The position numbers and the translations under genes were made by a program. 44,260 nucleotides of DNA from Thermoplasmatota archaeon (lineage in GTDB: Archaea; Thermoplasmatota; Thermoplasmata; Halarchaeoplasmatales; Halarchaeoplasmataceae): positions 1 to 44,260 of the forward strand of contig JAZKSH010000003.1 of assembly GCA_036626195.1 (NCBI GenBank). The letters run 5' to 3'. The notes below the pieces were generated by a model that did no database searches, was not told where the DNA came from, and worked only from the letters and a program-made list of their open reading frames with translations. Below, one piece after another: positions 1 through 44,260 of the stretch; position 1 is the stretch's first letter; every line of letters begins with the position of its first letter.

Positions 1-2
1 GA

Positions 3-302
3 GGAGACGCTGGACCCTCTCAGCTGCAACACCAGCCCCAACAACAGCAGCAACAGCCACGGCAGTCACGTCAGGAACAGAGAGGACGGCAACAGCAGCC
101 GCAGCAAAAGTCGCAGCAGCCCCAACAGCAGCAGAGAGGAGTTGCAGGAACATCTCAGAGAGAACAGCAGCCCCAACAACAGCAAACGGCAGGGGGAGCT
201 GCAGAAGAAACGACTAAGGCTTGTTCGACCTGCGGGCAGGAACTTAGATATATCGAGGATTACGATAGGTGGTACTGCGACAATTGTCAGCAATACGATT
301 AA
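3..302 (+). CDS. 3' end of a protein with a Gln-rich linker and C-terminal Zn-ribbon (partial, runs off the left edge)
   Basis: Manual translation of frame 3: ...QPQQQQQQPRQ...KACSTCGQELRYIEDYDRWYCDNCQQYD*, stop TAA at 300-302; CxxC...CxxC. Not in the ORF track. Confidence 0.8.
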   Translation, partial: GDAGPSQLQHQPQQQQQQPRQSRQEQRGRQQQPQQKSQQPQQQQRGVAGTSQREQQPQQQQTAGGAAEETTKACSTCGQELRYIEDYDRWYCDNCQQYD

Positions 303-389
303 ATTCGTAACACCATAAAGAAAAACCCTTTACCTCTGATTTTCTTTACTTTTCTCTACAAGTGAATGATAATCTTTTCGAAGGTGTAT

Positions 390-1313
390 TCAAAATAAGG
401 ACCCAAGGACCAGAGGTAACATCACCGTAGCATCGCCGTGGATTGTACAGTGTTCAGCCTCTTCACTTATCTTTCCCCAGGAGATAGCTTCTTCTGCCCT
501 TGCACCGGACAGAGATCCGTCGTATTCTACAGCTGTAGTGATGTATACGGCGCGATCCAATCCTCCTCTGAATTGATTCCACCAGATGGTGTGGTGTTTT
601 GAGATACACCCTCCGATTATTAGGGCTCCACTCTTCTCGGCGGAAAAGATCTTGTCAGACAGTTCTTGTTCGTCTCTCATCAGATCTATATTGAAGTCTT
701 TATTGTTCTGGTAGTACATCCATAATTGGAAACCGAAGGCGCCGTCAGTAATTCCCGGCACATATATAGGGATCTCATTTTCCGCGGCCCAATAAAGTAT
801 CGAGTCTTCATCTTCTATCCTCTTCCCGAACTCCCATATGATCTCCTTAGTGCTGAAAGAAGATCCCTGTTCATCCACTATCTCTTCGAGCAGGGATTGC
901 ATGTTTTCTTCTAGAACTTCTCCATAGGAAGAGTTCGGGATGAATATATTGCCTAATCGATTTATATTCCTTTGATGCAGTTCTGAGTCGTCAGCATAGA
1001 ATCTTCCGTGATAGTAATCTTCCCACACCCTAGCGAGATCGTGATCTAAAGTTCCGCAGGTCGTAATAACCACATCGAACAGTTCTCTTTTCACCGCCTC
1101 TTTTAATATCCCCCTTGTTCCAGTGGAAACGATACAGGCGGGAAAAGATAGAAAGTTCGTATAATCTTCCGAGAACATCTCTTCTAGTATCTTAGAAGCC
1201 GATCCTACCTTTTTGGCTACGAATCCTCCAGAATCATAGTACTTGGAGACCAACTCAGAAATGGTGGTCTCACCGTTTATCTCTACGTCCTTCACTATTT
1301 TCTTTTCTTCCAT
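390..1313 (-). CDS. dys: Deoxyhypusine synthase
   Basis: Motifs TTCGTLDHD, INRLGNIFIP, PGITDGAFG, SKHH, YDGSLSGARAEEAISWGKI (catalytic Lys), GDAT. Confidence 0.95.
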   Translation of the reverse strand: MEEKKIVKDVEINGETTISELVSKYYDSGGFVAKKVGSASKILEEMFSEDYTNFLSFPACIVSTGTRGILKEAVKRELFDVVITTCGTLDHDLARVWEDYYHGRFYADDSELHQRNINRLGNIFIPNSSYGEVLEENMQSLLEEIVDEQGSSFSTKEIIWEFGKRIEDEDSILYWAAENEIPIYVPGITDGAFGFQLWMYYQNNKDFNIDLMRDEQELSDKIFSAEKSGALIIGGCISKHHTIWWNQFRGGLDRAVYITTAVEYDGSLSGARAEEAISWGKISEEAEHCTIHGDATVMLPLVLGSLF

Positions 1314-1540
1314 GATAGGATCTAAAACGCCACTTTGATAAAAAATTTATGAGCTAACCGGCATTTGTATGACAATAGTGCAGTATTTGTCAGACAAATG
1401 AGTTATTTTTCAGGAACCCTCATAATCAATCAGACGCGATATAGAGGGCTCCAAAGACGAAAATACTTCCGTCGTACTTAAAAGACAATACTTAAATAGT
1501 GGTATATCATTTCTCCCGATGAAGATGGTTGGGATATAGC

Positions 1541-2689
1541 ATGACAGAATCAATAGTTAGCAAGGCTTTAGATAAACATGAAGAGAAAAAAGAAAAGGGC
1601 AAAGAAAAGCCACGAGGTAAAACGATAGACGAAGTGGACGAAGAGGAATTAGAAGCAGCTCCAGAAGATGAGGAACTCCGAGAATTGGTTGACCAGCTCA
1701 AGGTTAACATAAAGATATTTGGCGCAGGTGGCGGGGGTAGTAATACCCTGGATCGTCTGACAGAAGAAGGTATAACTGGTGGAGAGTTGATCGCTGTCAA
1801 CACAGATGCAAAACATCTACTTCATACCCATGCACAGAAAAAAGAACTAATCGGAAAACAGGTAACTAGCGGTCTCGGCGCCGGAGCTAGACCGGAAATC
1901 GGAGAGAAATGTGCAAGGCAATCAAAGGATAAATTGAAAAAGCATGTAGATGGTGCCGATATCGTGTTCTTGACCGCCGGGATGGGCGGTGGAACGGGAA
2001 CCGGTTCGGCTCCTATCATTGCGGACCTAGCGAACGATGAAGATGCTCTCGTCATGGGCGTGGTCACCTTGCCTTTTGAAGCCGAAGGAAAGGAAAGGAT
2101 GAGGAACGCTAAAAGAGGGCTTATGAAGTTGGAAGACCACTGTCACACTACCGTGGTGATACCTAACGATAAACTCCTTGAATTGGTGCCTGACCTTCCG
2201 ATAAACAAGGCTTTTAAAGTGGCCGATGAAATATTGATGGAATCCATCAAAGGGATGACCGAGATAATCACCAAACCCGGACTCGTTAACATAGATTACA
2301 ACGATATGAGGACGATAATGGACAACGGCGAACTGGCGATGATAGGCATCGGAGAATCCGACGATCCAAACAGCAGGATAGAGGATGCCGTGGAACAGGC
2401 TCTCGGGTCTCCGCTTCTAGGTGAAGTGGACGTTAGTGAATCTAAAGGCGCCCTAGTAAGAGTCATGGGCGGACCGAACATGACCGTCAGCGAGGCCGAG
2501 AAAGCGGCAAACATGGTGAACGAGAAGATCAGTAAAGACGCGAGGATAATCTGGGGATGTAACGTGGAAGAGGACATGAGTAACGAGGTCAAGATATTAC
2601 TGGTGATAACCAATGTGCACACCGAGAGCGAAAAGTTCGCCGACGAGATGATGGCCACACCGGACGAAGAGATAGACAGCGTAACTTGA
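1541..2689 (+). CDS. ftsZ: Cell division GTPase FtsZ (ATG at 1541 preferred over TTG at 1529)
   Basis: [26 protein letters not shown], tubulin signature [18 protein letters not shown]. Confidence 0.97.
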
Positions 2690-2746
2690 ATTTGGGGACC
2701 ATTCCAAACAACAAATACTTTTATCTCTTTTCCTTTTCTTATCTCC

Positions 2747-3415
2747 ATGGGGATGTTAGCTAAAGGAGCAGGAAAGCCTCTATTGCTCTCTTCGCTTCCT
2801 TTAGTTGTGGTTTTTTTCCTTTATCTTTTTTTCAATTCCGACATCTTATTGTATTCGCTCAGCATTTTTTCTCCCCCGATACTCTTCACGCTGTATTTTT
2901 TCAGAGATCCGGAGAGAGAGATAAATAAAGGGATAACCTCCCCGGCGGATGGAAAAGTCCAGACCCTAGACAAAGAACAAAATACTATCCAGATATTCAT
3001 GAACGTGTGGGACGTCCACGTTAATAGAGCGCCCTGGAAGGGCAGAGTCAAAGCGGAGAAATACCGCGATGGATCACATTTACCGGCCTTTTCCGAAGCG
3101 GCGGAAAAAAACGAACGTCGAGTTTTGCTCCTTGATACGGAATATAGTAAGATCAAGGTATGGCAGATATCCGGTTTAATTGGAAGAAGGATAGTACCTT
3201 ACGTGGAGAAAAACGATGAGGTAGAGAAGGGCGAAAAGATAGGTATGATAAGGTTTGGATCTAAAGTGAAGTTGGAATTTTCTAACCGTGTCGATTTTTC
3301 TGTAGAGGAGGGACAGCGGGTAAAAGCCGGTGAGACCACTTTAGGAGTTTGGGATGCCGAAACAGATTCAAGCTCTGATGGAGACGAGCAGGAGATGAAT
3401 GGAAATGCCCGATAG
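2747..3415 (+). CDS. psd: Phosphatidylserine/archaetidylserine decarboxylase proenzyme
   Basis: YFFRDPER, SPADGKV, IFMNVWDVHVNRAP, KNER, GMIRFGS self-cleavage motif; N-terminal TM segments. Confidence 0.93.
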   Translation: MGMLAKGAGKPLLLSSLPLVVVFFLYLFFNSDILLYSLSIFSPPILFTLYFFRDPEREINKGITSPADGKVQTLDKEQNTIQIFMNVWDVHVNRAPWKGRVKAEKYRDGSHLPAFSEAAEKNERRVLLLDTEYSKIKVWQISGLIGRRIVPYVEKNDEVEKGEKIGMIRFGSKVKLEFSNRVDFSVEEGQRVKAGETTLGVWDAETDSSSDGDEQEMNGNAR

Positions 3416-4181
3416 AGATATGGAAGTATCTTTAACGACCCCTGACTTGGTAACTGTCAGTAACGCTCTCCTCGGTTTTCTATCTATCACCTACGTAGTC
3501 GATGGGCGATTTTTTTCAGCTTCATTACTCATCGTGATATGTGTAGGGTTGGACGGTTTGGATGGATTCTTGGCACGTCGTCTCGACGTCGAGCACGATA
3601 TGGGAGCCTATTTAGACTTTTTTTCGGACATGATATCCTTTTGTTTTGCCCCGGCAGTGTTGCTCTACTCGACCTTCTATGAGATCCAACTAGGCAGAGC
3701 TTGGCAATCACCACAGAACGCTTTGGCCACTATAGTACCTTTTCTCATAGTGTTTTTTGGAACCATGAGACTGACACGATTCGCTGATAAAACTTTTACT
3801 CAAAAGATATACAATGGTTTACCAGCTCCCTGCCTTGCTTTACTGGTGGTGCATCTCACCTATCTGTTAGGCTGGGGATCGACCGGTTGGAATTATCCCA
3901 ACCTCACTCTTTTGGTGATATTGGGATTCAGTCTTTTGCTTTATTCACCGATCCGATATCCGAAGCTTAGAGGTGCGAAGCTGAGGATGGGAGCGGCAGT
4001 ATTTATCGCCTTGACTCTCACGGGTATTTTGCTGATCTATTTTGCTCGAAATGAGGCGAAAGTATTTTTACTGTTCACCCTTGTGGGTCTTATTGGATAT
4101 GTATTCTTAGGACCGTTGATGGTGGTCGATAATGATGAAAGAAAAAGAGGAGATAATCGAAAAGATGGAGATGGCAGATAA
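3399..4181 (+). CDS. pssA: CDP-alcohol phosphatidyltransferase, probable archaetidylserine synthase
   Basis: DGLDGFLARR...GAYLDFFSD motif, RLTRF, GLPAP; overlaps psd. Confidence 0.88.
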   Translation: MEMPDRDMEVSLTTPDLVTVSNALLGFLSITYVVDGRFFSASLLIVICVGLDGLDGFLARRLDVEHDMGAYLDFFSDMISFCFAPAVLLYSTFYEIQLGRAWQSPQNALATIVPFLIVFFGTMRLTRFADKTFTQKIYNGLPAPCLALLVVHLTYLLGWGSTGWNYPNLTLLVILGFSLLLYSPIRYPKLRGAKLRMGAAVFIALTLTGILLIYFARNEAKVFLLFTLVGLIGYVFLGPLMVVDNDERKRGDNRKDGDGR

Positions 4182-4548
4182 ATATTTCAACTGCAGCGAT
4201 CGTGAAAGGATAGCTTTCGAAGTAGGGATAAAACTCGGTGCACTATTCCACCAATTCATCGGAACGCCTGTGAGCCCTCACAATATAGATATACTCGAAA
4301 AATCCATCGAGAACACTACCGAAAGTCAAGCGTTTGTCAAGTCCGCCGAAGTCAATATAAAACCGAGTGGTTCGGGTGACGAAGATGATGAAAATATGGG
4401 ACCTTTTGATTACACCACGTTGACGGAAGATATGATAGAAGCGGAAGTGGTGATAGAATATGATGGATTGAGAGCTGTAGGGGAGATGAGATATGTGGAA
4501 GAGATGAACTATCCGCTTATGTACATAAAGGAGATAGACGAGATATGA
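4132..4548 (+). CDS. mptD: Archaeal dihydroneopterin aldolase (MptD family)
   Basis: RERIAFEVGIKLGALFHQFIGTPV and C-terminal YPLMYI. Confidence 0.85.
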   Translation: MMKEKEEIIEKMEMADKYFNCSDRERIAFEVGIKLGALFHQFIGTPVSPHNIDILEKSIENTTESQAFVKSAEVNIKPSGSGDEDDENMGPFDYTTLTEDMIEAEVVIEYDGLRAVGEMRYVEEMNYPLMYIKEIDEI

Positions 4549-4628
4549 AAAATTTTTCGAACATCCTAACAATAAATAAATAGTGGGTAATCCATAACCT
4601 TGTAATAACTACAGAGGCGCGGTAGAAT

Positions 4629-5186
4629 ATGGTTAAAAGTTTGAAGATCGGTATAAGCGGAGCCTGGGGCACTCAAAAATCCGATACTATCAAGTCCATA
4701 ATAGAGATGCTGTCTGAAGAAGATCTCGAGGTAGGCGGGATGGTGACGGAACCGATAATGGAGGATAACAGGAGAGTCGGTTTTCAGGTGATGGACTGGA
4801 GAACCAAGGAAAAAGCCGTCTTCGCACATCTAGACCTAGATTCATCTGTTGAGGTAAAAGGATACGGGGTCAATCTAGACTCACTGAATGAAGTCGGAGT
4901 TAAGGCCATCAAAAACGCGGCGAAGGAAAACGATATAGTGCTGATAGACGAGATCGGCAAGATGCAGGTCGAGAGCGAGGAGTTCTGTGATGTGGTCAGT
5001 AAGATCTTCGAAGTAGATAAACCTTTGATCATCACCTTTGAGAAGAAATCGAGGAATACGTTACTTCAGGACCTAAGGAGAAGAGACGACGTCCGGATGT
5101 TGGAGCTCACTGAAGTAAACAAGGACCTCCTCCCCTACAAGGTCGTCGAACTGATCGAAGAGGAACTCGAAGGCGATCTGATGTGA
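4629..5186 (+). CDS. THEP1/NTPase_1-family nucleoside triphosphatase with atypical P-loop
   Basis: GGMVT, RRVGF, YGVNL, LIDEIGKMQ; Walker A reads GAWGTQKS. Confidence 0.85.
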   Translation: MVKSLKIGISGAWGTQKSDTIKSIIEMLSEEDLEVGGMVTEPIMEDNRRVGFQVMDWRTKEKAVFAHLDLDSSVEVKGYGVNLDSLNEVGVKAIKNAAKENDIVLIDEIGKMQVESEEFCDVVSKIFEVDKPLIITFEKKSRNTLLQDLRRRDDVRMLELTEVNKDLLPYKVVELIEEELEGDLM

Positions 5187-6271
5187 GCTGCGTAGAGATA
5201 GAAGAGGGTGAGATCAGTTTTTTCGCTCCGGAACATGAAGACGGCGAAGGCCCGAAGAAGATAGAGAAAGAAGTATTCTATAACCCTTCGATGCAGATGA
5301 ATAGAGACACCTGCATCTCTTTTTTGAAAGCTTTCACAGCAGGCGAGGATATCAGTGTGCTTGACGGCATGGCCGCTACTGGCGTCAGAGGTCTTCGTAT
5401 ATTAAAAGAGAGTTCGATCTCGAACGTAACTATCAACGACGTCTCCACTCACGCGGTCGACCTGATCGAAAAGAACGCGAAAGAAAATTCTCTACTAGAA
5501 GATATAAACATCACAAACGATTCAATAGAGAAACACCTGTTAGAGAACAGGTATGAATACGATTATATCGATATCGATCCTTTTGGAACTCCTGTACCGT
5601 ATTATCCTTTAGCTGCTCGATGCGTTTCACATGAAGGAGCCGTGGGTGTGACCGCGACCGATACGGCGGTTCTCTGCGGGACATATCCCGATACCTGCAG
5701 AAGAAAGTATTCGGCCCGACCCGAAAACAACTGGTGCAAGCATGAAAACGGTCTAAGGATACTGATCGGTTACTGTGCAAGAGAAGCCGCCAGGCACGAC
5801 AGATGGATAAGACCTCTACTGTCCTACTACGAAGGTCATCACTTCCGGACCTATCTGCAGATTGGAGAAGGTAAAAAGAGGGCTGATAGTTGTTTGGATG
5901 AACTGGAGAGCGTGTGCTTCAGGAAAGGGAAGTGGGATTACGGAGATGAAAGTGGAAAGAGGAAAAGCGGCCCCTTTTGGATCGGTCAACTGTTTTCCGA
6001 AGAAATACTCGAAAATCTAGAAGTTGTCGGAAAATTAGACGAAGATAGGCTAACTTTATGGAAAAGTGAATCCGGATTACCGCCTTTCTTTTACGATACC
6101 AACGAGCTCAGCAGTATATTGAAGGTAGCGCCCCCTCCGATAAACGATATCGATGAAAAGCTAAAAGAGAAAGGCTTCAGAAGTTCTAGAACACATTTTT
6201 CATCTACGGGTATAAAGACCGATGCCCCATACGAAGAAATAGAGAGGATATTCTTAGGTCTTTCCTCTTAG
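5183..6271 (+). CDS. trm1: tRNA (guanine26-N2)-dimethyltransferase
   Basis: VFYNPSMQMNRD, DGMAATGVRGLR, DIDPFGTP, VTATDTAVLCG, SRTHFSSTGIKTDA. Confidence 0.95.
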   Translation: MSCVEIEEGEISFFAPEHEDGEGPKKIEKEVFYNPSMQMNRDTCISFLKAFTAGEDISVLDGMAATGVRGLRILKESSISNVTINDVSTHAVDLIEKNAKENSLLEDINITNDSIEKHLLENRYEYDYIDIDPFGTPVPYYPLAARCVSHEGAVGVTATDTAVLCGTYPDTCRRKYSARPENNWCKHENGLRILIGYCAREAARHDRWIRPLLSYYEGHHFRTYLQIGEGKKRADSCLDELESVCFRKGKWDYGDESGKRKSGPFWIGQLFSEEILENLEVVGKLDEDRLTLWKSESGLPPFFYDTNELSSILKVAPPPINDIDEKLKEKGFRSSRTHFSSTGIKTDAPYEEIERIFLGLSS

Positions 6272-8019
6272 GTACGAGCATCGAAATGCACCACCGGACA
6301 CTTCCCCAAACATCGTCCGCAGTGATCGCATTTTTCAGGATCTATTTTCACTCCGTTATCGAAAGATAAGGCGTTTTTCTCACACCTACCTACACAGACA
6401 CCACATTCGACACAGTGTAGGGCTTTTTTGTGTACTCGAAGGACCTCTTCTTTATCTAGTTCTTTAAACGAACTTTCCTCTACATCGCAAAGCGCGTTGA
6501 GCAGGTTTTTTGTCCGTCGGTGTTTCAGCATCTCGTCTATAGACTTTTCATCCCAAGATTTTTCGATGTTTTCCGGTTCTCCGTCGAGAAGTTTTTCCAT
6601 ATTTTCAGGCACGTCCAACCATCTCCAGAGGCCGAGTTCTATCCACTCTTCTTGTAGATCGTTCTTCTCCGCATATTTTTTCAAAGCTTTCTCGAATCTC
6701 TGATAATCTGAAAACTCTTCTTTCAGTTTTTCAAATTCGGCTAGATCGGACGCGGGACAGACCCAACAGCCTATCCTTTCGAATCCTTTTTCATACCACG
6801 GGTTCCACTCCGCGTTTTTCTGGAACAGATATAACCATACATGGAGTGCGGTCCAATCCTGTATAGGGGATGCGGATTTCTGTCCAGGCACCCATGGGTT
6901 ATCCCAAGTACTCCCTTGACTCATCCTCTGTCTGGATTCGTACCTTCTCTGGCCGATGAAGGATAGAACGCCGTTCTGGTAAGTTTCGTCGATCAAAAGA
7001 GCGGTCGGACCCAGCTTGCAGGTCTTGCAGCACCAGCGGTAGTCTCTAGCCGAAGGGCCGAAATGGTCGAGGTTGTCCCAATAACCGCTGTCCGCTTTCC
7101 TTTCGTGAAGTGTGAGATCGTACTTTTTGGCCACATTTCTAACATTTTCTATAGTCTCAGGTAACTCAATGCCGGTATCGATAAATATCAAATCCGGATC
7201 TATCCCGGCTTCAAGTAAGATGTGAAGTGTGGCCAAAGAATACTTTCCTCCGCTGTAGGCCACCGCGACCGGCAGCTCATTTTTTTCCACGTTTTTCTCC
7301 ACGAACTCTACTGCATCATTTACTCTTTCATCTATATGTTCTCGGTTAGCTTTTATGACGTCATCCCAGCTCGCTTTCGTTTCGTTCGGAGAATAATCAG
7401 ATATTCTCCACCTGTTTTTCACTCCTCTCCCTGAAGAGGCCTCAACGAGTTCTTTGCCCGGGTATCTTGCCGGACCTGAACAGATAATATCACCTGATTC
7501 ATCAGTGACTATTACCTCACCACCCTCCTCTATTGAGGGGTCTGCAGCAGTGATCCCCGGGGCCAGCACACTCCCTCCGTCAAGGATCGGTTCGACAGCG
7601 CCTTGATCTACTTCGACGAAGCCCTCATCGGGTTTTTTTAAACCTTCCCAGGGTCTTAAGATGAACTCATACGGATCCTTGCCTTCCAATTTTCTTTCCG
7701 GATTATATCTTAATGCGCCGATGACTTCACCGTCAACTATCACTTCGTCCATCTTATCTCTGGAAGGGATACCGTTGAGTACGACGGGTGTTCCATCTGA
7801 AAGAAGTTGGTAAGAGTAATCATCGCCCCACTGTCTATCGATGGTATCTCTTATTATCAGGATATCTTCATCAAAGGCCGGTCTGACATCTCCCGGTGGG
7901 GTGATCTCGACTTTTCTCGAGGGTTCACCGCAAAGGGCACAATCCCCTTCTTCTACTATGGGGACGTTGCAGTGATCACACCAGTGCAGGTGTATCTTTC
8001 CTAATCTTACCAATGACAT
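6268..8019 (-). CDS. PAPS-reductase-family protein with N-terminal Zn-binding motif, PUA domain and C-terminal 4Fe-4S dicluster
   Basis: WCDHCNVP..C..C, PPGDVRPAF, SGGKYS PP-loop, RWCCKTCKLGP, GFERIGCWVCP, two CxxCxxCxxxC motifs. Confidence 0.88.
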   Translation of the reverse strand: MSLVRLGKIHLHWCDHCNVPIVEEGDCALCGEPSRKVEITPPGDVRPAFDEDILIIRDTIDRQWGDDYSYQLLSDGTPVVLNGIPSRDKMDEVIVDGEVIGALRYNPERKLEGKDPYEFILRPWEGLKKPDEGFVEVDQGAVEPILDGGSVLAPGITAADPSIEEGGEVIVTDESGDIICSGPARYPGKELVEASSGRGVKNRWRISDYSPNETKASWDDVIKANREHIDERVNDAVEFVEKNVEKNELPVAVAYSGGKYSLATLHILLEAGIDPDLIFIDTGIELPETIENVRNVAKKYDLTLHERKADSGYWDNLDHFGPSARDYRWCCKTCKLGPTALLIDETYQNGVLSFIGQRRYESRQRMSQGSTWDNPWVPGQKSASPIQDWTALHVWLYLFQKNAEWNPWYEKGFERIGCWVCPASDLAEFEKLKEEFSDYQRFEKALKKYAEKNDLQEEWIELGLWRWLDVPENMEKLLDGEPENIEKSWDEKSIDEMLKHRRTKNLLNALCDVEESSFKELDKEEVLRVHKKALHCVECGVCVGRCEKNALSFDNGVKIDPEKCDHCGRCLGKCPVVHFDART

Positions 8020-8080
8020 ACTACAGGCCTCTTGGGATACGCTTCGATATTAAATCTTTCGTTCACCGACTCCCTTGATT

Positions 8081-8587
8081 TCACTCTAGTGCAGTTATCT
8101 CTTCATCATCCACCCGTTTTTCTACCTCACCCTTCACTTTCCCCTTGGCCAATCTGTCGAGAAGATCTCTATCATTATCGTGAATTATGATGTGGTCTAC
8201 ATCCATCTTTTCGTAATCTTTAACTATCTCATCCGCAATGACTCCCCCTTTTCTCATCCGCACTACCGTGGGTATGTCAATTTGGTCTGTGATCTTTAAA
8301 ACGTCCTCAGTATAATCATCGACTTTTTCCCTCTTGTCTTTCACCACCGAATCGATGAAATTTTCCTTCGTCTTTTTTCCTATTCTCGTATCAAGTTTAT
8401 CTTTCATCTCTGGAACTTCGATTATCTTCAAGATTATGATCTTGGTAGGTTTCTCCCTTTTTATCGTCCCTTTTATCATTTCTAGAGAGGTTTCAGAGTA
8501 CGGCTTCTCGTAGCAGGCTATAAGCAGGACATTATCTTCGTCAGGAATCCCGTCTTTATTTGATTTCTCCTTTAGCATAAATACCAC
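8081..8587 (-). CDS. Universal stress protein (USP)-like protein
   Basis: MRKGGVIADEIV...DHIII pattern; paralog of 10132-10698. Confidence 0.7.
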   Translation of the reverse strand: MVFMLKEKSNKDGIPDEDNVLLIACYEKPYSETSLEMIKGTIKREKPTKIIILKIIEVPEMKDKLDTRIGKKTKENFIDSVVKDKREKVDDYTEDVLKITDQIDIPTVVRMRKGGVIADEIVKDYEKMDVDHIIIHDNDRDLLDRLAKGKVKGEVEKRVDDEEITALE

Positions 8588-8591
8588 GTTT

Positions 8592-10043
8592 TTACCAATA
8601 TCCGAGTAATCTCCACCAGCCCAATCCTATCGTTAGGAATATTGCTAGACCGATTATGTTAAGTATCAGTCCAGAAACCAGGAAGTCTTTCTGATCAAGA
8701 TGTCCCGTAGAGTAGACCAATGCTGCGCTGGGCGTACCGACGACGAACATGAAGGCGAAGGCGCTGGGCATCGCTACAAGAAATACGGGTAATATATCGA
8801 CGAAACCTAACGCCAGCATAGCTGAAAGAGCGATGGGTAAAACTACGCCCGTGGTCGCGGCATTGCTCATCAAATTCGATAGGAAAGCGGTTAGAATCGC
8901 GAACATCGCGAGTAATAGGAATGGATTCTCTCCGACCATGTTCAGCAGCGAAGTGGCGATGAACTGCAGTGTCTGTGACTCGCTCAGGATGAATCCCAGT
9001 GAGATCGCACCTCCGTAGAGGAATATGGTGCCCCAAGGGAGTCTTTCAGCGATGTCGTCCCAGCTTATAGTGCCCGAAAGAGCGATAACCACCGAGATAA
9101 AGACCGCTATAACGCCCATGCCGAATACCTGACCTAGAACCGCCCAGGCGATGAAAGCCGATATCAGGAAACCGAGCGCCTTCGCTTCCCCCATCGAGAA
9201 ATCCCCCATCTCTTCGACCTGGTTGCCTATCTCGCTCAGGAGTTTTCCCATATCGACGCCTTCAATGTCGAATATCTTTATCAACACTATATATACGAAG
9301 AAGGTCATCAGAAGGACCATCGGTATAGCCGCGATGAACCATTCTACGAAGGAAATCGATTTACCCGTTTCGGCATAATATATCTCGATAGCTAGTGGAT
9401 TTCTAGCTCCTCCCAACAGAGTGCCCATACTGCCCACGCTGGTGGAAAAAGAAAGGCCTAGCAAACTAGCTTTTATGAAATCAGGGTTGAGTTCTCCTTC
9501 TTCATATATCGAATAAATGCTGAGGAGGACCGGTATAAATATGGCGGCGACGCCGTGGGCGGGCATAGTCATCGAGAGGAAAGAGCCTATGAGAACTATA
9601 CCTAAGAGGAATTGTTTGGGGCTGTCGCCGAACCTTCTCAAGACCTTGAGAGCTATCCTTTTATGAAGACCGTATTTCTCTACGGTCAGACTCAAAATAA
9701 AAGCTCCTATCAGGAAGAAAATGGTTGTCGAGGCAAAACCGGTGAAAGCCTCGGTCGGTTCTACCATCCCAAGCATCACAGAAAAAGAGATGATCAGGAA
9801 CGCGGTGAACATGTAGGATACCGGTGTCAGTAGCCAGTAATAGATAGCTAGAAAGAGAAGAGCTATTCCATAATACTGTTTAGCGGCGGCAGCGTCGGGG
9901 GCGATATAGTTGAAGGTCAAAAGAAGCATGGCGAATACGAGTAGGCCCAAGACTCCCTGTACCTTGTCGCTCCTAAGGTACCTCAACATGCTGAGTTTAT
10001 GTCCGGTTATTTTTGATCTTAAATTTTCAGTGGTTGACTCCAT
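8592..10043 (-). CDS. SLC13/DASS-family sodium:anion (sulfate or dicarboxylate) symporter
   Basis: GLHKRIAL, SVGSMGTLLGGARNP, ISFVEW, SNLMSNAAT, VGTPS; many TM helices. Confidence 0.9.
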   Translation of the reverse strand: MESTTENLRSKITGHKLSMLRYLRSDKVQGVLGLLVFAMLLLTFNYIAPDAAAAKQYYGIALLFLAIYYWLLTPVSYMFTAFLIISFSVMLGMVEPTEAFTGFASTTIFFLIGAFILSLTVEKYGLHKRIALKVLRRFGDSPKQFLLGIVLIGSFLSMTMPAHGVAAIFIPVLLSIYSIYEEGELNPDFIKASLLGLSFSTSVGSMGTLLGGARNPLAIEIYYAETGKSISFVEWFIAAIPMVLLMTFFVYIVLIKIFDIEGVDMGKLLSEIGNQVEEMGDFSMGEAKALGFLISAFIAWAVLGQVFGMGVIAVFISVVIALSGTISWDDIAERLPWGTIFLYGGAISLGFILSESQTLQFIATSLLNMVGENPFLLLAMFAILTAFLSNLMSNAATTGVVLPIALSAMLALGFVDILPVFLVAMPSAFAFMFVVGTPSAALVYSTGHLDQKDFLVSGLILNIIGLAIFLTIGLGWWRLLGYW

Positions 10044-10131
10044 TTTCTACCTCTTTGCTAGTTCTTTGTGCACAGAAAACTATAGCACAAAGTAAATATT
10101 TTTCAAGTGTAAAGTTGAAGGATAGAGTGGA

Positions 10132-10698
10132 TCAATCAAGCAGTGTGACCTTTTTAGTGGAAACACCCTTTTTAACGTTTTCCGAAATGCTGCCCTCTAT
10201 CACTGTTCCGAGAGGTCCTTTCTTAGGTCCGTGCATTATGATGTGATCGACATCTAGATTTTCAAATTCGTCGATGATCTCTTCGGCCACGTCTTCCCCT
10301 TTCCTGAGATGAACTTCGGAAGGGATGTTGAACTTTTCCACCAGGTCCATGATATCCTCCGCATATTTATCCGCCAGTTCTATCTTTTCATCTTTTACGG
10401 ATTCGAGAAAATCTTTTTTGCTCTCTGCCCCGATACTTGCATCGACCATCTCGGAGGGTTTTTTTTGCTCGATAGCCTTCAAGATTACTATCTTTTCAGG
10501 TTTTTCCTGCAGGATTATCTGTCTGATAACTTCTAATGCCTCTTTGGAGTATTTTTCCCGATAGCTGGCTATCATGAGTGTGTTTATCGCTTCAGTTCTC
10601 TCCTCGTCTTTTCTTTTCATGACTTTTTTATCGGTTTCTGCAACCTTTTTATTCTCTCTTTGCTCTTCGTCCTTTTTCTCTCTTTTTTTCGGATCCAT
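10132..10698 (-). CDS. Universal stress protein (USP)-like protein
   Basis: HLRKGEDVAEEII, DHIIMHG, C-terminal GSISENV resembling the USP GS motif. Confidence 0.78.
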   Translation of the reverse strand: MDPKKREKKDEEQRENKKVAETDKKVMKRKDEERTEAINTLMIASYREKYSKEALEVIRQIILQEKPEKIVILKAIEQKKPSEMVDASIGAESKKDFLESVKDEKIELADKYAEDIMDLVEKFNIPSEVHLRKGEDVAEEIIDEFENLDVDHIIMHGPKKGPLGTVIEGSISENVKKGVSTKKVTLLD

Positions 10699-10852
10699 GG
10701 AGATTCTTTACCTCCTATCTTTTTGGAGGGTGCCTTGAGTGTGCCCTTATGCCGCATCCATTATAAATTTTTAATGTTCCTTTTTCGAAGCTTCTGAAGC
10801 TGAGACGCTTTTGATGGGAGGATTAAAATATCTCCTTTACCCTTACATATAC

Positions 10853-11065
10853 TGTCCGGCTGCGAAGATCATGGTGAGCCCCCAGCGCTGTGAACCATGA
10901 TGCAAGAGCCGGATACGGTCCTGTAGGGTCCCCCTGTGAGATGGATGCGATGTCCGTAGATGATCAGGGAACAACCCCAGGGCTGGACACTCCCCTGGTC
11001 AGAGTCAGGGAGGGGAGTTGGACGTACCTTACGATGAACCTGCCTGTTACGGCCGGGGGACACCC
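10853..11065 (+). ncRNA. Three-hairpin box H/ACA-type guide RNA (candidate)
   Basis: GC-rich intergenic segment behind a TATA-like TTAAAATA (~10823-10830). Three stem/internal-loop/stem hairpins, each with tandem GA K-turn elements and followed by ATA (10913), ACA (10987) or ACA (11060). Confidence 0.7.
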
Positions 11066-11112
11066 ACTAAACTTCTTCCTAGAGGGGGGAATTGGAAAAG
11101 AGAGATGATCCG

Positions 11113-11271
11113 ATGAAGGAGAAAAACAAAACTTTGAGATGTCCAAAATGCGGCAGTCGTAAGATATTTCCAGAAACGGCTTTCATCACCGGATACAAGT
11201 ATCGCTGTGAAGATTGTGGCTATGTCGGATCACTGATACTGGAAGAATACACTACTGATGACGAAGACTAG
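11113..11271 (+). CDS. Small CPxCG Zn-finger protein (52 aa)
   Basis: Manual translation MKEKNKTLRCPKCGSRKIFPETAFITGYKYRCEDCGYVGSLILEEYTTDDED*; shorter than any ORF in the track. Confidence 0.8.
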   Translation: MKEKNKTLRCPKCGSRKIFPETAFITGYKYRCEDCGYVGSLILEEYTTDDED

Positions 11272-11284
11272 GATACACTTTTTT

Positions 11285-12490
11285 TCAGGCGTACATTACT
11301 TCTTTCTTTATTTCTCTTTCAACGGAATCATTGAGAACTTTCTCTATGGCGTCGACGAAGTCTCTTTCGTCTATCTTTTCTTTATCCTTCCTGATCGAAA
11401 ACATGCCCGCCTCTGTACATATCGCCTTGATATCGGCGCCACTGGCTTCTTCCGTTCTCTCCGCTAAAAAGGATAGATCGATATCCTCTTCAATACCCAT
11501 GTTCTCCATATGGATCTTGAAGATGTCTTTCCTTCCTTCGAAGCTTGGATTCGGCGTTTCGATTATCCTATCGAATCTTCCTGGCCTTAAAAGAGCTTTA
11601 TCAAGCAGCTTCGGTCTATTGGTAGCACCGATGATCTTCACTTCGCCTAAAGGATCGAAACCGTCGAGTTCGGATAAAAGCTGCATCAGGGTTCTCTGCA
11701 CCTCTCTATCTCCGGAAGTGGCACGCTCTTGTCTCCTCGTCGCTACGGAATCCAATTCGTCTATGAATATGATTGAAGGTGATTTCTCTCTGGCCATCTG
11801 GAAAAGTTCTCTGACCATCCGAGCCCCTTCACCGATGTATTTTTGAACCAATTCAGACCCGACGAGCTTGATGAATGTAGCGTTGGTCGAATTGGCTACG
11901 GCTTTCGCCATCATCGTTTTGCCGGTACCCGGCGGCCCAACCAGCAGAATAGCTTTTGGAGGATCTATACCGCGTCTCTCAAATTTGTTGGGGTAAAGAA
12001 GGGGGTCTTCCACGGTCTCTTTCACTTCTTGTATCTGATCCTCGAGTCCTCCTATGTCATCGTACGTTAGCTCAGGTTTATCGACGAGTTCCGCCCCCAT
12101 TATGTCGGGATCGACAGGGGGAGGCAGCACCCTAACCACAGATAAGGTCTGCTTGTTCAACGCTACCCTCGTCCCCGGCTTAAGCTTTTTTCCAGGAAGA
12201 AAATCTGCCACGTTCACTATAAAATCAGGTCCGGTAGAACTCTCTATGACCGCTTTATCATTCGGTAGAAGTTCTTTGACCAATCCAACGAGAAGTGGAG
12301 GCTTTTTTAATCTATTGAGTTCCTTTTTGAGTTCCTTTGTCTCCCTCTTCAGTTTTTCTAATTCATTTTTGACATAATCTCTCCTGTCCGTGGGTTCATA
12401 TTCTTTAGATAGCCTCTCGTGTTTCTTTTGAAGTTCCTCTATCCTTTGTGTCAACTCCTTAGAGGTTCCTCCTAAATCTTTTTCTTCCAA
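11285..12490 (-). CDS. pan: Proteasome-activating nucleotidase (PAN)
   Basis: N-terminal coiled coil, GPPGTGKT, KYIGEGAR, FIDELD, DREVQRT, LLRPGRFDR, C-terminal HbYX motif (MYA). Confidence 0.96.
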   Translation of the reverse strand: MEEKDLGGTSKELTQRIEELQKKHERLSKEYEPTDRRDYVKNELEKLKRETKELKKELNRLKKPPLLVGLVKELLPNDKAVIESSTGPDFIVNVADFLPGKKLKPGTRVALNKQTLSVVRVLPPPVDPDIMGAELVDKPELTYDDIGGLEDQIQEVKETVEDPLLYPNKFERRGIDPPKAILLVGPPGTGKTMMAKAVANSTNATFIKLVGSELVQKYIGEGARMVRELFQMAREKSPSIIFIDELDSVATRRQERATSGDREVQRTLMQLLSELDGFDPLGEVKIIGATNRPKLLDKALLRPGRFDRIIETPNPSFEGRKDIFKIHMENMGIEEDIDLSFLAERTEEASGADIKAICTEAGMFSIRKDKEKIDERDFVDAIEKVLNDSVEREIKKEVMYA

Positions 12491-12580
12491 ATGACCACCG
12501 TCTATTTATTAATTTACTCTCTCGCTGAGTTATAAAGATTGTGGTGACTAACTGAACACCGGCAGATAAGGTGAGATTTT

Positions 12581-13702
12581 TTATTCATCCAGAAACGAAT
12601 TCAGGCGTTTTACAGCGTGATGTTTGTCCTTCTCCGGTACCTCGGCCTTTGTTATCTCATTTTCTAGAATTTTAATGGTCGAATCGTAAACTTCTTTATC
12701 AACGGGATAAGGCGTGCCGTCTTTTCCGCCGTGGGCGAAACTGTATTTTACCGGATCCTCCCAGCTGGTTTTACTGCCGAATATGAGGTCAGAGACGAGA
12801 GCTAGAGCTCTTATCTTTTTGGGCCCAACCCCCTCTAGACTCACCAGCTCCTCATAATTTTCCGGTTGTATCTCGTAGGCTTCTTCCAGCACCTTCCACT
12901 CTCTATCTGAAAGGTCTACGTCTAGAACGGGGTGATGCGAGGGCATTTCCAATTCTTTAATCTTTTGTGCTTCCTTAAAGTCGGTCAAGGTGGTCTGGCC
13001 TTTCCGATCCAAGTACTTTTTAAGGTGATCTGGATTATCGTTCACCAGGTCAACGCTGGTCTTTCTCGCCTCTCCGCTTTTTTTGGAGGTCATATCTAGG
13101 ACCTCATTTTCCTTCCTATCGCAGCATACACCCTCGTGGGGTTCTTCGACGAAATCTTCTACTTTTTCTGAAAGCCAATGGTATCTTCTCGCGTAACCTG
13201 TCTCCTCTTTCATCCCCTGCTGGACCACCCCCCAGTCTCCTTTTTCGGTCACTATAAAACAGTGGTGATAAAGCTGATAGTGGTCCTGGACGCATGAATT
13301 GTCCACCTTTGCCGAAAGTTTAGAGTTCTCTACCAGTTCGTCCACCCGAGAAGGGCTGATAGAATAGATGTTCTCTAAATTTTTTATCTCCTCAGGAGTT
13401 TTTCTGCTCGTCTTCCCCTTCCCCCCTAATACCGCTATACCGTGCTCCTCAGCGTCAAGACCCTCCTTCAAAGCTCCACACGTGGTAGTTGTTGTACCGC
13501 TGGAGTGCCAGTCGAATCCTATGGTGCAGGAGAGCGCCTGGAACCAGTGAGGATCTGTGATCCTTCTCAGGAACTCTTCCCTTCCATATTCTTCTATTAT
13601 CACTTCTGTTATACCCTTGCTCAGTCTAACCATCCTTTCGAATAACCATCTCGGAGCGCTTCCACCGTGCAAAGGAAGATCGGCCTGGCCCTTTTTCTTC
13701 AT
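12581..13702 (-). CDS. DUF763-family protein (start re-assigned to ATG at 13702)
   Basis: ADLPLHGGSAPRWLF, GFDWHSSGTTT, AKVDNSCVQD, VVQQGM, ARRYHW, DPVKYSFAHGGKDG. Confidence 0.85.
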   Translation of the reverse strand: MKKKGQADLPLHGGSAPRWLFERMVRLSKGITEVIIEEYGREEFLRRITDPHWFQALSCTIGFDWHSSGTTTTTCGALKEGLDAEEHGIAVLGGKGKTSRKTPEEIKNLENIYSISPSRVDELVENSKLSAKVDNSCVQDHYQLYHHCFIVTEKGDWGVVQQGMKEETGYARRYHWLSEKVEDFVEEPHEGVCCDRKENEVLDMTSKKSGEARKTSVDLVNDNPDHLKKYLDRKGQTTLTDFKEAQKIKELEMPSHHPVLDVDLSDREWKVLEEAYEIQPENYEELVSLEGVGPKKIRALALVSDLIFGSKTSWEDPVKYSFAHGGKDGTPYPVDKEVYDSTIKILENEITKAEVPEKDKHHAVKRLNSFLDE

Positions 13703-13899
13703 ACATATTAACACTTTGAAGGTCTGGTATAACTTTTGTGGGGTGAAAGAGCTCACTCTGATCAGTCCGGCCATTTTTGGAGATAGAATGGGGCGGCCGC
13801 TGGTCCTGAGATACAAAAACTTTATACTGACCCATCCAATATCTAAGACGATGACTAAGAAGAATCCTCTGGTCAGGGTAAAATGTACAACAACAAAAG

Positions 13900-16659
13900 G
13901 TGGTTTGGTTGCTGCATGAACGATATTTTTCTTTGATCGTATTTACTTTCCTTTTATCTCCTCTTTTTTTTACTCCTCTGATCTCTTCTAGTGTACCTTC
14001 TACTCGATCTTCTACAACCATACGTATCGAAGAGGCCTTCGGCAGTGGAGAGGGCACACTCCCTGATGACCTCATGGAAGATGACGATATTTACTATAAC
14101 CTCTCAGGTGGCCAGTCGGCTGAATACTTCACAGTTTCATCTTTCAACACCTCGGGTAGAGAGGGAGGTATCTCAAAAGTCGATCTTTTTGGACAATATA
14201 AGGTCATCAGCAGATTTTACCCGACACAGAAATCGGTCGAATACAGGCAGAACTCATCTGCAGATTGGATAGAAGCCACGAATATAACTCCTGAAGAGAG
14301 CGATACCGAGGATACGACAAAACATGAAGACATCACACCCCTCTATCAGCAGTGGACCTGGGAGCGGATATCCGAACTTCAAGTGAGATACGTGAATCCC
14401 CAGGGCCGGATAGCATGGGATGCGATCTGGTTGGAGGTTGAAGTTTCAGATATTGAATACGAATTACAGGTACAAAAATCGGTCGATAGAGAAAAATGTT
14501 CTGCTGGTGACGAGATAAATTACAAGATCTGGTACAATAATACGGGCTCAGCAGTTTTGGATGAAGTCTATGTGAATGATACCTTCGACTCCAATCTAGA
14601 ATACCTTTCAGATAACACTCAGCAGACACCTATTGTAAACGGCGATACATACTCCTGGCACTTCACTTCTGTCAGCGTAGGGTCGAACAGTTTTACTGTC
14701 ACTTTGAAGGTCAACGAAACAACACCCGACGGCACTGAGATATCGAATCAAGCTCTCGCCGATTATAAAGGGCCAGGATGGTCCACGACCAATTCTAACG
14801 TGGTCACAACTCAGGTCGAGTACGTACCCGTCAGTGTTTCACAGAGCGTTTCGAAAGACGACGTGGTCATCGGAGACGAAGTGAATTATACCATAAGCCT
14901 CTCGATGAATACAGATTTAGAGACCACCTGTTGGGTCAACGATTCATTATCTTCTTATCTTGAATACGTTTCTGACGATTCTGGGGTCGAGCCAGAGATA
15001 GATGACAATAATATCTCTTGGAAATTCGACCTGTCTGATGACAAGACCTTCCACTTGAGAGTTAGAGTCAAAACTTCCACTCCTGACGGGATAGAGATAG
15101 CCAATCAGATCAGGTTAGAGTACTATTTAGAAAGGAGTTATTCAAGGGAGTCAAACATGGTTTACTTCACCGCTCATACATCCCCTGGGTACATCAATCT
15201 AAAAGCACAGACGACTTCCAATACCCCCGGGGAAGAAATGAATATCACGGTGACCTGCCACAATATCGAGGAAACGGAACTTTCTCCTGCTTGGGTCAAC
15301 ATCTCTATAGACGAGATGGTCTATGTCTCTGACTCACTCGCAGTTGAACCTGAAGAAAAAAACGATACTTTATCCTTTGCATTCGATAGTATCCCTCCTG
15401 GGGAACTCGAGTTCTATATCACCCTGAAGTCTCCCCTCTCCAGTGAGAACGGTGATCTTAACACGATACAGGGGGATTATACCTTTGGATTCTACGACGA
15501 GCTTTATCAAGTAGAGTCTAACAAGTTGATATTGACCACAGAAGCTCCCAATATCTATGTGGAGCTGGAATCTCCTTCCACGATTTATATGGACAGTACT
15601 TTCAACGCAACGGTATATTTGGAAAACGTGGGTATGGGAGATTCGAGATGGGTAAATTTGACCGTCAGATCCCAAAAGATGACTATCAACGGTTCCGATA
15701 GGGCAGATTATACTATGACCGACTTCGAAATCGAGAAGAGAAAGGTGCTTCTTGGGCTCCAAGGGACATCCACGGGTATAGGTAAAATCAGCATCGTCTG
15801 TAATTATACCACTTCGGCGGGTTCACCATATGACAGTAAATATTACACAGAGGAGATCCTGATAGAGAGACGCTCCGAGGAGATAGATTTCAATGCTAGT
15901 TTTTCGGAAGATTCATACGTTGTCGGAGAGACCGCCGAGGCGGGTGTGTTTGTGAACACTTCCTTTGACTCCCCTATCATAGGGAATATAAGCGTGAGAT
16001 GGGGCGGTAACATAACCTGTATATCGGGGAGTGAAACCCCTGATCTATCAGAAGAGCGGCTGATCCAATGGAACAAGAGCTTCGTTGACAGGACAACCTT
16101 ATCGGCAAGATTCAAGATAGGCAGAATGGAAGACGGTGATGAGGCAAAATTTGAGTTTTCTTTTAATTTCGATGATGAAAATATATCGATCGAAAGAGAA
16201 ATCTCCATAAAGTCTCCCGAGATCAGTTTATTTACTCTCGTTCACGATCACACGATCTTCTATAATGACGATACGACGGTGGATATATATATTTACAATA
16301 ACGGTTCGGTCCCTATCAACATGACCCTTCGTTTTCGCCTAAGACTCTTGACTTATACCAACCTGAGTAAAGGCGTTTACGAGCCCAGTACTGGGGATCT
16401 GATCTGGGAACTGAAACTTGATGCGAATTCTACCACTAAAGTTAGCTTCAACGTGACACCTACAGAAGACAGAACTAAGACCACCGAAGTGGATGCCCAG
16501 ATGGAAGGCAACCTGAATGGAATAAATCTCTATTATGCAACGGACCCCATAGATGTAAATATAAAGGAAACTGAGAAGGCGCAAAATTACTGGCTTTACC
16601 TGTTTGTACCCCTGGTTGTATTCGCGGCAGCGAGTTTCATATCCGTTTGGAGGAGATAA
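13900..16659 (+). CDS. Membrane-anchored cell-surface protein with DUF11-like Ig repeats
   Basis: Signal-like N-terminus, repeats KSVD...GDEINYKIWYNNTG...VNDT..LEYLSD, many NxS/T sequons, C-terminal TM followed by RR. Confidence 0.8.
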   Translation: MVWLLHERYFSLIVFTFLLSPLFFTPLISSSVPSTRSSTTIRIEEAFGSGEGTLPDDLMEDDDIYYNLSGGQSAEYFTVSSFNTSGREGGISKVDLFGQYKVISRFYPTQKSVEYRQNSSADWIEATNITPEESDTEDTTKHEDITPLYQQWTWERISELQVRYVNPQGRIAWDAIWLEVEVSDIEYELQVQKSVDREKCSAGDEINYKIWYNNTGSAVLDEVYVNDTFDSNLEYLSDNTQQTPIVNGDTYSWHFTSVSVGSNSFTVTLKVNETTPDGTEISNQALADYKGPGWSTTNSNVVTTQVEYVPVSVSQSVSKDDVVIGDEVNYTISLSMNTDLETTCWVNDSLSSYLEYVSDDSGVEPEIDDNNISWKFDLSDDKTFHLRVRVKTSTPDGIEIANQIRLEYYLERSYSRESNMVYFTAHTSPGYINLKAQTTSNTPGEEMNITVTCHNIEETELSPAWVNISIDEMVYVSDSLAVEPEEKNDTLSFAFDSIPPGELEFYITLKSPLSSENGDLNTIQGDYTFGFYDELYQVESNKLILTTEAPNIYVELESPSTIYMDSTFNATVYLENVGMGDSRWVNLTVRSQKMTINGSDRADYTMTDFEIEKRKVLLGLQGTSTGIGKISIVCNYTTSAGSPYDSKYYTEEILIERRSEEIDFNASFSEDSYVVGETAEAGVFVNTSFDSPIIGNISVRWGGNITCISGSETPDLSEERLIQWNKSFVDRTTLSARFKIGRMEDGDEAKFEFSFNFDDENISIEREISIKSPEISLFTLVHDHTIFYNDDTTVDIYIYNNGSVPINMTLRFRLRLLTYTNLSKGVYEPSTGDLIWELKLDANSTTKVSFNVTPTEDRTKTTEVDAQMEGNLNGINLYYATDPIDVNIKETEKAQNYWLYLFVPLVVFAAASFISVWRR

Positions 16660-16662
16660 AGA

Positions 16663-18684
16663 GTGCTGAAGAGATACTCCTTTTTTATCATATCAGTGGT
16701 CATCACAATACTGATATTGATGATCCCTCTCTCCGTGACGATAATGGGAGGGACTTCTAGAGTAGAAGAGAGGAGAGTTTTGAGAGAATACACCGTTCTA
16801 GACCAGTTGAAAAGTTCTTCTCGAAAAGGGGTTCAGATCGCTGTATATGGAAGTTACAGCGAGAATCTTGACCGGTTGTCCTCACAGCAGGTGGATGAAG
16901 AAATACAGAATGATGTGACTCGATTTGAAGAAGCAGACCTGGCTCCAGATTATTATATGCCGGATTCTTACCGGTACGATGGTCGCGTAATCGAATCGGT
17001 TCAAAAGTATTCCGATGAGTATGGATTTTCGACATCGATACCCGAGCGTATAATAGGGAACGGAAGCGGACACCCTGATGATCTGTTTGAGATAAGCGGC
17101 TCGGACGAGGACTTAAAAAAAGAAGATATTATAAACGCAAGGCCCACCGTGCTCGCTGTCCGAGCTGGAACATGGGATGAAGATATCGAAACTTTGCTTG
17201 AAGGCTATCTTGAAGGATTGACTGTAAAAAGATCTACTGTGAATATACTCGTGACCGATGTGAACGCCAGCACTAGTGATTCAACCATGGAGGAGATAAA
17301 TTCCGCTCTCATGCCTTACCATATGCCAGATTCTTACAGCCCTATCAGTGAGCTCATCTTCGCCGTTAGACCTGAAACTGTTACTACTACGACTTTACAA
17401 GGTCTCCATTCATACATGCCCGTTTGGATGCAGATACCGATGGAATTATTCTATGTTCTCGGGTTCTTTTTGACCTCTACTATGGGTTTTTTCTTCTTTC
17501 TAACCGGAACGTTAGAGAAGGAAAAAAAGAAAAAATATCCTCAGGAGCTTTTAGAACTTCAGAGAAAGCTCCCAGAATCACAGATAGGTAAGATCAAGGA
17601 AAAATTGGGCGGAGGTTATGCCCCTAAAGTCAGTATTATTTTACCCTGCTTCAACGAAAGTGAAGGCGTGGGAAGAGCGATCGAGAGCTGTTACTTTCAG
17701 GATTATGAAGGCGAGATAGAGATCATAGTGGTGGACGACGGTTCCCTGGATGAAACCTACGATATAGCGAAGGTACAGGAGAGCTCTTACTCACATAGAA
17801 GGGTCAAAGTCCACCAAAAGCCGAATTCGGGTAAGGCCGACGCACTTAATTTCGGTCTAGAACACGCCACGGGTAACATAGTGTTCCATACGGATGGAGA
17901 TACTGAGGTCGAGAAGGAAGCGGTGAAAAAGGTTGTAAAGAAATTCAAAGAATATCCTGAAGCCGGCGGAGTTGGAGGTTTTGTAGCCGTCAGGAACGAG
18001 AAGAATTTGATAACCAAACTTCAGCAGATCGAGTATGTTTACGGCCAGCATCTCCTGAGGTATATACAAGGGTTAGACGGGAACGTGGTGATAATGCCCG
18101 GAGCCATGACGGCACTTCCAAAAAAGATAGCAGAGGAGTTCCCGATGCCTAAAGGTACTCTCACCGAAGATGCACATCTTACGATAAAGCTTCTCAGTTC
18201 CGGTTTCGAGACCAGGTACGCCAGGGACACCAGAGTGTGGACTAACGTTCCTGAAAAATTTTCATCGTGGTGGAAACAGCGCACTCGATGGCTCTATGGT
18301 TTCCTTCAGATATGGACGAGAGAACGCAGCTTCATGCTAAGAAATCTTTGGTCTTTCTTCTATATAGGAAGATGGTACCTTTCTTTTCTTACTTTCGGCC
18401 TTTTATTGTTCGTGGGCATCCTATCGCCTTTGGTCTCCCGGGGAGCGGCTCTGTGGGGTTTTCTTTCTCTGAGATTTTTTGTAGTCATATCGGGTTATAT
18501 GATCACCCGTGCACTCATCCTGAAAAGCTATGGGAAAGGAGCGAGATTTATCAAGTACTCTCTCCCCTATCTGGCTTACGGTATGACCTTAGGCCTATTG
18601 AGGCAGTCCCTCCTCTTCAGGTACGTTTCTAGGATCGGCTTGAAGATAGAATGGGGCGGCCGTGAGATAGAGGTGAAAAGATGA
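16663..18684 (+). CDS. Processive GT2 glycosyltransferase (cellulose/PNAG-synthase-like) with extracellular N-terminal domain
   Basis: PCFNE, VDDGS, GKADALN, DGD, TED, QRTRW motifs and flanking TM helices. Confidence 0.9.
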   Translation: MLKRYSFFIISVVITILILMIPLSVTIMGGTSRVEERRVLREYTVLDQLKSSSRKGVQIAVYGSYSENLDRLSSQQVDEEIQNDVTRFEEADLAPDYYMPDSYRYDGRVIESVQKYSDEYGFSTSIPERIIGNGSGHPDDLFEISGSDEDLKKEDIINARPTVLAVRAGTWDEDIETLLEGYLEGLTVKRSTVNILVTDVNASTSDSTMEEINSALMPYHMPDSYSPISELIFAVRPETVTTTTLQGLHSYMPVWMQIPMELFYVLGFFLTSTMGFFFFLTGTLEKEKKKKYPQELLELQRKLPESQIGKIKEKLGGGYAPKVSIILPCFNESEGVGRAIESCYFQDYEGEIEIIVVDDGSLDETYDIAKVQESSYSHRRVKVHQKPNSGKADALNFGLEHATGNIVFHTDGDTEVEKEAVKKVVKKFKEYPEAGGVGGFVAVRNEKNLITKLQQIEYVYGQHLLRYIQGLDGNVVIMPGAMTALPKKIAEEFPMPKGTLTEDAHLTIKLLSSGFETRYARDTRVWTNVPEKFSSWWKQRTRWLYGFLQIWTRERSFMLRNLWSFFYIGRWYLSFLTFGLLLFVGILSPLVSRGAALWGFLSLRFFVVISGYMITRALILKSYGKGARFIKYSLPYLAYGMTLGLLRQSLLFRYVSRIGLKIEWGGREIEVKR

Positions 18685-19844
18685 AGAAGCCAGAAGATAC
18701 CATAGTGGAACTTACCTGCCCTGCATGCGGGGCCCATCCCAGACCTAACAGTGAGGAATGCTGGAGATGCGGTGAGAGATTTGAACAGGATCTGGTCAAG
18801 AAGATCAAAAAGAAAAGTAGTTTGGTCTCTATAGATATCGATCCGGACCAGAGGTACGCCGACTGGCTAAGATATATCTTTCCTGTCTTTATAGTGCCGC
18901 TCTTTTTCATAGGCGATCTACGCTTTTCCCTAGCTCTTTTTGGTTTCAGCTTCTTGGTTTTCTTTTCACAGCGAAGATGGTACAGGTATGGAGGTCGGAC
19001 CGGGATTTTCTCTGCAGTGCAGGTATTTATCCCATTTCTGCTGATCGTCTATCTGTTCGAACCAGTAGTTCCTATGCGTGAATTCGTGATCGTGGGGGCA
19101 TTGACCGCTGCCTCCGCCGTGGTGGTGCTGGTCTGCCGGGCTAGGCCCCGCTACATGAGTTTTGTCCTGCTAGGTGCCTTCACGGCTCTGACGAGCTTGG
19201 TTCCGCAGTATAGATTGATAGTGGTCGTTTTATCCGGTGTTATATTTGGGCTGCTGGTCTGGGAGTTCGTAGAGATAGATACTTATTTCGTTCCAGCCTA
19301 TCTTCTGCCGGTCCCTTTATTGAACATATTTATGGATTCCAACTCTGTGCTGGCGGCTTTCCTGTCCAGCGGCGTGGTTATCTCGATATTGATATTGTAT
19401 AGGGAATTGAACATCCGCCAGATCGATCCTATACTCATATACAGACTAGGCGGCCTTCACGAGGAAGAATTTACCGATGAATTTAGAGCTAGTGCTGAAG
19501 AAGATGTGGACTCGACGCTGAAGGTGGCGGACTCCTGGCTTCGGAGGGCAAAATATCAGCTTTCCGAGGGAGATTTGGAAGAGGCCAGGGAAAGTCTACA
19601 GAAAGCTCTTCGACAGGACGTGGACCCGGTCGAAGCCCACGTGATGCGCTACTATCTAGAGAGAGACGAGAAGATGCTTTCCTGGGCCAGGAGGATCTCC
19701 CTCAAGCACCTGAAGAAGTATCTCACGGAAAATTTGTCCTATAGGGAAAAATATTCTCTGCTAGACCTTGTTTCAAAAGCTTTTGAAAAGGAGAAGGTCG
19801 ATAGATACTTCGGTAACCTAGTAGGTCGAGAGAGGAAAGAGTGA
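18681..19844 (+). CDS. Membrane protein with N-terminal Zn-ribbon and C-terminal TPR-like helices
   Basis: CPACG...CWRCG, multi-pass hydrophobic core, WLRRAKYQLSEGDLEEARESLQKAL; ATGA overlap with the GT2 gene. Confidence 0.7.
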   Translation: MKKPEDTIVELTCPACGAHPRPNSEECWRCGERFEQDLVKKIKKKSSLVSIDIDPDQRYADWLRYIFPVFIVPLFFIGDLRFSLALFGFSFLVFFSQRRWYRYGGRTGIFSAVQVFIPFLLIVYLFEPVVPMREFVIVGALTAASAVVVLVCRARPRYMSFVLLGAFTALTSLVPQYRLIVVVLSGVIFGLLVWEFVEIDTYFVPAYLLPVPLLNIFMDSNSVLAAFLSSGVVISILILYRELNIRQIDPILIYRLGGLHEEEFTDEFRASAEEDVDSTLKVADSWLRRAKYQLSEGDLEEARESLQKALRQDVDPVEAHVMRYYLERDEKMLSWARRISLKHLKKYLTENLSYREKYSLLDLVSKAFEKEKVDRYFGNLVGRERKE

Positions 19845-19849
19845 GCCTA

Positions 19850-19873
19850 GGTCAGCAGGATGACCCCTTTTTT
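19850..19873 (+). terminator. Possible terminator of the GT2 operon
   Basis: GGTCA-gcagga-TGACC hairpin followed by a T run just after the stop codon. Confidence 0.4.
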
Positions 19874-20013
19874 GGTGTAGAAGTTTCGCAGTTATTATAA
19901 CCTTAGAGAGGTCAGAGAGCAAGTTTCCAGAGGAAGGGAGAACATCACCTTTCAGCTAGTACGATCGTTAGATATAGAGTTTTAATAGTCACACATGAGC
20001 CCTAATTCCCCGG

Positions 20014-20215
20014 CCTGTTTGGATTTTTAAATCCAAATTGGGTTAGAATGACCATTCTGACACCTATTTAGATTTCATATCTAAATGGTTTTAGAAAATT
20101 TTATTTTCTGATACCTGTTTAGAATCACTATTCTAAACGGATTTAGAAAGTTTCCTTTCTGATACCTGTTTATGATCGAATCATAAAGAGGATTAGAAGT
20201 TTTACTTCTGATACC
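20014..20215 (+). repeat. Tandem array A: four ~50-bp double-hairpin units
   Basis: Units start at 20014, 20063, 20114, 20165: CCTRTTT-(variable palindrome)-AAA..GG..TTAGAA-(variable)-TTCTGAYA. Confidence 0.9.
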
Positions 20216-20437
20216 TTCGAGGTCGTGGGATACTCGTGGGACAAGTTCCACTTTATCCTCGTTATCTAACAGGAAAGAATAAACTTTCCTGTGACCGCTA
20301 GAATCGTCAATTCTAGCTGGGTCTACTGGAATTTTGTAAAAATTCCATCGAGTATCAGAATTTTCGTGAAAATTCTAATTTAGTAGGAATCTTGGATTCC
20401 TACACTGCTGGGAAAACCTTGGTTTTCCCAAAGCACA

Positions 20438-20620
20438 CTGCGGATACTCGTGGAATAAATTCCCTTCATCCTCACTGTCCCTGCGGATGGTATCACAATC
20501 AAAGATTCTTTCCATCCTCGTTATCACTGTGGATGGTACAGGATTTCATCCTTGCATCCTCCCTGTCGGTGCGGATGGTATTGGATTTCATCCTACCATC
20601 CTCACTGTCGTTGCGGATAC
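20438..20620 (+). repeat. Tandem array B: four 42-46-bp hairpin units plus a partial fifth (another copy at 20225-20266)
   Basis: TGYGGAT-(variable inner hairpin)-ATCCTCNYTRTC, with GGAT at 20442, 20485, 20531, 20573 and 20615. Confidence 0.88.
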
Positions 20621-20931
20621 AGGGCGATTATATCAATGAATCTCAATCTCACCACTACACTAATAATTCTAGTGAGTCTAGGGCTATTCAAAAAGAACCA
20701 CAGCATTCTTCGGGGACTCCTCAAAGTACTCTACATGAAAATATTATATTTTCATTCGATATCAGGAATGTTATTCCTGAGATATCTAAGTGACTTTACT
20801 GGTCAATAAGTGAGTTCTAAGGAATAGCATTCCTTATCTTGAGAGAACACGTTCTCTCAATATGCCCGAGATTTATATCGGGGAGCACTCACTTCCTTTA
20901 GAACCCAAGGGTTCTCATCCCCTTAAAAAAA

Positions 20932-21005
20932 CGGACCCTCGGGGATTCGAACCCCGGTCCTCGGCTCCGAAAGCCGAAAGGATATCCTGACTACCCTAAG
21001 GGCCC
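20932..21005 (-). tRNA. tRNA-Arg (anticodon TCG)
   Basis: GGGCCCT/AGGGTCC acceptor stem, TCGGC-TT TCG GA-GCCGA anticodon arm, GGTTCGAATCC T-arm, T7 run downstream. Confidence 0.96.
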
Positions 21006-21088
21006 ACAGTGAACGTTAGTGAACGAAAAAGCCTTAGGGGAAGTTGGAACGTTTTGTTCCGACACGACCCTAAGGGCCCACAGTGAAC
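20993..21088. repeat. 22-bp direct repeat covering the tRNA-Arg 5' end, with intervening hairpin
   Basis: ACCCTAAGGGCCCACAGTGAAC at 20993-21014 and 21067-21088. Confidence 0.9.
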
Positions 21089-21172
21089 ATAGGTAGAGAG
21101 GAAAAAAGGGTGAACTCATTATTATCATTTGCCCCTTTATAGGGAGGTGGAAAAGGTGGTGTGCTCTTGAGT

Positions 21173-21925
21173 TCAATGGAGTAGGTTGATCAATAGGATG
21201 CCAAATATTATACCAGAAAGTATGCCTCCTATGGCGTAATGCCCTTTCATCCTTCTATGTGCATCGGGGATGAGCTCATCGAAAACTATGTAGAGCATCG
21301 CTCCTGCGGCGAATCCGAGACCTAGAGAGAGTGTTAGATCCGAAACCCCTCCTAACGCTCCACCGAGTAAGGCTCCGATACCCATAGGGATGCCGGCTAG
21401 AGTGGTGATAACCAATATTTTGGTGCCTTTGACCTTCCCGATACACATGGCAGCTCCGACGGCCATCCCCTCCGGAAAGTTATGGATCGCCATCAGCACG
21501 GCTAGAGCTAATCCCACTTCATAACTGACCATGAATCCGGCACCGATCGCAACGCCCTCGGGTAGATTATGCATCGCTACACCGACACTCAAGAGAAGCC
21601 CAGTCTTGATTGATTTCGCTCTCTCTTCATTTCCGTCGGAGTCAAAGGAGAAGTGCCTGTGAGGGAAGTTGATGTCGAGAAAACCGATGATGATTACACC
21701 CATGAGGAGTCCTACTATCGCGGTTAGTAAAGACCCTTCCTCTATGGATTCGGGTATAAGTTCCACAAAAGTTATGGAGACCATCACTCCTGCAGAAAAA
21801 CCGAGGAGGATACTCAAAACTTTATTTTCTATCTTTCTCACACCTACGACCGATAGTCCCCCTGCTGTGGTGCCCAAAACACCACTCAGCAGCCCGACCA
21901 GTGTGACGGTGATAATGTAATTCAT
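21173..21925 (-). CDS. ZIP (GufA/ZupT) family metal transporter
   Basis: GFSAGVM, MHNLPEG, IHNFPEG, AAGAMLYIVFDELIP. Confidence 0.93.
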   Translation of the reverse strand: MNYIITVTLVGLLSGVLGTTAGGLSVVGVRKIENKVLSILLGFSAGVMVSITFVELIPESIEEGSLLTAIVGLLMGVIIIGFLDINFPHRHFSFDSDGNEERAKSIKTGLLLSVGVAMHNLPEGVAIGAGFMVSYEVGLALAVLMAIHNFPEGMAVGAAMCIGKVKGTKILVITTLAGIPMGIGALLGGALGGVSDLTLSLGLGFAAGAMLYIVFDELIPDAHRRMKGHYAIGGILSGIIFGILLINLLH

Positions 21926-22041
21926 CGTTCTGAGGGTATTTAGGAGCGCCTAAATTATAAATATTTTCCTTCCGACACCGCTCCTCACGACAATTACTTT
22001 AAATATCACATCCAGTCATCAGTGATTGTAGAGGAATAAAA

Positions 22042-22659
22042 GTGAAGGTCAAAACGAGATTAGGGGCGCTTCTAGTAGTGGTTTTCCTGATTTTATCGGG
22101 GTCATTACTGAGTGGATGTACAAGCAATGAGGAGAGAGGAGTAGTGGGCATCCCTAAAGGTGAAGATGCAGAGGGTGATTTTTACAGGGAGGAGAACCGC
22201 GCTGAGATATTTGTACCAATTTTGAACACCTACAAAGATCCCAAGGAGATAGTCGTAAAATATCAAGTGATAACCGAGAAGCAAAACCGTTATTCCGAGT
22301 TGAAGAAGATAAGATTGCCTGAAACTTCCGAAGAAGTGTACTCCCAGGAGATACACGTTCCAGAAGGAGAGGTAGCGGAATTTTTCGATGCCGAGATAAT
22401 AGTATCTGAGGATGATATAGGCATAGTAAAGGTGAGAGGAGAACGGGTAGATGATGAAGCCTTGATAAATGCGACGGTTGCAAATACAAACTTCGATTCG
22501 AAAGAAGCTACACTGAACTTTGAAGCGGTCATGGAGGAGGGAAACGTTGAATGGGAAAAGAAGGATGTCACATTACCAAAAAATTCTATAGATGAGTACT
22601 CCCAGAGGATTCGTGTTGACGGAACAGTAGAAGACTATCGGGTCGAGATAGTAGAATGA
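22042..22659 (+). CDS. Putative lipoprotein with two similar Ig-like halves
   Basis: Signal peptide with lipobox LSGC; internal repeat (RLPETSEEVYSQEI / TLPKNSIDEYSQRI). Confidence 0.72.
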   Translation: MKVKTRLGALLVVVFLILSGSLLSGCTSNEERGVVGIPKGEDAEGDFYREENRAEIFVPILNTYKDPKEIVVKYQVITEKQNRYSELKKIRLPETSEEVYSQEIHVPEGEVAEFFDAEIIVSEDDIGIVKVRGERVDDEALINATVANTNFDSKEATLNFEAVMEEGNVEWEKKDVTLPKNSIDEYSQRIRVDGTVEDYRVEIVE

Positions 22660-22665
22660 AAAAAG

Positions 22666-22738
22666 TAGCCCCGGGCGGATTCGAACCGCCGTTGCCAGGT
22701 CCAGAACCTCACATGATTGACCTCTACACCACGGGGCT
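22666..22738 (-). tRNA. tRNA-Gln (anticodon CTG)
   Basis: AGCCCCG/CGGGGCT acceptor stem (A1-U72 typical of archaeal Gln), loop TT CTG GA, GGTTCGAATCC; one G-G mismatch in the anticodon stem. Confidence 0.9.
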
Positions 22739-22806
22739 ATTGAGCAGTGCGAAAGAGTCTCGTGGTAATTTGGAATCTTTGATTCCTGTGCACCACGGGG
22801 CTATTG
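22727..22806. repeat. 16-bp direct repeat covering the tRNA-Gln 5' end, with intervening hairpin
   Basis: CACCACGGGGCTATTG at 22727-22742 and 22791-22806. Confidence 0.88.
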
Positions 22807-22926
22807 TGAAACGAAGTAGCGTGATACAGTGGATTACCGATAAAAGAACTTATTTAAAATATTATCCCTTCTCTTCTCGAAGTTTTTTTATATGATGTGT
22901 GTGATGTATAATCCGGTCAGGAAAGC

Positions 22927-23112
22927 TTGGAGAACAAAGAGGTCATCCTGATAGCGGTCTTAGCTTCGATAAGTTCTTTTTTGACCTGGTACATTCTAAG
23001 GTCTTCCAACCCTGAAAACCAGGTTTTAGGATCGTATTACAGTATCTTAATATTCCCTCCGGTGTTTTGTTTGCTTTTCCTTTTTCTCAGGAAGATGGTT
23101 AAGGATTACTAG
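22927..23112 (+). CDS. Small two-TM membrane protein
   Basis: 61 aa, two hydrophobic helices, TATA-like TTTTATAT upstream, fills the intergenic gap. Confidence 0.5.
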   Translation: MENKEVILIAVLASISSFLTWYILRSSNPENQVLGSYYSILIFPPVFCLLFLFLRKMVKDY

Positions 23113-23528
23113 ACCTCGTATCGGTAAAGGTAGTATTTTTCCTCTTCATCTACCCTTTCGAAGCCCTCTTCCTCCATCAATTCCATGACTGCCTGATTAT
23201 CTTTCGGTATCCTGCCTATGATAGGTTCACCAGCAGTATCCACCGCGTACCTCAAAAGCATCCTCCCTATACCCATCCTTCTATGGTTTTGAAGGACCCC
23301 GATATGATCGATCTGGAGTCCGTCCCTATCTACTGTAAGAATCGCCCCCACCGGTTTGTCCCCTTTCCATGCCACGGCCGAACAATTTTCCACCACATCC
23401 TTGAAGGATTCTTCTATACTTTTCTGGATCTCCCAATGGATGTCAGGGTCAGTGAAGATGGAATGGAACAGATCGGCTATCTTATCTCGATCGACGGAAT
23501 CTATCGGTTCTATCTCTATATTCATCAT
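23109..23528 (-). CDS. GNAT-family N-acetyltransferase (start probably ATG at 23528)
   Basis: IGVLQNHRRMGIGRMLL acetyl-CoA motif, NQAV...EEEGF. Confidence 0.85.
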   Translation of the reverse strand: MMNIEIEPIDSVDRDKIADLFHSIFTDPDIHWEIQKSIEESFKDVVENCSAVAWKGDKPVGAILTVDRDGLQIDHIGVLQNHRRMGIGRMLLRYAVDTAGEPIIGRIPKDNQAVMELMEEEGFERVDEEEKYYLYRYEV

Positions 23529-23634
23529 CTCTATATCACTCGAATTAGAAGTTAAAAGTTTTTGCACAGTAATCTAATTTATCTCATGATAGGTATGCAA
23601 GATTTTTGTACCACCTCTTTGATTCACCTAACCC

Positions 23635-25733
<2,099 letters not shown>

Positions 25734-25757
25734 GCGGGCAAAAACCTTATAACCCTG

Positions 25758-26972
25758 TTGAACTCACCCTTCTTCATGACCCTTCAGTGGATAGGTTTCT
25801 TGATCGCTATCGCCGTAATCGTGATCGGTGCCAATTACCACTTGATTTTGGCGCTTTTTTCGGGCTCGATCATCTTGGGTGTGTTTACTTTACCTCCGGT
25901 AGAGATATTGAACCAGTTGTACGTCACCGTTACTACTCCCAATACCGTCTTTTTGATCTTAGCTTTGGGGATGATCCCGATGATCGGTGGTATCCTTCAG
26001 GTGAGCGGGAAGCTGGAGGATATAATCAACAACCTTCGGATAGGAAAACGGCCCTTTTTGGGCGCTACTCCTGCATTCATAGGTCTTTTACCGATCCCCG
26101 GCGGTGCCTTGTTCTCAGCTCCACTGATAGATAAGGCTGGAGAAGGATTGGCCGGCCACATAAAAGCCGCTATCAACGTGTGGTTTAGGCACATCATTTA
26201 TTTTGTTTACCCTATTTCATATGCTCTGATTGTTGCATCCGACGCTGCCGAACTTTCCGTTTTCCGAATCATAGCGTTCCAGGCGCCTTTCTTCATTTTT
26301 ACCATAGCCTTAGGTTATTTCTTCCTGTTGAGAAAAGACAAGGGGGAGATGGAGTACGAATCCGAGATCGACATTGATGCGTTAGTCCCTCCCATGGCGG
26401 TACTTTTGATCGCGCCTGTCGTATGGGCCGTTTTGAGCTATGGCGTCGGGATCGCAGAACATCTGGAGAACGTTTTCGTCATGATGGCCGTAGGGCTGAG
26501 TCTGATTTTGGCTATAATCTTGATAGAGGATTCTAAAAAGGAAACACTGAAAGAAGCGGCCGAAGAGATGAAACCCTGGAATTTCATGATTTTGATCTTA
26601 GCTCTTTATTTCTTCATCAACGTTTTTCATTCCTCCGGGATCGAAGGCATGATTGCAGCGCTAGAAGTACCGGGCCCAGTACTTTTGGTCGGGATCGGAT
26701 TCCTGCTCGGTTTTGGAACCGGAAGGATAATGGTGCCGGCTTCCATATTGGCGCCAATCTACATAGCCACTGCGGGTTCCTTTAGCTTATGGGCGTTTCA
26801 GGCCATGTACGTTGCCGTCTTTGCGGGGTATATCGTCACGCCGGTCCATCCCTGCATAAGTATCTCTCTGGAATACTTCAACGGTAAATTGGATAAGTTT
26901 TTGAAACTGATGGTCCCCATGCTGGTGATCACAGTAGGAACTGCTGCAATTCTCTATCTCATCTTCGGCTAA
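25758..26972 (+). CDS. DUF401-like integral membrane protein, putative transporter
   Basis: PAFIGLLPIPGGALFSAP, INVWFRH, TPVHPC; many TM helices. Confidence 0.75.
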   Translation: MNSPFFMTLQWIGFLIAIAVIVIGANYHLILALFSGSIILGVFTLPPVEILNQLYVTVTTPNTVFLILALGMIPMIGGILQVSGKLEDIINNLRIGKRPFLGATPAFIGLLPIPGGALFSAPLIDKAGEGLAGHIKAAINVWFRHIIYFVYPISYALIVASDAAELSVFRIIAFQAPFFIFTIALGYFFLLRKDKGEMEYESEIDIDALVPPMAVLLIAPVVWAVLSYGVGIAEHLENVFVMMAVGLSLILAIILIEDSKKETLKEAAEEMKPWNFMILILALYFFINVFHSSGIEGMIAALEVPGPVLLVGIGFLLGFGTGRIMVPASILAPIYIATAGSFSLWAFQAMYVAVFAGYIVTPVHPCISISLEYFNGKLDKFLKLMVPMLVITVGTAAILYLIFG

Positions 26973-27015
26973 CTCAACCGAAATATCTAAAAGTTAAAGT
27001 CGTATCTAATTCCCG

Positions 27016-27795
27016 ATGAGTAAACTAGATATAGTCGAGATCGAGAGGATCGAACGAGAAACTCCAACAGTGAAGAGCCTGTTCTTCGATTGGGGGAAAG
27101 ATTTTGAGCCGGGCCAGTTCGTGATGGTATGGATACCCGGTAAAGATGAGATCCCTATGGTCCCTTCAAAGTTAGAAAATACCGACTCTATAACGGTAAA
27201 AAAGAGGGGTGATTCGACCACGTTCTTGCACGAAAAAATAAAGGAGGGGGACAAATTGGGCGTTCGAGGTCCGTACGGTAACGGTTATTCACTCGATGGG
27301 GAGAAGATACTTGCGGTGATGGGCGGAAGTGGAGGAGCTTCTTTGATATCAGGTGTTATCAAAGCTTCCAAAGATGGAAAAGAAGTCCACTGTTGTATTG
27401 GAGCTAAGACAGAGGAAGAATTATTATTCAGAGAAAAACTATCTGAATTGACCCAACTGCAGATCGCTACAGACGACGGAACTGCTGGAGAAAAATGTTT
27501 TGTCACTGAACTGGCTACAGATGTGTTGGAAGAAGAGGATATCGATCGAGTCCTTACATGTGGACCCGAGGTCATGATGAAAAAGATAGTCGATCTCTGC
27601 CTCGAAGAGGACATCGAGGTTCAAGCTTCCCTTGAAAGGTACATGAAATGCGGCATAGGTATATGCGATTCTTGCACTATCGACGGTAAACAGGTCTGCA
27701 GGGACGGTCCTGTCTTTGACGGAAAAGAGCTGGAGAAGATGGACGAGTTCGGCAGATTCGAGAGAGCTAAAGACGGAAGACTAAAAGAGATATGA
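27016..27795 (+). CDS. pyrK: Dihydroorotate dehydrogenase electron-transfer subunit
   Basis: PGQFVMVW, RGPYGNG, TDDG, CGPEVMM, SLERYMKCGIGICDSC, VCRDGPVF. Confidence 0.92.
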   Translation: MSKLDIVEIERIERETPTVKSLFFDWGKDFEPGQFVMVWIPGKDEIPMVPSKLENTDSITVKKRGDSTTFLHEKIKEGDKLGVRGPYGNGYSLDGEKILAVMGGSGGASLISGVIKASKDGKEVHCCIGAKTEEELLFREKLSELTQLQIATDDGTAGEKCFVTELATDVLEEEDIDRVLTCGPEVMMKKIVDLCLEEDIEVQASLERYMKCGIGICDSCTIDGKQVCRDGPVFDGKELEKMDEFGRFERAKDGRLKEI

Positions 27796-27859
27796 AGGGA
27801 AAAAATACTAACTTTTATTAACGGGTTCATACTCCTAATCTCTGGGCTGACTCATTCAT

Positions 27860-27944
27860 GCGGGGGTACCCGAGTATGGCCAAAGGGGCAAGGCTTAGGA
27901 CCTTGTGGCGTAGGCCTCCGAGGGTTCAAATCCCTTCCCCCGCA
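27860..27944 (+). tRNA. tRNA-Leu (anticodon TAG)
   Basis: GCGGGGG/TCCCCCGC-A ends, CAAGG-CT TAG GA-CCTTG anticodon arm, long variable arm, GGTTCAAATCC. Confidence 0.96.
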
Positions 27945-28084
27945 TCAATCATTCTTTTCGAGCAAAGCGAGAAAAAGTGATTGAAAAGGTGGAGCGAGCG
28001 AAAGCGAATAAGGAATAGAGTGAAGATATGATAATCTTCCTAAAGAGTAGTCGGTCGGTCCCAACCTACCCTTACCCATCCATA

Positions 28085-28513
28085 TCAATACCTAAAGGTA
28101 TCCTGTATATCCCCCATGCTAGCTCCTCTTTCATCGGGCATGGCTTCGTCTCTTGTATATATGGGTCTTTTTCTAGTCTCTCCTTTCTCCCTAGTTTCAT
28201 CCTCTGGTTGTATGTCTTTCCAGTGCCATATCCTGAGAACGTGTTCCATCCGGATATACACTTCTTCAAGATTGACGGAGGTCCAATCTATATATCCTAC
28301 AACCTTTTCTACCTCTTCTCCTTCTTTTGGTATTTCTTTCCATTTTATTTTTTTAGCGGGTGCTTGGTTGACTTCTTTGAGAACTAATGTGTTACTATCG
28401 TATTCAACTAGATCACCCAAAAAGGCCAAACCGTCGTCCATCACCACCAATATCTTATTTCCCTTCAGTCCCTTCAATTTTTTCTCTAACAGATCTCCTA
28501 TCATATATATCAT
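28085..28513 (-). CDS. Divergent Sm/Lsm-fold-like protein (start could be 28504)
   Basis: KILVVMDDGLAFLGDLVEYDSNTLVLKEV resembles Sm1; EVYIRMEHV resembles Sm2. Confidence 0.55.
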   Translation of the reverse strand: MIYMIGDLLEKKLKGLKGNKILVVMDDGLAFLGDLVEYDSNTLVLKEVNQAPAKKIKWKEIPKEGEEVEKVVGYIDWTSVNLEEVYIRMEHVLRIWHWKDIQPEDETREKGETRKRPIYTRDEAMPDERGASMGDIQDTFRY

Positions 28514-28604
28514 CTCCCGTCATCTATATTGTTCGTTGCTCTATTTATAGGTTCGGTGGTTTTGAAAAGATCAGTCTGATATGCATAATATACTTCCTTT
28601 TCAG

Positions 28605-28632
28605 TTCGAATACTGTTAAAAAAGATATAAAT
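28605..28632 (+). promoter_or_regulatory. TTCGA-N5-GT box plus BRE/TATA of the subtilase gene
   Basis: TTCGAATACTGTTAAAAAAGATATAAAT. Confidence 0.65.
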
Positions 28633-28702
28633 CCTAGACTCGACATAGATTGTAGAGATTCGAATTCGTGCTCATGTAGCTCAAAAAGAGGAAAGTGGAA
28701 AT

Positions 28703-30697
28703 ATGGGTATGGAAAATCTACCGTTAAAAAAGCTAATTATCATATTGATCATCGCCGTTTTTTTACTCGGCACGACGACTCTTCCTTTTGCTTCTGCTGA
28801 ACCGGTAAAGACTACTGAGACAGACCAGGCAGCCGGGTTCCCCTATCCAGGAGATGATTGGGCCTGGAGTATGATAGGAACACAATACGCACACCGTAGG
28901 GGTGAGTATGGAGAGGATGTAGTGGTTGCGGTATTGGATACGGGCATCGACTACACTCATCCTGACCTCGAGGACAAGATGTGGGACGGAGTAGGCTACG
29001 ATTTCGTTGATAATAACGAGGACCCCATGGACGAGCACGGTCACGGCACTCACGTGGCAGGAATAATAGCGAGTGTAGCCCCTGAAGCTGAACTCATGGC
29101 ACTGAGGGTGATCGAAGAGAGCGGGGGCGACTGGGTAGATGTTTCAAAAGCGATCGAATACGCTAGGAACAACGGTGCGGACATAATCTCCATGAGTTTT
29201 GGAGGGCAGTACAGCGCGTTCACTCCTGCCTTCGAACTCCAGATGGAACGCGCCTACAACTGGGATGATATCCTTCATGTAGCCGCAGCGGGGAACGACG
29301 ACAGCGACGAGAAGTATTATCCTGCGGGTTACGATTCGGTTATAAGCGTTTCAGCCGTCGATTCTGATAAAGAAAGGGCGGATTACAGCAATCACGGCGA
29401 TTGGATAGAGGTGACCGCACCAGGAGGAGGTTCTCTTGATCAAGTCTATTCAACATTACCCAATGAGAGTTACGGAGAGAAGATGGGGACATCTATGGCG
29501 TGTCCTTTCGTGAGTGGTGTTGCAGCGCTGAGGAGGAGTCTGAAACCGGGAGAAAGCAACGACGAAGTTAGAGATTTACTGCGGCAGACAGCCATAGATC
29601 TGGATAATGAAGAGTATTACGGGAACGGCCTCGTGAACGCTTATAGGGCTTCGGGCGGAGAAGTACCGACACCTGTTCAAGAGGTAAAAGCGGACCCGGC
29701 CGATTCTAGTGTAAATCTCAGCTGGAACGACCCGTGGCATCAGGGTGCCTCTCCAATAGCTGGTTTCAGGATATATCGGGCGGAAGAAGGCCAAGAGATG
29801 GAGATGATAGAGGAAGTGGATCCGGGACAGTATGAGTATGAAGATCAGGGCGTGGAAAACAACGTGACTTATCAGTACACAGTCACCGCCTACAACGATG
29901 AAGGAGAGAGTCTTGATAGCGAAATCGTCCAGGCTACGCCGAGAGAAGAGACAGTCAGTCCTTCCAGGCCTAGAGAGATCGACGCAGAAGTTCTGGACGA
30001 CGGTGTTGAATTGACATGGAAAGAACCTCTCGATGATGGAGGATCTTCGATAACCGGTTATAGCATCTACCGAAAGGAGTCCGGGGAAGATGAATTTGAA
30101 TGGCTGGGAGAAGTGGATGGTGAGATAACTGAATATCTTGATAAGACGGTCAGTCCCGGGACCGAATACATTTATGCCGTCACATCCGAGAACGAGATAG
30201 GAGAAAGCGAGATGTCTATCACCGATCCTGTACTCGTTCCGGAAGACCATGATCCTTCTCCTACTGAGCCATCGGCACCCGGCGAGGTTTCAGCAGAGCT
30301 TTTAGACGAAGGAGTGGAAGTGACATGGGAAGAACCACTAGATGACGGCGGCTCTTCAATAACCGCTTACAGGATATATAGAAAGGAAGAAGGAGATAGT
30401 GAATTCGAATTTATAGGCGAAACGGAGAGCGAGACGTTCAGCTATCTCGATAATACCGTTTCCTCCGGCTCTGAGTACACTTACGCAGTAACCGCCCAAA
30501 ACGAGATAGGAGAGAGCGAGAAGGCGCATTCCGCCGCGGTATCTATTTCCGAAGATTACACCCCTGTACCTCAAGAAGATGAAGGCTGGTTTGATCGGAT
30601 AAGCGAGAGTGATGTACCTCTCATACCTCTGCTCATTGTAGGGATAGGTCTCCTAATTGTCGTCGTTATCGCTCTAGCGAAGCGGAGTGAAACATAG
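28703..30697 (+). CDS. Membrane-anchored S8 subtilase with three fibronectin-III domains
   Basis: Catalytic VLDTG, HGHGTHVAG, AAAGN, GTSMACP; three Fn3 repeats; signal peptide and C-terminal TM. Confidence 0.95.
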   Translation: MGMENLPLKKLIIILIIAVFLLGTTTLPFASAEPVKTTETDQAAGFPYPGDDWAWSMIGTQYAHRRGEYGEDVVVAVLDTGIDYTHPDLEDKMWDGVGYDFVDNNEDPMDEHGHGTHVAGIIASVAPEAELMALRVIEESGGDWVDVSKAIEYARNNGADIISMSFGGQYSAFTPAFELQMERAYNWDDILHVAAAGNDDSDEKYYPAGYDSVISVSAVDSDKERADYSNHGDWIEVTAPGGGSLDQVYSTLPNESYGEKMGTSMACPFVSGVAALRRSLKPGESNDEVRDLLRQTAIDLDNEEYYGNGLVNAYRASGGEVPTPVQEVKADPADSSVNLSWNDPWHQGASPIAGFRIYRAEEGQEMEMIEEVDPGQYEYEDQGVENNVTYQYTVTAYNDEGESLDSEIVQATPREETVSPSRPREIDAEVLDDGVELTWKEPLDDGGSSITGYSIYRKESGEDEFEWLGEVDGEITEYLDKTVSPGTEYIYAVTSENEIGESEMSITDPVLVPEDHDPSPTEPSAPGEVSAELLDEGVEVTWEEPLDDGGSSITAYRIYRKEEGDSEFEFIGETESETFSYLDNTVSSGSEYTYAVTAQNEIGESEKAHSAAVSISEDYTPVPQEDEGWFDRISESDVPLIPLLIVGIGLLIVVVIALAKRSET

Positions 30698-30737
30698 GGC
30701 CCAAGAGAAGAATGTCGGCTCACTTTCTCGGAACTTC

Positions 30738-30765
30738 TTCGAATATTGTAACATAAATTTTATAA
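30738..30765 (+). promoter_or_regulatory. TTCGA-N5-GT box plus BRE/TATA of the giant repeat-protein genes
   Basis: TTCGAATATTGTAACATAAATTTTATAA. Confidence 0.65.
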
Positions 30766-30801
30766 ACTTTAATTAACCTTTATCAATGAGAGGTATGACT
30801 T

Positions 30802-33800
30802 ATGAAAGGTAAATTGCTGATCGTTATAGTCGGTCTTTTGATAGTGTTTGGAAGTGCTGCAGCCGCGGGAATGGAAAACGATCCTGTCGATGAATTGGAT
30901 GAAAAAGAAGAGTCTCCGGAAGTACTACAGGCCGGAGAAAAAGAGATGAAGAACAAGACACTGTATATGTATCGAGTCAAAGATGCCGTGAATGTCGGCG
31001 GCCGAACGACCAAGGAGATGTATAATACGACATATCCTGAAGGACAGGGGAATTCCACCGATCAGAGTTACTTCAAAGTGGTGGTCGATTGGTATCTATT
31101 CCCATCTCTAGCGGGGGACCTCCAGTTGAACGGAACGTCCTATCTGAACGTCTGGGGAAATTCATCAGGTGGGGACGTAGAGATGACCTACAACCTTACG
31201 GAGGTCGATGAAGCGGGTAACGCGAACATGATCGCCGGAAACTCAGTTTCCTATACGATGGGTAATGAATGGACCCCTTACGAGGTTCCCCTCAATATAG
31301 ACAATTATACGGTCTCCGAGGGTTCTACCTTGAAAGTGACATATCAGATATGGGGGGATTCTTCCACGTGGTACTCGATCGCCTATGGCGGTATGGTCGA
31401 TGGAGGTATGAAAGACACGAACGTTTCTTTACCCTGCATGGATTACGCGGAAGTATCTGACGTCTATACCGCCGACAGCGAAGGCAACGTTACCAATCTT
31501 TTCAATCCTGATGCGGCAGACAAGAACATAACTATGTATGCGAACGTTACCGACCCATTCGGTGGGTATGATATAGAATGGACTAACCTCACTTTAGAAG
31601 GACCGAACGGGGTGATAATGGAAAACGTCTCTATGAATAAGACATATGGCTTTTACAATTCATTCAAAACCATTTACGAATTCCCTTGGAATTATGATGG
31701 TGAACCAGAGGGAACTTATGACATCTCGGTGAGGACCGTGGATAAGAACGGGATGAGAGAAAGGGAACGCACTGGCAACTTCACACCTCACGACGAGTAC
31801 GGTTATCACTCCTTCGTGATCGGCGGTCTCGACAACTATGTCAACCTTCAAATAGAAGACAACCAGGGCTATCCTCTTGCAAATACTACGGTCAATCTAA
31901 AACCGGGTCCAGATACTATCTTCAACAGCAAGGAGACCGATGATCAAGGTATCGTCAATTTCACAGTGGCGAACGCCACGTATTTGATCAGCGTAAACTG
32001 GCAGGACCTGGAGGTAGAGACCAACCGCTCTTTAGATGTTGGGGAAGTCGGGAACCGGACAAGAAGTGATCCGTACAATCTTACCGCAGCGATCTTCTAC
32101 CCTGAATTCACTGTTCTAGACGAAGAAGATTTACCGGTGGAGGATGCCAATGTTTATGTGACCCACCCTAACGGAACGACCGTCCTTCCGCCTTACGACA
32201 CCGATCAGAACGGAAGCTTCTCCCTATATCGAACTGCAGAAGGAACCTATTCGATGGAAGTCACGTGGAAGGGAAGAGAAGTAGGTACCTTCGAGATAGG
32301 TCTAAACTGGACTTCTATCGATCAAACTCTTCACGTCAACGTTTATCATCTTACCGTACAGGTCCAAGACAATGCGGGACAGCCGGTCCCGGATGCGCTT
32401 GTAGTGTTCTCGTACAACGACACTCTGCAGACGGCCGAGAGCCTGATGACCGGACCTAACGGGACAGTTGATACAAGATTACCAGGCGCGGAATACCTTT
32501 TAGAAGTACACTGGAACGATGCTAAAGTCTATGAAGATACTTACCTATTGGATTCGACCGATTCTATAGTGATAACCGCCAATATCTACGATGTCACTGT
32601 GGAGGTGACTGATGATCTGGGCGGAGTTCTTCCAGGTGCGGAAGTCACCGCGACCTATACTGACACTGGAAGGGAAATCGGGATCAAGACTACCGATGAA
32701 AACGGCATAGTGAACTTCCAGCTCGCTGGTGGTGAACACAGGTTCGAAGTGAATTGGCTGGGCACCCAGGTGGCTGAAGAGACAAGAACCGTGGCTGGAG
32801 ACAATACGGATTTCGAGATATCAGCTTCGGTCTATCAGCTTGAAGTAGTGGCTTTGGACAACACCACCGATCACAATTCCCTATCCAGCGCCTATGTCTC
32901 GGTAAGGATCGACGGAGAGCTGGTAGACACTGGAGAGACCGACGAGAACGGCTCATATACCACTAAACTCCCTGAGACTTCCGTTGATATAGATGTAGAG
33001 TGGAAAGGAATACACGTGTATTCGATGGAGAATTATATGGTGGAAAATAACACGGATGAGGAACTGTTCTGTTCGGTTTACTACTTGGATGTGGATGTGC
33101 AGGACTCTCAGGAAGAACCGATACAGGGGGCAGAGGTGAATATCAGGTATGGAGGTTCAACTATCCAAAGAGAAACTACGGGTGAAAACGGTTCTTTACG
33201 CACTAGGTTACCTGTTGAAGAGTACGTGATCAGCACGAGCTGGTATGGTGTAGAAGTGAACGAAACTGGCTATCAGATGATCGCCGGCCAGGGAGAGAAC
33301 GAATTGCTCATAGATGCGGACGTCTATCATCTCGATATTGAAGTGATCGATGATGAGGAAGAAGCTCTCGAGGATGCAGACGTTGAATTTTATTTAGAAG
33401 ATTCACTTCTGCTCTCTGAAGTAACCGGAGAAGAAGGGAAAGTGGAGATACGCCTACCCTCGGAACAGTATTATATCCGCACCCGTTGGCGAGGATTCAC
33501 CGTTAACGAGACAGATGTCATGGTTGACCAAGACATGGAGAGAACTTTTGAAGCCGCAGTATATCATGTTGAATTCACTCCTATCGATTCGCAAGGCGAA
33601 ATGATCGAAAGCGCGTATTTAGAGATCCTCCATGAAGGTAACCTCTTTGAAAGTGCGGAAACACCGGTTTCGATGCGCCTACCAGAAGGTGAATTCGAGG
33701 CCAAGGTCACGTGGCAGGGTGTTGAAGTGTACGAGGAAAATCACCAGATAGGTGAGAGCCAGGATATGGATCTTTCATGCGATGTCTTCTATCTCACTCT

Positions 33801-35619
33801 TTCCGGCGTCGATTCTAGAGGGGAAGAAGTCACCGGTCTGACCGTTTCCGTTTATCACGAGGAGCTACCTGAAGGGCAGGACCTGCTGACCACTATATCC
33901 ATCGATGAAACTCCCACTGAAAGATTCCCTGGAGGAGAACTGAGACTCCAGGCAGAATGGCGAGGTTTCATAGTTGCGGAAGATGTGGGAGTCACCCTGG
34001 AAGAGGACGGGAGTTTCGAGATAGAATGCGGCATATATTACCTAGAGGTGACGGTGGTAGATTCAGAGGGTGAGAACCTGGACGGAGCAAATCTTGTTGT
34101 TAAAGATGAGGACGGTACCGTGTTCGTCACCGAGGTCACCGACGAAGGGGCCGCGATGCCAACACTTCCCAGTGGAACGTGGACATTAGATGCTTACTGG
34201 ATGGATAGGCATGTCGGCTCCACCACCACAGAAATAGAAGATGGAGACGAAGCGATAGTCTTCGAGGTCGATGTCCATCCGCTTCAGGCGACAGTGGTTG
34301 ACAGCGAAGGCACACCTCTCACGAACGCTGAGATCAACTTGTTAGACCAAGATGAAAATCTGGTATTCTCCAGGACTACGGACGAGAACGGCATCATAGG
34401 ATATGATCAGTTACCCGGTGGCCAGTGGTCTTTAGAGGTTATCTGGATGGATAGAAACGTTGGATTTACCACCGTCCAACTCAATGAGAGTGAAGAGATA
34501 ACGCTTGAAACCGATGTACATAACCTTTATATCACGGTAGAGGACAGCGATGAACAGATACTGAAAGGGGCGGAAGTTTCCCTGTTGGATACCGAAGAAG
34601 AGCTGGTCTACTCAACGGAGAGCGACGAAGATGGCGAAGTCTCCTTCGAGCAGATAGCCGGCGGTGAGTGGATATTGGAGGTCGATTGGCAGCGTATCCA
34701 GGTCCGCTCGATGAGTATTTCTCTTCAAGAAACAGAATCCATAGCGGTGCAGACCAACGTACACACACTCAGTGTAGATGTGGTCGACAGCGAAAATAAT
34801 CCTCTAGACGGTGCAGAAATAGTCATGTCCTATCCAGAAAATGATCTGGTTTATTCTAGAGAGAGCGATGGTGAAGGTAACGCCTCTTTCCAACAGATGG
34901 CTGGAGGAGAATGGACATTGGAAGTAGATTGGCAGCGAATTCAAGTGATGTCGTCGAACATCTCTCTAAATGAGACCGAAAGGATAACATTAGAAACAGA
35001 CGTGCACACATTAAATGTGGAGGTAGTCGACAGTGAAAACGATCCGCTGAAAGGGGCGGAAATAGTACTTTACGGTCCAAGAGAAGAGCTGGTCTACTCA
35101 AGGGAGAGCGACGAAGAAGGGAGTGCCTCTTTTGAGCAATTACCCGGCGGCGAATGGGATATAGAAGTTTACTGGAAGGAACAGAAAGTTGCTGATGTGA
35201 GCATAACTCTTGAAGACACGGGTGATGAAACCATCGAGACCGACGTACACAATCTCTCGGTCCAGGTCCTGGACAACGAAAGAAATCCTTTAAAAGGAGC
35301 CGAAGTCACTCTTATGGATGAGACTGGTCTTCCGATATCTTCTCGAGAGACGGATGAAAATGGCACAGTTGAGTTCTCCCAGCTTGTAGAGGGCGATTAT
35401 ACACTACGAACTCGTTACAGAACGACACATCTGCTCACAAATGTGGATATGGAGGAAGAGACACAGATCGGCCTAGATTCGAGTCAGGTGGCTGAAGTCA
35501 ATATCTCGGACTATCCTATACCGTTCTATACCACGAACCTCTTCTACGCGATCATGATCATATTGGCTATAGCGATCATAGGAATAGTATTGATCTCTCG
35601 TAAAAAGGAGGTGATCTGA
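30802..35619 (+). CDS. Giant surface protein (1605 aa) with tandem ~80-aa carboxypeptidase-regulatory-like beta-sandwich repeats
   Basis: Signal peptide; repeats V.D..G.PL.GA.V...TD..G...LP.G.Y...V.W; C-terminal YPIPFY + TM + RKK. Confidence 0.85.
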   Translation: MKGKLLIVIVGLLIVFGSAAAAGMENDPVDELDEKEESPEVLQAGEKEMKNKTLYMYRVKDAVNVGGRTTKEMYNTTYPEGQGNSTDQSYFKVVVDWYLFPSLAGDLQLNGTSYLNVWGNSSGGDVEMTYNLTEVDEAGNANMIAGNSVSYTMGNEWTPYEVPLNIDNYTVSEGSTLKVTYQIWGDSSTWYSIAYGGMVDGGMKDTNVSLPCMDYAEVSDVYTADSEGNVTNLFNPDAADKNITMYANVTDPFGGYDIEWTNLTLEGPNGVIMENVSMNKTYGFYNSFKTIYEFPWNYDGEPEGTYDISVRTVDKNGMRERERTGNFTPHDEYGYHSFVIGGLDNYVNLQIEDNQGYPLANTTVNLKPGPDTIFNSKETDDQGIVNFTVANATYLISVNWQDLEVETNRSLDVGEVGNRTRSDPYNLTAAIFYPEFTVLDEEDLPVEDANVYVTHPNGTTVLPPYDTDQNGSFSLYRTAEGTYSMEVTWKGREVGTFEIGLNWTSIDQTLHVNVYHLTVQVQDNAGQPVPDALVVFSYNDTLQTAESLMTGPNGTVDTRLPGAEYLLEVHWNDAKVYEDTYLLDSTDSIVITANIYDVTVEVTDDLGGVLPGAEVTATYTDTGREIGIKTTDENGIVNFQLAGGEHRFEVNWLGTQVAEETRTVAGDNTDFEISASVYQLEVVALDNTTDHNSLSSAYVSVRIDGELVDTGETDENGSYTTKLPETSVDIDVEWKGIHVYSMENYMVENNTDEELFCSVYYLDVDVQDSQEEPIQGAEVNIRYGGSTIQRETTGENGSLRTRLPVEEYVISTSWYGVEVNETGYQMIAGQGENELLIDADVYHLDIEVIDDEEEALEDADVEFYLEDSLLLSEVTGEEGKVEIRLPSEQYYIRTRWRGFTVNETDVMVDQDMERTFEAAVYHVEFTPIDSQGEMIESAYLEILHEGNLFESAETPVSMRLPEGEFEAKVTWQGVEVYEENHQIGESQDMDLSCDVFYLTLSGVDSRGEEVTGLTVSVYHEELPEGQDLLTTISIDETPTERFPGGELRLQAEWRGFIVAEDVGVTLEEDGSFEIECGIYYLEVTVVDSEGENLDGANLVVKDEDGTVFVTEVTDEGAAMPTLPSGTWTLDAYWMDRHVGSTTTEIEDGDEAIVFEVDVHPLQATVVDSEGTPLTNAEINLLDQDENLVFSRTTDENGIIGYDQLPGGQWSLEVIWMDRNVGFTTVQLNESEEITLETDVHNLYITVEDSDEQILKGAEVSLLDTEEELVYSTESDEDGEVSFEQIAGGEWILEVDWQRIQVRSMSISLQETESIAVQTNVHTLSVDVVDSENNPLDGAEIVMSYPENDLVYSRESDGEGNASFQQMAGGEWTLEVDWQRIQVMSSNISLNETERITLETDVHTLNVEVVDSENDPLKGAEIVLYGPREELVYSRESDEEGSASFEQLPGGEWDIEVYWKEQKVADVSITLEDTGDETIETDVHNLSVQVLDNERNPLKGAEVTLMDETGLPISSRETDENGTVEFSQLVEGDYTLRTRYRTTHLLTNVDMEEETQIGLDSSQVAEVNISDYPIPFYTTNLFYAIMIILAIAIIGIVLISRKKEVI

Positions 35620-35620
35620 G

Positions 35621-38600
35621 ATGGAAGGAAGATATGAAGTTTGGATGATGATGGCCGTTTCGGCACTGATGGCTTTGTTATTAGTAGGTTCGGCAGTAGG
35701 AGCACTTGGCCAAAGCGAAGAGAAGCAGATATCGATGGGAGAAAGTCCCTCTCTCACTGCAGCGGACGAGCTCAAGAATAAGACCATGTACTTTCACAAT
35801 GAAACTGGTACAGTCAATAATAATGTCGATGTTCTGACTATGAATACCACTATGGGTGATGATCTGAAGATAACTGAATGGACTTCCAATTCAATTACTA
35901 AGAATTGGTATCTAGATCCTCCTTTTGCAGGAAACTTTACCCTAAATGGGACCATTAGTACAAAGGTTTGGGTAAACCTCAGGAGTGGTTCTGGAACTAC
36001 TAATCGAGTCACGGTAAATATGACGCTTTATGAGGTTTCTGCCGACGGTAGCGAAGATAGCATCGGTACAGCCGAAAAATATCACGGAAACGGAAGAACG
36101 GTGTTCAATGAGTATAACGTATCGGGAAAATTCCACCATGAAATATCTAGAAATTCTACCTTGAGGTTAGAACTTGAATTATCGAATCCTAATTCAGTTG
36201 AAACAAAGGTTGCTTTCGGCGACTCTGAGTACCCCAGCAGGCTTGAAGTCGAAACTGACACCTACATCCAGCCCAAAAATCTCACCGTACTAGATTCTGA
36301 TTTCAACGGATCTTCCTCCTTCAGGCTCGGAGCGGACAACACAACGATCAATTTCAACGCCTCCGTTGTAGATCCGTTCGGAGGCTATGATATAAACCGA
36401 GTCAATATCACCGTTGAAGGACCAGATGGAACTGTCTTCTACCGGGAGCCCATGACCCAGGTGACCGGGAACGATACCACTTATAGAAGCAATTACACCT
36501 ATCAGTGGAACTACAGCGGAGCTCCTGAAGGAGATTATACCGTGATAGTCAGTGCCGTGGACAACACTGGCTACTACTACCGGTACCCGGATAACCCCGG
36601 CGATGAGACCTACGGAGGCCATCTCGAGTCCGTAGAGGAGGGTTTCTATATCGGCGCGCAGAGATACTTCATCCATTTCCAGACAAAAGATTCTTTGAAC
36701 AGGACCATGGAAGGTGCTAACGTTTCAGTTTACTCCTCTGGTGGAGAAGAAGTAACGTACAATCTCACCAATGATGAGGGTATAACCAATATCAGCGTTA
36801 CCGATGGTGAATACCTCATCCGGGTCTACTGGGAAGATATAGTGGTGAATGAAACGCTGTATCAGGTGAGCGATAACGTACCTTACGGGGAAGCCGTCGA
36901 GATGAATTGTTCAGTGTATGATTCCACCTACGAAATCCTTGACAGCCAGGATAATGTAGTGAAAAATGCGAACCTCTTTATACAGCATCCGAACGGCACG
37001 CTTCTCAGGAGAGTGACGGATGCAAATGGATTGGTCGAGATGAAACAGGCCCCTATAGGGAACTATACCGTGCAGATAGAATGGCTGGGCAGAGAAGTGG
37101 GATATACTGAACAGTACCTCAATTCGACTGAGAATATGACCTTGAACGCGAGGATATATTACCTGGAGATAACGACCGTGGACTCTCTTGGAGATCCGGT
37201 TTCTGAAGTACATGTATCCAGCCGCTTCAATGATACAGAACGTCTTGCAGATGCGAAGTTGACCGATATAAACGGCGAGACCATGATGAGGTTGCCCGGA
37301 ACTCAAGAGGGTTTCGGATATGACATTTCATTCCAATGGAGAGGCGTAGATGTTGGACAGATAGAAGGAGAGCCTCTTGAATCTGACAAGACGTTGGAAT
37401 TCACCATCGAAATTTATTACGTAGATTTCAGTCTTACAGATTCTATCGGGCAGGATCTTGAGGACGCTACTTTGAACGTATACAACCTCGAAACCAATAC
37501 TCTTGCAAATTCGGGAGTAACGGACGATGAAGGCAATGTGAGCCTGAGGCTTCCGAGAGGTCTTCATCAGGTCACGGTGACCTGGCGCGGACTAGAGGTG
37601 AATGAGACCCAGTTCGAGGTGACCGGAGATGATACCCTGGATATAGAATGTGCTGTCTATCACGTCGATTTCACGGCGGTGGACAGCAGAGACGAACCAC
37701 TTTCTGGTTCCCGGATCACGGTTTCACATCCCGACGTCGGTCTATTGAACAGCAAGACAGCCGATGAAGAAGGTAATGTGAGTATGAGACTACCTGGAGC
37801 GGTCCTAGAGGTCGAGGTAGATTGGAGAGGAGTCACGGTCTTCTCGCAGAACGTGGAGATCGATTCTAACGAACCAGTCCTTTTAGAAGCTGGAGTTTAC
37901 TACCTTGAATTCGAAGTCGTGGATGACTTGGAAGAACCTCTAGAAAACGCCCGCGTTGAGATATATCACGGAGGTACTTTCCTGGATGAGGATGTGACCA
38001 ACAACACCGGCATGACCGACGAGCTCAGGCTGCCCGGTGCGGATTTGAGTGTCACGGTATCTTGGAAAGAAGTTCAAGTATACGAGGGCAACATTGTTTT
38101 AGAACAAGATACCACTGAATATCTGCAGGTAGGAGTCTATCATGTCACATTTAGAGCCGAAGATGACCTGGGAGAGGCGATCCCGGATGCGAGGCTGAGA
38201 GTTACCAATGACGGGAACTTGCTGCTCAGCGGTCGAACAGATGGAGAAGGAAACATATCCAGTAGGATACCTGGTGCCGTCAACAGGGTAACTTTGGACT
38301 GGCACGGGGTCAGAGTCTATGCGGACGATATGCTCATCGATGCGTCGGAAGAGAGGTTGCTTGAAGTCGAGGCCGTGCATCGGTTGGACTACACGGTCAT
38401 CGATTCTCGGGACGAACCACTTGAGAGAGCAACACTCGACTTCTACGTTGAAGGGAATTTCGTCGGGACAAGGATAACTGATGGTGACGGGTTCCTCACG
38501 GTACGGGTACCAACGCCCTATGACGCCGCGGGAGAGTTAGAGATCTACGGGCGATGGAGAGACGTATCCGTCTACGAAGAGAACTTCACCATCGATTCGC

Positions 38601-40669
38601 ATCAAGAAGAGGATCTGAGAGCCGAGGTTTACTACCTTGATTACACGGTTGTAGACGATCAAGGAGTGCCTATCGAGAACGCTAAAGTGATCGGCCGACA
38701 TTCAGAACTTCCAGAAAGGCGCAACATAATCACAGATAAACTCACCGACGAGAACGGCTACATCGAATTCCGGCTGCCTAGAGGTGAGCAGGAGTTCACC
38801 GTTAACTGGAGAGGCATCATGATATATCAGCACTCGATGGATATCACGTCGGATGTTGAAGAAGAGGTTACATCTCACGTGTACTATCTCACCATTGATG
38901 TGGTCGATGATGAAGGAGAACCGCTGCAAGACGCTTTCGTGAGGGTCACTTACGAAGAAACACCCCGTCTCTACCATTCCGATTATACTGGCCAGGACGG
39001 CAGCGTCGAAGCCAGGATCCCTAGAGCTACTTGGGGCATCGAGGTAGAATGGATGAACAAGGTCGTTTACGAGGAGTCCTACGAAGTCACAACCACGGAA
39101 GAGATCGAAATTCAGACCACCGTGTATTATCTGAACATGAACGTAGTCGATGATGAAGGAGAACCGTTGGAAGGAGCTTATGTGAGTTTGAATTATGCAG
39201 ATACGGGAGAGTTCTATCACGCCGGATATACTGACATGGATGGACAGCTAGATGTCAAGATACCGGGAGCTCTATGGGATATCGAGGTAGAGTGGAAAGG
39301 CATAACCGTTTATGAAGAGGAGTACGAAGTCACCGCTACGGAAGAGAAAGAGATTTCCGCTTCGGTTTATTACCTGTCCATGAACGTTGTAGATGACGAA
39401 GGGGAGCCCATCGAAATGGCTAGAGTCATACTCAACTACGCCGATACCGGAGAATTCTATCACGCTAAATATACCGACGATGGAGGAGAGGTGGAAGTCC
39501 GGATTCCTGAGGCAACATGGGATATCGAGGTGAAATGGGAAGATATAACCGTATATGAAGAAGAGTACGAAGTCACCACAACCGAAGAAAAAGAGGTCTC
39601 CGCATCGGTTTACTACTTGTCCATGGACGTGGTCGATGCCGAAGGAGACCCCATCAAAGGGGCCCGAGTCACCGTAGACTACGCTGATACGGGTGAGTTT
39701 TACCATGCTGAATATACCGATGAAGGTGGGGCTATCGAATTCAGGCTACCGGAACACGAGTGGGATGTTGAGATAAAGTGGTTGGAGATCAGTGTTTATG
39801 AGGACACTTACGATGTCAATTCTACAGAAGAGCTCGAAGTCGAAACTTCTGTTTACCATGTATCCATGGAAGTGGTTGATGACAAAGGGATAGCGCTGGA
39901 GGACGCTCAGGTGAAAATGAGGAATCCCGTTACCGGGGAGATATACAGTCCACTTAGCCGAGTTACGGACTCATCGGGAGAGATAGAGACGAGGATACCA
40001 GAAGGTATTTGGGACGTAGAGGTCCGGTGGAAGAACACGGTTGTACATCAGGAGGAATACGACTTCAGCTCTACCGTGGAAGAAGAGATCTCCACAGACG
40101 TTTACTACCTCACGGTGAGAACCGAAGATGGAGATGGAGAATCTATAGACGATGTCCACGTGAGAGTTATGACCAGACAGCAGAGTTGGACAGAATACAC
40201 TTCAAATGGAACGGCGGAATTCAGACTGCCGGCTAGAGACGATTATGAGATAACGGCTTCTTATCGAACGACTTACCTTTTGACGGATATAGACCTCCAG
40301 GAAAACGAGCAGATGAGCTTGACCGAGACCACGGAGCAGACCATGGAGTTCGAAGAGTATCCGATACCGTTCTACCGCACCAATCTGTTCTTCCTAGTGC
40401 TGGTACTGATCATTTTGTTGGCTATACTAGGGGTAATGTATTCCAAGAAAGGCCCGAAGGAAGAGGAAGAACCTGAAGAGTTCGAGGAAGAAGAGAGTGA
40501 AGAGACTGAAGAGTCTGAGCTCTTCGGCGAAGAAGAAGGTGAAGAATCAGAGGAGTCTGAAGAGTTCGGCGAAGAAGAGAGTGAAGAGTCTGAGATATTC
40601 GGTGAATCAGAAGAGAGTGAAGAATCAGAGGAGTCTGAAGAGTTCGGCGAAGAAGAGGAATTATTTTGA
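35621..40669 (+). CDS. Giant surface protein (1682 aa), paralog of the upstream gene, with acidic C-terminal tail
   Basis: Same architecture (KNKT.Y, DPFGGYDI, ~80-aa repeats, YRTT.LLT, YPIPFY + TM), then an EESEESEEFG low-complexity tail. Confidence 0.85.
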   Translation: MEGRYEVWMMMAVSALMALLLVGSAVGALGQSEEKQISMGESPSLTAADELKNKTMYFHNETGTVNNNVDVLTMNTTMGDDLKITEWTSNSITKNWYLDPPFAGNFTLNGTISTKVWVNLRSGSGTTNRVTVNMTLYEVSADGSEDSIGTAEKYHGNGRTVFNEYNVSGKFHHEISRNSTLRLELELSNPNSVETKVAFGDSEYPSRLEVETDTYIQPKNLTVLDSDFNGSSSFRLGADNTTINFNASVVDPFGGYDINRVNITVEGPDGTVFYREPMTQVTGNDTTYRSNYTYQWNYSGAPEGDYTVIVSAVDNTGYYYRYPDNPGDETYGGHLESVEEGFYIGAQRYFIHFQTKDSLNRTMEGANVSVYSSGGEEVTYNLTNDEGITNISVTDGEYLIRVYWEDIVVNETLYQVSDNVPYGEAVEMNCSVYDSTYEILDSQDNVVKNANLFIQHPNGTLLRRVTDANGLVEMKQAPIGNYTVQIEWLGREVGYTEQYLNSTENMTLNARIYYLEITTVDSLGDPVSEVHVSSRFNDTERLADAKLTDINGETMMRLPGTQEGFGYDISFQWRGVDVGQIEGEPLESDKTLEFTIEIYYVDFSLTDSIGQDLEDATLNVYNLETNTLANSGVTDDEGNVSLRLPRGLHQVTVTWRGLEVNETQFEVTGDDTLDIECAVYHVDFTAVDSRDEPLSGSRITVSHPDVGLLNSKTADEEGNVSMRLPGAVLEVEVDWRGVTVFSQNVEIDSNEPVLLEAGVYYLEFEVVDDLEEPLENARVEIYHGGTFLDEDVTNNTGMTDELRLPGADLSVTVSWKEVQVYEGNIVLEQDTTEYLQVGVYHVTFRAEDDLGEAIPDARLRVTNDGNLLLSGRTDGEGNISSRIPGAVNRVTLDWHGVRVYADDMLIDASEERLLEVEAVHRLDYTVIDSRDEPLERATLDFYVEGNFVGTRITDGDGFLTVRVPTPYDAAGELEIYGRWRDVSVYEENFTIDSHQEEDLRAEVYYLDYTVVDDQGVPIENAKVIGRHSELPERRNIITDKLTDENGYIEFRLPRGEQEFTVNWRGIMIYQHSMDITSDVEEEVTSHVYYLTIDVVDDEGEPLQDAFVRVTYEETPRLYHSDYTGQDGSVEARIPRATWGIEVEWMNKVVYEESYEVTTTEEIEIQTTVYYLNMNVVDDEGEPLEGAYVSLNYADTGEFYHAGYTDMDGQLDVKIPGALWDIEVEWKGITVYEEEYEVTATEEKEISASVYYLSMNVVDDEGEPIEMARVILNYADTGEFYHAKYTDDGGEVEVRIPEATWDIEVKWEDITVYEEEYEVTTTEEKEVSASVYYLSMDVVDAEGDPIKGARVTVDYADTGEFYHAEYTDEGGAIEFRLPEHEWDVEIKWLEISVYEDTYDVNSTEELEVETSVYHVSMEVVDDKGIALEDAQVKMRNPVTGEIYSPLSRVTDSSGEIETRIPEGIWDVEVRWKNTVVHQEEYDFSSTVEEEISTDVYYLTVRTEDGDGESIDDVHVRVMTRQQSWTEYTSNGTAEFRLPARDDYEITASYRTTYLLTDIDLQENEQMSLTETTEQTMEFEEYPIPFYRTNLFFLVLVLIILLAILGVMYSKKGPKEEEEPEEFEEEESEETEESELFGEEEGEESEESEEFGEEESEESEIFGESEESEESEESEEFGEEEELF
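40474..40660 (+). repeat. Coding minisatellite-like repeats (Glu/Ser-rich tail)
   Basis: GAAGAATCAGAGGAGTCTGAAGAGTTCGGCGAAGAAGAG occurs twice (near 40541 and 40619), with degenerate copies. Confidence 0.8.
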
Positions 40670-40756
40670 GGGAATTTACTAGCAGGGTCTAAGCACTCCA
40701 AAAAACCTTTTATTCTTTTTTCATACTTTCTTTTCTTGACGGTTTTGGCCTTCCTG

Positions 40757-40784
40757 TTCGATTTTTGTAAAATAAGCTTTATAA
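40757..40784 (+). promoter_or_regulatory. TTCGA-N5-GT box plus BRE/TATA
   Basis: TTCGATTTTTGTAAAATAAGCTTTATAA. Confidence 0.65.
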
Positions 40785-40824
40785 CGGAAAAGGCCTTTAT
40801 CATGTAACGAAGAAGGGGATCTCT

Positions 40825-42429
40825 TTGAAGATAGGAAAAGCAAATGATGGAAGGATTAAGAACGACGTTTCCCATATCAATGGCGTCGTAGCTCTATTTT
40901 CGCTTTTTTTAATCATCTCGTTGTTGACCCCATCGGCAGTGAGCGGGGAACCCACGAAAGATGTCAAAAGGCGGGATGGAAGTGATCTTAGCAGTGAAAC
41001 AGTTTTAGATAGAGGTTTTCCGGACCAAGACGAACCTGGTGATCCGCCGGACCCGGATCCCCCTGATCCTGTCATCCCTGATCCGGGTAATTTTAGCAGG
41101 AGGATAGGAGGCTTCGGTGAAGGAAAAGAAGGCAGCTTTGTTTCTTTTGATAGTATGGAAGAAGGGATCGAAGATTACACTCATCACCGGTATGTCGAGG
41201 ACGAGATTACTCTGTTCAATAGCATTAGTATCGAGGATCTTACCATCTATGAAGAGAATCCTAGAGATTATCTTTACGAGATAAGAGGAGATAGGGCGAA
41301 CTTTCAGATGTACGATAAGCCCTCGGCGCTGATGACTATCGACGTTATGCCGGAAGAAGGACGGGAGAGAGAACAGCAAATCAGCTTTCAGGTCGGCGAG
41401 GAGAATCTAGCAATTACACCGAGAGGGGGTAAAGGTGAAGGAGTGAAGATAGATTACGGTGAATTCAAAGGAACGTTGATACCCTACGGCCCGATAGAGG
41501 GTAGGAGAGATAAAATCACAGCTCGATCTCCATACATCAACTTCACTGTCAGAGAGCAGACATCCTTCGTTTTCAGGATAGAAGAAACGAGATCTTATGA
41601 CGACGCCGATATATCCGATATAATGAATCAGGGCATCGAGTCAGGACAAATCGGGGCCGAGGTCAGGGTCGAAGCTGTGAACGGCGACCATAAACAGATG
41701 TCCATGATCTACGACAGGATCAACGTGCTGAGTCAGATTTTAAACGATAGAGGCTTTCGGATGATGGTCACCTCCGATACTCTTGAGGACGAAGGGAAGG
41801 TTATCATCGCTGATGTATCCTCTACCGTGATGAACGTGTCTAACAAAGATGACCTGAACGTCACTTTCGATGGAGAATCTATCGATAGGGTCGACAGTTA
41901 TTCCGAACTCACCGCGAGATCGGACGAGGCAACTTACCTGGTACTTACGGGTGATGAAGGTGCTAAAGTCTTCGTGAACGTGCCTCAGTTCTCCACACAT
42001 ACTATAGTCATAGAGGGCGTGACAGATGGTGTGGATGAGCCTGTGGTAGAAGAAAGTTACATCGGCGATCTTCTATATTACCTGCCCGGGGTTGTGATTT
42101 CAGCCCTTGTGGTGGTTCTAGGTGCCCTGATAGCGAAGTCTAAAAAGTCCGAGGGAAAAGAAAAAGATTTGGGAGGAAAAGAGAGAAAAGGAAAGAAGAA
42201 GGATAAAAAGAAGAAGTCTCAGGGGAAGAAAGGCGAAGACGGAAAAAGCAAGGGGCAAACTAAAGCTAAAGAAAAACGATTCGAAAGGATCGGCAAGGAT
42301 GGTGTAGTTTCTGTAGGAGCGAACCCGAATAACTATGACCGCGGCAAGGGAAATGAGAAAAGGATAAAGGGTTCGAAAAGCTCTAAGAAAAGTGAAAAAG
42401 AAGACAAAAAGGATAAAGAGGACGAGTGA
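40825..42429 (+). CDS. Membrane-anchored extracellular protein with Lys-rich C-terminal tail
   Basis: Signal-like N-terminus, Pro/Asp linker, beta-rich domain ending VPQFSTHTIVI, TM, K/G-rich tail. Confidence 0.75.
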   Translation: MKIGKANDGRIKNDVSHINGVVALFSLFLIISLLTPSAVSGEPTKDVKRRDGSDLSSETVLDRGFPDQDEPGDPPDPDPPDPVIPDPGNFSRRIGGFGEGKEGSFVSFDSMEEGIEDYTHHRYVEDEITLFNSISIEDLTIYEENPRDYLYEIRGDRANFQMYDKPSALMTIDVMPEEGREREQQISFQVGEENLAITPRGGKGEGVKIDYGEFKGTLIPYGPIEGRRDKITARSPYINFTVREQTSFVFRIEETRSYDDADISDIMNQGIESGQIGAEVRVEAVNGDHKQMSMIYDRINVLSQILNDRGFRMMVTSDTLEDEGKVIIADVSSTVMNVSNKDDLNVTFDGESIDRVDSYSELTARSDEATYLVLTGDEGAKVFVNVPQFSTHTIVIEGVTDGVDEPVVEESYIGDLLYYLPGVVISALVVVLGALIAKSKKSEGKEKDLGGKERKGKKKDKKKKSQGKKGEDGKSKGQTKAKEKRFERIGKDGVVSVGANPNNYDRGKGNEKRIKGSKSSKKSEKEDKKDKEDE

Positions 42430-42510
42430 AGGAGTCCTAGAGAAAGAAGCAAAGGTGATGGCCCAAAGGTTTAAATCTTTTCAAACCATCCGGGGGATGA
42501 GGTCAGGAAA

Positions 42511-42786
42511 ATGATTCCAGCAGTGATTTACAATTTGAGCTTTGCAGTTCTTACTGTCCTAGCATTGGCTCTTTTTGTCATCTCTATTTTAGCCTACCGA
42601 CGGACGAAAACCAGGAAGGTGATGATGGTCTCCGTAGCGTTTTTCCTCTTTTTCCTCAAGGGTTTGTGGCTCACCTATCATCTCTTCACCGTTCCAGAGA
42701 GTTCCTGGAATACATTCTTGCTCCCAGTGGCAGTTTTCGACTGTCTTATCTTGATAATAATTTATCTCTCACTGGTGAAGGGGTAG
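42511..42786 (+). CDS. Small three-TM membrane protein preceding a wHTH regulator
   Basis: 91 aa, SILAYRRTKTRKVMMVSVAF pattern, three hydrophobic helices. Confidence 0.75.
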   Translation: MIPAVIYNLSFAVLTVLALALFVISILAYRRTKTRKVMMVSVAFFLFFLKGLWLTYHLFTVPESSWNTFLLPVAVFDCLILIIIYLSLVKG

Positions 42787-42790
42787 CTCG

Positions 42791-43312
42791 ATGTCTGAAC
42801 CGGAAATAGAAGTGGAAAACAGGAAAAAGATATACGAAGTGATAGAGGAGTACCCGGGTCTTCACATGAGGGAGATAAAACGAAAAGTTGGGCTTAGCAT
42901 GAACCTGGTCCGATATCACTTAAATCAGTTGAAAAAGTACAGGCTCGTATCCGAAGAAAAAGAAGACGAGTACAACCGATATTACCCCAACAAAGGAGAA
43001 AGAAAAGTCGATTTGAGAGATAGAAAGATGCTCGGTATTCTTAGGAAGAAGATTCCCCTTTCCATAGTTCTTTTCCTTTTAAATGAAGACGGATCAGCGC
43101 CCCACGGCGAGATTAAGGATGAATTGGAGATTCCTTCTTCTACACTCTCCTATCACCTGAAAAAGATGGTGGAAAAAGGCGTGTTAGAAAAGGTCGAAGG
43201 CGAATACAGGTTGACAGACCCGGATGGAATCATGGACCTCTTGATAACCTACGAACCCCCTCAAGATATAGTAGAGGAGTTCATCGATCTGTGGGAAAAT
43301 CTTTCTCTCTGA
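42791..43312 (+). CDS. Double winged-helix (ArsR/MarR-like) transcriptional regulator
   Basis: RKKIYEVIEEYPGLHMREI...VRYHLNQL and a second HTH, SSTLSYHLKKMVEKGV. Confidence 0.88.
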   Translation: MSEPEIEVENRKKIYEVIEEYPGLHMREIKRKVGLSMNLVRYHLNQLKKYRLVSEEKEDEYNRYYPNKGERKVDLRDRKMLGILRKKIPLSIVLFLLNEDGSAPHGEIKDELEIPSSTLSYHLKKMVEKGVLEKVEGEYRLTDPDGIMDLLITYEPPQDIVEEFIDLWENLSL

Positions 43313-43340
43313 GTGATGGCCCTCTTTTATAAAGGATCTC

Positions 43341-43368
43341 TTCGAGTTTTGTTAAATAAAGCTTATAT
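43341..43368 (+). promoter_or_regulatory. TTCGA-N5-GT box plus BRE/TATA
   Basis: TTCGAGTTTTGTTAAATAAAGCTTATAT. Confidence 0.65.
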
Positions 43369-43402
43369 GTTGTCCTAACCTAATTAATAACGGTAGATAA
43401 AA

Positions 43403-44260
43403 ATGAAAAAGAGGTTGTATATGGGAATGGTGATAGTGTTTGCACTACTGCTGATATCGTCGGGCTACTTGATAGCATTTTCCTCTACTGCAGAGACTCA
43501 AGGCCAGTCTGGAGCTTACGAGAAAGGAGTAGAAGTCCAGCCTCCACAAGATGCTGTCGAGTATGAGAGAGACACGTACGTCTATACATACACGATCGCG
43601 AACCTGGGTCAAGAGGAAGATACGTACTACATAGAAGTGGAATCGTCCAACGAGGTTGCTTTTGAAGTTGAGGCCCCGGAAAACGTCAGCGTCGAAGGAG
43701 ATATATCGGTCGATGTAGAGGTGGAAGTAACGATAAAAGAGGACGCTGAGCCGGGAGATACCGCGACGATCACGTTGGAAGCCGAGAGCGAGGCCTCAGG
43801 AGAAGTGGACACGGGTTCCATGTACGTAGCTTTCAAAAAACCAATCGATTTTGAACCTCCGGTTGACCAGGAAGACGCAGAAGCGTTCATAGGAAAAGCC
43901 AAGAACGCCGCTGCATTCGGTGCCGTGACCTTTTTGAAGGTAGAAGGTTACGAGCCCTGGGCCGCCCTAGTGGTGAACGCGGGAGATCCAAGAGGTGTAG
44001 ACGCCGTAACGGTCAGCTTCGAAGACGGAACGCTGATAATAGAGGCCGAGGACGAAAATGAGACAAATCACGTCACCATACTGGTGAACAAGGCCTTCGC
44101 TGATAAATACTTGGGTGAATCCGAAGGCGATATAGAGATAGAAGTGAGTGATGCGGTGAACTACGAAGGTCTTGACAATTCGAACGCTAGTGCTGGTGGT
44201 GGAGCCATGTACGTCTTCCACATCGAGCATTTCAGCACCCAGACCATCGAGATCTCTGAG
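43403..44260 (+). CDS. Secreted/surface protein, partial (runs off the right edge)
   Basis: Manual translation of both ends in one frame: MKKRLYMGMVIVFALLLISSG...YTIANLGQEEDTY (Ig-like)...YVFHIEHFSTQTIEISE; similar to the FSTHTI motif of 40825-42429. Not in the ORF track. Confidence 0.8.
   Translation, partial: MKKRLYMGMVIVFALLLISSGYLIAFSSTAETQGQSGAYEKGVEVQPPQDAVEYERDTYVYTYTIANLGQEEDTYYIEVESSNEVAFEVEAPENVSVEGDISVDVEVEVTIKEDAEPGDTATITLEAESEASGEVDTGSMYVAFKKPIDFEPPVDQEDAEAFIGKAKNAAAFGAVTFLKVEGYEPWAALVVNAGDPRGVDAVTVSFEDGTLIIEAEDENETNHVTILVNKAFADKYLGESEGDIEIEVSDAVNYEGLDNSNASAGGGAMYVFHIEHFSTQTIEISE

What the first reader, a model, noticed from the sequence alone, without database searches (positions are those of the whole stretch)
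20012..20920. ~900-nt non-coding element tiled with more than 20 hairpins next to tRNA-Arg: candidate giant structured ncRNA
Seen: nearly the whole gap between the GT2 operon and tRNA-Arg is made of back-to-back inverted repeats. Besides arrays A and B these include 20269-20292 ACAGGAAAG/CTTTCCTGT, 20297-20317 GCTAGAAT/ATTCTAGC, 20327-20347, 20357-20376, 20383-20403 GTAGGAATC/GATTCCTAC, 20409-20430 TGGGAAAACC/GGTTTTCCCA, 20735-20755, 20762-20780, 20818-20836, 20839-20860 TTGAGAGAAC/GTTCTCTCAA and 20900-20915. Most stems share an RGAA..TTCY or GGAT..ATCC core while the rest varies. Recurrent T-G oppositions pair only on the + strand, and a TATA-like TTTTAATA (19980-19987) lies ~25 nt before the first unit. 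Known: large ornate bacterial RNAs such as GOLLD occur near tRNAs, but I recognise no archaeal RNA with this layout. Inference: a single-stranded multivalent scaffold or protein sponge, a precursor of small RNAs, or accumulated REP-like ssDNA hairpins.
Basis: partly seen in the sequence, partly recalled or inferred. Interest (0 to 1): 0.88.

Follow-up and report, generated by a model that had tools for sequence, protein, structure and literature searches.

The report
Dead IS200 element stuffed with hairpin repeats
The hairpin-dense stretch beside tRNA-Arg is not a giant RNA gene but the wreck of a small jumping gene (IS200 type) colonised by short mobile hairpin repeats, which resemble bacterial REP/BIME elements and are found across this family of Thermoplasmata archaea.

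Summary
The hairpin density is real. 14 of the window's 18 perfect hairpins lie in 20018-20860, against 0.12 expected from shuffles, and it is the densest cluster in the genome.

The stretch 19982-20894 is a defective IS200/IS605-family insertion sequence. Its ends and a 38-codon C-terminal tnpA remnant are collinear with copies in relatives that encode a Y1 transposase. With the hairpin blocks removed, 224 nt align to those copies at 77-84% identity. The other ~690 nt are hairpin modules sitting in the unpaired loops of the IS end hairpins.

These modules are dispersed repeats. A CTAC-hairpin-TCGA signature occurs in G000 and 23 of 24 other same-family genomes (1-39 copies) and in 0 of 16 other-family genomes. 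Their stems covary. Filled and empty sites can be seen inside tnpA copies.

The modules lie in both orientations. The three orthologous tRNA-Arg loci whose sequence downstream of the tRNA I read in relatives lack the region. Rfam matches only the tRNA.

Verdict: an accumulation of mobile DNA, not one structured RNA. The mechanism that moves the hairpins, and whether they are transcribed, remain untested. Interest is moderate, as a defined REP/BIME-like repeat family in archaea.

The parts
19982..20015 (+). IS left end, 5' half. It starts at TTAATAGTCAC and carries the 5' strands of the outer and inner stems of the left-end hairpin.
   Evidence: Sharp onset of conservation among 9 copies from 6 genomes. 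88-95% identity to L061, L064, L071 and L072. Two-tier hairpin in intact copies.
20016..20215 (+). Array A: four tandem ~50-nt units, each with two hairpins, inserted in the apical loop of the IS left-end hairpin. The G.T wobbles favour the + strand. The unit aligns better to hairpins 2-3 of the 20322 module when reverse-complemented (local score 14.0) than in direct orientation (8.5).
   Evidence: TRF period 51. All 8 hairpins are more stable on +. Homologous IS derivatives have 1 unit (L063) or 2 units (L062) at the same position, and intact copies (L064, L068, L061) have none. The limits are uncertain by ~2 nt because CC is repeated.
20216..20233 (+). IS left end, 3' strand of the inner stem plus ATAC (internal loop).
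   Evidence: Collinear with L064, L061 and L068 once the hairpin blocks are removed. Read.
20234..20620 (.). Inserted block in the internal loop of the left-end hairpin. It holds one B-type unit (20234-20258), six back-to-back hairpins (20259-20438, including the dispersed CTAC module at 20322-20437) and array B (20439-20620, four ~42-46-nt units, each ending in GGATAC or GGATGG).
   Evidence: 20255-20445 recurs at 93% identity on another contig of G006, between sequences that match no other part of this window. More than 20 copies of the 20322-20390 module occur in relatives. TRF period 42. Hairpins here favour the - strand or neither. B-type insertions sit at the same site in L063 and L062.
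20621..20628 (+). IS left end, 3' strand of the outer stem (AGGGCGAT). It is followed directly by the deletion junction that removed ~475-540 nt: the 5' UTR and most of tnpA.
   Evidence: The collinear alignment jumps from reference position 176 to 651 in L068, 181 to 669 in L064 and 178 to 768 in L061.
20629..20730 (+). Remnant of the 3' end of tnpA (Y1 HUH transposase, C-terminal ~35 codons).
   Evidence: BLASTP of the 20629-20742 translation against the intact TnpA of L068: 23/37 identical, E 4e-13, residues 126-162 of 165. Also found by the genome search. DNA matches at 72-84% in 8 loci.
20731..20785 (+). 55-nt two-hairpin mini-element (CTAC - hairpin - TCGATA - hairpin - GATAT) inserted near the tnpA stop. 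Its edges are ambiguous by 1-4 nt.
   Evidence: Same syntax and size as the 53-59-nt insertions that interrupt tnpA in L061 and L064, where other copies have empty sites. Matches the family pattern. DNA fold z -5.7 on + and -5.9 on -.
20786..20814 (+). IS right end, first part, including the 5' strand (AAGTGAG) of the outer right-end stem.
   Evidence: 87-96% identity to L061, L064, L066 and L073. Right-end fold.
20815..20863 (.). 49-nt two-hairpin insertion in the internal loop of the right-end hairpin.
   Evidence: Absent from L064, L068 and L061. Present at the same place in the derivative copies L063 (G009) and L062 (G023). The fold keeps the outer right-end stem closed around it.
20864..20894 (+). 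IS right end: inner hairpin and terminus (ends in CACTCACTT).
   Evidence: In the right-end alignment of 6 copies, conservation stops after this motif in the window, L064 and L068. L061 keeps it one base shorter, and L063 and L062 are diverged there.
20895..20930 (-). Flank of the host tRNA gene, not part of the IS: a T-run and a conserved hairpin (GAACCC tt GGGTTC) just downstream of tRNA-Arg.
   Evidence: The same module occurs at G000:C1:62546-62586 and downstream of other tRNAs. It is duplicated in G006:C24.
20931..21006 (-). tRNA-Arg(TCG).
   Evidence: ARAGORN. Rfam RF00005, 54.4 bits.

Best explanation
Window 19982-20894 is a non-autonomous, decayed copy of an IS200-group insertion sequence (IS200/IS605 family, tnpA only). 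It landed 36 nt downstream of tRNA-Arg.

Only ~224 nt of the IS survive. These are the left end with its two-tier hairpin, the last ~35 codons of tnpA and the right end with its two-tier hairpin. About 475-540 nt, covering the 5' UTR and most of tnpA, are deleted.

The remaining ~690 nt (75%) are short hairpin modules of 20-25 nt each, with a GGAA/TTCC-type stem core. They come as two-hairpin mini-elements of ~50-55 nt and as tandem arrays. They sit in the unpaired loops of the IS end hairpins and next to the tnpA stop. These modules belong to a dispersed repeat family specific to this Thermoplasmata family, which forms BIME-like clusters elsewhere in those genomes.

Shown: the IS homology and its limits, the collinearity, the insertion polymorphism of the modules, their dispersal, their stem covariation and their mixed orientation.

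Inferred (about 40% confidence): the modules move as folded single-stranded DNA through a Y1 HUH transposase acting in trans, as IS200/IS605 ends and bacterial REPs do. On this view they insert next to a T without a target duplication, and tandem arrays grow because each unit recreates the short target at its own end.

The hairpin-loaded derivative itself seems to have kept moving. Copies with the same loop insertions lie at unrelated loci in G000, G009 and G023.
For: IS backbone.
- The left end is conserved from TTAATAG in 9 copies, with unrelated sequence to its left.
- The right end closes at CACTCACTT in the window, L064 and L068.
- The intact ORF in L068 scores 101.2 bits against PF01797 (cut-off 23) and 106.6 bits against NF033573 IS200 (cut-off 55), and it matches solved IS200/IS605 transposases.
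- The window remnant is 62% identical to that ORF's C-terminus, E 4e-13.
- The window with hairpin blocks removed (224 nt) aligns collinearly over 221-222 nt at 0.77-0.84 identity, with one large gap at the tnpA body.

Lineage-specific insertion.
- ZIP transporter and tRNA-Arg synteny holds in 8 of 9 fetched loci.
- G002, G012 and G024 have only ~100-150 nt and then unrelated genes after the tRNA.
- Several relatives' contigs end at this tRNA.

Modules are mobile repeats.
- Inserts of 59 and 55 nt in the tnpA of L061 and of 53 nt in the tnpA of L064 face empty sites in the other copies.
- Pattern CTACNKGAA-N(8-20)-TTCMNTCGA: found in 24 of 41 genomes, all of them in the window's own family (23 of 24 plus G000), with 1-39 copies each. 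It was found in 0 of 16 genomes of other families. The reversed control gave 0-1.
- On 22 copies, 94% of cells pair against 83% in shuffles. 13 of 28 pairs change on both sides, and 0 of 500 shuffles reach the observed covariation score.
- Clusters of 7-14 such hairpins occur in G003 away from any transposase.

Insertions sit in loops of the end hairpins. Array A has 1, 2 or 4 units in homologous derivatives.
Against: - No Y1 transposase gene was found in G000 itself. PF01797 gave 0 matches in a 93.5%-complete, 200-contig assembly, and only the window remnant matched the L068 protein.
- In the genus, every copy of this tnpA type that I saw is a fragment or is interrupted. Only 12 of 24 same-family genomes have any PF01797 hit, while 23 of 24 have the hairpin signature. 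A present-day mobilising enzyme is therefore not identified.
- The GGAA/TTCC stems of the modules do not resemble the IS's own end hairpins.
- The filled/empty comparisons are between paralogous IS copies in different genomes, not between alleles, and precise deletion cannot be excluded.
- The tandem arrays could grow by replication slippage rather than by insertion.
- The family pattern and the 22-copy alignment were derived from sequences chosen for similarity to the window, which favours agreement.
- Transcription was not tested.
Confidence: 0.85

Rival explanations
1. A single long, highly structured non-coding RNA is transcribed from the TATA-like box at 19980 across all hairpins. It acts as a multivalent protein scaffold or sponge, or as a precursor of small RNAs.
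For: The whole stretch folds far better than shuffles, z -12.3 on the + strand. The IS terminus TTTAATAG could double as an archaeal TATA box for the former tnpA transcript (reading; inference). Stems covary. Array A carries G.T wobbles that pair only on +.
Against: The - strand folds almost as well, z -10.6. 6 of 25 hairpin segments prefer the - strand, and a conserved C.A on + (T.G on -) is present in 22 of 22 module copies. The region is absent from the three orthologous loci whose downstream sequence I read. The backbone is an IS remnant. Homologous copies differ in module number and content. No Rfam family reaches threshold.
Confidence: 0.05
2. The hairpins are host-functional palindromes, for example binding sites of a family-specific protein or RNA/DNA structure signals also used near tRNA genes. 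The array would then be a co-opted cluster (decoy, boundary or regulatory element) rather than selfish DNA.
For: The palindrome GGAATC-N3-GATTCC has 19 sites in G000 and occurs in 23 of 24 same-family genomes, against 0-2 sites in the 16 other-family genomes. Such hairpins lie 20-120 nt from 12 tRNA genes of G000. They are part of the 5'-copy modules upstream of 10 of 41 tRNAs.
Against: Distal stem sequence is free to vary as long as pairing is kept, which is not expected of a sequence-specific duplex site. Units interrupt transposase genes. The content of clusters is not conserved between relatives.
Confidence: 0.1
3. The hairpin arrays arose in place by tandem duplication or replication slippage of a few founder hairpins inside a dead IS, without any transposition of units.
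For: Arrays A and B are head-to-tail repeats with periods of 51 and 42 nt. The unit number of array A varies (1, 2, 4) between homologous copies.
Against: The same modules occur at many unrelated loci and in eight genera. Single two-hairpin units appear as clean insertions in different places of tnpA. Modules of opposite orientation lie side by side. Slippage may still account for unit number within arrays A and B.
Confidence: 0.12
4. Assembly artefact: repeats from different loci of a metagenome were chimerically joined next to the tRNA.
For: The genome is a 200-contig MAG. Several relatives' contigs break at this tRNA. No sequencing run held more than 7% of the sampled words, so the reads could not be checked.
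Against: The stretch is collinear with real IS copies from end to end. Derivative copies in G009 and G023 show the same loop insertions in the same order. A 190-nt internal block is 93% identical in G006.
Confidence: 0.03

Closest known systems
IS200/IS605 family, IS200 group (tnpA-only), and its non-autonomous derivatives (PATEs, palindrome-associated transposable elements)
   Same: Relatives' copies encode a Y1 HUH transposase above the curated cut-offs. The ends carry subterminal hairpins, with no terminal inverted repeats and no target duplication visible at the window copy. The window copy keeps both ends but lacks the transposase, as PATEs do. The term PATE appears in PMC3119063, which I saw only in the listing. 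Per passages of PMC6006769, typical IS200 transposases are the only Y1 subclass seen in Archaea and are flanked by small subterminal hairpins.
   Different: Three quarters of this copy is secondary hairpin insertions placed in the loops of its own end hairpins. I have not seen such loading described, and I did not search ISfinder, which was not available here.
Bacterial REP / BIME / REPIN elements and their RAYT transposases
   Same: Short hairpins with covarying stems, occasional G.T pairs, short loops and singletons. One head-to-head dimer was seen (the 59-nt insert in L061). There are tandem clusters with flanking DNA, units inside genes and insertion into other palindromes. All these traits are listed for REPs in the passages of PMC3733652 that I read. 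Distribution is limited to one lineage.
   Different: The conserved tetranucleotide is CTAC on the 5' side of the hairpin, so GTAG lies 3' of the hairpin on the other strand. In REPs, GTAG precedes the hairpin. No RAYT was found: the only transposase type linked to the backbone scores 38.8 bits against the REP_Tyr_transpos model, cut-off 80. Copy numbers are tens, not hundreds. The host is an archaeon. In the passages I read, GTAG and CGTC REPs were reported from bacterial phyla only and the REP-associated Y1 subclasses from bacteria only. PMC12306157 reports 'REPs' in archaea, but defines them as any intergenic palindrome that is not a terminator.
   Same: Size of several hundred nt, many hairpins, neighbourhood of a tRNA.
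   Different: No Rfam family reaches its threshold. There is no conserved overall architecture, the polarity is mixed and the backbone is an IS.
Modular repeats such as pneumococcal BOX elements (recalled from memory, not checked in any call)
   Same: A variable number of internal hairpin-forming units between conserved end modules, comparable with array A having 1, 2 or 4 units.
   Different: Unrelated host and sequence. This is an analogy only.

Membership tests
IS200/IS605 family (IS200 group) element | Encodes a Y1 HUH transposase (TnpA, PF01797 / NF033573) | tested here: not met
   The window keeps only 38 C-terminal codons, so it is not an autonomous member. Homologous copies in relatives do encode it: L068 scores 101.2 and 106.6 bits, above both cut-offs.
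IS200/IS605 family (IS200 group) element | Conserved left and right ends with subterminal hairpins, collinear with autonomous copies | tested here: met
   Left-end alignment of 9 copies, right-end alignment of 6 copies, collinear 224-nt framework at 77-84% identity, two-tier hairpins at both ends.
IS200/IS605 family (IS200 group) element | No terminal inverted repeats and no target-site duplication | tested here: met
   By reading: the termini TTAATAGTCAC and CACTCACTT are not inverted copies of each other, and the flanks at 19972-19981 and 20895-20904 share no repeat. Checked by eye only.
REP / BIME (REPtron) system | Short dispersed hairpin repeats with covarying stems, often clustered | tested here: met
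   Copy numbers are modest, at 1-39 per genome by a strict pattern.
REP / BIME (REPtron) system | Unpaired GTAG (or CGTC) tag at the 5' end of the hairpin | tested here: not met
   The tag is CTAC 5' of the hairpin and TCGA 3' of it. GTAG therefore lies 3' of the hairpin on the complementary strand. Definition taken from PMC3733652 passages.
REP / BIME (REPtron) system | A cognate RAYT gene flanked by the repeats | tested here: not met
   No PF01797 match in G000. The IS200-type TnpA of relatives scores below the RAYT model's cut-off, 38.8 against 80 bits. The genes next to seven hairpin-cluster loci I fetched in G001, G002, G003 and G009 (8 ORFs scanned) were a GT2 glycosyltransferase, MatE, DUF3368 and a TnpB fragment, not RAYT. 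Relatives were not searched with the RAYT model itself.
Classical MITE (terminal inverted repeats plus target-site duplication) | Terminal inverted repeats and a duplicated target | tested here: not met
   The two-hairpin units start with CTAC and end with (A)ATAT or TAAT. There is at most a 1-nt T ambiguity at the three filled/empty sites.
Any Rfam RNA family (including GOLLD, tmRNA, CRISPR repeats) | Covariance-model score at or above the gathering threshold | tested here: not met
   Only tRNA passes. The best other match is 26.9 bits against a threshold of 48. ARAGORN's permuted 'tmRNA' at 20497-21025 has no Rfam support.

The most novel reading that the evidence does not exclude
This Thermoplasmata family carries a genuine archaeal counterpart of the bacterial REP/BIME/REPIN world. 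It would be a lineage-restricted population of hairpin mini-elements with a CTAC-hairpin-TCGA syntax and a GGAA/TTCC stem core. These elements would spread as folded single-stranded DNA and preferentially colonise the loops of other hairpins: IS ends, and perhaps the 5' parts of tRNA genes, where 10 of 41 tRNAs carry a copy of their own first 9-17 nt upstream, in most cases followed by such a hairpin. A still unidentified, or now decayed, Y1 transposase would mobilise them. The 900-nt array beside tRNA-Arg would then be the archaeal equivalent of a large BIME built on an IS carcass.
Probability: 0.35. Interest if true: 0.65.

Novelty: new variant of a known kind. Interest (0 to 1): 0.4.

Why it matters
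It removes a false lead. A striking 900-nt 'ornate RNA' candidate turns out to be an IS200 carcass loaded with repeats, so it should not be added to lists of new archaeal ncRNAs.

It also defines a repeat family with clear syntax, stem covariation, insertion polymorphism and a sharp taxonomic boundary in an uncultured soda-lake Thermoplasmata lineage. In the passages I read, REP-type elements and their Y1 enzymes are described from bacteria (PMC3733652, PMC6006769), and the archaeal 'REPs' of PMC12306157 are defined only as non-terminator palindromes. A defined archaeal family would allow a test of whether hairpin-guided single-strand transposition also shapes archaeal genomes.

In practice these repeats break MAG assemblies, since contigs of several relatives end at this tRNA. 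They can also be mistaken for structured RNAs, CRISPR-like arrays or tmRNA; ARAGORN made the tmRNA error here.

Tried and rejected
- Rfam scan at E<=10 of 19500-21500: only the tRNA passed. The weak IMES-4, miRNA and CRISPR-DR45 hits were all far below threshold and were rejected.
- The ARAGORN 'tmRNA*' at 20497-21025 was rejected as spurious.
- ORFs inside the region (133, 85, 56 and 50 aa): no Pfam family even at E<=1. The 133-aa frame is merely in phase with the tnpA remnant.
- CRISPR, replication origin and C/D-box sRNA readings were considered from the sequence and dropped. The region has no identical repeats with unique spacers, no cdc6 or ORB context was seen, and there are no C/D boxes.
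- Search for a transposase flanked by the hairpins. The canonical tnpA-tnpB IS605 copies of relatives that I displayed (L074 and L077, of the 20 loci) have no GGAA-core hairpins beside them. 8 ORFs next to hairpin clusters in seven fetched loci were a GT2 glycosyltransferase, DUF3368, MatE, a TnpB fragment or had no Pfam family. A tnpB 3' end abuts the CTAC module in only 2 of the 21 fetched module copies. No enzyme could be assigned.
- Orthologous empty-site test for another G000 hairpin cluster (C170) in 5 close relatives. That locus is itself a mosaic of dispersed repeats, so no clean comparison came out of it.
- RNA evidence: no RNA holder was listed, and the six DNA runs held only 5-7% of the sampled words. 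Read laying was therefore not used. Expression remains untested.
- A plain global alignment of the whole window stretch to intact IS copies was too noisy. It was replaced by the framework alignment.
Supplements of the papers were not opened, and the additional files of PMC3733652 listing REP families could hold archaeal cases that I did not see.
Full report
**Organism and setting.** The window is contig C3 of a 2.18-Mb, 200-contig assembly with 46% GC. It has intron-bearing tRNAs. The closest homologs of a conserved DUF763 protein are in soda-lake Thermoplasmata and Candidatus Natronoplasma MAGs. The region lies between a GT2/TPR gene pair ending at 19844 and tRNA-Arg(TCG) on the minus strand at 20931-21006.

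**The observation.** With a strict definition (perfect stem >=8 bp, loop 1-7 nt), 14 of the 18 hairpins in the 44-kb window lie in 20018-20860. Five hundred dinucleotide shuffles of 19982-20894 give a mean of 0.116 and never more than 2. Across the genome there are 301 such hairpins (0.14 per kb), and this is the densest cluster.
- Twenty-five local segments fold into hairpins.
- The whole stretch folds far better than shuffles on both strands: z -12.3 on + and -10.6 on -.
- Arrays A and B are tandem repeats with periods of 51 and 42 nt.
- The hairpin density is therefore real and far beyond chance.
- The polarity claim is only partly right. The eight hairpins of array A do favour the + strand, but six hairpins in 20294-20562 favour the - strand and nine are symmetric.

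**Not a conserved locus.** In relatives, the ZIP transporter and tRNA-Arg synteny is kept in 8 of 9 fetched loci. In G002, G012 and G024 the tRNA is followed by ~100-150 nt and then unrelated genes, with no hairpin region. In several other relatives the contig simply ends at this tRNA, as expected next to repeated DNA. Rfam reports only the tRNA.

**A mosaic of dispersed modules.** BLAST of 19900-21100 against 40 relatives did not return one homologous region. It returned many short matches to separate pieces, each at many unrelated places. Two examples are 20322-20390, with more than 20 copies and several in G003 alone, and 20627-20738.

**The backbone is an IS200-group insertion sequence.** Five loci in relatives carry pieces of the window in the same order: L061, L062, L063, L064 and L068.
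- L068 has an intact 165-aa ORF between these pieces, and in L061 and L064 the same ORF is interrupted only by short hairpin inserts. L063 and L062 are degraded derivatives.
- The L068 ORF scores 101.2 bits against PF01797 (Y1_Tnp) and 106.6 bits against NF033573 (IS200/IS605 transposase, cut-off 55).
- It scores only 38.8 bits against the REP-associated tyrosine transposase model, cut-off 80.
- It matches solved IS200/IS605 transposases.

Window 20629-20742 translates to 38 residues that are 62% identical to the C-terminus of this protein, E 4e-13.

At the right end it stops after CACTCACTT in the window, L064 and L068.

When the hairpin blocks are cut out by coordinate, the remaining 224 nt of the window align collinearly to L068, L064 and L061 over 221-222 nt. 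Identity is 0.77-0.84, with one long gap where the 5' UTR and most of tnpA should be. The element is therefore 19982-20894: a tnpA-deleted derivative with both ends retained.

**Where the hairpin blocks sit.** In intact copies both ends fold, as single-stranded DNA, into two-tier hairpins.
- Array A (20016-20215) sits in the apical loop of the left-end hairpin.
- The block 20234-20620 sits in the left-end internal loop, after ATAC.
- A 49-nt two-hairpin piece (20815-20863) sits in the internal loop of the right-end hairpin, whose outer stem still closes around it.
- A 55-nt two-hairpin unit (20731-20785) lies beside the tnpA stop.

Derivative copies at unrelated loci in G009 (L063) and in another genus, G023 (L062), carry insertions at the same three end positions. 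Array A has one and two units there, against four in the window. Either the loaded derivative kept transposing, or these loops are hot spots.

**The hairpin modules are repeats in their own right.** Inside tnpA copies there are clean filled and empty sites.
- L061 has a 59-nt insert (a head-to-head hairpin pair) and a 55-nt insert where L064 and L068 are uninterrupted.
- L064 has a 53-nt insert where L068 and L061 are uninterrupted.
- Each insert starts with CTAC, ends in AT-rich (A)ATAT or TAAT, follows a T, and shows no duplication beyond a 1-nt ambiguity.

The signature CTAC-N-KGAA...TTCM-N-TCGA was found in 24 of 41 genomes.
- All 24 belong to the window's own family: 23 of 24 relatives plus G000, with 1-39 copies each (4 in G000).
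- It was found in 0 of 16 genomes of other families of the class.
- The reversed control pattern gave 0-1 hit.

On 22 copies of the 20322-20437 module, the three hairpins pair in 94% of cells, against 83% in shuffles and 27-56% when slid. Thirteen of 28 pairs change on both sides, and one position is an invariant C.A on the + strand, hence T.G on the - strand.

G003 holds clusters of 7-14 such hairpins beside ordinary genes. The units are also found inside a tnpB gene. Reverse-complemented, the array A unit aligns to hairpins 2-3 of this module better (local score 14.0) than in direct orientation (8.5). The window therefore holds units in both orientations.

**Mechanism.** The points above are shown. 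The mode of movement is inferred.
- IS200/IS605 elements transpose as single-stranded circles. Their Y1 transposase recognises subterminal hairpins and inserts next to a short target without duplication. This is established knowledge and is restated in the abstract of PMC6006769 as listed. Bacterial REPs are thought to be moved by related RAYT enzymes (PMC3733652 passages).
- The units here fit that style. They have hairpins with conserved mismatches, no duplication, insertion into loops of other hairpins, and arrays whose units end in the motif they follow.
- The enzyme is unidentified. G000 has no PF01797 match. This tnpA type is fragmentary or interrupted throughout the genus. Only 12 of 24 same-family genomes have any Y1 transposase hit. 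The unit stems do not resemble the IS end hairpins.
- I put about 40% on trans-mobilisation by a Y1 enzyme. Slippage probably contributes to array length.

**Comparison with known systems.** The backbone is a member-derived remnant of the IS200 group, comparable to PATE-type derivatives. The hairpin units work like REP/BIME/REPIN elements but fail two defining tests. The tag is CTAC 5' of the hairpin rather than GTAG, and no RAYT is present.

In the passages I read, GTAG and CGTC REPs were catalogued in bacterial phyla, and only the classical IS200 subclass of Y1 proteins was seen in Archaea. A 2025 tool paper counts 'REPs' in archaea, but defines them as any non-terminator intergenic palindrome. 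My literature searches found no description of this family. They cover open-access text only, and supplements were closed.

**Verdict.** The region is an IS200 carcass loaded with a lineage-specific family of REP-like hairpin mini-elements. The kind of thing is known. What is new is the archaeal host, the CTAC/TCGA syntax and the colonisation of hairpin loops. Interest 0.4.

Noticed in passing
window 21046-21080 and 22739-22802; also G000 contigs C1, C65, C89, C102, C122, C124, C179, C192: 10 of 41 tRNA genes carry an exact copy of their own first 9-17 nt, 53-111 nt upstream. For tRNA-Leu(gag) and tRNA-Gly(gcc) the copy occurs three times in tandem. In most of them the copy is followed by a hairpin (a GGAA(T)C/G(A)TTCC core in the Gln, Ser, Leu and Arg-TCG cases), and in several by a stretch complementary to the copied 5' end. 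For tRNA-Gln(CTG) the upstream copy can pair with the tRNA's 3' acceptor strand in the MFE fold. Possible readings are a 12-nt target duplication around a small insert, a relic of site-specific integration, or a long structured 5' leader. None was resolved.
   Followed up: partly
G000 genome-wide; window 20385-20401 and 22770-22790: The palindrome GGAATC-N3-GATTCC has 19 sites in G000. It is present in 23 of 24 same-family genomes (1-24 sites) and has 0-2 sites in the 16 genomes of other families. The reversed control gave 0 everywhere. Among the perfect hairpins with a GGAA/AGAA-core stem, 17 lie within 20-120 nt of 12 tRNA genes.
   Followed up: partly
window 20895-20930 (minus strand); G000:C1:62546-62586; downstream of tRNA-Ser on C4 and tRNA-Cys on C75: A conserved module lies right after the T-run of several tRNA genes: GGGATGAGAACCC tt GGGTTCTAAAGG, a hairpin. 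It is duplicated in tandem in G006:C24, and together with a duplicated tRNA-Arg(TCT) 3' end on C1. It could be an attachment-site relic or a trailer structure.
   Followed up: no
G000 contigs C3 (27947-28020), C61, C102, C122, C124: Several tRNA-Leu genes share near-identical upstream or downstream flanking sequence, as if the genes had spread together with their flanks. The upstream flank is shared by C102, C122 and C124, and the downstream flank by C3, C61, C102 and C124.
   Followed up: no
window 23635-25733: Adjacent QueA (PF02547, 409 bits) and bacterial-type TGT (PF01702, 451.5 bits) genes sit in an archaeon. This queuosine-type tRNA modification pair is usually associated with bacteria (from my own knowledge, not checked).
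   Followed up: no
window 20497-21025: ARAGORN calls a permuted tmRNA with the tag peptide ATTVRMVG across array B and the tRNA. Rfam gives no tmRNA match there, so it is a false positive caused by the tRNA plus the hairpins.
   Followed up: yes
L096 = G003:C1:42000-45000 and L040 = G011:C80: A TnpB (Cas12f1-like TNB domain) gene is split by hairpin units, and its reading frame runs into a CTAC module at its 3' end, where the guide-RNA scaffold of such elements would lie.
   Followed up: no
window 39125-39720 and 40466-40659: Long tandem repeats of period 243, and of periods 78, 42 and 27, lie inside the very large ORFs at 35621-40669 and 40825-42429. They are probably repeat domains of surface proteins. 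Not examined.
   Followed up: no
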